Below are positions 1 through 55,532 of a stretch of DNA of 55,532 nucleotides, piece by piece. The stretch is from positions 3,547,800 to 3,603,331 of the forward strand of contig NC_057754.1 of NCBI RefSeq assembly GCF_004010195.1, written 5' to 3'. A model generated the notes under the pieces. That model searched no databases. It was not told the DNA's origin and was given only the letters and a program-made list of their open reading frames with translations. Each line of letters starts with the position of its first letter. The stretch's first letter is position 1. This stretch comes from Chiloscyllium plagiosum. Its lineage: Eukaryota. A program made the translations under genes and the position numbers.

Positions 1-644
<644 letters not shown>

Positions 645-859
645 TGATGGGGAATGCTTTGTTAAACCAGGAATGCACAACCTAATAATTGGATTATCCG
701 TAATTATCCATTATCCAGCCATGAATAGTGCAGGGAGATAATTTAGTCAGTTTAAGTGTGGTGTGATACGCATTGGGGTAATGTGGGACATTTTGTGATT
801 AATTTGTGGGACGGACCGACATGTTTTGCCTGTCCCTAATTGCCTTCTTAAACTGCTAC

Positions 860-1225
860 AGTCCATGTGGTGTAGGGAGACACCTGCTGTGGGGAGGGAG
901 TCACTAGATTTTAGCCCAGCCACACTGGAGGAACAGGGATTTCTTTCCAAGTCAGGACGGCATGGGGACCTTAAAGGGGGTGATGTTCCCATTGCCTTGG
1001 CTGGAGGTGAATGTTGAGATTGGGGGTGTTTTAACAGAGCTGCCATCTTGTGGATGGTACACACAGCTTCGACTGAGCGGTGGTGGTAGAGGGAGCAGAT
1101 GTTGAAGATGGCGGATGGGGCGCCCAATCCAGCGGTAAAATGGTGGACACTGGTTGGGGAGTCAGGAGGTGAGTTAATCGGTGCAGGATTCCCAGCCTCT
1201 GACCTGCTCTTGTAGCTGCAGGTGT
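860..1225 (-). mobile_element. CR1/L2-group LINE 3' fragment (Crack/Daphne-like family)
   Basis: Minus-strand LYHHRSVEAVCTIHKM motif; same family as 5905-6870 and 40430-40800. Confidence 0.55.
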
Positions 1226-1261
1226 TAGATTCCTCTGTTGGCCCAGTGAATTAATTAGATT

Positions 1262-1542
1262 ACTTACAGTGTGGAAACAGGGCCTTTGGCCCAACAAGTC
1301 CACACCGACCCGCCGAAGAGCAACCTGACATTTACCCCTTCACCTAACACTACGGGCAATTTAGCCTGGCCAATTCACCTGGCCTGCACATCTTTGGACT
1401 GTGGGAAGAAACCGGAGCTCCCGGAGGGTACACACACAGACACAGGGAGAACGTGCAAACTCCACACAAACAGTTGCCTGAGGCGGGAATTGAACCCAGG
1501 TCCCTGGCGCTGTGAGGCAACAGTGCTAACCACTGTGCCACA
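1262..1542 (-). mobile_element. HE1-like tRNA-derived V-SINE, no internal amplification
   Basis: Reverse complement starts GTGGCACAGTGGTTAGCACTGTTGCCTCACAGCGCCAGGGACCTGGGTTCAATTCC (A/B boxes), followed by the V-domain TGTGTGGAGTTTGCACGTTCTCC. Confidence 0.85.
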
Positions 1543-1829
1543 TTCTGAAATCCAAACAGGGGGGGCCTTGCTCAAACAGGTTCAGAGGGCAGTTAAGAGT
1601 CAACCACATCGCTTGTGGGTCTGGAGTCCCATGTAGGCCTCAGTCTAGGGTAAGGATGGCAGATTCCTTCACTAAAGGGCAGGAGTGAACCAGATGAGTT
1701 TTCCCAACAAATTGAATGTAAATTCCTTTAGCCTCTGTGATGGGATTTGAATATCTGACTGGGGTATTTGTCCAGGCCTTTAGATTATTTCATCCAGGAA
1801 CAAATTACGACTGTGCAATGATCCAACAT

Positions 1830-2210
1830 GGAGTCATAGCGTCATACAGCACGGAAACAGACCCTTCAGCCCAACCAGTCCATAATCCCAAACTAAACTA
1901 GACCCACCTGCCTGCTCCTGGCCCATATCCCTCCAAACCCTTTCCTATCCATGTCCTTATCCGAATGACTTTTAAACGTTGTAACTGTACCCGCATCCAC
2001 CACTTCCTCTGGAAGTTCATTCCACACACGCACCACCCTCTGTGTAAACAAATTGCCCCCCATGTCTTTTTTTAAAATCTTCCTCCTTCACCTTAAACAT
2101 AGTCTTGAAATCCCCCACCCTGCGGAAAAGCCTTTCACCTTATCTAAGCACCTCATGATTTTAGAACCCTCTCTAAGATCACCCCTCAACCTCCTATACT
2201 CCAGGGGAAA
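1830..2210 (-). mobile_element. CR1/HER1-like LINE 3' end
   Basis: Reverse-complement RVVRVWNELPEEV-type ORF2 end with TATGACTC tail. Confidence 0.8.
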
Positions 2211-2217
2211 GAACACT

Positions 2218-3095
2218 CATAGAATCTGTACAGTGTGGAAGCGGACCATTTGGCCTATCAAGTCCAAACTGATCCTCCAAAGAGCATACCATTCAGACCA
2301 ACCCAATCCCCACAGCCTGCACATCCCTGGACACTATGGGGCAATTTAGCATGGCCAATCCACCCGAACCTGCATATCCCTGGACACTATGGGACAATTT
2401 GTCACAGCCAATCCAGCCTAACCTGCACATCCCTAGACACTATGGGGTAATTTAGCACGGCCAATCCACCCTAACCTGCACATCCCTGGGCTCTATGGGA
2501 CAATTTAGCACGGCCAATCCACCCTAACCTGCACATCCCTGGGCTCTATGGGTCAATTTAGCTAGGCCAATCCAGCCTAACCTGCACATCCCTAGACACT
2601 ATGGGGTAATTTAGCACGGCCAATCCACCCTAACCTGCACATNNNNNNNNNNNNNNNNNNNNNNNNNNNNNNNNNNNNNNNNNNNNNNNNNNNNNNNNNN
2701 NNNNNNNNNNNNNNNNNNNNNNNNNNNNNNNNNNNNNNNNNNNNNNNNNNNNNNNNNNNNNNNNNNNNNNNNNNNNNNNNNNNGCACATTCCTGGACACT
2801 ATGGGACAATTTCCCATGGCCAATCCACCCTAACCTGCACATCCCTGGACACTATGGGACAATTTAGCATGGCCAACCCACTCTAACCTGCACATCCCTG
2901 GGCACTATGGGGCAATTTAGCATGGCCAATCCACCCTAACTTGCACATCTTTGGACCATGCGAGGAAACTAGAGGAAATCCACACAGACACAGGGAGAAT
3001 GTGTAAACTCCCCACAGATAGTTCCCTGAGGGTGGAATTGAACGCAGATCCCTGGCGCCGTGAGGCATCAGTGCTAACCACTGAGCCACCCACTC
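2218..3095 (-). mobile_element. HE1-like SINE with internal 53-bp tandem array (contains gap)
   Basis: SINE head at ~3030-3095; repeated CCAATCCACCCTAACCTGCACATCCCTGG units at 2310-2950. Confidence 0.85.
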
Positions 3096-3499
3096 GTCCC
3101 AGCATATCCAAACCCTAAATTTCCGGCAACATCCTGGTAAATCTCTTCTGAACCCTCTCCAGCTTAATAACATCCTTCCTGTAACAGAGCGACCAGATCT
3201 GGACCCATTTCTCATACACTCCCCATGCCTTGAGTTGCCCAGGGGGGAGCTGAGCTCTGCAATTCCCTCCCTAATCCTCTCTATCTTTCTCACTCTCCTT
3301 TATGACACAGATCTTTGACAAAAGTTTAGGGTCATCAGACCCGAACATCGCACCTGAGTCTTTCCGTTGCGTTATGGGTGCCACATAAAGGTATATGGTT
3401 GAAACAGCCAATATGATTGTCATCGTAAGGACGGTGTGAGATCAGCGGAACTGGCCTCGTGGTTCAATCCAAAACTGACAGAACTGAGGATGGTGGAAA

Positions 3500-3712
3500 T
3501 CAGAAATGAAACCCGAAATTATCTGCAAAAGCTCAGCAGGCCTGGCAGCATCCGTGGAGAGAAAGCAGAGTTAACGGTTTGGGTCTGGTGACCCACCATC
3601 AGAGCTGAGGAACTCTGAACCCTAGCTCTGACCCCCCAAAACGTTAACTCTGATTTCTCCACAGGTCCTGCGACTGCCAGATCTGCTCAGCTTTTCCAGC
3701 AATTTCTGTTCA
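3500..3712. mobile_element. Fold-back (inverted) pair of PLE-type termini with degenerate hammerhead remnants
   Basis: Arm AAAAGCTCAGCAGG..GGCAGC..GTGGAGAGAAAGCAGAGTTAACG mirrors CGTTAACTCTGATTTCTCCAC..CTGCCAGATCTGCTCAGCTTTT. Confidence 0.65.
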
Positions 3713-3907
3713 GGTTGCTTTGTGACCAAACTGGTTGAACCCTCTGGTCAAAACAGGTGATGATCTTACGGTCTGAGCAATCCAGGTTCTCTGTTAAAGG
3801 CGTGCTATAACGGCTGGGGGGGGACGGTTTTATTTTGCCCTGGATATATCTGCTCACTCTCCTGCATTGGTTTGCCCCCTCTCCCATCCCCCCCCCCCCC
3901 CCCGCAG

Positions 3908-4156
3908 GATAAGTTGACATTCCCGCCGGACATCAGCGACGTGTCGGAGGCGGCCCAGGACCTGATCGCCAAGCTGGTGTGTGGCAAGGACAGGCGGCTG
4001 GGTCAGGCGGGCATCAGAGACCTGCAGGGCCACCCCTTCTTCGCTGGCATCGACTGGCAGCATATCCGCGAGTGCCCACCGCCCTACATCCCTGAGGTCA
4101 CCAGCCCCACCGATACATCTAACTTCGACGTGGACGACGATGTGCTGAAGTTGGCG
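3908..4156 (+). CDS. CDC42BPG: CDC42BPG-like exon: kinase C-lobe end and AGC C-terminal tail
   Basis: CAG/GTGAGT, 249 nt, phase 0-0. DKLTFPPDISDVSEAAQDLIAKLVC...HPFFAGIDW...PPPYIPEVTSPTDTSNFDVDDD. Confidence 0.95.
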
Positions 4157-4679
4157 GTGAGTGGCAGCGTTGCTGGGGTGGGGTTGGGGAGAACGGCTCG
4201 GTTGGAGGAAGCCAGATAGCCGACCCCAGTCTTTTATTTATTTCTTTCATCATTCATGGGTGTTGCTGGTCAGGCCCAGTATTTATTGCCCAGAGGGCAG
4301 TGAAGAGTCAACCACGACACTGTGGATCTGGAGTGACGCGTAGGCCCAGACCAGGTAAGGGTGGCAGCTTGACAATAGTGACCCAGACAGGAATATCCGA
4401 CAATCCATTCCTGATCGTCACAAGACTCCTTGTTCCAGATCTTTACTGAATTCAAATTCCACCATCTGCCGTGGAGGGAGTCTACCCAGGTCTCCAGACT
4501 GTATCTCCAGATTAACAGCCCAGCGATGCTACCACTAGGCCGTCACTTCCCCTCACTTAATAACAGCCCCACATTTGCATAACGGCATTGTCACAGAGCT
4601 GTGCGAGAGGTCAAGAAGAGGCAATCCGAGAAACTCGGCAGAGGACACGATGTTCAGAAAATGGAGCAGCACAGCCCAT

Positions 4680-5625
4680 GGTGTCCCTGTCCCTGGGAGT
4701 GTTTGATGGAGGACAGTGTAGAGGGAGCTTTACTCTGTATCTAACCCCGTGCTGTCCCTGTCCCTGGGAGTGTTTGATAGGGGACAGTGTAGAGTGAACT
4801 TTACTCTGTATCTAACCCCGTGCTGTCCCTGTCCCTGGGAGTGTTTGATGGGGGGACAGTGTAGAGGGAGCTTTACTCTGTATCTAACCACGTGCTGTCA
4901 CAGTCCTGGGAGTGTTTGATGGGCGACAGTGTAGAGAGAGCTTTACTCTGTATCTAACCCCGTGCTGTCCCTGTCCTGGGAGTGTTTGATTGGGGACAGT
5001 GTAGACGGAGCTTTACTCTGTATCTAACCCCATGCACTCCTTGTCCTGGGGAGTGTTTGATGGGGGACAGTGTAGAGGGAGCTTTACTCTGTATCTAACC
5101 CCGTGCTGTCCCTGTCCTGTGGAGTGTTTGATGGGGGACAATGTAGAGGGAGCTTTACTCTGTATCTAACCCTGTACTATCCCTGTCCTGTAGAGTGTTT
5201 GATGGGGGACAGTGTAGAGGGAGCTTTACTCTGTATCTAACCCTGTGCTGTCCCTGTCCTGGTAGTGGTTGATGGGGGACTGTATAGAAGGAGCTTTCCT
5301 CTGTATTTAACTCTGTTGTGCACCATCTTTGTGGTTCTGTGGATATGTTTCTGTCTGCCTATTACCTGTAGAGTGTTAGATGGGGGACAATGTAGAGAGC
5401 TTTACTCTGTATCTAACCCTGTGCTGTCCCTGTCCTGGTAGTGGTTGATGGGGGACTGTGTAGAGGGAGCTTTACTCTGTATCTAACCCTGTGCTGTCCC
5501 TGTCCTGGGAGTGTTTGATGGGGACAGTGTAGAGGGAGCTTTACTATGTATCTAACCCTATGCTGTCCCTGTCCTGGTAGTGGTTGATGGGGGACTGTAT
5601 GGAGGGAGCTTTCCTCTGTATTTAA
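4680..5625 (+). repeat. 70-bp minisatellite family A, array 1
   Basis: Unit GGGAGTGTTTGATGGGGGACAGTGTAGAGGGAGCTTTACTCTGTATCTAACCCCGTGCTGTCCCTGTCCT. Confidence 0.95.
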
Positions 5626-5777
5626 CTCTGTTGTGCACCATCTTTGTGGTTCTGTGGATATGTTTCTGTCTGCCTATTAATTTCTCCCATATTTGTGCCT
5701 GTGCCCATCACCTGACTGTTCCTTATTGAGATCTGTCTCTTCCAGGGGTCTCTGACTGTCTGCCTTGTGTGTTTCAG

Positions 5778-5857
5778 GACTCAACTGTTCCTTCCAGCCG
5801 GAGTGCGTTCTCTGGACTCCACCTGCCCTTCGTTGGGTTCACATACACTTCCAACTG
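5778..5857 (+). CDS. CDC42BPG: CDC42BPG-like exon with AGC hydrophobic motif
   Basis: CAG/GTGAGT, 80 nt, phase 0-2. DSTVPSSRSAFSGLHLPFVGFTYTSN. Not in the ORF track. Confidence 0.93.
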
Positions 5858-5904
5858 GTGAGTTACAACCAGGGAACAAACTGAGCCCAACTTCCCCCAG
5901 ACCC

Positions 5905-6870
5905 TAATGACCTGTCCACCACCTACAAGCCGTAAGTCAGGAGGGTGAGGGAATACTCCCCACTTGCCCCCGGATGGATACAGCCCCAACAACACTCCAA
6001 AAGCTTGACACTATCCAAGATAAAGCAGCCCCTCGCTTGATTGACACTGCATGCGCAATCCCTCCACCTCAGTAGCAGCAGGGTGTACCATCTCCAAGAT
6101 GCACTGCAGAAATTCACACAATGATCGTGAACTTAGGACACAGATTTGGTCCTTCTTTGTTCCTGTGTAGGAGGTGGGCACTGTGCTCCAGGCCAGTATT
6201 TGTCGTCTATCCTAACTAGCCTGAGAAAGCCGTGTTGAGCTGCTTTATTGAACCGCTGCAGTCATATGGTGTAGATAGACAATTAGGGAGGGAGTTCATG
6301 GATTTTAACACAGCAGCCGATATATTTCCAAGTCAGGATGGTGAGGGGCTCGGAGGGCAAGCTGCAGGGGGTGGTATTCCCATGTATCTGCTGCCCTTGT
6401 TCTTCGAGATGGGAGTGCTTGTGGGTTTGGAAGGTGCTGTCTCAGGAGTTTTGGTAAGTTTCTGCAGTGCCTCTTGTAGGTGGTACACACTGCTGCGACT
6501 GAGCGTCGGTGGGGAAGGGAGTGAGGATGTGGTGCCAATCAAGCGAGGGGGCTGCTTTGTCCCTGGATGGTGTCGAGCTTCTCGAGTGTTGTTGGAGCTG
6601 CCCCCATCCGGGGGCAAGTGGGGAGTATTCCCTCACCCTCCTGACTTGTGGCTTGTAGATGGTGGGACAGGCTTTGGGGGGGGGGGGGGGAGTAAGGAGA
6701 GGAGTCCTAACCTCTGATTTGCTCCTGTATTCATAAGGCTGGTCCACTTCAGGTTCTGATCACCTGACGATGATAATAGTGGGGCATCCCGTGATGGTCA
6801 TTTTAGTGAATGTCAAGGTGATGGTTAGATTCTCTTTTATTGGAGATGGTCAGTCCCTGGCATTTGATTG
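5905..6870. mobile_element. Two oppositely oriented fragments of a Crack/Daphne-like LINE
   Basis: Plus copy ~5905-6120 and minus copy ~6200-6870 share TIYKPQVRRVREYSPLA / LDTIQDKAA / HRRSVAAVCTTYK-type peptides. Confidence 0.6.
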
Positions 6871-7700
6871 TCATAGAAGTATACAGCACAGAAACAGACC
6901 CTTCAGTCCAACCCGTCCATGCTGACCAGATATCCCAACCTAATCTAGTCCCATTTGCCAGCACTTGGCCCATATCCCTCTAAACCATTCCTATTCATGT
7001 CCCCATCCAGATGTTGGCATTGTACCAGCCTCCACCACTTCCTCTGGCAGCTCATTCCATACATGTACCACCCTCTGTGTGAAAACGTTGCCAAGGAGGC
7101 TGAGGGGTGACCTTATAAAATCTTAAGGGGCATATTTGGCAGTTGCCTTTTTTCTAGAACGGGGGAGTTCAAAACTAGTGGGCATATTTTTAAGATGAGA
7201 GGGGAAAGACTTAAAAAGGACCTGAGGGTCATCTTTTTCACACAGAGGGTGATTTGTGTGTAGAATGAACAGCAGAGGAAGTAGTGAATGCAGGTACAGT
7301 TACAATGTTTAAGTAACATTTGGACAGGTACATGAATAGGAAAGGTTTAAGTGGATATGGGCCAAACGCCGGCAAATGGGACTAGTTTAGTTTGGGAATC
7401 CTAGTAAGTTGGATCAAAGGGTCTGTTTCTGTGCTGCATGACTCTATGACTCTTTATGCCCCTTAGTCTTGAAATCCCCCACTCAAGGTAAAAGATACCT
7501 GCCATTCACCTTCTTAATGCTCCTCATGATTTTATAAACCTCTATGAGGTCACCCCTCAACCTCCTATGCTCCAGTGAAGAAAATCCCAGTTTATCATCC
7601 AGCCTTTCCTTACAACTCAAGTCCTCCATTCCCAGTAACATCCTGGTAAATCTCTTCTGGACCCTCTCCAGTTTAATAATATCCTTCTTATAACAGAGTA
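6870..7700. mobile_element. Cluster of CR1/HER1-like 3' fragments (minus, plus, minus)
   Basis: CR1 ORF2 end motifs (LRGDL, FFTQRV) and an ATGACTCTATGACTCT tail. Confidence 0.75.
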
Positions 7701-7914
7701 GAGGCCACTATAGCAGTTGTACTGAGGACATAATTAATGTTGGAGCATAAGTCTTTAAGTGCTATGGCCATAATTTTGATAAGGCAAACACCCTTTGCAG
7801 AATCCAATGGCCTGAAACCATTTCTTGATGCAAAATGGAGTTGGCAGGAGACTGGTAGGAGGCTTTTTGGCAGGGGTTAATGCTTCACGTGACCGGTTTC
7901 TCCATCTCCTCCAG

Positions 7915-8048
7915 CTCACTGTCTGACCGCGGCTGTCTGAGAGACCCATGGGGCAGCACTTCACTTGACAACCGGGAGGCCGAGGCATTTGAGATACAGA
8001 TAAAGCAGCTGGAGGTGGACAAGAGGGAGCTGAATCACAGACTCCAAG
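7915..8048 (+). CDS. CDC42BPG: CDC42BPG-like exon, start of coiled coil
   Basis: CAG/GT, 134 nt, phase 2-1. SLSDRGCLRDPWGSTSLDNREAEAFEIQIKQLEVDKRELNHRLQ. Confidence 0.9.
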
Positions 8049-8204
8049 GTGAAAATTAGAGATGCTTCTCTTCACATGCACAATCTCTATTTTAACTCAT
8101 TCATTGTTACAAATTGCTCATGGAAACCAAATCAAAATTGTCAAAGCTTGTACCCTTGTATTATCTGCAAGTGATTGGTTTTTAGTCAAGGGGTTCGAGG
8201 TGGT

Positions 8205-8755
8205 TTGCAGATAGAATAACACATCCCTGGGAGTGAGTTACAGACTGGAATCTAATTGAGGGGTCCGGTGGGGTTAATATACAGAATAACAGATACCTGG
8301 GAGTGAGTTACAGACTGGAATCTAACCGAGTGGTCCGCTGGGATTAATATACAGAATAACAGATACCTGGGAGTGAGTTACAGACTGGAATCTAACCGAG
8401 TGGTCCGCTGGGATTAATATACAGAATAACAGATACCTGGGAGTGAGTTACAGACTGGAATCTAATTGAGAGGTTCGGGGTGGTTTATATACAGAATAAC
8501 AGATACCCCGGGAGTGAGTTACAGACTGGAATCTAACTGAGGGGTTCGGGGTGGTTTATATACAGAATAACAGATACCCGGGAGTGAGTTACAGACTGGA
8601 ATCTGATTGTGGGGTTCTGGAGGTTTACATATAGAACGGTACATTCCAGTGAGTAAATAATAGGTTGGAATCTAATCAAAGTGCTTTTGCAAATGTATAT
8701 AGAAAAACAAACCTTTTGGGATTGAGTGAGAGTCTGGAATCTAATCAAGGGATCT
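8205..8755 (+). repeat. 70-bp minisatellite family B
   Basis: ACAGAATAACAGATACCTGGGAGTGAGTTACAGACTGGAATCTAA at 8281, 8351, 8421, 8491 (period 70). Confidence 0.92.
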
Positions 8756-8790
8756 GCGTGCTTCATAGATTAAATAACACTTATGAACTT

Positions 8791-9066
8791 GTGGGCGGCA
8801 CGGTGGTTAGCACTGCTGCCTCACAGCGCCAGAGACCCGGGTTCAATTCCCGACTCAGGCGACCGACTGTGTGGAGTTTGCACATTCTCCTCGTGTCTGC
8901 ATGGGATTTCCTCCGGGTGCTCCGGTTTCCTCCCACAGTCCAAAGATGTGCAGGTCAGGTGAATTGGCCATGCTAAATTGTCCGTAGTGTTAGGTGAAGG
9001 GGTAAATGTAGGAGAATGGGTAGGTTGCGCTTCGGCGGGTCGGTGTGGACTTAATCTAATCTAATC
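8791..9066 (+). mobile_element. HE1-like V-SINE, no internal amplification, (TAATC)n tail
   Basis: GGCACGGTGGTTAGCACTGCTGCCTCACAGCGCC..GGTTCAATTCC head plus V-domain. Confidence 0.88.
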
Positions 9067-9340
9067 ATATAAAAACTTAATCAAATTGAGTGTCTTGCAT
9101 AGGATTTTCATCAGAATATGTGAGTTGGCCTCTAATCCAGGGGTTCAGGGAGATTACAGTGAATCATTCTCAGTCACGTGAGTCTAAGCATGTTAACAGT
9201 CTTACAGTTCCCTGATAGTGTATATGGACAGCTGTGACTATTACCCCTGGGGCATTGCTATGAGGTTGATCAGTGATCTGCATTGATTTCTCTCTGAGGA
9301 GTCTCTGAACGATGGTTAACTTTCTCTCTCCATGTGACAG

Positions 9341-9451
9341 AATCTCTGCAGAAAGCCGCAGTCGGTCACAGCAGCTCAGGGTCGGCCAAGAAAGAAATGG
9401 AAATCAAAAGTCTGAAAGAAGAAATGCAGATCCTGAAAACGAGACTGGCAG
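9341..9451 (+). CDS. CDC42BPG: CDC42BPG-like coiled-coil exon
   Basis: CAG/GTAAG, 111 nt, phase 1-1. SLQKAAVGHSSSGSAKKEMEIKSLKEEMQILKTRLA. Confidence 0.9.
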
Positions 9452-9679
9452 GTAAGCTCCTGGTTCACCGTGTTCGTATCAATCCAGCAAACTACTGCCT
9501 TCACTGAGCGTTAGCGCCCATGGATTCAGTGGTGGAATATTGGCAGAGGGTGGAGGATTGGTTAACCAATAGAAAACAGAGAGTTGGGGTGAGGCAGGAG
9601 ATTTTCAGGATGGCAGTCTATAACTAGTGGAGTGCCACAGGGGTCAGTGCTGGGCCACAATTATTTATAACAGACATGA

Positions 9680-10345
9680 ATCATAGAGTCCTCACAGTGT
9701 GGAAATAGGCCCTTTGGCCCAACAAGTCCAGATCAACCCTCTGAAGAGTAATCCACCCAGACCTATTCGGCGAACCTATTACTTTACATTTACCCCTAAC
9801 TAATGCATCTAACCTACACATCCCTGAACACCATGGACAATCTAGCATGGCCAATTCACGCTAACCTGCACATCCCTGGGCACTATGGGATAATTTCCCA
9901 TGGCCAATCCACCCTACCCTGCACATCCCTGGGCACTATGGGACAATTTAGCACGGCCAATCCACCCTAACCTGCACATCCCTGGGCACTATGGGATAAT
10001 TTAGCACGGCCAATTCACGCTAACCTGCACATCCCTGGGCACTATGGGACAATTTAGCACGGCCAATTCACGCTAACCTGCACATCCCTGGGCACTATGG
10101 GACAATTTAGCACGGCCAATCCACCCTAACCTGCACATCCCTGGGCACTGTGGGACAATTTAGCATGGCCAATCCGCCCTAACCTGAGCATCTTTGGACT
10201 GTGGGAGGAAACTGAAGCACCCGGAGGAAACCCACGCGGACACGAGGAGAACATGCAAACTCCACACAGACAGTCATCTAAGGCTGGAATCGAACCTGGA
10301 GCCCTGGCACTGTGAGGCAGCAATGCTAACCACTGAGCCCCCATG
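9680..10345 (-). mobile_element. HE1-like SINE with ~7 internal 53-bp repeats
   Basis: Head at ~10290-10345; tandem units at ~9815-10195. Confidence 0.87.
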
Positions 10346-10459
10346 CTCAGTGATTATAGAGTCAAACAGCACAGAAACATGCCGTTCGGTCCAACTCATC
10401 CTGATGTGGAAAGTGGAATTACGACAGCCTGGGTTATGTTTGATACAAGAATAGGTGGG

Positions 10460-11790
10460 AAGGCAAGTTATGGGAAGACTATTACCAAATTGGAGAGGGT
10501 TCAGAAGAGATTTACCAGGATGTTGCTGGGTATGGAAGGTTTGAGTTATAAAGAAAGGCTGGATAGGCTGGGACATTTTTCACTGGAACGTAGGAGGTTG
10601 AGAGGTGACCCGATAGAAGTTTATAAAATAAGAAGTATAGATAGAGTTGATGGGTAGGTGCCTTTTCCCCAAGATGGGGGATTTCAAGAATAGGGGGCAC
10701 ATTTTTAAGGAGAGAGATTTTAAAACAACATAAGAAGCAATTTTTTTTTTACACGGAGGGTGGTTCGTGTGTGGAATGAACTTCCTGAGGAAGTGGTGGA
10801 TGTGGGGACAGTTACAACATTTAAAAGACATTTGGGTAAGGACACGGATAGGAAAAGGTTTGGAGGGGTATGGGCCAGGAGCAGGCAGGTGGGACTAGTT
10901 TAGTTTGGAGATTATGTTCGGCATGGACTGGTTGGACTGAACGGTCTGTTTCCGTGTTGGATGACTCGATGGCACAAGAGGGATATCGAATGGGCAAAAA
11001 CTTGGCAGGCAGAATATTTGAAAACGTGAGTTTGGCAGGAACAAAGGAGCTGAATATTATTTCAATGGAGAAAGACTGCAGAAAGCTGCAACGCAGAGGA
11101 GTTTGGGGTGAATCACAAAAACCCAACATCCGTGTTCAGCAGGTAATAGGGAAGGTAAGTGGAATGGTGGCCTTTATTTCAAAAAGAATGGAGGATGAGG
11201 CTGGAGATGTCCGACTGAAACTATACAAGGAATCAATTGGATCACACACCTGGAGTACAGTTTGGTTCCTTCATCTGAGGAAAGACGTACTGGCATTGGA
11301 GTATGTCATAAAGAAGTTCATAAGATTGATTCCAGCTCTGGATATGTTTTTTTAACGAGGAGAGAGTGAGGACATTGGGACTGAACTCTTTGGAGTTCAG
11401 AAGATTGAGGGGCCATCGGATGGAAACACACAAAATTGTTACGGGACTTGACAGGGGAGATGTGGAACGGTTGTTGCCCCTTGTGGGAGGGTCTAGGACC
11501 AGAGGGCGTCAGGGCATCAGGTAAGGGAGTCAGACGCTTAGACAGAGAGGAATTTCTTCTCTCAGAGGGGAGTGGATCCGTGGAATTCCTTGCCCCAGAG
11601 GGCTGTGAGGCTGGGTCATTAAGTATATTCAAGGCTGAGAGACACTGGTTTTGAATCAGGATGGGTCATTGGGAAAAAGCAGGAAAATGGAGTTGAGGAT
11701 TACCTGGTCAGCCATGATCTCATTGAATAGCTCAGTGGACTCGATGGGCTGAATGGCCTCCTTCCGCTCCCATGCCTTATAGTTTTACAG
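10460..11790 (+). mobile_element. CR1-like LINE ORF2 3' fragments (two subfamilies in tandem)
   Basis: KLERVQKRFTRMLLGMEGLSYKERLDRLG..SLERRRLRGD; second fragment RKDVLALE..KKFIRLIP. Confidence 0.85.
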
Positions 11791-11854
11791 TCTAATAAAC
11801 ACTGGGATAGTGTTTAGGGATCTTTACACCATCCTATCCTATGCTGTATCACCG

Positions 11855-12562
11855 TGGGAGTGTTTGATGGGGGACAGTGTAGAGGAGGCTTTACTCTGTA
11901 TCTAACCCCGTGCTGTCCCTGTCCTGGGGAGTGTATGATGGGGGACAGTGTAGAGGAGGCTTTACTCTGTATCTAACCCCGTGCTGTCCCTGTCCCTGGG
12001 AGTGTTTGATGGGGGACAGTGTAGAGGGAGCTTTACTCTGTATCTAACCCCGTGCTGTCCCTGTCCTGGGAGTGTTTGATGGGGGACAGTGTAGAGAGAG
12101 CTTTACTCTGTATCTAACCCCGTGCTGTCCCTGTCCTGGGGAGTGTTTGATAGGGGACAGTGTAGAGGAGGCTTTACTCTGTATCTAACCCCGTGCTGTC
12201 CCTGTCCTGGGAGTGTTTGATGGGGGACAGTGTAGAAGGAGTTTTATTCTGTATCTAACCCCGTGCTGTCCCTGACCTGGGGAGTGTTTGATGGGCGACA
12301 ATGTAGAGTGAGCTTTACTCTGTATCTAACCCCGTGCTGTCACTGTCCTGGGGAGTGTTTGATGGGGGACAGTGTAGAAGGAGCTTTATTCTGTATCTAA
12401 CCCCATGCTGTCCCTGTCCTGGGAGTGTTTGATGGGGGACAGTGTAGAGGGATCTTTACTCTGTATCTAACCCCATGCTGTCCCTGTCCTGGGGAGTGTT
12501 TGATGGGGGACAGTGTAGAAGGAGCTTTACTCTCTATCTAACCCAGTGCTCTCCCTGTCCTG
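11855..12562 (+). repeat. 70-bp minisatellite family A, array 2
   Basis: About 10 copies of the unit seen at 4680-5625. Confidence 0.95.
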
Positions 12563-12875
12563 GAGTACCCAATGCAGATGCAGTGACAGTAACAGTTAGT
12601 GGCTATGGAATTTGTGGGACGTAGTGGGTTTGTGGGGGTTGGGGGGAGTTTAGCGAGTGAAGTGGAAGGGACATGTTAAGATGGTGCACTTGATTAAGCT
12701 TTGTGGTCTTCCGTCCCTGACCTATGGGGACCTGTCTGTTTTGTCACCTCGTCTTTGACCAGCCCACACACGCCTCCACCCCCACTAACAGCCCTCCTAG
12801 ATCTCACCCTCCTCTAAGAAACTCCTCGGGATGCTGGGTTCTGAGACTCACAGGCCTGTTGTGTTTCTTTTCCAG

Positions 12876-12994
12876 AGAACCAGCTGGATAATGATGAGCA
12901 GGTCAAGAGGAAGAGTGAGTCGGAGAATCGTCAGCTCCGAGCCCTGGAGAAGCAGCTGAAGACCCTGAAACAGGAGAAGGAGGAAATCTATAAG
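12876..12994 (+). CDS. CDC42BPG: CDC42BPG-like coiled-coil exon
   Basis: CAG/GT, 119 nt, phase 1-0. NQLDNDEQVKRKSESENRQLRALEKQLKTLKQEKEEIYK. Confidence 0.9.
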
Positions 12995-13309
12995 GTACCA
13001 AAGCCAGCTCAGCCCTGGCCTCTGGCTGTTCCCAGACCCTGGGTGGGTGACTCCAGGCTCAGCAGAGAATCCTGCCTCTTCCCCCAGGTGTCCGATTATA
13101 ACAGCATTTCTGGCTTTTGAGAAAGGTTGCAGATGGGAGGATTCTGATTTATATGCAAGAGAAAATCAACAGGACACCTCCTCAGCCAATCAACATCTAA
13201 CATATGCATTCCATTACCTTTGGTATTTCTATCACAAGTTAGTAACCCCTATCTCTCACCTAATCCTCTCAATCTTCCCTTTCCATAAACAGCAAGCCTT
13301 GCTGTCCAT

Positions 13310-14982
13310 GGCATTGATCTCTAACTGACCCTCAGTGCCATTAATCTCTAAATGACCCTCAGCGCCATTAATCTCGAACTGACCCTCAGCCCCATTAATG
13401 TCTAATTAACCCTCAGCTCCGTTCATCTCTAACTGACCCTTAGCACCATTAATCTCTAACTGACCCTCAGCACCATTAATCTCTAACTGACCATCAGTGC
13501 CATTAATCTCTAACTGACCCTCAGCACATTAATCTCTAACTGACCCTCAGCACCATTAATGTCTAATTGACCCTCAGCGCCATTAATCTCTAATTTACCC
13601 TCAGTGCCATTAATCTCTAGCTCACCCTCAGTGCCATTAATCTCTGACCCTCAGCGCCATTGATCTCTAAATGACCCTCAGTGCCATTAATCTCTAACTG
13701 ACCCTCAGTGCCATTGATCTCGAACGGACCCTCAGTGCCATTAATCTCTAACTGACCCTCAGTGCCATTAATCTCTAGCTCACCCTCAGACCCATTAATC
13801 TCTAACTGACCATCAGTGCCATTAATCTCTAACTGACCCTCAGCACATTAATCTCTAACTGACCCTCAGCACCATTAATCTCTAATTGACCCTCAGTGCC
13901 ATTAATCTCTGACCCTCAGCGCCATTGATCTCTAACTGACCCTCAGCGCCATTGATCTCTAACTGACCCTCAGTGCCATTAATCTCTAACTCACCCTCAG
14001 TGCCATTGATCTCTAACTGACCCTCAGTGCCATTAATCTCTAACTGACCCTCAGCGCCATTAATCTCTAAGTGACCCTCAGCTCCATTAATCTCTAAGTG
14101 ATCCTCAGTGCCATTAATCTCTAACTGACCCTCAGTGCCAATAATCTCTAACTGACCCTCAGTGCCATTAATCTCTAACTGACCCTCAGTGCCAATAATC
14201 TCTAACTGACCCTCAGCTCCATTAATCTCTAAGTGATCCTCAGTGTCATTAATCTCTAAGTGATCCTCAGTGCCATTAATCTCTAACTGACCCTCAGTGC
14301 CATTGATCTCTAAGTGATCCTCAGTGCCAATAATCTCTAACTGACCCTCAGTGCCAATAATCTCTAACTGACCCTCAGTGCCATTAATCTCTAAGTGATC
14401 CTCAGTTCCATTAATCTCTAGCTCACCCTCAGCGCCATTAATCTCTAACTGACCCTCAGCGCCATTAATCTCTAACTGACCCTCAGCGCCATTAATCTGT
14501 AGCTCACCCTCAGTGCCATTAATCTCTAATTGACCCTCAGCCCCATTAATCTTTAACTGACCCTCAGCGCCATTAATCTCTAACTGACCCTCAGTGCCAT
14601 TAATCTCTAACTGACCCTCAGCGCCATTAATCTCTAACTGACCCTCAGCCCCATTAATCTCTAACTGACCCTCACCGCCATTAATCTCTAACTGACCCTC
14701 AGCGCCATTAATCTCTAGCTCACCCTCAGTGCCATTAATGTCTAACTGACCCTCAGCGCCATTAATCTCTAACTGACCCTCAGCGCCATTAATCTCTAAC
14801 TGACCCTCAGTGCCATTAATCTCTAACTCTGACCCTCAGTGCCATTAATCTCTAACTGACCCTCAGCCCCATTAATCTCTAACTCTGACCCTCAGTGCCA
14901 TTAATCTCTAACTGACCCACAGCCCCATTAATCTCTAACTGACCCTCAGTGCCATTAATCTCTAATTGACCCTCAGTGCCAT
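13310..14982 (+). repeat. 27-bp minisatellite, ~60 copies
   Basis: Unit CTAACTGACCCTCAGTGCCATTAATCT. Confidence 0.97.
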
Positions 14983-15014
14983 TTGTTTCCAATTGAGTTT
15001 TGTTGTGTTTGTAG

Positions 15015-15257
15015 GATCTGGCTGAGGCCCAGGAGCAGCTGTGTGTTCGGAGCCGGGAGTTGCGCGAGGCTCAGGTCAAGCGCCAGCGTGCGGAGGAGGA
15101 GGTGCAGCAAGGCGAGGAGCGTTACTCCCAGCTCCGCCTGCAGAAGCAGAAGTTGTCCCGGGACCTGCGCGACCGGGAGGAGGAGATGGAGGTGGTAATG
15201 GAGAAGGTGGAGAGTTTGCGGCAACAGCTGAGCAGGGCAGACCGGTGCAGGCTGGAG
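15015..15257 (+). CDS. CDC42BPG: CDC42BPG-like coiled-coil exon (KELK-region)
   Basis: TAG/GTGAGT, 243 nt, phase 0-0. DLAEAQEQL...LRLQKQKLSRDLRDREEEMEVVMEKVESLRQQL. Confidence 0.93.
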
Positions 15258-15714
15258 GTGAGTGGGTGGCCAGGGCGCGATGGGACTGGGATCAAAGCAG
15301 GTGCAGCGTCAGGAGTGGAGGCCAATCAGCATTCCAGAGGCCCTCTTGTGTCTCCCCATTTGGAAGGACAGGGGCAGCAGATACATGGGAACACTTCAAT
15401 TCCCTCTCTGAGCCACTCACCACCCTGACCTGGCAATCTATCGCCATTCCTTCACTGTCGCTGGGTCAAACATCTGGAATTGCCTCCCTCAGGGCATTGT
15501 GGGTCAACCTACAGCAGGTGGACTGCAGCGGTTCAGGAAGGCAGCTCACCCCCACCTCAAACCAGGGATATTGTTAAAAATTATGGTTAAAGACAACTGA
15601 GAATTTATTTTCTTTGAGAGTCTTTTGAACTCTCTTCCTCAAAAGTAGAGGGGCAGCAGAGTCTCTGAATATAAAATGCAGACATGGATGGATTCTTGAC
15701 AAGTGAGAAACAGC

Positions 15715-15915
15715 AAGAGTTGTTGTCTCTGGTTTGTTACCCGTGCCACGTGATAGAGATTCGAGGAATAGGGAGAGAGAACACTTAAATGCGTGGCTTC
15801 AGGGATGGTGCAGGAGGGAGGGGTTCCAGTTTCTGGATAACTGGGGTTCTTTCTGGGGACGGTGGGACCTCTATAAACAGGATGGCCTACACCGGAACGT
15901 GAGGGAAACCAGTAT
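15715..15915 (+). mobile_element. CR1 ORF1 esterase (SGNH-like) fragment
   Basis: LLPVPR..LNAWLQGWCRREGFQFLDNWGSFWGRWDLYKQDGLH. Confidence 0.8.
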
Positions 15916-16599
15916 CAGGAGCCATCAGATGACTTACGCTCTTACTGAATGGTGGAGCAGGCTAGAGAGGACCGCTCCTGTCCTCTGACCGTTGACAGTC
16001 AGCTGATGGGCAATGGAAGGCTGCACTACGTTTGATGCTGGCTTTCGAATTGACCGAAAGCCGTCCGTAGGGCTCCGTGTGAATGGGGCGCTGCTTTATA
16101 TGTGCTCCGATATTAAACTGAGGACCTTGTCAGTGGATAGAAAGTTCCCAGGATGATAATCGCAGTGAGGAGCAAGGGCAGAGGGAGACTCCGCAAAATC
16201 CCAGGGGGCCGATGGCTATCCTTTGTTCGATGTCACAAAAGGATCTTGATCCTTTCTGTGCCGCCTGGTGTGGGAGCTGGTCACGCGAGCTCGCAGTAAA
16301 CAATCCAAGGGAGAGAGCACAGGTCAAAGTTCCGCCCTGTGTCTGGGAAGTAACAGCCCTACACATGGACTTGGTCAGGTGCAGGCTTCTTGCCTGACAG
16401 TAGCGACTACACGTTAAAAAGAAAATAGACGCTTGGTTGGTTGCGAAAATGTTGCGAGATTCCAGCGGCCTCCGATTTTAAACGGATCAGCAAACGAAGC
16501 CAAGGTGATGTGCATGTGTCGCACAGCAAGTTGTTCCAGTCTGGAATGACTGCCCGGAAATGTGGGGAGGCAGGTTCAGTTGAGACTTTGGACGGGTTA

Positions 16600-17325
16600 C
16601 TTAGAGTCATGCAGAAAGGCAACAGGCCCTTCAGTCCAACGTTTCCATGCTGACCAGCTATCTTCAATTCATCTCGTCCCATTTGCCAACATTTAGCCCC
16701 ATATCCCTCCAAACCCTTCCTATTCAGAGAGTCATAGAGATGTACAGCACGGAAACAGACCCTTCAGCCCAACCCGTCCATGCCGACCAGATATCCCATC
16801 CCAACCCAACCTAGTCCAACCTGCCAGCACCCAGCCCATATCCCTCCAAACCCTTCCTATTCATATACCCATCCAAATGCCTCTTAAATGTTGTAATTGT
16901 ACCAGCCTCCACCACATCCTCTGGCAGCTCATTCCATACACGTACCACCCTCTGCGTGAAACAGTTGCCCCTTAGGTCTCTTTTATATCTTGTCCCTTTC
17001 ACCCTAAACCTATACCCTCTAGTTCTGGACTACCCCACCCCAACGAAAAGACCCTATTTACCCTATCCATGCCCCTCATAATTTTGTAAACCTTGATAAG
17101 GTCACCCCTCAGCCTCCGACGCTCCAGGGAAAACAGCCTCAGCCTGTTCAGCCTCTCCCTGTAACTCAAATCCTCCAACCCTGGCAACATCCTTGTAAAT
17201 CTTTTCTGAACCCTTTCAAGTTTCACAACATCTTTCCGATAGTGTTCCCATCCAGATGCCTTTTAAATGTTGTTATTGTACCAGCCTCCATCACTTGCTC
17301 TGGTAGCCTGTTCCATACACACAGT
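16600..17325 (-). mobile_element. CR1/HER1-like 3' end nested inside another CR1 3' end
   Basis: KLERVQKRFTRMLPGLEDLSYRERL; inner copy ~16728-17240 interrupts an outer copy. Confidence 0.8.
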
Positions 17326-17444
17326 GTGCAGGGATGTGGGTGATAACACAAGAGATTGGTAGATGATGGAGCCAAACTGGATAATGGCTCCAATGCAGGC
17401 ATGATGGGCTGAGCAGCCTCGTGGCGCACCATATCAATTCATAC

Positions 17445-17853
17445 CATCCCTACAGTGTGGAAGCAGACCATTCATCCCATTAGGTCCACACCGACCGTCT
17501 GAAGACCATCCCACCCAGACTCGCTCCCTTTATCCTGTAGTCATGCATATCCCACAGTTAACCCACCAAGCCTGCACATCCCTGGATGGTACGGGACAAT
17601 TTCCCATGGCCAATCCACCCTAACCTGCACATCCCTGGGCACTATGGGGCAATTTAGCACGGCCAATCCACCCTAACCTGCACATCCCTGGACACCAAGG
17701 GACAATTTAGCATGGCTAATCCACCGTGGGAGGAAACCAGAGCAAATCCACAGGGAGAACGCGCAAACCCCACACAGACAGTCGCCCGAGGGTGGAATTG
17801 AACCCGAGTTCCTGGCGCCGGGAGGCAGCCGTGCTAACTTCTGAGCTACCGTG
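17445..17853 (-). mobile_element. HE1-like SINE with ~3 internal repeats
   Basis: SINE head at ~17790-17853; 53-bp units at 17570-17725. Confidence 0.8.
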
Positions 17854-17952
17854 TGACTCCAGGGAGCGGGGAGGACGCTGGGGAATAGGTCGGCAGCTGG
17901 GCGAAGGGTGGGTTTGCCGGCCGTGTCTGACTTGTATCCCCTCTGTCTGCAG

Positions 17953-18063
17953 CTGGAGGTGAAGCTGGAGGAGCAGGCGCTGGAGGTGGCCGAGCAGAGC
18001 CAACTGCGGGAGCGCAGCGAGCAGAAGAGGAGGCAACTGGAGGAGGAGTTGGAGAGGCTGAAG
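17953..18063 (+). CDS. CDC42BPG: CDC42BPG-like coiled-coil exon
   Basis: CAG/GTAAA, 111 nt, phase 0-0. LEVKLEEQALEVAEQSQLRERSEQKRRQLEEELERLK. Confidence 0.92.
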
Positions 18064-18270
18064 GTAAACCTGCAGGGCGGCCTATCGCCCATCTATCGCC
18101 TCCCCCCTTCTGTACAGCGATTCCTGACTACCACAGAGCGGGCAGCAATGCGGCATACAGTCGCAGACCCACCCTCACCCCCACCCCATGCCCATCGCCC
18201 CGTCCTCTCCGGGAGCAGACTAACCGAGCTCTCCCCCCTCACCCCACTCCTCTCTCCCTCTTCCCTGCAG

Positions 18271-18506
18271 CTGGCACAGACCGGAGCTGACCCCAGCAGC
18301 CGAGGCCCTGACCCCAGCCGGGAGTTGGCAGAGGTGGAAGGGAGGGCGCTGGCCCGTGAGGAGGAGCTGGCGCGGCAGCACAGCGCCCAGGCGGCGGAGC
18401 TGAAGGTGGCGCGGGAGCAGCTGGAGGAATCGGACAGCCGGCAGCAGCGGCTGGAGAGGGAGCTGGTGGCCAGCAGAGAGCGCCTGGAGAAAGCACGCAG
18501 CGAGCG
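18271..18506 (+). CDS. CDC42BPG: CDC42BPG-like coiled-coil exon
   Basis: Strong pyrimidine tract plus CAG, GTGAG donor, 236 nt, phase 0-2. LAQTGADPSS...REEELARQHSAQAAELK...RERLEKARSE. Confidence 0.92.
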
Positions 18507-18539
18507 GTGAGGCCAGCACACAGCTGCTGCTGGGCAGAG

Positions 18540-19330
18540 CTGGTGCCTGCTGGGATTCTGAAAGGGGGGGCGTGTGTCTGCTGGGATTCGGAAAGGAGGA
18601 ATGTGTGCCTGCTGGGATTCTGAAAGGGGGAGCATGTGCCTGCTGGGATTCTGAAAGAGGAATGAGTGTCTGCTGGGATTTGGAAAGGGAAATGTGTGCC
18701 TACTGGGATTCCGGAAAGTGGGAACATGTATCTGCAGGGATTCCAGAAAGGGGAACAAGTGCCTGCTGGGGTTCTGGAAGGGGGAATGAGTGCCTGCTGG
18801 GGTTCTGGAAGGGGGAATGTGTGCCTGCTGGGTTTCGGATGGTGTTGTTTGCAGGGGGAGTGGGGGAGAGGGGTGTGTACATGCTGGATTTTGAGGGATT
18901 GTGGTTAGTGCCTGCTGAGTTTCAGGTTGCGGGGGTGCAGACTCGCTGAATTTTAAGTGGCTGGTGGGCATGTGCCTGCTGGAGTTTGGGAATGGGATTT
19001 GTGTTCTTGCTGGACATTGGGTTTGGGGGGGTGTCAAGAGTCCATTGGGATTTGGGAATGGTGGGAGCAAGAGCCCATTGGGAGTTGGGAATGGTGGGAG
19101 TAAGCACCCATTGGGTTGGCGAAGGGGCCTTGTGCCTACTGGGTCTTTGTGGGGCATGAAGGTGTTGAACCCATTGAATTCGGGATTGTGTGGTGGATGT
19201 TGGGGTCCTGTCATGTTGTGGGGATTTGGTTGGTATGTATTGGTGAAGTGTAGGGGGGAAGAGGAGAGAGAGTCATGTCTGCTGGATTTTGGGGATCCAC
19301 CTTGTGGGTACGGGGGAGGCTGAGGGTCAT
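18540..19330 (+). repeat. Degenerate ~31-bp G-rich minisatellite
   Basis: GTGCCTGCTGGGATTCTGAAAGGGGG-like units, decaying rightwards. Confidence 0.8.
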
Positions 19331-19436
19331 GCCTGCGGGTTTTCGCGTCGGTGGACATGGTGATCGGAGTTCCAGGCCGGGGCTGGGAAAGCACGTCCCC
19401 TCAGTAACATTTGTGCATGGCCTGGACCTCCCATAG

Positions 19437-19542
19437 GCAGTCGGAACAGGAGGAACTTGTGATGGAACTGCGGGCGGCCCACGAGCAGGAGAAGAACCAG
19501 CTGAGGGAAGAGAACCTGAGGCTGAATGTGGAGCTGGAGCCG
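19437..19542 (+). CDS. CDC42BPG: CDC42BPG-like coiled-coil exon
   Basis: TAG/GTGAGT, 106 nt, phase 2-0. QSEQEELVMELRAAHEQEKNQLREENLRLNVELEP. Confidence 0.9.
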
Positions 19543-19979
19543 GTGAGTGTCAGGGCCTGGACAGCGGGTAAGGCCTGGTGCGGCCTATATATCCTCTCAC
19601 ACCTTTACGGAGCAAGGCAATCGCCTCACACATCTGTCGGAGCCGGGACTGAAGAGCACAGTCCATAAAGCAAGCAGGGTTTGGATTTTCAGAGATTTTT
19701 GAGAAGGTTGGAGCTTTATTGAAGCCTCACAGAGGGTCTGAGAGTCAGGGAGAGGGCTTTAATGTTTGGACAGTAGGGACACAGATGGAGTTTCCTCCAG
19801 CAATCAGTGTTGAGCTAATGATTGTATGAAGTATTTCCTTTTGAAGGACAGCCCAGCAAATAGACAATGCTGTAATGGTAATGTCTCTGGACCAGAAATT
19901 CAGACTAATACGCTGGGGACACAGGTTCAAATCCCACTGCAGCTCAAAGGGTCTGAGTCTGTTGAATTAGTTCCGGAGG

Positions 19980-20390
19980 CTCGATAAACTCAAGTTGTTT
20001 TCTCTGGAGTGGCTGAGGGGAGACTATATACAAGTCTGTCAAATTATGAGATAGGGTTAGCAGTCAGACACTTTCTCTCCCAGAGTTGAAATATCTACAG
20101 CTAGAGGGGACGCATTTGAGGTGAGAGGGGGAAAGTTCAAAGGAGATGTGAGGGGCAAGTTGTTTCTCAACAGAGAGTGATAGGAATCCGGAATGCTCTG
20201 CCAGGGTGAGTGTCACGGTAGGTATGATAGGAGGGCGTTAAAGGGGCTTTCGGATAAGCACATGGATATGCAAGGGATGGAGGGACGTGGACCAAGGGCA
20301 GGCAGAAGGGATTAGTTTAATGTGGCATCATGTTCGGCACAACATTACAGGCCAAAGGGCCCGTTCCTGTGCTGTACTGTTCGGTGTTAT
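19980..20390 (+). mobile_element. CR1-like LINE 3' fragment
   Basis: Same subfamily as 25735-26520 (GTGAGAGGGGGAAAG..GGATTAGT). Confidence 0.75.
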
Positions 20391-20507
20391 AATATATATT
20401 TTTTAAAATTGTCAGCTTCTGTCTTAAGAGATCGGGGTTAAAACACTGTGGTAACTGATGTGTGCCCTAGTCCACTCAATAACTGACCTCTGACCCCACT
20501 CTGCAAG

Positions 20508-20632
20508 CTCATGGAGAAGCTGGACAAGCTACAGGCCAGAAACAAGCGGCTGGAGGAGGAGCTCCAGGCACTGGAAGGCAGGAAGGAGACCGTGAAGCAG
20601 TGGGACACCCAGATCGCCGAGATTATTCAATG
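20508..20632 (+). CDS. CDC42BPG: CDC42BPG-like exon
   Basis: AAG acceptor, GTAAG donor, 125 nt, phase 0-2. LMEKLDKLQARNKRLEEELQALEGRKETVKQWDTQIAEIIQW, the MRCK WEAQI.EIIQW motif. Confidence 0.9.
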
Positions 20633-20775
20633 GTAAGGGGATGGGGAGGAGCAGCAAGATGGGGAAGCTGGCGTGGACTTCAGCAACCCAGCCCACTCCG
20701 TTGCGTTTGTGTGTATCCAGGCCTTGGGTCCCCCACCGGCAATACTGAGCTGATGCAATGTCTCCCTCCTGACAG

Positions 20776-20881
20776 GGTGAGCGAAGAGAAGGAAGCTCGG
20801 GGTTACTTGCAGTCGCTGGCCACCAAGATGGCGGAGGAACTGGACTCGCTGAAGAGCATCAGCAGTAACGCCAAGCCTGTG
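20776..20881 (+). CDS. CDC42BPG: CDC42BPG-like exon
   Basis: CAG/GTGAG, 106 nt, phase 2-0. VSEEKEARGYLQSLATKMAEELDSLK; ATKMAEEL is gamma-like. Confidence 0.93.
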
Positions 20882-21026
20882 GTGAGGCCTGAGACTGCTC
20901 TGGGAGGGGAGGGTGAGGGAGGTCTACTGCTGTAAACATGACGAGTAAGTGAGGACTGCAGATCAGAGTCGAAATGTGTGGAGCTGGAAAAGTACAGCTG
21001 GTCGGGCAGCATCCAAGGAGCAGGAG

Positions 21027-21062
21027 AATCGATGTTTCGGGCAAAAGCTCTTCCTCAGGAAT
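21027..21062 (-). ncRNA. Minimal hammerhead ribozyme motif (degenerate)
   Basis: Reverse complement ATTC CTGAGGA A GAGC TTTT GCCC GAAAC ATC GATT; one stem II mismatch and GUC changed to AUC. Confidence 0.55.
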
Positions 21063-21065
21063 GTC

Positions 21066-21101
21066 ATTCTTGATGAAGGGCTTATGCCCGAAACGTCAAT
21101 T
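21066..21101 (+). ncRNA. Minimal hammerhead ribozyme motif (core C changed to T)
   Basis: ATTC TTGATGA A GGGC TTAT GCCC GAAAC GTC AATT. Confidence 0.6.
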
Positions 21102-21254
21102 GTCCTGCTCCTGGGATGCTGCCCGACCGGCTGTGCTTTTCCAGCACCACACTGTTTGACTGCTGTAGAAATGAGGCAGAAACATTCCTCACACCCCTCC
21201 CTCCCTGGCTGGAGGTGGACTTGCAGATGGGGGTGGGGAGGGAGGGCAAATGGC

Positions 21255-21530
21255 GGGACTGAATGATATGGCGGGGGGACTGAGGGATATGGATGTAGGT
21301 GGGACTGAGGGATATGGAGGGAGGTGGGACTGAGGGATATGGAGGGAGGTGGGATTGAGGGAAATGGATGTAGATGGGACAGAGATATGGAGGGAGGTGG
21401 GACTGAGGGATATGGAGGGAGGTGGGANNNNNNNNNNNNNNNNNNNNNNNNNNNNNNNNNNNNNNNATATGGGGGCCGGTGGGACTAAGGATATAGAGGG
21501 GAGGTGGGACTGAGAGATATGGGAGAAATG
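21255..21530 (+). repeat. 25-bp G-rich minisatellite (contains gap)
   Basis: GGGACTGAGGGATATGGAGGGAGGT units. Confidence 0.85.
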
Positions 21531-21863
21531 GGACAAAAAGTTATGGGTAATGCAGACAGTGGGAGATGGGGAGAATATGGGTCAGTGAGATTAAGGAAGA
21601 CTGAGAGTCAGTGGGAGTGAACAATGTCAAGTGAATGTGGGTCATTGGGATTGGAGGATGTGGAGAGGATGGAATTGGAGGGATTGAGAGATAAGGGCAG
21701 GATACAAATCGGGGAGATTGAGGAAGTGAGGAGGCTGTGCACTATAATTAAGTTGGTAAGGTAAAAGGAAAGTTTTGTGGTTGGCATGAAGAATGAATTC
21801 TAAAGCTCTGGGTCACTAGCTGTCTCTCTCTCTATCTCTCGCTCCCTGTCGCTCTGGGTGAAG

Positions 21864-22012
21864 GACACACACTGGAAGGTCAGGCGCCTACAGAAACTGG
21901 AAGCCTCAGCCAAACTGGAGTTACAGTCAGCACTGGATGCTGAAATCCGGGCCAAGCAATCACTACAGGAACAGCTCAACGAAGCCAAGCTCACCAATCT
22001 GGCTACAGAATG
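21864..22012 (+). CDS. CDC42BPG: CDC42BPG-like exon, DMPK-type coiled coil
   Basis: AAG acceptor, GTAAG donor, 149 nt, phase 0-2. [46 protein letters not shown] best fits MRCK-gamma. Confidence 0.93.
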
Positions 22013-22099
22013 GTAAGCTCAGAACCAGGAAGAGGGAAGCTCACAGGACCCACTCTATACAGCAGTCTCTCATTCCAGGCAGGAGCTCCCACAGTACTT

Positions 22100-22795
22100 G
22101 CTATATCTAATTCGTGCTGTCCCTGTCCTGGGAGTGTTTGATGGGGACAGTGTAGAGGGAACTTTACTCTGTATCTAACCCCATGTTGTCCCTGTCCTGG
22201 GAGTGTTTGATGGAGGGACAGTGTAGAGGGAGCTTTACTCTGTATCTAACCCCATGCTGCCCCTGTCCTGAGAGTGTTTGTTGGGGGACAGTGTAGAGGG
22301 AGCTTTACTCTGTATCTAACCTCGTGCTGTCCCTGTGCTGGGGAGTGTTTGATGGGGGACAGTGTTGAGGAAGCTTTACTCTGTATCTAACCCTGTGGTG
22401 TCCCTGTCCTGGGAGTGTTTGATGGAGGACAGTGTAGAGAGAGCTTTACTCTGGTATCTAACCCCGTGATTATCTAACCCCGTGCTGTCCCTGTCTTGGG
22501 GAGTGTTTGATGGGGGACAGTGTAGAGGGGGCTTTACTCTGTATCTAACCCCGTGATGTCCCTGTCCTGGGGAGTGTTTGATGGGGGACAGTGTAGAGGG
22601 AGCATTGCTCTGTAACTAACCCCGTGCTGTCCCTGTCCTGGGAGTGTTTGATGGGGGACAGTGTAGAGAGAGCTTTACTCTGTATCTAACCCCGTGATGT
22701 CCCTGTCCTGGGGAGTGTTTGATGGGGGACAGTGTTTGAGGAAGCTTTACTCTGTATCTAACCTCGTGCTGTCCCTCTCCTGGGAGTGTTTGATT
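22100..22795 (+). repeat. 70-bp minisatellite family A, array 3
   Basis: About 10 copies filling most of the intron. Confidence 0.95.
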
Positions 22796-22867
22796 GGCTG
22801 GTAGAATTCTGTAAAGCTGACCTGTCTCGGTGTCTCTCTCTCTCTCTCTCTCTCCCTTTTGCTGCAG

Positions 22868-22956
22868 CAAGTTCCAGGAACTGGAGAAACAGAATGAGTC
22901 TCTGAAGCAGGAGGTTGAGAAGCTCAAGGAGGAGGCACAGGCTAAGGTGCAAAAAG
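22868..22956 (+). CDS. CDC42BPG: CDC42BPG-like exon, end of coiled coil
   Basis: (CT)n tract plus CAG, GT donor, 89 nt, phase 2-1. KFQELEKQNESLKQEVEKLKEEAQAKVQK. Confidence 0.9.
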
Positions 22957-23272
22957 GTATAAGAACCGCTTGTGTTTCTGTCAGTGTGGGCTTGGTCTGG
23001 TAGGGAAATGCCAGGTGAAGGGGAATTCCCTGCCCCAGCGTTCTCCTGTCGTCCATCAGATCCACGTCATTCACCTGCTCCTGTCTCCTATCGGTTTGAA
23101 AGGAAAAGCAACAGCAAAGTTTAATGTGAAAGGATGGTTTTTCTGGTCAAATCAAGGCATTGCAGGGAAACCTGAGAAACACATCCCTAAAATTAGCATT
23201 TGGAGAACAAACCAAGTCCCTGGGAGGCCATTCGGCCCACTGTGTTGACAAATAAGCAGCTTTCTTAATACC

Positions 23273-24375
23273 TGCCACTTCTACACCCCACCCTGTTCCC
23301 TGGCCAACACCTCTGTCTCAGGCTTGCTGTAGTGCTCCAGTGAAGCTCAGCACAAACAGGAAGAACAGCACCTCATTTTCCGCTTGGGAATGCTTCTGGA
23401 CTCAATATTGAGTTCAACAACTTTCAGGTCTGAGTCTCCCACCTTGCTATCGCATGGTCTGCTATTATACACTACCCATTGTTAGCCACTAACAGTCCTC
23501 AGTCACCCTTCTGGCCAGATCGTTACACATTCATTAGAACCCCTACAGCTTGGAAACAGGCCATTCGGCTCATCACGTCCACACTAACCCTCTGAAGAGC
23601 ATCCCACCCAGACGCAGCCCTCGACTCCCTCCAACCCAGCATTTCCCCTGGCTCATCCACTTAGCCTACACGTTGCTGGACACTATGTGCAATTTAGCAC
23701 GGCCAATCCACCCTAACCAACACATTCCTGGGCACTATGGGACAATTTAGCACGGCCAATCCACCCTAACCTGCACATCCCTGGACACTATGGGACAATT
23801 TAGCACGGCCAATCCACCCTAACCTGCACATCCCTGGGCACTATGGGACAATTTAGCACGGCCAATCCACCCTAACCTGCACATCCCTGGGCACTATGGG
23901 ACAATTTAGCACGGCCAATCCACCCTAACCTGCACATCCCTGGGCACTATGGGACAATTTAGCACGGCCAATCCACCCTAACCTGCACATCTTTGGACTG
24001 TGGGAGGAAACCACAGCACCCGGAGGAAACCCACACAGATGCGGGCAGAATGTGCAAACTCCACACAGACAGTCACCCGAGGGTTGACTCGAACTCGGGT
24101 CCCTGGCACTGGAAGGTAGCAGGGCTAACCACTGAGCCACCGTGCCACCCTTTGACTGTCCAACTGTTCTCTCTCATTTGGGCCCTATCCCCAGATAACA
24201 TTGACTCCTCTCCCACCCGACCTTCTGTATATAAACCAACATTTTCCCAGCTACAGTCAGTTCAGGCCACCGGACCTGAAGCGTTAACTCTGATTTCTCT
24301 CCACAGGTGCTGCCAGACTTGCTGAGCCTTTTCAGCCATTTCTGAGTCCCAACCAATGCAGTTCTTTCAGTTTTT
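23273..24375 (+). mobile_element. Penelope-like (Neptune-type) 3' fragment interrupted by a SINE
   Basis: CHF..CSLANTSVSGLL*CSSEAQHKQEEQHLIFRLG..GLNIEFNNF (GIY-YIG C-terminus); decayed hammerhead terminus at ~24255-24350. Confidence 0.7.
23535..24148 (-). mobile_element. HE1-like SINE with ~6 internal 53-bp repeats
   Basis: Head at 24085-24148; units at 23680-23995. Confidence 0.87.
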
Positions 24376-24632
24376 ACCTCAACGCCAATCCTCCTGCTTT
24401 CTCCTTCCAGCCCTGCATGTTCTCCCTTTTTCAAATAAGAATCTGACTCCTTTTTAAATGCCTTGATTGAATCACACTCTCAGGGCACTCTAATTAGATC
24501 CTAACCACTTGCTGTGTGAGAAACATTCTCCTCCTGTCTCTGATGCTTCTTTGGCCAATTACCTCAAATCTGCCCATGACCTTTTCTCCTGCCCTACTCT
24601 GCGCAGATCTGTCCTGTTTACAAATACCCCCA

Positions 24633-25050
24633 GTGAGTTTTGAGAAGATTTGTAGCTCAGGTTGAGGTTTTGGATGTAGGTTTGCTCACTGAGCTGGAAT
24701 GTTCATTTCCAGACGTGTCGTTACCTTACTAGGTAACATCTTCAGTGGACCTCAGCGAAGCAATGCTGAAAATTCCTGCTTTTGATTTACATGTCTGGGT
24801 TTCTTTGGGTTGGTGATGTCATTTCCTGTGGTGAAGTCACTTCCGGTTCCTTCTCTCAGGGGGTGGGAGATGGGGTCTAACTCAATGTGTTTGTTGATAG
24901 AGTTCCGGTTGGAATACCATGCTTCTAGGAATTCTTGTGCATGTCTTTATTTTCCATGTCCTAGGATGAATGTATTGTCCCAGTTGAAGTGGTGTCCTTC
25001 CTCATCCATCTGTGAGGATTCTAGTGAGAGTGGGTCATGTGTTTTTGTCC
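24633..25050 (-). mobile_element. Penelope-like (Poseidon-type) 3' fragment
   Basis: Minus strand EGHHFNWDNTFILG..QEFLEAWYSNRNSINKHIELDPI (GIY-YIG C-terminus) followed by a hammerhead motif. Confidence 0.78.
24708..24749 (-). ncRNA. Minimal hammerhead ribozyme motif (GAAA changed to GACA)
   Basis: Reverse complement TCCA CTGAAGA T GTTACC TAGTAA GGTAAC GACAC GTC TGGA; stems I and II pair perfectly. Confidence 0.65.
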
Positions 25051-25460
25051 TGTCAAATCCCTTCTTGGTTTCATTCAGGGAGACCAGCACCATCCCCCCC
25101 CAATCCTGATCCATCCCATCCCTCCACGTAACTGAAGTTCTGTGACCCTAGAACAATTCTTGTGAGTCGTTTCCACAGCCCCCTCCAGTTGAGACCAAAC
25201 CAGTGTTTTCAGCTTTGTTAGTCTTTATTGATTCAGTTGGACTGTGGAGGCGAATGAGATGGGGATGAAGAGGTGGAAATCCCTGTGGGAACCCGGTCAC
25301 TGATTGGGAAGCCAGTAGGGATTGGGTTGGGCTGAATGGTCTGTTTTGTGTGTGTGGAACTTGATGCGTGTTCACCCCATGGCCATGATTGATTCACTGG
25401 ATGATGACAGGACTGTTGGAAAGGTTGTGGATTTTACATTTTTGACTCCTTGTCCCACAG

Positions 25461-25504
25461 GTTTACGTCAAGACTCTTTCTTCTCGTTCCTGTCGCCACT
25501 CTCG
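25461..25504 (+). CDS. CDC42BPG: CDC42BPG-like 44-nt exon after the coiled coil
   Basis: CAG/GTAAGT, phase 1-0 fits both neighbours. (G)LRQDSFFSFLSPLS. Confidence 0.82.
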
Positions 25505-25734
25505 GTAAGTAAGAGGAATCCAGCGTTGTTGAGATGACCCATCTATTCTCCACCCCACGCTCAGTGACAGTAGCATTGGTCCCCTTTCTACCATCGATCC
25601 CCTGCCTTTAGAACCTCCCTCTGTACCCTACTGGGAGCGGGAGGAGGCCATTCAGCCCATCCACCTAATCCTCCATTCGGTTAGATCTATTGTATCTCCC
25701 TGCCTAACCCTTCTCACCCAGCAAAGGTCTATTC

Positions 25735-26522
25735 AGATGGCAGAATGACTTTAATCTAGGTAAGTGTGCGGTGGTGCAGTTTATGTTACGGAGAAATATA
25801 CAGGACCCTTAACAGCATTGAATTACAGAGTGATCTTGAGGTTAAGTCCATAGCTCCCTGAAAGTGGCCACACAAGTAGATAGGGCGATAAAGAAGGCAT
25901 ATGGCATGCTTGCCTTTATTGGGCAGAGAAATGACAAGAGTCAGGATGTCATGTTGCAACTGTATTAGACTTTGATTTGGCAACACTTAGAGTATTGCGT
26001 TCAATTCCGGTCGCCACACTAAAGGATGGATGTGCAGGCTTTCGAGAGGGTGCAGAAGAGGTTTACCAGGATGCTGCCAGGATTAGAAGGTATGAGCTAG
26101 AAGGAGAGGCTGGAAAAACTCAGGTTGTTTTCTCTGGAGGCTGAGGGGAGACTTGAATGAAGTCTATCAAATTATGAGATGCACAGATGGGGTTGATGGT
26201 CAGAATCTTTTTCCCAGAGGTGAAATGTCTCAACCTAGGGGTCACGCATTTAAGGTGAGAGGGGGAAAGGTCAAAAGAGATGTGAGGGGTGAGTTTTTTA
26301 TACAGAGAGCGGTAGAAGTCTGGAACGCACTGCCTGGGGTGGGGGTGGAGGTAGGTATAATAGGGGTGTTTAAGAGACTTTTAGATAAACACATGAATAT
26401 GCAGGGGATGGAGGGATATGGACCAAGGGCAGGCAGAAGGGATTAGTTGAATTTGGCGTCATGTTTGGCACAACATCGTGGGCCCAACGACCTATTCCTG
26501 TGCTGTACTGTACTATGTTCTA
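25735..26522 (+). mobile_element. CR1-like LINE ORF2 3' fragment
   Basis: LEYCVQF, ERVQKRFTRMLPGL and FKVRGG motifs with 3' tail. Confidence 0.85.
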
Positions 26523-26813
26523 TCTCAGTCCTGACCTTCAGTTGATCTCCCAGGTTTATTTGGGATGAGTTCCAGATTCCACTCCCATTCCATGAGGAAT
26601 TGCTTCCCTACATCACTTTCACAGGCTTGGCTTGTATCTGAAGGTTCCTGCCCCTTGTTCTGGACTCTCTGCTCCCCCAGTAGAATAAATCATTTCTCCT
26701 ATAGGGGAGCTGGCTTCACAACCCTCTCAGCTCCAGGATCATTCTGGTGAACTTGCATTCTGGCCAAGTCCTGTAGATTCCTCCTGAGGTGTGGAGGTCC
26801 AGAACTTGTTAAT

Positions 26814-29488
26814 GGCATGGTGGCTCAGTGGTTAGTGCTGCTGCCTCACAGTATTTGGGACCCAGGTTTGATTCCAGGCTCGGGCAACTGTCTGTGTGGA
26901 GTTTGCAAGTTCTCCTCAAGTCTGCGTGCTCCGGTTTCCTCCCACAGTCCAAAGATGTGCAGATTGGGGTGGATTGGCCGAGCTAAATTGCCCCATAGTG
27001 CCCAGGGATGTGCAGGTTAGGGTGGATTGGCCATGCTAAATTGNNNNNNNNNNNNNNNNNNNNNNNNNNNNNNNNNNNNNNNNNNNNNNNNNNNNNNNNN
27101 NNNNNNNNNNNNNNNNNNNNNNNNNNNNNNNNNNNNNNNNNNNNNNNNNNNNNNNNNNNNNNNNNNNNNNNNNNNNNNNNNNNNNNNNNNNNNNNNNCAG
27201 GTTATGGTGGATTGGCCGTGCTAAATTGTCCCATAGTGCCCAGGGATGTGCAGGTTAGGGTGGATTGGCCGTGCTAAATTGTCCCATAGTGCCCAGGGAT
27301 GTGCAGGTTAGGGTGGATTGGCCGTGCTAAATTGTCCCATAGTGCCCAGGGATGTGCAGGTTAGGGTGGATTGGCCGTGCTAAATTGTCCCATAGTGCCC
27401 AGGGATGTGCAGGTTAGGGTGGATTGGCCGTGCTAAATTGTCCCATAGTGCCCAGGGATGTGCAGGTTAGGGTGGATTGGCCGTGCTAAATTGTCCCATA
27501 GTGCCCAGGGATGTGCAGGTTAGGGTGGATTGGCCGTGCTAAATTGTCCCATAGTGCCCAGGGATGTGCAGGTTAGGGTGGATTGGCCGTGCTAAATTGT
27601 CCCATAGTGCCCAGGGATGTGCAGGTTAGGGTGGATTGGCCGTGCTAAATTGTCCCATAGTGCCCAGGGATGTGCAGGTTAGGGTGGATTGGCCGTGCTA
27701 AATTGTCCCATAGTGCCCAGGGATGTGCAGGTTAGGGTGGATTGGCCGTGCTAAATTGTCCCATAGTGCCCAGGGATGTGCAGGTTATGGTGGATTGGCC
27801 GTGCTAAATTGTCCCATAGTGCCCAGGGATGTGCAGGTTATGGTGGATTGGCCGTGCTAAATTGTCCCATAGTGCCCAGGGATGTGCAGGTTAGGGTGGA
27901 TTGGCCGTGCTAAATTGTCCCATAGTGCCCAGGGATGTGCAGGTTAGGGTGGATTGGCCGTGCTAAATTGTCCCATAGTGCCCAGGGATGTGCAGGTTAG
28001 GGTGGATTGGCCGTGCTAAATTGTCCCATAGTGCCCAGGGATGTGCAGGTTAGGGTGGATTGGCCGTGCTAAATTGTCCCATAGTGCCCAGGGATGTGCA
28101 GGTTAGGTTGGATTGGCCATGCTAAATTGTCCCATGGTGTCCAGGGATGTGCAGGTTAGGGTGGATTGGCCGTGCTAAATTGTCCCATAGTGCCCAGGGA
28201 TGTGCAGGTTAGGGTGGATTGGCCGTGCTAAATTGTCCCATAGTGCCCAGGGATGTGCAGGTTAGGGTGGATTGGCCGTGCTAAATTGTCCCATAGTGCC
28301 CAGGGATGTGCAGGTTAGGGTGGATTGGCCATGCTACATTGTCCCATAGTGCCCAGGGATGTGCAGGTTAGGGTGGATTGGCCGTGCTAAATTGTCCCAT
28401 AGTGCCCAGGGATGTGCAGGTTAGGGTGGATTGGCCGTGCTAAATTGTCCCATAGTGCCCAGGGATGTGCAGGTTAGGGTGGATTGGCCGTGCTAAATTG
28501 TCCCATAGTGCCCAGGGATGTGCAGGTTAGGGTGGATTGGCCGTGCTAAATTGTCCCATAGTGCCCAGGGATGTGCAGGTTAGGGTGGATTGGCCGTGCT
28601 AAATTGTCCCATAGTGCCCAGGGATGTGCAGTTTAGGGTGGATTGGCCGTGCTAAATTGTCCCATAGTGCCCAGGGATGTGCAGGTTAGGGTGGATTGGC
28701 CGTGCTAACTTGTCCCATAGTGCCCAGGGATGTGCAGGTTAGGGTGGATTGGCCGTGCTAAATTGTCCCATAGTGCCCAGGGATGTGCAGGTTAGGGTGG
28801 ATTGGCCGTGCTAAATTGTCCCATAGTGCCCAGGGATGTGCAGGTTAGGGTGGATTGGCCGTGCTAAATTGTCCCATAGTGCCCAGGGATGTGCAGGTTA
28901 GGGTGGATTGGCCGTGCTAAATTGTCCCATAGTGCCCAGGGATGTGCAGGTTAGGGTGGATTGGCCGTGCTAAATTGTCCCATAGTGCCCAGGGATGTGC
29001 AGGTTAGGGTGGATTGGCCGTGCTAAATTGTCCCATAGTGCCCAGGGATGTGCAGGTTAGGGTGGATTGGCCGTGCTAAATTGTCCCATAGTGCCCAGGG
29101 ATGTGCAGGTTAGGGTGGATTGGCCGTGCTAAAATTACCCGTAGTGCCCAGGGATGTGCAGGTTAGGGTGGATTGGCCGTGCTAAATTGTCCCATAGTGC
29201 CCAGGGATGTGCAGGTTAGGGTGGATTGGCCGTGCTAAATTGTCCCCTAGTGCCCAGGGATATGCAGGTTAGGGTGGATTGGCCGTGCTAAATTGTCCCA
29301 TAGTGCCCAGGGATGTGCAGGTTAGGGTGGATTGGCCGTGCTAAATTGTCCCGTAGTGTCCAGGGATGTGCAAGCTAGGTGAGTTAGTTTTGGGAATGGC
29401 AGGTTTTCAGGGATAACGTCAGGATGCTCTTCGGTGGGTCAGTGTGGACTCGATGGGCCGAATAGTCTGCTTCCACACGGTAGGGATG
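26814..29488 (+). mobile_element. HE1-like SINE inflated to ~2.7 kb by an internal 53-bp array
   Basis: Head at 26814-26885, V-domain, array, then 3' tail GGACTCGATGGGCCGAATAGTCTGCTTCCACAC at ~29446-29480. Confidence 0.88.
26954..29375 (+). repeat. 53-bp minisatellite, ~45 near-identical copies (includes a 154-N gap)
   Basis: GGATGTGCAGGTTAGGGTGGATTGGCCGTGCTAAATTGTCCCATAGTGCCCAG. Confidence 0.97.
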
Positions 29489-29970
29489 CAGTGAACTGAA
29501 CTGTGATCTTATTCAGAGGGCTGTTGGGGAATGAAGAACCCTTGGATTCCATAGTGACTCTGGGTGGGCTGTGTGGGCTGTCGGGGGGTGGGGGGGAGGT
29601 GGGGAGGTTGGAGTTGTTTCATTCCAACACACTGCTGCCTAACTCAGGGCAGGTCCCGTTTGGCCCATCGCTGCTTGTGCTTGTTGAGTTGCATCGGTTT
29701 CTCGTCTGGCGTTTCAAGCCCTCTCCTAGCCCCCTCGGAATTCCTCACCCAGAAACATAGAAAATCAGAGCCGAAGTAGGCCATTCGGCCCTTCGAGCCT
29801 GCTGCACCATTCCGTAGGACCATCTAAATCCCTCAGTCCCTCCCTCACTTTGCTCTTGGTGAAATCTACCTTGTGGTTTTAATTACCCGTCCTAATCCCT
29901 TCTCTCTGCGACCCGGGAGTTGAATGACGGTGACGCGCAAATGAAAGTTGTTGTTGTTGTTGTTTGACAG

Positions 29971-30087
29971 TTCGAGTCGCTGGATTTCCCCGCCACCTCG
30001 CGGCTCTCTCCGGACAGCAGGAAGTCTCCGGGAAGCCCAGTGCCTCAGCCTGAGAGTCCGTCTTTCCGGAGCAGGGAGGTGCCGGAT
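29971..30087 (+). CDS. CDC42BPG: Last visible CDC42BPG-like exon (Ser/Pro-rich linker)
   Basis: (GTT)n..GACAG acceptor, GTGAGT donor, 117 nt, phase 0-0. FESLDFPATSRLSPDSRKSPGSPVPQPESPSFRSREVPD. Assigned by position and splice signals; the linker is poorly conserved. Confidence 0.72.
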
Positions 30088-30664
30088 GTGAGTACAGTCG
30101 GTGCTGGTGCTGGTGGTAGTGAGAGTGGTGGTTGGAGAGTCACTGCGGGTTCCCCCACTATGCACCTTTCTGCGCCCCCCTGGGGACCAGGGGCTGCGGT
30201 CAGATGGCCCCATTCTCTCTGGTGTCCCTCAGACCGTCTGCCGTCTCCACGTGGGCCTTTGGCCTGTGTTGGTGCTCCGTGTTGGGTTCGACATCGGTGT
30301 GTGTTACGCCTTCGGAATTCATTCCTGCTAACGTGGGCAAGGCCTGGCATATATCGCCCACCCATTGAGGGGATGGTAAGGGCGCGTGTCCCAAGATGTT
30401 AAACCGGCCTCAGCAAAGGGATACCTTTCCAAAGCAAGATTGCGGGTGTGAGTTGGGAGGGCAGCTTTTAAGGGGCTGTGCTCCCATTCACTTCCTGCCC
30501 CTGTTCTTCTCGGTGGGAGCAGTTGTACGGATTTTTACTCAGGTACAGGAGTACAGTGGAAAGTTTACAGTGTCGCCGTTCCCGGCGCCATCTTTGGTGC
30601 TAAGTGGCAAAATAAGGAAATAAATTTAGAAGTCCCTTCCTCAGTGTTTAGCCATGCTGGGTTC

Positions 30665-31357
30665 ACCCACTCTCTCTCCTTCTCACTCTGCTCTCTCTCC
30701 CTCTCCCCCACTCTCTCTCCCTCGTGCTCTTTCCCTCTGCATGGTCTCCAAGTCCCCCGCACTCTATCACTCTCCCCCGCACTCCATCGCTCACCTACCC
30801 TCCTCCCCACCCCCACTCTCTTGTGCTCTCCCCCACACTCTCTCCCTCTCCACCAGGCTCTCTCCNNNNNNNNNNNNNNNNNNNNNNNNNNNNNNNNNNN
30901 NNNNNNNNNNNNNNNNNNNNNNNNNNNNNNNNNNNNNNNNNNNNNNNNNNNNNNNNNNNNNNNNNNNNNNNNNNNNNNNNNNNNNNNNNNNNNNNNNNNN
31001 NNNNNNNNNNNNNNNNNNNNNNNNNNNNNNNNNNNNNNNNNNNNNNNNNNNNNNNNNNNNNNNNNNNNNNNNNNNNNNNNNNNNNNNNNNNNNNNNNNNN
31101 NNNNNNNNNNNNNNNNNNNNNNNNTCCCTCTCCCCTCACTCTCTCCCTTTCCCTCGCTTTCTCTCCCTCGCGAGCTCTCCCTCACTCCCCTGCGCTGCTT
31201 CTCCCACTCCCCCACGCCGTCTCCCTCATTCCCTCGCTCTCTTCCTTGTTCCCTCTCCCTCATTGTCCTTCCCTCTCCCTCATTCTCTGTCCTTCTCCCT
31301 CACTTTCTCACCCACTCCTTTGTGTGCGCTCTCTCTCTCTCTCTCACACACACACAC
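30665..31357. repeat. CT-rich low-complexity tract with gap, ending (CT)n(CA)n
   Basis: Direct inspection. Confidence 0.85.
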
Positions 31358-32073
31358 CTCAGATGCACTGGGCACTTTGAAAAGACCCATCTCTCCCATG
31401 GGAGGTAAGCAGATTAAAATAAGAATTTTAAAAACTTGTGGAAGAAGAAAAGGAAGTAAACGTGCGTGTGGGGTGGATGAGGTCCGGGCAGGAGCCCGCA
31501 CATTGTGGTGCTGAAGGACCTTGCTGAGTCCCTGTCTCGATACCCTGGGTTCAGGTATATGTATGGTAGAGGGCTGTGCCCTCCACAAAACCAGAACAAA
31601 TCCATGCCAATCAAAGGCCGCTCTGAGGACCTGCTCTTAGTCAACAGCAAAGTGTCATCAAGAGTGCTGTAATTATTAGCAGCAATGACCTCCCCTGTTC
31701 AGTTTGGATTCTGTTAGCATTCACAACTCCAGACCCTCACTGTTGCCACTTCCCGCCACAACTAGGGACGGGCAACGTCCTTAACGGCGATGCCCGCATC
31801 CCCAAGACAAAACCCAGATATCGCGGGCAGCTTTCTTTCTTTATCGAGGGCACAGCCCCAGCCAGGGTTGCCATACGCTCATCGGTGCCTCGTTCTCTCT
31901 GTCACAGTCGAACGTGAAGCCCGTGTCTCCTCGAAAGGTGTTGAAGAAGCCCACGTCTCCGCCGCCCGTCACCCCTCAGGCACCCAAGGTACGAATTGCG
32001 GTTTTCGAGAAGATTTGCAGCGCGGGTTGTGGGTCGGGTTGGGAGTTTGCTCGCTGAGCTGGGTCGATTTGCT

Positions 32074-32115
32074 CTCTGAGGTTTCGTCACCGTGCGAGGT
32101 GACATCATCAGTGAG
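32074..32115 (-). ncRNA. Minimal hammerhead ribozyme motif (core intact, cleavage side mutated)
   Basis: Reverse complement CTCA CTGATGA T GTCACC TCGCAC GGTGAC GAAAC CTC AGAG. Confidence 0.62.
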
Positions 32116-32399
32116 CGTCCGATGGAGCGCTGGTGTTCTGTCCTGCTTGCTATCCGTGTGCCGTGGTCTGTTGTGGTGGGTGATATCTTCCGGTTCTTTT
32201 CTCTGAGAGGTTGGCGACAAGGGTCCAAATCGATATGTTTTGGAATTCCGAGAGGCCTGGCGTTCAAAGCGGAATAAACACATCGATTTGGACTCCATTT
32301 ACCAACCTCTCCAACAAAGAACCAAAGTGATATCACCCACCACAAAGACCAAGACACACAAATAGCAAGTGGGGCAGAGCACCAGCGTTTCATCCAACG

Positions 32400-32441
32400 C
32401 TCACTGCTGATGTTACCGCGCATGGAGACGAAACGTCTGAG
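32400..32441 (+). ncRNA. Minimal hammerhead ribozyme motif (core A changed to C)
   Basis: CTCA CTGCTGA T GTTACC GCGCAT GGAGAC GAAAC GTC TGAG. Confidence 0.58.
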
Positions 32442-32864
32442 AACCAATCTACCAGCTCACAACCTGAAGGTAAGAACTTACAAAACAGGGCAAGGACTTG
32501 GGAATTATTCCAGGTGGGGCTCCAACAATTTATAGAAATAACTTGGATGAAGGGAGCAAAGTCTCGATCGCTAATGTCACAAAGGCAGATGGGAAAGTGG
32601 GTTTGAAGAGGACAGAAAGGAGGCTATGGAGGGTGAGAGAATGTGCCGGGGAGGATAGGAGGTGGGAAGATGGGTAATTGTCCATTTTTTTTTGGCAAGA
32701 GGATTTTTATTTTAAATGTATGCTATCTCAATGCAGCAGGACCTGAGTGTCCCAGTCCATAAATAACAGAAGGTTTCTACACACGTATAGCAGGTAACTT
32801 GGAAAGTTGATAGAGTGTTACCATTTGTTCAGAGAGGAATTGAAAAGTCGAAAGGTTAAGCTTT

Positions 32865-33400
32865 CATAGAGTCATAGAATGCCTACAGTGTGGCCCTTTG
32901 GCCCAACAAGTCCATACCGAATCTCCGAAGAGTAACCCACCCAGATCCATTCCCCTACCCTATTATCCGATATTTACCGCTGACTAATGCACCTAACCTA
33001 CACATTCCTGAACACTATGGGGCAATTTAGCATGGCCAACCCACCCTAACCAGCACATCCCTGAATACTATGACGCAATTTAGCACGGCCAATTCACCCT
33101 AACCTGCACATCCCTGGGCACTATGGGACAATTTAGCACGGCCAACCCACCCTAACCTGCACATCCCTGAATACTATGGCGCAATTCAGCACGGCCAATT
33201 CACCCTAACCTGCACCTCCCTGGACACTATGGGACAATTTAGCACGGTCAATCCACCCTAACCTGCACATCCCTGGGCACTATGGGACAATTTAGCACGG
33301 CCAATCCACCCTAACCAGCACATCCCTGGACTGTGGGAGGAAACCGGAGCACCCAGAGGAAACCCCACACAGACAGTCGCCTGAGGTGGGAATCGAATTT
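32865..33400 (-). mobile_element. HE1-like SINE (5'-truncated) with ~6 internal repeats
   Basis: 53-bp units at 32995-33330 and V-domain at 33330-33395. Confidence 0.82.
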
Positions 33401-33721
33401 GCTTGGGTCCAGATCCCAGTTGGCGGAATTTAAATTCGGTTGATAAATCCTGGAATCAAAAGCTGTTCTCCGGACCGATGATCGTGAGGCTGTCACCGAT
33501 CAATCACCTCCGCACCTTCTCAGAAAGACATCTGGCCTTCAGACCCACAGCAATGACTTTTAACAACCTTCTGAAATACTCTAACAAGCCACTGGAGGGC
33601 AGAGTTCAGAGGCACTTAAAGAGGAGCAACAAACACTGGCCTTCCCATAGCCCAGGGAAGAATTTTAAAAGGGGATGAAGAAGGCCATTTTATCCATCAG
33701 GTCAGGACTGGTGCTGACACT

Positions 33722-34221
33722 NNNNNNNNNNNNNNNNNNNNNNNNNNNNNNNNNNNNNNNNNNNNNNNNNNNNNNNNNNNNNNNNNNNNNNNNNNNNNNN
33801 NNNNNNNNNNNNNNNNNNNNNNNNNNNNNNNNNNNNNNNNNNNNNNNNNNNNNNNNNNNNNNNNNNNNNNNNNNNNNNNNNNNNNNNNNNNNNNNNNNNN
33901 NNNNNNNNNNNNNNNNNNNNNNNNNNNNNNNNNNNNNNNNNNNNNNNNNNNNNNNNNNNNNNNNNNNNNNNNNNNNNNNNNNNNNNNNNNNNNNNNNNNN
34001 NNNNNNNNNNNNNNNNNNNNNNNNNNNNNNNNNNNNNNNNNNNNNNNNNNNNNNNNNNNNNNNNNNNNNNNNNNNNNNNNNNNNNNNNNNNNNNNNNNNN
34101 NNNNNNNNNNNNNNNNNNNNNNNNNNNNNNNNNNNNNNNNNNNNNNNNNNNNNNNNNNNNNNNNNNNNNNNNNNNNNNNNNNNNNNNNNNNNNNNNNNNN
34201 NNNNNNNNNNNNNNNNNNNNN
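33722..34221. other. Exactly 500-N gap, probable fixed-size scaffolding join
   Basis: The only round-sized gap in the window. Its flanks are unrelated, whereas the other gaps sit inside repeats or low-complexity tracts. Confidence 0.8.
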
Positions 34222-35335
34222 GTGATGTTGTGGATGACACCAAAATTGGTGGGAGAGTGGGCAGTGAAGAAGGTTATCTTGGATTATAAAGAGATCTTGA
34301 TCAATTGGGTCAATGGTTGAGGAGGGGCCGATGGAGTTTAATTTGGATACATGAAAGATATTGGTAAAACAAAAAAGGACACGGCTTATACAATTCAAAG
34401 TAGAGCCGTGATAGTGTTGTGGAACAGAGCAATCTAGGGATTCAGGTACATAATTCTTTTGAAGTTTGCATCACATATAGATAGGGTGGTTAAGGAGGTG
34501 TTGCGACGACATGTTGAGGTTGTGCAGGACGTTGGTAAGGCCTCTTCTGGAGTACTGTGTCCACCTGTGGTCTCTCTGTTACAGGAAGGATATTGTCAAA
34601 CTGGCAGAGGGTTCAGAAGAGGGAGAACAGTGAGGACTGCAGATGCTGGAGCTCAGAGTCACGAGTGTGGTGCTGGAAAAGCACAAGCAGTATCCGAGGA
34701 GCAGGAGAATCGACGTTTCAGGCTGTAGGGTTCAGGGTTGAGAAGTGATTTTTCAGGATGTTGCCGGGAATGGACGGTTTGGGTTATATGGAGAGGTTGG
34801 GACTATTTTGAGAGGTGACCTTGTCGAGGCGCATAAAATCATGAGGGGTATTGATAAAGTGAGTGGCGATGTCGTTTTCCTGGGGCGGGGTGGGGGAATG
34901 CTTTCAATATTAGGGGGTATATTTTTAATGTGAGAGAAGAAAGATTTAAAAAATACATGAGGGGCAATTTACTGTACACAATGATTTTTGTGGAGAAATC
35001 CTCCTGAGGATGTGGCGGATGGGGTCCAGTTTCACTGTTTAAAAGACAGTTGGATAAGGACATGAACAGGGAAAGGTTTGGTGGGATATCATTCAGGAGC
35101 AGGCAGGTGGGGCTAGTTTAGTCTGGGAGCAGGGACTGGTTGGATCTAAGGGTCTGTTTCCATGCTGTCTGACTCTATCGCTCTGTAACATTTAAAAGGC
35201 ATCTGGATGGGTACATGCATTGGAAGGTTAGAGAGGGAAGTGGGCTAAATGCTGGCAAATGGGAATAGACTAATTTAGGATATCTGGTCAGCATGGACGA
35301 GTTGGACCGAAAGGTCTGTTTCTGTGCTTAATGAC
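34222..35335 (+). mobile_element. CR1-like LINE ORF2 fragments with a PLE-terminus insert (~34625-34725)
   Basis: DDTKIGG RT motif at the gap edge; RGDLVEAHKIMRG; 3' tails. Confidence 0.8.
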
Positions 35336-35827
35336 TGTAGACGGGGTGGTGTAGAACTGGGAGGATCTGGGGAGGAAGAATTAAGGGCTGGCAGGACTCG
35401 GAGTGAGGAGGTTGGGGCGAGGGTGTGGTGGTGGATTGGGGGTCTGGAGGACCTAGAGGGTTGAGGGGGTGGGGGTAATGGGAGTTGATGGATGGTGTCA
35501 AGAATGACATGGGAGTAGGGAGGCTTGGACCCTTGGAGGGCACTGGGCGATTGGAGACTGGGAGGACCCTTTTCACTGCTGGGAGAATGAGGGCAAGGAG
35601 GAGCAGTGAGGTTATACAGCAAGGTTAGAGGGAGTGGTGGAGGGACAGAGAGGTGGACAGACAGGGAGACTCAGCGGGACCAGAGAGACAGGTGAGTCTG
35701 GGCGATGGAAGGCTGTAGGAGCTGAGGGAGCACTGAGGGGTGTGTGTGTGTGTGTCAGTGTCAGACAGTGACCGTGCAATCGAGCTGTCTGGGTGGCTGT
35801 TGACTCTCTGCTCTGATTGAATCGCAG

Positions 35828-35900
35828 GCCAGAATAAAGAAAATAATGCAGACCGATGAGGAGATCGGAAAGGTTGCTGCTGCTGTTCCAGTGATAATCT
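35828..35900 (+). CDS. DRAP1: DRAP1 (NC2-alpha) exon 2, histone fold
   Basis: CAG acceptor, 73 nt. [24 protein letters not shown] matches the vertebrate DRAP1 motif. Missed by the ORF track. Confidence 0.96.
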
Positions 35901-36467
35901 GTATCCTTCAAGCCCTGAATCCTCCCTCCTATTTCTGAGAGGGAAAGTGCAAGGTGGTGGTGGCACACTCCCGTGGTGAACTGGGCTTGGTGTTGGTTTG
36001 ATTCCCTCTGTCCGGTTCTGCGGCAGAGGCTCCTTGCGGTGACTTTGCAGATGACCCAAAGCTGGAAGGAGAGCACATTATGAAGCTGACATAAAGGAGG
36101 CTGGAGGTTGAGTTGGTGGAGAGAGTGGGCTAAAATCGGGCAGGCAGAGTGTAACGTAGGAAAATTTACCATGCACATTGGCAGGAAGCATGGAAAAAGC
36201 AGGGTATTACTTAGTCGGAGAATGAGTGAAGTCCCGGGGCAGAGAGATCGAGGTGTGCAAATTGCAAAAGGTTAGTTTGCCATTGTAATTAAGAAAGCTA
36301 ATCAGGAGAGATTGATCATAAAACTAACAGCTTCAGGGCATTGGGAAGACCATAAAAAAAGGAGTAGGCCATTCAGCCCCTCAATGCCTGATCCACATTG
36401 TTCTTAATCCTGAGGATGGAGGCTTCGCTGACTAGGCCAGCACTCACTGCCCCATCCCCAGATGGCA

Positions 36468-36752
36468 GTTAAGAGGCATAGGTTTAGGGTGAGAGGGGAA
36501 AGATATAAAACAGACCTAAGGGGCAACTTTTTCACCCTGAGGGTGGTAAGTGTATGGAATGAGCTGCCAGAGGAAGTGGTGGAGGCTGGTACAATTGCAA
36601 CATTTAAGAGGCATTTGGGTGGGTATATGAACAGGAAGGGTTTGGAAGGATATGGACCGGGTGCTGGCAGGTGGGACTAGATTAGGTTGGGATACCAGGT
36701 CGGGTTGGAGCGAAGGGTCTGTTTCCATGCTGTACATCTCTATGACTGTATG
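36468..36752 (+). mobile_element. CR1/HER1-like 3' end
   Basis: FRVRGERYKTDLRGNFFTLRVVSVWNELPEEVVEAG. Confidence 0.85.
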
Positions 36753-36984
36753 GGTCTGGAGTCAGGTGCTGGCCAGGCCAGGTGAGAACAACTGATTCCG
36801 TCCCTATTTGTCTTTTATCAATGACAATTGACAGTGGCCTCCCCAGTCACCAATGAGCTCACTTTAAATTCATTTTTTTGTAAAAATTGAATTCATGTTT
36901 CCCATCTGCAGGATTTGAACCTGTGAGCATTAGCCTGAGTTTCTAGAGAAACCCACTCTTTCGCTCGCTCTTTTGCACTCTCTC

Positions 36985-37138
36985 TCTCGCCCACTGTCTC
37001 GCCCACTCTCTCGCCCACTCTCTCGCCCACGCTCTCGCCCACTCTCTCGCCCACGCTCTCGCCCACTCTCTCGCCCACTCTCTCGCCCACGCTCTCGCCC
37101 ACTCTCTCGCCCACGCTCTCGCCCACTCTCTCGCCCAC
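36985..37138. repeat. 12-bp repeat CTCTCGCCCAC(T/G)
   Basis: Direct inspection; runs into a gap. Confidence 0.9.
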
Positions 37139-37890
37139 NNNNNNNNNNNNNNNNNNNNNNNNNNNNNNNNNNNNNNNNNNNCTGTTGTGTCTGTCTGTCT
37201 CCCTCCTTTTCCCCCTCTCTCTCTTCCTCTTACTCCCCCTCTCTTTTTTTTTCTCTCTCTCCCTCCCCCTTTTTCTCTCTAGCGCGTGCGCTCTCTCTGT
37301 TTTCTCTCTCTCGCTCTCTCAACTTCCTCACTGGGACCACTGCCCACATTCTCTGCAGCAAATGTGTTACATTTAAGGCTCCACGCTTTCTCAAAGCAGT
37401 AGGCGCGGGTACAGTTATAAAGTTTAAACTGACATTTGGATAAGGACATGAATAGGAAACGTTTGAGGGGGGGGGGGGGGAAATATTGGCCAGGAGCAGT
37501 CAGGCGGGATGAGTTTCGCTTGGGATTATGGTCAGCATAGACTGGTCGGACCGAAGGGTCTGTGTCTGTGCTGTGTGACAGGGAGAGGGAAGCTATTCTT
37601 CCATGAGCATTGGGAACTGTCTGTCTCAGGTTGTGTTGAGAACAGGGCTCGTTGACTAGATTCAGATGGCGGTAGATTGAATTCCTTGGTGAACAAGAAT
37701 CGAAGTTAAGAGGTTAGACAGCAGCCTGGAATTTGGAACGTGCAACGATCAGTCAGTCCCTTCCCAGCCCAGTGAAGTGTGCTGTCCAACCCATGGGTGT
37801 TGCCTCACACTGTCTCTCAGAGCCCACGGGGTTGGGGAGAGCGTCCTCCTTTAACGTCCGGAAAGGATTCCTTGACTCGCTAGTGGTCAG

Positions 37891-37984
37891 CCCGAGCCCT
37901 GGAGCTGTTCCTGGATTCTTTACTGACCAAGGCCTGCCATGTGACCCAGTCGCGAAACGCCAAGACCATGACCACGTCTCACCT
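37891..37984 (+). CDS. DRAP1: DRAP1 exon 3
   Basis: 94 nt, phase 1-2, GTAAG donor. (S)[30 protein letters not shown]. Confidence 0.96.
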
Positions 37985-38264
37985 GTAAGAGAAACCGCGC
38001 ACGTGCGACACTCTCGCCCGTTTCCGTCAGCAACCTGTGTGACCGCCCTTTGGCATAATCGGTTCTGGGTACCCCGTCCAGTGCTGCCGAGATTGGGCTG
38101 TTCCCCACCAGACCTCGCCCATCCATCAGCAGCTGGCAGGATACCGGGCCATAACAGATCGACCAGGCGATGTTTCATGCCAGACCTGGACTCCAGAGAC
38201 TCCGTGACAAACGCCTGGGCTTACACTGGGGACAGCAAAGAATGAGGCTTCAGCATTGACGGTA

Positions 38265-40110
38265 CAGAGTAGAGAGAGCTTTACTCTGTATCTAACCCCA
38301 TGCTGTCCCTGTCCTGGGAGTGTTTGATGGGGGACAGTGTAGAGGGAGCTTTACTCTGTACCTAACCCCGTGCTGGCCCTGTCCCTGGGGAGTGTTTGAT
38401 GGGGGACAGTGTAGAGAGAGCTTTACTGTGTATCTAACCCTGTGCTGTCCCTGTCCTGGGGAGTGTTTGATGGGGGACGGTGTAGAGGGAGCTTTACTCT
38501 GTATCTAACCCCATGCTGTCCCTGTCCTGGGTAGGGTTTGGTGGGGGACAATGTAGAAGGGAGCTTTACTCTGTATCTAACCCCATGCTGTCCCTGTCCT
38601 GGGAGTATTTGATGGGGGGACAGTGTAGAGGGAGCATTACTCTGTATCTAACCCGTGCTGTCCCTGTCCTGGGAGTGTTTGATGGGGGACAGTGTAGAGA
38701 GAGCTTTACTCTGTATCTAACTCCGTGCTGGCCCTGTCCTGGGGAGTGTTTGATGGGGACAAGTGTAGAGTGAGCTTTACCCTGTATCTAACTCCGTGCT
38801 GGCCCTGTCCTGGGGAGTGTTTGATGGGGACAGTGTAAATAGAGCTTTACTGTGTATCTAACCCTGTGCCGTCCCTGTCCTGGGAGTGTTTGATGGGGGA
38901 CAGTGTAGAGGGAGGTTTTCTCCATTTCTAACCCCATGCTGTCCCTGTCCTGGGTAGGGTTTGGTGGGGGACAATGTAGAGGGAGCTTTACTCTGTATCT
39001 AACCCCATGCTGTTCCTGTCCTGGGAGTGTTTGATGGGGGACAGTGTAGAGGGAGCTTTACCCTGTATCTAACTCCGTGCTGGCCCTGTCCTGGGAAGTG
39101 TTTGATGGGGGGCAGTGTAGAGGGAGCTTTACTCTGTATCTAACCCCATGCTGTCCCTGTCCTGGGAGTGTTTGATGGGGGACAGTGTAGAGAGAGCTTT
39201 ACTNNNNNNNNNNNNNNNNNNNNNNNNNNNNNNNNNNNNNNNNNNNNNNNNNNNNNNNNNNNNNNNNNNNNNNNNNNNNNNNNNNNNNNNNNNNNNNNNN
39301 NNNNNNNNNNNNNNNNNNNNNNNNNNNNNNNNNNNNNNNNNNNNNNNNNNNNNNNNNNNNNNNNNNNNNNNNNNNNNNNNNNNNNNNNNNNNNNNNNNNN
39401 NNNNNNNNNNNNNNNNNNNNNNNNNNNNNNNNNNNNNNNNNNNNNNNNNNNNNNNNNNNNNNNNNNNNNNNNNNNNNNNNNNNNNNNNNNNNNNNNNNNN
39501 NNNNNNNNGGGGGACAGTGTAGAGGGAGTTTTACTCTGTATCTAACCCTGTGCTGTCCCTGTCCCTGGGAGTGTTTGATGTGGGACAGTGTAGAGGGAGC
39601 TTTACTCTGTATCTAACTCTGTGCTGTCCCTGTCCTGGGAGTGTTTGATGGGGGACAGTGTAGAGTGAGCTTTACTCTGTATCTAACCCCGTGCTGTCCC
39701 TGTCCTTGGGAGTGTTTGATGGGGGACAGTGTAGAGGGAGCTTTACTCTGTATCTAACCCCGTGCTGTCCCTGTCCTGGGAGGGTTTGATGGGGGACAGT
39801 GTAGAGGGAGCTTTACTCTGTATCTAACCCTGTGCTGTCCCTGTCCCTGGGGGTGCTTGATGGGGGGACAGTGTAGAGGGAGCTTTACTCTGTATCTAAC
39901 CCCGTGCTGTCCCTGTCCTGGGGAGTGTTTGATGGGGGACAGTGTAGAGAGAGCTTTACTCTGTATCTAACCCCGTGCTGTCCCAGTCCTGGGGGGTGAT
40001 TGATGGAGGACAGTGTAGAGGGAGCTTTACTCTGTATCTAACCCCATGCTGTCCCTGTCATGGGGGGTGATTGATGGGGGTTTACTTTGTGACGGAGCTT
40101 TACTCTGTTA
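38265..40110 (+). repeat. 70-bp minisatellite family A, array 4 (contains gap)
   Basis: About 25 copies filling DRAP1 intron 3. Confidence 0.95.
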
Positions 40111-40208
40111 TTAACAGTGCTGTTCCTTCCCCTGTGGGTGGTTGATGGGATAATGCAGTGAAGACACAGCAGAGCTTTAAACTGACTTTCTGATATGTTT
40201 GTCTCCAG

Positions 40209-40328
40209 GAAGCAGTGCATTGAGTTGGAGCAGCAGTTTGATTTCTTGAAGGATCTGGTAGCCTCTGTGCCAGACATGCAGGGCGATAATGAGGACAACC
40301 ACATGGAAGGTGACAAGACCCCGCGGAG
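40209..40328 (+). CDS. DRAP1: DRAP1 exon 4
   Basis: CAG/GTAGGT, 120 nt, phase 2-2. [39 protein letters not shown]. Confidence 0.96.
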
Positions 40329-40959
40329 GTAGGTACCGAGACATGAACGACCAGTCATCAACCAGAAAGCCCCAGGCTCTCCTCTGGATTGGGTAACGCC
40401 CCCCAGAACACACCCACTGCAATGACCCACATTCCATCGCTGGCTGGGCCCAGCACTTATTGCCCATCCCTAATTGCCCCTGGTGAAGGTGGTGTGTGGA
40501 GCTGTCACCTTGAAGCGCTGCAGTCCACATGTCGCAGAGACACCCACACCGTGCCCCTTCGGGAGGGAGTTCCGGGATTCCGACCTGAAGGATCGGCGCT
40601 AGATGTCCCGGTCAAGATGGTGTTCTCAAATACCTGCTGCCCCATCTAGATGGTAGAGGTTGAGAGGTTGGAAGGTGCGGTCTGAGGAACCTTGGTGAAT
40701 TTCTGCAGATAGTGTACACTGCTGCACTGTCGGTGGTGGAGGGAGTGGATGTGGTGCCAATCCAATGGGCTGCTTTGTCCTGGCCGGTGTCCTCCACCTG
40801 CCACTGCTCCTTATCTGTCTACATCCTCCACACATCATGTTCACAATACACTTCCCTTCTATCTTTGCGTTATCTACAATTTCGAATTAAAAGCTGTGTA
40901 ATGGCAACTGTCCTCATCTGGTTTACTGATGTTCTTTAGGGGACAGGAAGGTGCTGTCC

Positions 40960-41935
40960 TTGCCCAGTCCATGTTGCTCATAATCCCCAAACTAAACTAG
41001 TCCCTCACCTGCCTGCTCCCGACCCATATCCCTCCAAAATCTTTTTTAAATTCATGTACTTGTCCAACTGTCTTTTAAACACTTTACCCACATCCACAAC
41101 TCCTTCCGGAAGTTCATCCCACACACTCACCACTCTCTGTAAGAAAATTGACCGTTGTGCCTTCCTTTTTACATCTTTCTCCTCTCGCCTTGAAAATATG
41201 CCCTGTAGTCATGAAATCCCCCAGAAAAGACACTTGTCGTTCAACTTATCTGTATCCCTCAAGATTTTATAAACCTCGATAAGGTCACCTCTCAGTGAAA
41301 AAAGTCCCAGCCTATTCAGCCTCTCCTCATAACTCAACCCCTCCATTCCCGGCAACATCCTGGTAAATCTCTTCTGAAACCCTCTCCAGTTTAATAATAT
41401 CCTTCCTATAACAGGGCGACCAGAACTGGACTCGGAACTCCTGAAGAGGCCTCACCAACGTCCTGTACAACCTCAACATATTGTCCCAACTCCTGTACTC
41501 AAAAGGTCTGAGCAATGAAGGCAAGTGTACTAAACGCCTTCTTAACCACCCTCTCTATATGTGATGGAAACTTTGAAGAATTATGTACCTAAGCCCCGAG
41601 GTCTCTCTGTTCTACAACACTACCCAAGGCCCTAGTTTAATTATACAAGTCCTGCCCTTGTGTGTTTTACCAAAATGCAATATCTCACATTTATCCAAAT
41701 GAAACTGCTAGTCTTCAGCTTATTGACCCAAATTGATCAAATTCTCTTTGTAATCTTAGATAACCTTCTACACTCTGCCACAAATTTTGGTATCATCCCC
41801 AAACTTAGTCACCATGCCTTCTATATTCTCATCTAAATCGTTTATATAAACGACAAACAGTGGGCCCAGCTCCGATCCGTGTGGAACACCACTGGTTACA
41901 GACCTCCAGTCTGAAAAGCGAACCTGCACTATGCC
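40960..41935 (-). mobile_element. CR1-like LINE ORF2 3' fragment
   Basis: LYRTLVRPLQEFRVQFWSPCYRKDIIKLERV; GDDTKI RT motif near 41790. Confidence 0.85.
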
Positions 41936-42159
41936 TCTCTGTCTCTATACGTGAACTCCGGGCCTCCAGCAATGTGGCCGACTCTCAACTGCTCTCTGAA
42001 ATGGTCTAGCAAGCATGCTCGGTTCACTAGCAATTGAGACGGGCAATGAATGCTCGCCTAGTCAGAAACACTCTCAATGCTGGCACAGATACGAGAGAGA
42101 CGTTGGGGCCTCAGCAGTGGTCACATCCTTGAGCATCAGTGGGCGATGGTTTGATTCTC

Positions 42160-42861
42160 TCTTATGGACCAGACCGAACCCCCCTCAAAAATATATCAAG
42201 GAGATTGCCTAGACACTAACTTTTATCTTATTTAAGGTAAGGTGCAGTGTTCCAGATTAAATTGATCAAACTACTAAGCTTTAAAAGCAAAGTAGATTGT
42301 GTTCCTGTACCACTGTTAAAATACCAAAAATGACTGGCATAACTTTATTAATAGTCTTATTACTACTCATTATTACTTTTACTACTCTTTATCACTACTC
42401 GTCAACTATTCCCATACAGCGTCATCCCATAAACACACCCTTGGCAAAGGCAAATTCAGCGAAAACAGATTTCCCTCCCCACCTAGCTCGCAGTTAGAGA
42501 GAGTGGAGTTGTGACCAGGATAAGATCATGTTAAATGGGTGAGCGAGCTCAAAGGGCTGAATTGCCTACTCCTGCTCCTAGTTCCGGTGCTCCTCCAGTC
42601 CCAGAGAAGGAACACTGACAGAAGGAATCTGGCAGCAGAGAGAGAGCTGTATCTAGCAGCATCAACTCCCAAAGAAAGCCAGCTTCACCAACTGAAAGCC
42701 AAACTAAACCCCTGGGCTGTGGGAGCCTGACTCCATCCACTCTTTAATTAAAAAAAAACCAAAGCTATCCACTGAGCAGACAGCTAGTGACCAAGTTTGC
42801 AAAAGCCATCTTCAAGAGAACAGAACAGGACCAATCCCTCATGAAGGCACAGATTGTCACA
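42160..42861 (-). mobile_element. Possible solo LTR (with a small CR1-tail insert)
   Basis: Minus strand begins TGTGACA; shares CCTGG..CTGTGGGAGC.TGA with the LTR-side sequence of the Gypsy element at ~50495. The other terminus is imperfect. Confidence 0.4.
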
Positions 42862-42929
42862 TCTCTCTTGTTGGAGACTGTCAAAACTGATTTGCCATGG
42901 GCACTGGGTGAAGTTTGAGCTCTTAATAT

Positions 42930-43303
42930 ATACACACAGACACACGTAGACAGAGGGATAGACACGCATGTGCACACACCCACATGTGCACATTCAGACA
43001 GGCACGCACGTGCACACAGGTGGACACACACTCAGGCAGGGACACATGCGCACACACATATGGGGGTGCGCACACAGACAAGGACACATGGACATATAGA
43101 GACAGGGACATGCATGCACGTGCATGCACACACAGACGGGGACACATAGGCAGGGACACAGACTGGGATGGACGTACACACAGACGGGCACACACAGACT
43201 AGGACATACACACATGGGGGTGACATACAGGACACACAGAGACATACGTGCACGCGTGTGCACGCGCACACAAACGGTCAGATGCGTGCACATGGACAGA
43301 CAC
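42930..43303. repeat. Degenerate CA-rich simple repeat
   Basis: Direct inspection. Confidence 0.85.
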
Positions 43304-43345
43304 TTTTTAGTGGTTGATTGCGCCCACATTTCTGTCTTTGCTCAG

Positions 43346-43448
43346 GGGGAGGAAGCCCGGATCCGGACGGAGGAACACAAATGGAGGAGCGGGGCCGGGG
43401 CCTAAAGCCAAGGACAGGAAGCAGTCCAGCACGGAATCAGAGCAGGAG
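43346..43448 (+). CDS. DRAP1: DRAP1 exon 5
   Basis: CAG/GTGAGT, 103 nt, phase 2-0. GRKPGSGRRNTNGGAGPGPKAKDRKQSSTESEQE. Confidence 0.93.
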
Positions 43449-43775
43449 GTGAGTGTCAGGGGCAGGGCGGAGGGGGGTGTCAGGCGTTTGCACCCCCCCC
43501 CCCCCCCCCCCCACCCAAGGTCTGACCCTGCTGTGATGGGCCATGCCCCCGTGTGCCCAGAAACTCCAGCTGCGGTCGCCCTGTGCCCAGAAAAGCTACA
43601 GTGCTAATTCCCCACCGCCCGTGCCTCAGCGCACTATCCCAAACCCCACTCCGTGCGGAGGGGGTAACCGCGGCGACTGGGCTTTCCGTTCCCTGCGTCC
43701 GTGTGCTGTCTCCTTTGTCGAGAGAGCCCTCCTCCTCACAACCTCGTGTAATCCACTCCTGCTTCTCACCTACAG

Positions 43776-43855
43776 GAAGAGTCGGAGGACAGCGAGACGG
43801 ACGAAGAGGAGGCATCCCGGTCCAGCGCAGATAAGCCCGGATGCCAGGTCCAGAG
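43776..43855 (+). CDS. DRAP1: DRAP1 exon 6 (acidic)
   Basis: CAG/GTGAG, 80 nt, phase 0-2. EESEDSETDEEEASRSSADKPGCQVQ. Confidence 0.9.
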
Positions 43856-44129
43856 GTGAGGCACTCCCCGGGAGGAGGGACAGAGAGACATGGGTGGGTG
43901 GGATTGTCGGCATGGACTCGGGTAGAGGGCAAAGGCATGGCAGCAGCTCGGTTCAGCAGGAAGAGCAGAGCATTAATTAAGTAGAGAGAGAGACTGCAGA
44001 AGACTGGCACAGAGGCATCCTGGTGCATGAATCACAAAAGGGTTAGTATGCCAATGCAGCAAGTCTTTAGAGAGGCAGAAGGGGGATAGTGACCTTTATT
44101 GCGAAGGGAAGGAATTAATAGGTGGGAGT

Positions 44130-45595
44130 GGGGAGGGGTGATCTTTCTCTCGGTTTACAAAATTGTGAAGGGCACAGATAAGGTCAACAGCCAAAGGTCG
44201 TTTCCCTTTGGAGAGGGGGGGAGAGAGGAGAGAGAGTTTGGAATGAGAGAGGAAAGATTTAAAAAGGACACGAGGGGTAACGTTTTCACGTGGGCGAGGC
44301 GGTTCGCGTGTGGAATCAACTTCCTGATGAAGTGGCGCATGCAGGTGCAGCTACAATGTTGAGAGGATGTTTGGAGAGTTACATGAATAGGAGAGGTCTT
44401 GAGGGATGCAGGCCAAACACAGGCAACTGGGGCCAGTTTGGTTTACTTTGGGAAACTTATGGACGAGTTGGACCGAAGGGTCTGTTTCTGTGCTTATACG
44501 ACGCTACGAAAATTTGGAAGCCTCGCTACAAGTTTAGCGTTTTAAGTGCCGTGTGCGGCTCTGGTCTCCTGACTGCAGGAGGGGGTGTGCTGGCATTAGA
44601 AGCAGGGCAGAAAACATTCACATGGCTGATTCCTGCTTGGAGGGTTTTGCCTTATGAAGCACGCTGGCACCTGGGCTCCCGGGAGCGTATATGATCGAGA
44701 GGTTACTTGTGAAGATTCTGAGGGGCCCTGACAGGGCTGGGGCTACCCTTCCTTGGCGGGAATCTTCGTTCAGAGTGGAGGTGTCTCGCGTTTGAGGTGA
44801 TGAGGGACGACTTTTCAGCCTCAGCGAGTCGTTTTGTGTGTGTGGCGTTCAGAGAGCAGAAGAGCAGAAGTAGCCGGGCCAATCAGCATGTTCAAGGCCA
44901 GGCAGACTTTTGATTGTCTCGGGTAACGTGGGAGGTGTCGCAGAGAGGAACTTGGGAGTTGGAACCACTGTCAGCTCAGCCACGGCCTTCCTCTGTGCTT
45001 TGATTCCCGCACCGATAAGCAGCAGTCTCCTGTCGATGCTGAGGGAGTGCTCCACCATTGGACGATGCTATCTGCTCAATGAGACACTGCCACTTGAGGC
45101 GGGTGTAATCTCTCTCCATGTTTCATGCAGGCCAGCGGAGACTTCTCCAGTGCCCTGGGCTCCTGATTTCGGCAATGGCAGGTTTGAGTTCTAAGGAGAG
45201 GCTGAGGCTTTTATTTTTAAACTGGAGCATCGAAGGTTGAGGGGCAACCTAATAGAGGTTTATTAGATGATGAGGATGCATGGATAGGGTGAACAGCAGG
45301 TGTCTTTTCCCTAGGGTGGGCGATTTTGAGACAAGGGGGCGTATTTTTTAAGGTAAAGGGTGAAAGACTTTAAAAAGATATGAGGGGCAACTTTTTTTTA
45401 ACACAGTGGAATGAACTTCCAGAGGAAGTGGCGGATGTTACAATGTTTAAAAGACATTGGGATAAGCAAATGAATAGGAAAGATTTGGAAGGATATGGGC
45501 CAGGAGCAGGCAGTGGGACTAGTTTAGTTTGGGATTATGGTCGGCATGGACTGGTTGGACGAAGGGTCTGTTTCACTGCTGTGAGACTCCATTCA
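44130..45595 (+). mobile_element. Cluster of decayed CR1-like 3' fragments
   Basis: VRVWNQLPDEV and MRGNFF..WNELPEEVAD motifs. Confidence 0.7.
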
Positions 45596-46067
45596 GGCTA
45601 GGACTCGACTCTGGAGGGTCACCAGACAGATCACTGGTATGACGGGATTGTCCATGAGGAAAGGTTGAGGAGACCAGGCCTGTGTTTCGGAGACTGAGAG
45701 GTGGTCTGACTGAAACGTGCGAATCTGGTACAGGCCCAGGTCAGGGGGCAATGCAGGAAGGAGAAAACCCTCCCCTCCTCCATCTCCTGCCTTTAGCTGG
45801 GGAATGGGCCGAGACCCAGCTGGGGGAGTCTGTGGGGAGGGGCAGAGACACAGGCTCAGGAGAAGGGGTTGGCCATTTTGAGGCCGAGATAAGGAGGAGT
45901 TTCGTCAACCAGAGGAAGAGATGGAGAGGTTTTGAGATATTAAAGATATCGCGGGATGGTGCGGGGAAATGGTGCTGAGGTCGAAGGTCAGCCATGAGGG
46001 ACAACAGCAGTTAGGTCAGAGGGGCTGAGTGGCCTACTCCTCCTTATGACCTACGTTCCTGTGATCG

Positions 46068-46720
46068 AGGTCTTTATTGTCACATGTACCAAGGCACGGT
46101 GGAAAGTTTTGCACGCTGTACAGACAGATCGTACCACACAAAGTGGGTCAGGGTAGCAGAACAGTCTGCAGAATACAGTGTTACAGCCACACAGAGAGAG
46201 AGAGAGACAGAGAGAAAGAAAGATCAGAGCTACCATTTGAGTGATATTCAGAAGTCTGAATACAGCCAGTCTGCAGAATACAGTGTTAGTGTTACAGCCA
46301 CACAGAGAGAGACAGAGAGAAAGAAAGAAAGAAAGATCAGAGCTACCATTTGAGTGATATTCAGAAGTCTGAATACAGCAGGGAAGAAGCTGTTCTTGAA
46401 TCTATTTGGTGTATTCAAACTTTTATATCTTCTGCCCGACGGACCAGGGTGCAAGAGAGTGTAACTGTGGCGGGAGGGGTCGTTGATGATGTCGAGGTAG
46501 CGGGAAGTGTAGGTGGAGTCAGTGGATGAGAGGTTGGTTTATGTGATGGACTGGGCTGTGTTCACAGCGCCCTGTCGTTTCTCACGGTCCTGGGCACGGC
46601 AGTTACCGTACCAGGCTGTGGTGCACCCGGATAGAACGCTTTCTTTGGCGCGTCTGCAAGCGATCTTTTAAGGTTGCGAAGGGAGTCTGCACAAGATGGA
46701 TGCTTTCTCGCAGACGAGGC
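46068..46720 (-). mobile_element. Rex1/Babar-type LINE 3' fragment with an internal ~100-bp duplication
   Basis: PSGRRYKSLNTPNRFKNSFFPAVFRLLN; CAGTCTGCAGAATACAGTGTTA..TCAGAAGTCTGAATACAGC occurs twice. Confidence 0.7.
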
Positions 46721-47748
46721 TGGAACTTGGGGGCAGCCGATGGAGGGCGAGCCGCTGCTTGATCCGATTGGCAATCCAGCAAGAATGTCTTCACCCAGAG
46801 AGTAGGGAGTGTGTGCCACCCCTTCACACTGGGAGTAAACGAGGGGAGTAATATGGGGGGGGGGGCGGGGGGGGGAGCTGTGAACCCTGTTAGGTTGGCT
46901 CAAATTGAGAGGGTTGGATTATGAGGAGAGATAGAGTAGACTGAGGCTACCACTCATTGGAAGTTAGAAGAATGAGGAGGGGGGGTGATCTTATACAAAT
47001 ATCATTACCGGGGGAGTGGATAAGATAGAAGCAGGGAGGTTGTTTCCATTGGTGGGTGAAACTAGAACTAGGGGACATCGCCTCAAAATAAGAGGGGAGC
47101 AAGATGAACCTGAGTAGGGGCGTACGATTTTTTTTGCCAAGATTTGTACTCTAATTGTAAGTTTAATCGCTGAGGAGGGACTTATTCACTCTAAAGGTTG
47201 TGATTCTGTGCAAATCCCTGCCCAATGAAGCAGTTGAGGTTACCTCGCTGACTGCTTTTAAGGCAAAGATAGCTTTCTGAACAGCGAAAGGGTTAAGGAT
47301 TTGGGCGGGCGGGCAGGTAAGTGGAGCTGGAAAGATCAGCCGCGATCTTACTGAATGGCGGGGCAGGCTGGAGGGGCCGAATGGCCGTCTCCACTTCCTA
47401 GGAAGGCTGGCCGGACCCCCAAGGCGACTGCTGCTCTCTCCTCGCTGACGCTGTCAGACAGCCCCGTCGATTTTCCAGCAGTTTCCGCCTTCGTTTCTGA
47501 CTTGCTCCTGCTTCCCGTTTCGTGAGGACCCACGAGGGAGGGAGGACCGGGGAGACTGGGTAAGGCGGAGGATTGGGAGGGGTTCGGTTCCTGTGGAGCA
47601 GCAGAGCCAGCGCCGGGCAGATGGGCTGAACGGCCTGTTTCCGGGGCGTTCAGTTGGCGTGACGTTGTCAACTCGCGGTGGGTTGGGGGGGGGAGGCCCT
47701 GAGGCTGCGAAAGGTGTAAACCCCAGGCCCTGTCTCGTTTTCCCGCAG

Positions 47749-47884
47749 CCCCCGGTCAGTCTTCAGCAGTCCGCTGCCAGCCTTGCCCGTGCCGACCTGC
47801 TCGCCGGCGCTGGGCAACCTGCCGATGCCCGCGGCCACCCCGATGTGTCAAGATGGCGGAGAGGATGATGACTATGACTCCTAG
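47749..47884 (+). CDS. DRAP1: DRAP1 terminal coding exon 7
   Basis: CAG acceptor, phase 2. Pro-rich, ends GGEDDDYDS then TAG, matching the DYDS C-terminus of DRAP1. Confidence 0.93.
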
Positions 47885-48277
47885 CTTCGCGTCTCGCTAC
47901 CGGCTGGTGGTAGAAGAGGATAAAAATGGGGGTTTTATTCAGTTTGTGGGCGCGTGTGTTTATGTATATGTGTGTGTGTGTGTGTGTGTGCGCGTGCATG
48001 TGTGCGTGTGCTGTTTACTTTCAAGATTTATTTTTTCATATCCGGGGGCAGAGTATCGTGAGGGGGGTGGGTGGGAATGGGGATGGTGGGTTGGCTTTGA
48101 TTGGGGGGGGGGGGTTACAGTCATCCAGGAGTTTCGTTTTTTTTCCCCCTTTTCTCTCGCCTCGTTTTATTTACTGCGCCCAGGTCGCAGCTCTTAAACC
48201 GTTTTATCCCCCTCGCTTTGTCTCTCGTGTGCATGGAGTATCTGCCCCACCACCTCGCCCTCGCTCCCCCTCCCCAA

Positions 48278-48729
48278 AATAAAAACCTCCCAGTCCTCTG
48301 CGGTCCCGACCTTCAAATTTAAAAAGAAATTGCATGAGCAGAAGGAAAGATAGAAAGAGCTGGAAGAGTGTTTTGGCATTATTTTTACGGTTTAATTTTA
48401 GTAAAACGCGAAATAAAAAGTTGGGAGAAAGAAAAGACTTTTTTTTTAAAAAAGAGAGGGACGATCCATGCTCTCACCTGACCAGAATTTTTGGGTTTCT
48501 CACCAACAGAGGTAACCTCACTTGCGCGGGGTGGGTTGTGTTGTTGAAATCTGTGCGAATCCTAATCTGTGGCTGTTCCACCTGTCTGTTCCTTGGTTTG
48601 TCGTGGCTCCCCTCTGCTCTTGCAGTCAGTGAGATGCGTTAGTGTTTTTTTTTGAGAGGGAGGTGGGGTGTGCGGGCGAATGTTCGCGGGGTGGTGGTGG
48701 CTGAAATTGTCCATCTGGCTCTAAATAAA
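48278..48729 (+). terminator. Candidate DRAP1 polyadenylation signals
   Basis: AATAAA at 48278, 48412 and 48724 in a TE-poor 3' region; the site used is unknown. Confidence 0.5.
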
Positions 48730-49249
48730 GGCATTTTTAAGGGGACGTGGAGAGTTCCTTTAGTCTCCTGGCCGTTCCTGCGTCGGGATTGCTCGAGTAT
48801 TGCCAGGCAAAGGCACCCATCTCTCCCCTCTAACACTGGCCCAGACAATTCTCATGGCGACATTTTATCAAGCGCGCAAGAAGAGTGCTGATCGGCTGGC
48901 AAGTGGACTTCGGTGACCAGAGGGCACGCACCAGTTAAGTGACGACTGACAGTTAAGTGCCAAGCTTTGAGACCAAAAGAAGGACGAGTGTTTGTAGGCC
49001 ATTCAGCCCGTAGAGTCCGACCCCACCGTTGAAAGAGATCACAGTGGATCTGATAATCCTTAACTGCACTTCCCTGCCTTTTCCCATTACACTTGATTTC
49101 CACACTGATTACAAATGTCTGTCTCAACCTTCAATATAGTCAATGCCCCAGCCTCGCCAGCTCTCTGCAGTAAGGTAGTCCCCCGATCTGTTCTCCTCAG
49201 GGACAGGACATTTTTGCACATTTGTTATTGTATGCAGTAGCGAAGCTAT

Positions 49250-49782
49250 TCAGCAGAGAAACAGACTCTTTGGGCCAACTTGTCTATACCAACCAGATAT
49301 CCTAAGTTAATCCAGTCCCGTTTGCCAGCACTTGGCCCATATCCCTCTAAACCCCTCCTATTCATGTCCTCATCCAGATGCCTTTTAAATGTTGTCATTG
49401 TACCAGCCTCTGCCACTTCCTCTGGTGGCTCATTCCCAGCATACACCACTCTCTGCATGTAAAAGTTGCCCCTTAGGTCTCCTTTAAGCTTTTCTCACTT
49501 TTGAACCGATGCCCTCCAGTTCTGGATTCATCTCCCCTCGAGAAAAGACCTTGGCTATTCACCCTATCCATGCCCCTCATGATTTTATAAACCTCTACAA
49601 GGTCACCCCTCAGCCTCCGACACTCCAGGGAGAACAGCCCCAGCCTGTTCCGCCTCTCCGTGTAGCTCAAAACCTCCAGCCCTGGCCACGTTCTTGTAAA
49701 TCTTTTCTGAACCCTTTCAAGTTTCACAACATCCTTCCCAGCAGCAGGAAGACCAGAATTGAACGCAATATTCCAAAAGTGC
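49250..49782 (-). mobile_element. CR1/HER1-like 3' fragment
   Basis: KDVVKLERVQKRFTR..LRGDLVEVYKIMRG. Confidence 0.85.
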
Positions 49783-50033
49783 AGCATGCGTGAATTCCTG
49801 ATTTACATTGGGAGTGGGGGATGATTTAGCTGCAGCTATACGATAGGTTGATTCAGGTTCAGCTGTACGCCACCTGTCCCACCCTATGTCCAACATGGAT
49901 CCCACAGTCATGATTAAACGAGAGATGTAGTTCATCCTGTCAGCGTTGTACCACACAGCAGGAAGCCGTCACAGAGTACAGAAACACAGCCTTTGGCCCA
50001 AACAGACCATGTCGACCATAATCCCAAACTAAA

Positions 50034-50401
50034 CTAGACCCACTGGCCCATATCCCTCCAAACCCTTTCCTGTTCACTCCTGGAATGTCCCGCAGTTGAA
50101 CAAGAGAAAGAAAAGGCATTAGAGAAGCAAGCCATTTGGCCCGACGTGTCCGTGGCGTGCATTTGCCTTAGAGAGATGTTTGGAATGTGTCGGTTTTCGG
50201 GGTGCGTATCCCCCCACAAAGGTGGGGGCAGCGTTCTGTGGGGCGGAAGTCCTTTCAGGTGACCGGGCAGATGTGACGCTCCGGCAGGGCGGACGTGTGG
50301 GGTGAAGATGGCGGCAGGGAGGAGCCTCAGGTCCAGGATGGTGCTCGGCAGCGTCACCATCCCCATGCCCCTCCTCTGGACGAGGATGGCCAGCGCCAGT
50401 C
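50034..50401 (-). CDS. Candidate orphan exon of an unidentified gene (3' boundary uncertain)
   Basis: CAG at 50404-50402, then LALAILVQRRGMGMVTLPSTILDLRLLPAAIF with nearly all G/C third positions. No family recognised. Confidence 0.35.
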
Positions 50402-52244
50402 CTGCACGGCTTCGAGTTGGTGGATGTCAACTCCAAGAAGTGGGCAGTCGGTGAGTTTAACTGATGGAACGACGTCATCCATTTGACCAAATTCCTGGTT
50501 CTGTGGGAGCTTGATCACACACAGTCAGGCTGCTTCTATTGTTCTAAATCTGTTTTTTTTTTTAAAAAACACACACAGCTTTGTGAGTTGTTTATCTTTT
50601 CATAGACTGCTCAGAACCTGTGCCCCAATCTCTCTGTAAACGAAACCAGGCCAAAATCCACTTCTCCCCTTTAAAAAAAGTGCCAAAGATGGCTTAATTT
50701 TTAAAAACCCTTACTCTTATTCTATCTGAACTAAATACATATACATTACATTGACTCTAAGCATGCAAACATTTACTCCTGAAGTCTGTTTACTCCTGCC
50801 ACTGAATGCTTCTATCTTTCTTCTTCAGAGTCATGGCAATGCGTTGAAAATTACGTCCTTTTGTCCTGCCACATGTAATTTTCAAATTGAATGGCTGCTG
50901 TAATAAACTCCATCTGAACAGTCTGGAATTTTTGTCCTTAGATTTCTCCAAGGGTTGTGATCAGTCTGTACAATTGTTTCAGACACATTTGCTGGCAATA
51001 CAAGTTTTGAAATGTAACACCACCCTCCTCCTCAACTGTGGAATGTTTCTGTTGATGAATATTCAATTTTCTAGAAAAATACCCAATAGGCCTTTCTATT
51101 TTCTCCTTGTCATCCAACACCCACATCGCTCACATTGATAGCCACCTTGAATGGCTTTGTGTACTTAGGTGAGCCAGTGGTCAACAGCTTTCAGTCAAAT
51201 GCCTTCTGACCTCCGTCCACTGAAATTTTCTGCACTTCAATGAATCAGTCAGTGGAGCAACCACACAGCTAGAATTCAGTACAAACTTGCAATAAAAGCA
51301 CTCATTCCCAGGATTCTTTGTTGATGGTATGGGAAACTCCCCAATTAGCTTTGTTTTCACATCGCACGCAGCCATCTGTCCATGTCCAATGACATGGCCT
51401 AGAAACGTGACTTGGGCTTTTGCAAACTCACTCTTAGCCAGGTTTATCATCAAGCCTCTTCCCTGAAATTGGGTAGAACATTTCCAGCAGATGTTACAAA
51501 CGTTCCTTCCACGTGTAACTAAAAATCACCAGGTCATGAATGTACACCACATGGTTAGGTAATCCGGAACAACTCTGTTGGTTAATCTTTGAAATGTACC
51601 TGGTGCATTTTTCATACCAAATGGCATGACTCTAAATCAGTGTCTCAAAAATCAAAATTGTCTTTGCTCTTTCAGATGAACTTACCTACCAGTATCCTCT
51701 AATTAAGACCAACTCAGAAATATAAGTTGCTAATCCCGTCGTCTTAATACAGTTTCCCAGATGTGGAATCAGATATGAATCGAACTTTGTAACTGGATTG
51801 ACTTTACGATAGTTCGCGCATAATCATGGGGACCATCTGATGTTTGGAACAGTTACAATGGATGGGCTCCATTTGCTGTACTTCGATTTTGTTGTCTTTG
51901 AACACGCGTTCAAGCTTCTTTTGAACCTGTGCCAACTTTAGAGGGTTACGTCTATAAGGATGTTGCTTAATTGGAACAGCATTTCTTACATTTATGCCAT
52001 GTGTAATTAGATTAGTGCTTGCCACCTTATTCTCACATATCTCTCCATATGATTGCCATAACTCTTTCAGTTAATTTCGACTTTCATCTGGAAGGAAATG
52101 CAACAGTTTATCCCAATTTTGAGAACTTCCTCATTGTCAGATTTAATTTGAGGAATGTCCAATTCAGAGTCCTCTGAACTTGGTTCTTCACCAAGTTTGT
52201 AACCAGCAACACATTCTCCATTTGCTTTCCTTCTCTACCAAAAT

Positions 52245-53022
52245 GAATGAGAGGTGCTGCATTTTGGGAAAGCAAATCTTAGCAGGACTTATACACTTAA
52301 TGGTAAGATCCTAGGGAGTGTTGCTGAACAAAGAGACCTTGGAGTGCAGGTTCATTGCTCATTGAAAGTGGAGTCGCAGGTAGATAGGAGAGTGAAGAAG
52401 GGGTTTGATATGCTTTCCTTTATTGGTCAGAGTATTGAGTACAGGAGTTGGGAGGTCATGTTACGACTGTATAAGACATTGGTTAGGCCACTTTTGGAAT
52501 ATTGCATGCAATTCTGGTCTCCTTCCTATCAGAAAAATGTTGTGAAATTGGAAAGAGTTCAGAAAAGATTTACAAGGATGTTGCCAGGGTTGGAGGATTT
52601 GAGCCATAAGGAGAGGTTGAATAGGCTGGGGCTGTTTTCCCTGGAGTATCGGAGGCTGAAGGGTCACCTTATAGAGGTTCATAAAATCATGAGGGGCATG
52701 GATAGGATAAATAGGCAAAGTCTCTTCCCTGGGGTCAGGGAGTCCAGAACTGGAAGGCATAGTTTAGGGTGAGAGGGGAAAAATATAAAAGGGACCTAAG
52801 GGGCAACTTTTTCCACACAGAGGGTGGTACGTATATGGGATGAGCTGTCTGGGGAAGTGGTGGAGGCTAATACAATTGCAACATTTAAAAGGCATCCAGA
52901 TGGGTATATAAATAGGAAGGGTTTGGGGGGATATGGGCCGGGTGTTAGCAGGTGGGACTGGTCGGCATAGACAGGTAGGACTGAAGGGTCTGTTTCCATG
53001 CTGTGTACATCTCTATGACTCT
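52245..53022 (+). mobile_element. CR1/HER1-like 3' fragment inserted between INT and RT of the Gypsy element
   Basis: ORF 52254-52772 LHFGKAN..ERDLGV..LEYCMQFWSP..KRFTRMLPGL with ATCTCTATGACTCT tail. Confidence 0.9.
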
Positions 53023-53831
53023 GTGAAATTTCTTCCTGTCTATGTTCTTATCAAATAATTCTCCTCACTCAGTTTCCTTTCAATTTGATAAGGTCCAATA
53101 AACCTTGCTTTTAAAGATTCACCTACCATTGGAAATAACACTAACACTATAGTTCCACAAGCAAAATTGCAGATTTTTGATTTCTTGTCTATTCCCTGTT
53201 TCATCACATACAGTGCGACTTTCAAATGGTGTCTAGCCAACTTCTACGCTCTATCTTTCCCTAAAATTTGACACATCTGCCAACTGTATGGTCTCTGCAC
53301 TCTGACTCGCCAATTTCTCCTTAATTAATTTCAGCGGTCTTTGTGTCCAAAAACTCTTTTAAATGGACTGAATTTGATAGATTAATTAGGTGCATCCCTA
53401 ATTGCAAAAAATCCAAATGGAATTCCTTTATCCCAATCCTTCGGATAGTCTTGACTATAAGCCCTCAATATGGTATTTAAAGTTTGATGCCACTATTCTA
53501 ACGCTCCGTGTGATTCTGGGTGGTATGCAGTGGATTTGAATTGTTTTATTTGTAAGCTATCCAGAACCACTTAAATAGCTTTGATGTAAAATTTGACCCT
53601 TGATCTGATTTGTATTTCTGTGGGTAGTCCATATCTCATTAAAAAAATTGACTAAGTCTTCTACAATCCTGTGATACTGCATAATAGAATGCACTCAGAA
53701 AGTCTAGTAGACATATCTATTATGGTCAATAAATACTGATTCCCACTTTTCTGTTTTAGGTAGGGATCCTACACAACCAATTAAGACTCAAATTGAGTAA
53801 TGGCTATTAAAAGTGCTGGTTTTATTGCTGG

Positions 53832-54340
53832 CAACGATATCTCCTGTTCCACCTGGGCAGCTTACAGCCTGGAAATGTGTTGCTGGAAAAGCGCAGCAGG
53901 TCAGGCAGCATCTAGGGAACAGGAGAATCGAGAGGGGAAGTGAGGAAACTGGTGAAATCCGAGTTCATCCCTTGTGGTTGGAGGGTTCCTAGCCGGAAGA
54001 TGAGGCGTTCTTCCTCCAACCATCGTTACAGCCTGGAGGATTCAACATTGACTTCTCCAATTTCAAATAACTTCCCTTCAATTCCCAGCTACCTACCAGA
54101 TTTATTTCTCCCATTGACCAACCAGATCGTACCCTCTGCCTCTCCTCACCTATCCCCACTTCACCACCCTGCCCACACCAGATCCTTTATCTGAAGCTCC
54201 TCCTACACCCAGCCCCCACTCCTGAAGAAGGGTTTTACCCGAAACATTGACTATTCCACCTCCTGATGCTGCCTGGCTTGCTGTGTTCTTCCGGCCTCCT
54301 GCCTGTTTACTTTGGATTTGAGCTCTGCAGTTTATTATTT
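53832..54340. mobile_element. Neptune-type PLE fragment (+) containing a second PLE fragment (-)
   Basis: Plus LLFHLGSLQPG..FNIDFSNFK*; minus LEEERLIFRLGTLQPQGMNSDFTSF; TTACAGCCTGGA duplicated at 53862 and 54026. Confidence 0.75.
54218..54252 (+). ncRNA. Minimal hammerhead ribozyme motif
   Basis: ACTC CTGAAGA A GGGT TTT ACCC GAAAC ATT GACT; core intact, stem III side altered. Confidence 0.55.
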
Positions 54341-54357
54341 GTCTCTAATGAGGTTGT

Positions 54358-54554
54358 TCTCCGAGGAGAAAGTGAGGACTGCAGATGCTGGAGATCAGAG
54401 CTGAAAATGTGTTGCTGGAAAAGCGCAGCAGGTCAGGCAGCATCCTCCAACCCTGGCAACCCTTCCTGAAGAAGGGCTCATGCCCGAAACATCGATTCTC
54501 CTGCTCCTTGGATGCTGCCTGACCTGCTGCGCTTTTCCAGCAACACATTTTCCG
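54358..54554. mobile_element. Fold-back PLE-terminus element with hammerhead, flanked by a 15-bp direct repeat
   Basis: Arm AAAATGTGTTGCTGGAAAAGCGCAGCAGGTCAGGCAGCATCC and its exact reverse complement; CTCTAATGAGGTTGT at 54343 and 54555. Confidence 0.75.
54462..54497 (+). ncRNA. Minimal hammerhead ribozyme motif (best-preserved core)
   Basis: CTTC CTGAAGA A GGGC TCAT GCCC GAAAC ATC GATT; GUC changed to AUC, consistent with CpG decay. Confidence 0.62.
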
Positions 54555-54892
54555 CTCTAATGAGGTTGTCTCTAGTTACCTGACACATAATGATATGTAT
54601 GGTAAAGTTTAACTACATCCTTATGCAGTCCAGGCCAATAAAAATGTTTTTGAGTTTGGCTTGAGTTTCTCTTGCACCTAAATGAACTCCTTTTGGTAAT
54701 TCATAGGCTACCTGCAACAACTCCTTTCTACAGCCCACTGGTGATACAACTTGGTGAACTTCTGCCCCTTTCTCATCTGCCTGAATATGTGGTGGTCTCT
54801 CTTTCCTCTTCAAGGTGTCATTTTTAAGATAGTAACATCCTGGGAGACACCCCAATTCTTCTTCTGTTTACGCTTTTTGAGACAACTACTTC

Positions 54893-54995
54893 GGTTCTGA
54901 GGAAGGGTCATTGGACTCCAAAATATTAACTTTGTTTTCCCTTCACAGATGCTGCCAGATCTGCTGAGCTTTTCCAGCAACTTCTGATTTTATGT
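54893..54995 (+). mobile_element. PLE terminus with degenerate hammerhead
   Basis: GGTT CTGAGGA A GGGTC ATTG GACTCC AAAAT ATT AACT..GATGCTGCCAGATCTGCTGAGCTTTTCCAGC. Confidence 0.6.
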
Positions 54996-55274
54996 TTAGG
55001 GTTTTTCATTTTTCTGTTGTCGTTTTTTCTTAACTAAAAACATCCACTTGGTCCTCCATCTGTTATTTTTACTTGAACTTTTGATCAGTCTCTGACAAAT
55101 GATCTTCAATTTCCTTCTCTTTATTCTTTGACTTCTCCTCCTGCTTCAACATGTGGTTTTTTGACTTTGTTATTACAGAGTCAGTAAAAATCCCGGGATA
55201 TACTTCGTGGAACAAGTCAGTAGCCTGATTTCCCAATGGCGTTTTAACTATAGGAGGGAGTACTTCCATCTGGC

Positions 55275-55532
55275 AGTGTTTGATGGGGGGGACACTGTAG
55301 AGGAAGTTTTACTCTGTATCTAACCCCGTGCTGTCCCTGTCCTGGGGAGTGTTTGATGGGGGACAGTGTAGAGAGAGCTTTACTCTGTATCTAACCCCGT
55401 GCTGAACCTGTCCTGGGGAGTGTTTGATGGGGACAGTGTAGAGGGAGCTTCACTCTGTATCTAACCCCGTGCTGTCCCTGTTCTGGGGAGTGTTTGATGG
55501 TGTAGAGGCAGCTTTACTCTGTATCTAACCCC
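55275..55532 (+). repeat. 70-bp minisatellite family A, array 5 (runs off the window)
   Basis: Same unit as arrays 1-4. Confidence 0.95.

What the first reader, a model, noticed from the sequence alone, without database searches (positions are those of the whole stretch)
20948..21162. Palindromic ~200-bp element made of two head-to-head hammerhead ribozyme motifs inside a kinase intron
Seen: a long inverted repeat centred on GAATG-T-CATTC. Each strand reads (C/T)TGANGA-A-G(G/A)GC-loop-GCCC-GAAAC-(G/A)TC followed by the same tail, with no coding sequence. Established: minimal type-I hammerheads with a palindromic ACGT stem III mark Penelope-like element termini and are proposed to cleave as dimers; PLEs often leave inverted termini. 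Inference: a non-autonomous MITE/retrozyme-like unit presenting a ribozyme whichever strand is transcribed, where the long hairpin competes with ribozyme folding. Four such fold-backs from three families in 55 kb suggest an abundant, little-described shark repeat class. Both motifs here carry substitutions and may be inactive.
Basis: partly seen in the sequence, partly recalled or inferred. Interest (0 to 1): 0.75.

Follow-up and report, generated by a model that had tools for sequence, protein, structure and literature searches.

The report
Penelope twin run-off insertion stub
This 217-base mirror-image repeat in a shark kinase intron is one of an estimated 150,000 separate stubs of a Penelope-type jumping gene, each likely built on landing from two short DNA copies of the start of the element's RNA, one per cut DNA strand, so it is not a new two-way ribozyme but would show how these elements make their unexplained inverted ends.

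Summary
The palindrome is real (97-nt arms, 86%; z -18.9) but is not a fixed MITE/retrozyme unit. It is an ORF-less insertion of an RT + GIY-YIG Penelope-like element (PLE): 20942-21158, 16-bp target duplication, one arm with the PLE 'tail', one without. In 160 evenly spaced 10-kb genome stretches: 306 arms, 78 head-to-head pairs, 71 with one long plus one short arm, 52 with a target duplication (control 1), 53 different centre spacings. Arm 5' ends pile up just before the hammerhead (50 of 87 young arms at positions 0-8; none at the cut site), at an initiator-like motif; an untemplated G is enriched (59% vs 39%). The short arm often reaches further 5' than the long one (15 of 22; 39 of 71), against fold-back. 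Likely mechanism: both nicked target strands prime reverse transcription at two internal sites near the 5' end of uncleaved, probably capped RNA; the run-off cDNAs are joined. Both hammerheads here are mutated and buried in the hairpin. The structure is known for PLEs; I found the mechanism in none of five paper searches. This scan's agents reached the same reading on other copies in this genome.

The parts
20776..20881 (+). Host exon upstream of the insertion (MRCK-type kinase gene, inferred); the element begins 60 nt into the following intron
   Evidence: AG/GT boundaries; spliced joint into 20775 and contig piece 20775-20882 in run X15; kinase exon at 453-632
20926..20941 (+). Left copy of the 16-bp target-site duplication
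   Evidence: 14 of 16 identical to 21159-21174; family mode 15 bp
20942..21063 (-). Long arm: element positions +1 to ~+130 (pLTR end with tail), read on the minus strand
   Evidence: blastn of arm reference, 1-130
20942..20966 (-). One-sided PLE tail (about 34 nt in intact copies; 9-bp deletion here)
   Evidence: absent from the right arm; long ends at 127-130 vs short ends at 83-106 in 87 young arms
21031..21058 (-). Minimal hammerhead motif of the long arm: core intact, stem II with an A-C mismatch, GUC changed to AUC (CpG decay)
   Evidence: stem II pair probability <=0.25 even in the arm alone
21064..21158 (+). Short arm: element positions 0 to ~+94, ends in a 3-nt microhomology with the target duplication; the central T is the templated base at position 0
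   Evidence: upstream sequence of long copies
21070..21097 (+). Minimal hammerhead motif of the short arm: C3 changed to U, stem II intact, GUC intact (predicted cut after 21097)
21159..21174 (+). Right copy of the target-site duplication

Best explanation
This is an independent, ORF-less insertion of an endonuclease-bearing (Neptune/Nematis-type) Penelope-like retrotransposon, likely made when both strands of a staggered cut primed reverse transcription near the 5' end of the element's uncleaved, probably capped RNA and the two run-off copies were joined head to head. Steps: (1, shown) the arm is the terminal repeat of an RT + GIY-YIG element; (2, shown) insertions carry a ~15-bp target duplication and have two fixed outer ends, about +93-96 and +130; (3, inferred) the endonuclease leaves ~15-nt 3' overhangs and each 3'-OH primes at one of these two sites; (4, shown) inner ends stop at a sharp wall at +1 to +3 and are nibbled rightwards; (5, inferred) the wall is the transcription start (initiator-like CTCATTCC, TATA-like motif about 30 nt upstream, extra G from the cap); (6, inferred) the two cDNA ends anneal through short inverted repeats that the hammerhead itself supplies, or through filler bases, and repair completes the palindrome; (7, predicted) the two hammerheads are passengers: inherited, mutated and buried in the hairpin. 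If only one strand captures a cDNA a solo stub results; if one cDNA comes from a longer tandem or read-through RNA, the classical 'inverted pLTR' element results.
For: Parent: sequence upstream of longer arms encodes GIY-YIG (PF01541, 22.7 bits vs cut-off 22.6); relatives carry RT + GIY-YIG; a decayed near-full-length copy with inverted 5' arm, RT, EN and 3' arm lies in L043:3177-6961, with a C-x4-C-x2-C-x-H linker. Structure: 71 of 78 pairs have one long + one short arm; target duplication in 52 of 78 (43 of them 14-16 bp) vs 1 of 78 in shifted flanks; 53 distinct centre spacings. Two start sites: in 87 young arms 45 end at 127-130 and 42 at 83-106 (29 at 93-96); solos of both lengths carry their own target duplication (6 long, 6 short at the wall found automatically; more by eye). 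Wall: 134 of 306 random arms start at -2..+12 (8.9 per nt) vs 0.35 per nt at -30..-11 and 1.9 per nt at 31-38; 50 of 87 young arms at 0-8, none at -6..-1, none at 33-35. TTAT(C/T) starts 29-32 nt before the A at +2 in 26 of 32 long copies although the spacer differs between subfamilies. Untemplated base before +2 is G in 10,476 of 17,743 young copies vs 39 of the first 100 at control position +6. Neither arm is a subset of the other: the short arm reaches further 5' in 15 of 22 young pairs (6 opposite, 1 tie) and 39 of 71 random pairs (24 opposite, 8 ties). In vitro, an anole PLE cuts and extends both strands, starts at two internal sites that bound the tail, uses uncleaved RNA and is predicted to be a dimer (PMC11167929, main text read). 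L249 shows a cDNA that stops at +3 and continues in a more downstream part of the element, as a template jump would give.
Against: No RNA 5'-end data: the one raw-read RNA run that mapped showed no place where many molecules begin or end (single-cell polyA, 2% of the run read), so the wall could be an RT block (bound protein or structure) rather than the RNA end. The G signal is modest: the control also has 39% G, 6 of 10 inspected G copies could take the G from the partner arm or the target duplication, and in older subfamilies G:A was only 10:8 in the first 100 listed, where T is templated. Arms of one pair are nearly always the same subfamily (non-CpG distance 0.062 vs 0.119 shuffled, 64 pairs; 18 of 18 concordant at a young diagnostic site), which fits one RNA or one source but is also what fold-back predicts. 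Automatic search found a target duplication in only 17 of 132 solos without a long body. The assembly has N gaps at long inverted copies, so long forms are under-counted. Junction microhomology blurs ends by 1-3 nt.
Confidence: 0.75

Rival explanations
1. Fold-back/self-priming: one cDNA (or an antisense RNA, as proposed in PMC3846280) folds on itself at the hammerhead's short inverted repeats and is copied back, giving the second arm.
For: Arms in a pair share subfamily and rare variants (both arms of this copy have C at position 60, seen in 2 of 290 random arms); the commonest junction (8 of 78 pairs) is a 3-nt microhomology that looks like a hairpin turn; PMC3846280 Discussion (read) proposes self-priming.
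Against: The short arm reaches further 5' than the long arm in 15 of 22 and 39 of 71 pairs while the long arm alone has the tail; the commonest junction occurs in both polarities (L257, L275, L287 vs L288); short ends in pairs fall where solo short insertions end; many centres hold filler bases, not loops.
Confidence: 0.12
2. Same two-strand priming, but the wall at +1..+3 is a reverse-transcriptase block (protein bound at the hammerhead/stem I) on a longer RNA, not the RNA's 5' end.
For: The wall coincides with the first base of hammerhead stem I (4 bp in the youngest subfamily); 14 of 87 young arms pass the wall; no RNA start was seen in reads.
Against: A structure would be expected to stall RT at its 3' side (26-37), where ends are not enriched (1.9 per nt); initiator-like motif, spaced TATA-like motif and extra G all point at +2.
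Confidence: 0.08
3. One reading: a non-autonomous MITE/retrozyme-like palindromic unit that spreads as such and offers a ribozyme on either strand.
For: Very high copy number; the window's junction type recurs (L002, L022, L024, L027 among the 30 best-hit loci, which were selected for likeness to the query); one re-mobilised head-to-head unit exists (L244 and L269 share 577 bp at 99.3% including junction and 136 bp of flank).
Against: 53 spacings in 78 pairs; recurrent junctions occur in different subfamilies and polarities; target duplication of variable length, not the fixed short one of a DNA transposon; no tandem monomers; ribozyme fold buried (~1e-11) and mutated; inner ends avoid the cut site.
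Confidence: 0.04

Closest known systems
Insertion unit of endonuclease-positive Penelope-like elements with inverted 5'-truncated pLTR, one-sided 30-40-bp tail and target duplication (Pen2a_Av, PMC3846280; general scheme PMC8557442; PMC8969392; passages read)
   Same: Head-to-head inverted terminal copy, tail at one end only, target duplication, hammerhead in the pLTR, RT + C-terminal GIY-YIG parent with Zn-finger-like linker.
   Different: No ORF at all: both halves are only 95-130 nt; target duplication about 15 bp (8-10 bp in the rotifer cases read); an estimated 150,000 copies; inner ends pile up at one site.
Poseidon_Ac (PAc) of green anole, in vitro (PMC11167929, main text read)
   Same: Both target strands cut and extended; two internal RT start sites bounding the tail; hammerhead cleavage not needed, uncleaved RNA used.
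   Different: Penelope/Poseidon clade; the text read does not explain inverted ends or report a 5' run-off wall; priming there is described as non-homologous, while ends here often show 2-5 nt of microhomology (by eye).
Minimal hammerheads of metazoan PLEs (PMC4209133, results and discussion read)
   Same: Core, unpaired base before stem II, G10.1-C11.1, palindromic 15.2-16.2; that paper already notes dual motifs 100-700 bp apart on opposite strands.
   Different: Stem II only 4 bp here; both motifs in this copy are mutated.
Non-LTR retrozymes (PMC7229834, listing only; bioRxiv 10.64898/2026.07.22.740005, passages read)
   Same: Non-coding, hammerhead-bearing, PLE-derived.
   Different: Retrozymes are head-to-tail tandems cut into monomers; these are head-to-head, single and end away from the cut site.
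L1 twin priming (recalled; PMC2837659 and PMC2912911 seen as listings only)
   Same: Both target strands prime; two cDNAs joined by microhomology; target duplication.
   Different: L1 twin priming copies two non-overlapping parts of one RNA from the poly(A) end; here the two cDNAs overlap, start at fixed internal sites and both stop at one 5' boundary.

Membership tests
EN+ Penelope-like element insertion | Parent ORF with RT and C-terminal GIY-YIG endonuclease directly upstream of the terminal repeat | tested here: met
EN+ Penelope-like element insertion | pLTR at both ends of the ORF (partial tandem) with a hammerhead motif | tested here: met
   L043 has the tail before the body and the full arm after the EN; motif conservation
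EN+ Penelope-like element insertion | Inverted 5'-truncated copy and 30-40-bp tail at one end only | tested here: met
   71 of 78 pairs; ends at 93-96 vs 130
EN+ Penelope-like element insertion | Target-site duplication | tested here: met
   16 bp here; 52 of 78 vs 1 of 78
Neptune/Nematis clades | [quoted passage not shown] | tested here: met
   C-x4-C-x2-C-x-H before the GIY-YIG in L043
Neptune/Nematis clades | RT phylogeny with named clade members | not tested
   no named reference set was fetched
Minimal type-I hammerhead (PLE type) | Core CUGANGA / GAAA / NUH, bulge before stem II, G-C closing pair, palindromic stem III | tested here: met
   family level: variation sits at N7 and loop II, 56 of 156 full motifs intact; this copy: C3U in one arm, AUC and a stem II mismatch in the other
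Minimal type-I hammerhead (PLE type) | Self-cleavage (dimer or protein-assisted) | not testable with these tools
   no genomic pile-up at the cut site; no read ends seen
MITE | Copies of uniform length with a fixed centre and fixed-length target duplication | tested here: not met
   53 spacings in 78 pairs; duplication 12-21 bp; asymmetric ends
Non-LTR retrozyme | Head-to-tail tandem monomers bounded by hammerheads | tested here: not met
   pairs are head-to-head; inner ends avoid the cut site
Catalogued shark repeat family (Repbase/Dfam) | An entry with this sequence and structure | not testable with these tools
   no repeat library is held; five paper searches listed none on it

The most novel reading that the evidence does not exclude
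Penelope-like elements integrate by obligatory two-ended priming near the 5' end of a capped transcript whose first 37 bases are the hammerhead; every insertion starts as one or two 'strong-stop' cDNAs, and inverted pLTRs, the one-sided tail, solo stubs and partial tandems are outcomes of whether these cDNAs jump template or are joined. The shark genome then holds ~150,000 frozen intermediates that map the RNA start and both RT start sites at base resolution and seed introns with ~100-bp hairpins.
Probability: 0.55. Interest if true: 0.7.

Novelty: new member of a known kind. Interest (0 to 1): 0.48.

Why it matters
How PLEs make their inverted ends and one-sided tail is named as open in PMC8557442 and PMC3846280 (which suggests self-priming on an antisense RNA). 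The copy statistics here favour two-strand priming with run-off at the RNA start and give exact, testable coordinates (start +2, RT starts +93-96 and +130, 15-nt stagger), which the existing in vitro PLE system could check. They also argue that the hammerhead does not cut the RNA that is inserted. For annotation, such stubs can be mistaken for MITEs or ribozyme elements. As ready-made hairpins in introns they would be ADAR substrates (a lizard Penelope and a frog palindromic repeat are heavily edited, PMC5625713 passages); not shown here.

Tried and rejected
Rfam scan of the window: no hammerhead family at E<=1. First genome search ranks copies by likeness to the query, so it was not used for statistics; 160 evenly spaced 10-kb stretches (contigs C1-C46, 1,545,233 called bases) and 64 consecutive young loci on C1 were used instead. 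Pile-up of inner ends at the hammerhead cut site: suggested by BLAST starts at 34-36, rejected after finer mapping (CpG decay and a reference mismatch). Spliced 5' leader as the cause of the wall: rejected, no AG at the wall and solos join straight to target DNA. Two different RNAs per insertion: looked for, not shown (a few discordant old pairs such as L057, L210, none in young pairs). A 60-nt DNA query gave no match because common words are skipped. RNA runs: no RNA holder listed; X23 and X1 laid nothing; X22 reads over this locus came from other copies (97% run on unlike), so editing, cleavage and expression of this copy are untested. Pfam on the decayed L086 frame found nothing; Pfam and PDB on the neighbouring exon found nothing significant. 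Rows dropped: 14 of 78 pairs with under 35 shared columns; six duplicate loci of pairs; the four '-313' young ends are an indel against the reference copy, not true ends. Supplements of the papers were not read and may hold shark PLE entries or junction data.

Full report
Observation. The inverted repeat is there: arms 20967-21063 and 21065-21161, 97 nt, 86% complementary, folding at -169.4 kcal/mol against -77.5 for shuffles (z -18.9). The true insertion is 20942-21158, between 16-bp direct repeats (20926-20941 and 21159-21174, 14 of 16 identical). The left arm (minus strand) is 122 nt and carries an extra terminal stretch that the 95-nt right arm lacks. It lies 60 nt into an intron; spliced contigs join the neighbouring exons and the window's upstream kinase exon is MRCK-type. 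Positions below are counted on an arm, +1 being the C five bases before the hammerhead core; the core is 6-12, stem II 14-25, the predicted cut lies after 33.

What the arm is. Longer copies continue upstream into a GIY-YIG endonuclease (PF01541 at the curated cut-off; 134,290 first-look candidates in the genome). Database relatives carry RT and GIY-YIG in one ORF and the closest named ones are from a bamboo shark (81% and 75%). A sampled stretch, L043, holds a decayed near-full-length element: inverted short arm, tail, body, RT, EN, then a full arm, with a C-x4-C-x2-C-x-H linker, which PMC8557442 (passages) gives as the mark of Neptune/Nematis. So the arm is the terminal repeat (pLTR end plus tail) of an endonuclease-positive Penelope-like element (PLE). 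Across subfamilies the motif varies at N7 and in loop II and is otherwise constant apart from CpG decay; 56 of 156 complete motifs are intact. It meets the minimal-hammerhead description of PMC4209133 (parts 1-2 of 4 read), which already notes dual motifs on opposite strands.

Unit or by-product. In 160 evenly spaced 10-kb stretches (1,545,233 called bases) there are 306 arms and 78 head-to-head pairs within 400 nt; 67 are short palindromes, 43 per Mb, about 150,000 if the whole 3.56-Gb assembly is alike (only C1-C46 were sampled). One young subfamily alone has 21,891 exact matches to a 32-mer. Of the 78 pairs, 71 have one long and one short arm, 5 two short, 2 two long; 52 have a target duplication of 12-21 bp (43 of 14-16 bp) against 1 of 78 in flanks moved out by 150 nt; the centre spacing takes 53 values, the commonest in 8 pairs. 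The commonest junction and the window's own junction type recur in different subfamilies and in both polarities. One exception was found: L244 and L269 share 577 bp at 99.3%, junction and 136 bp of flank included, so a head-to-head unit can be re-copied from a read-through source, as a minor route (1 repeat among 22 young pairs).

Outer ends. In 87 arms from 64 consecutive young loci (one arm belongs to a sister subfamily), 45 end at 127-130 (the reference stopped at 130) and 42 at 83-106, 29 of them at 93-96. The difference, 34-37 nt, is the PLE tail found at one end only (PMC3846280, PMC8557442). PMC11167929 (parts 1-2 of 4 read) shows in vitro that an anole PLE cuts and extends both strands and starts at two internal sites that bound the tail. 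Solos of both lengths have their own target duplication (6 long and 6 short at the wall, though only 17 of 132 solos gave one automatically; more by eye), so each site works alone.

Inner ends. 134 of 306 sampled arms start at -2..+12 (8.9 per nt), against 0.35 per nt at -30..-11 and 1.9 per nt at both 13-30 and 31-38. In young arms 50 of 87 start at 0-8, none at -6..-1, none at 33-35, and 14 pass upstream. The edge is sharp on the upstream side and frayed downstream, as run-off followed by trimming would give. It falls on the A of an initiator-like CTCATTCC (consensus recalled), with TTAT(C/T) 29-32 nt upstream in 26 of 32 long copies across subfamilies whose spacers differ; PMC3846280 describes a TATA plus initiator in a rotifer pLTR and PMC2377424 (passages) a promoter within Penelope's terminal region. 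Where the base before +2 is not the templated C, it is G in 10,476 of 17,743 young copies against 39 of the first 100 at +6; none of 10 inspected G copies had element sequence upstream, but in 6 the partner arm or target could supply the G, and older subfamilies gave 10 G to 8 A in the first 100. A cap-templated G is therefore likely, not proven. Templates were evidently not cut by the hammerhead, in line with PMC11167929.

Two cDNAs or fold-back. A fold-back copy cannot hold sequence that its template arm lacks. The long arm alone has the tail, yet the short arm reaches further 5' in 15 of 22 young pairs (6 opposite, 1 tie) and 39 of 71 sampled pairs (24 opposite, 8 ties). Both arms must then have been copied from RNA. 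Against this, arms of a pair are nearly always of one subfamily (0.062 vs 0.119 shuffled, 64 pairs; 18 of 18 at a young diagnostic site), so one RNA or one source served both; whether one or two molecules is open. The antisense self-priming idea of PMC3846280 (Discussion read) is not strictly excluded but does not explain solos that share both outer sites and the inner wall.

The ribozymes in this copy. The short arm has C3U; the long arm has AUC for GUC and an A-C mismatch in stem II. In the full palindrome stem II pairs with probability about 1e-11 on either strand (1.00 and <=0.25 in the arms alone, prediction), and the antisense arm is always transcribed first. No reads specific to this copy were found. 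A two-way ribozyme is not supported.

Mechanism. Shown: parent, target duplication, two outer ends, inner wall, variable junctions. Inferred: a ~15-nt staggered cut, priming from both 3' ends (one at +130, one at +93-96, often with 2-5 nt microhomology seen by eye), run-off at a capped 5' end whose first 37 nt are the hammerhead, joining through the hammerhead's short inverted repeats or filler bases. L249, where a copy stops at +3 and continues in a more downstream part of the element, fits a template jump after run-off.

Novelty. The structure is the known PLE insertion unit in its smallest form; it is neither a MITE nor a retrozyme. The explanation of inverted ends by twin run-off was in none of the papers listed or read from five searches; Repbase, Dfam, subscription papers and supplements could not be checked. 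My reading was written before the look-up, which showed that other agents of this scan reached it on other copies in this genome; those notes are not independent support. Interest 0.48: an ordinary copy of an abundant repeat whose family statistics make an open mechanistic question directly testable.

Noticed in passing
window:54365-54559: Second palindrome of the same family (younger subfamily), long arm from +50, short arm from +3, filler bases at the centre, 15-bp target duplication.
   Followed up: partly
window:32062-32453: Head-to-head pair of a different hammerhead family with a longer stem II; probably another PLE family.
   Followed up: no
window:3440-3700, 34622-34723, 53873-53931, 54217-54295, 54948-54981: Further solo or decayed arms of this and related families.
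   Followed up: no
window:5894-6687 and 6870-7450: Two long inverted repeats (80-86%) made of other repeat sequences, without the hammerhead motif scanned for.
   Followed up: no
L244:1364-1940 and L269:260-836: Same head-to-head junction (-143/-70) plus 136 bp of non-element flank at two loci 3.5 Mb apart, 99.3% identical: a re-copied palindromic unit.
   Followed up: partly
L249 (about 1530-1660, minus strand): Arm starting at +3 preceded by tail-and-body sequence of the same element: apparent template jump from the RNA 5' end.
   Followed up: partly
L043:3177-6961: Decayed near-full-length parent element with inverted 5' arm and a long low-complexity Thr/Pro-rich stretch before the RT.
   Followed up: partly
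window:20942-20966: The 9-bp tail deletion of this copy recurs in many best-hit loci but in only 1 of 57 tails in the even sample: a rare deletion between short direct repeats, enriched by the search.
   Followed up: yes
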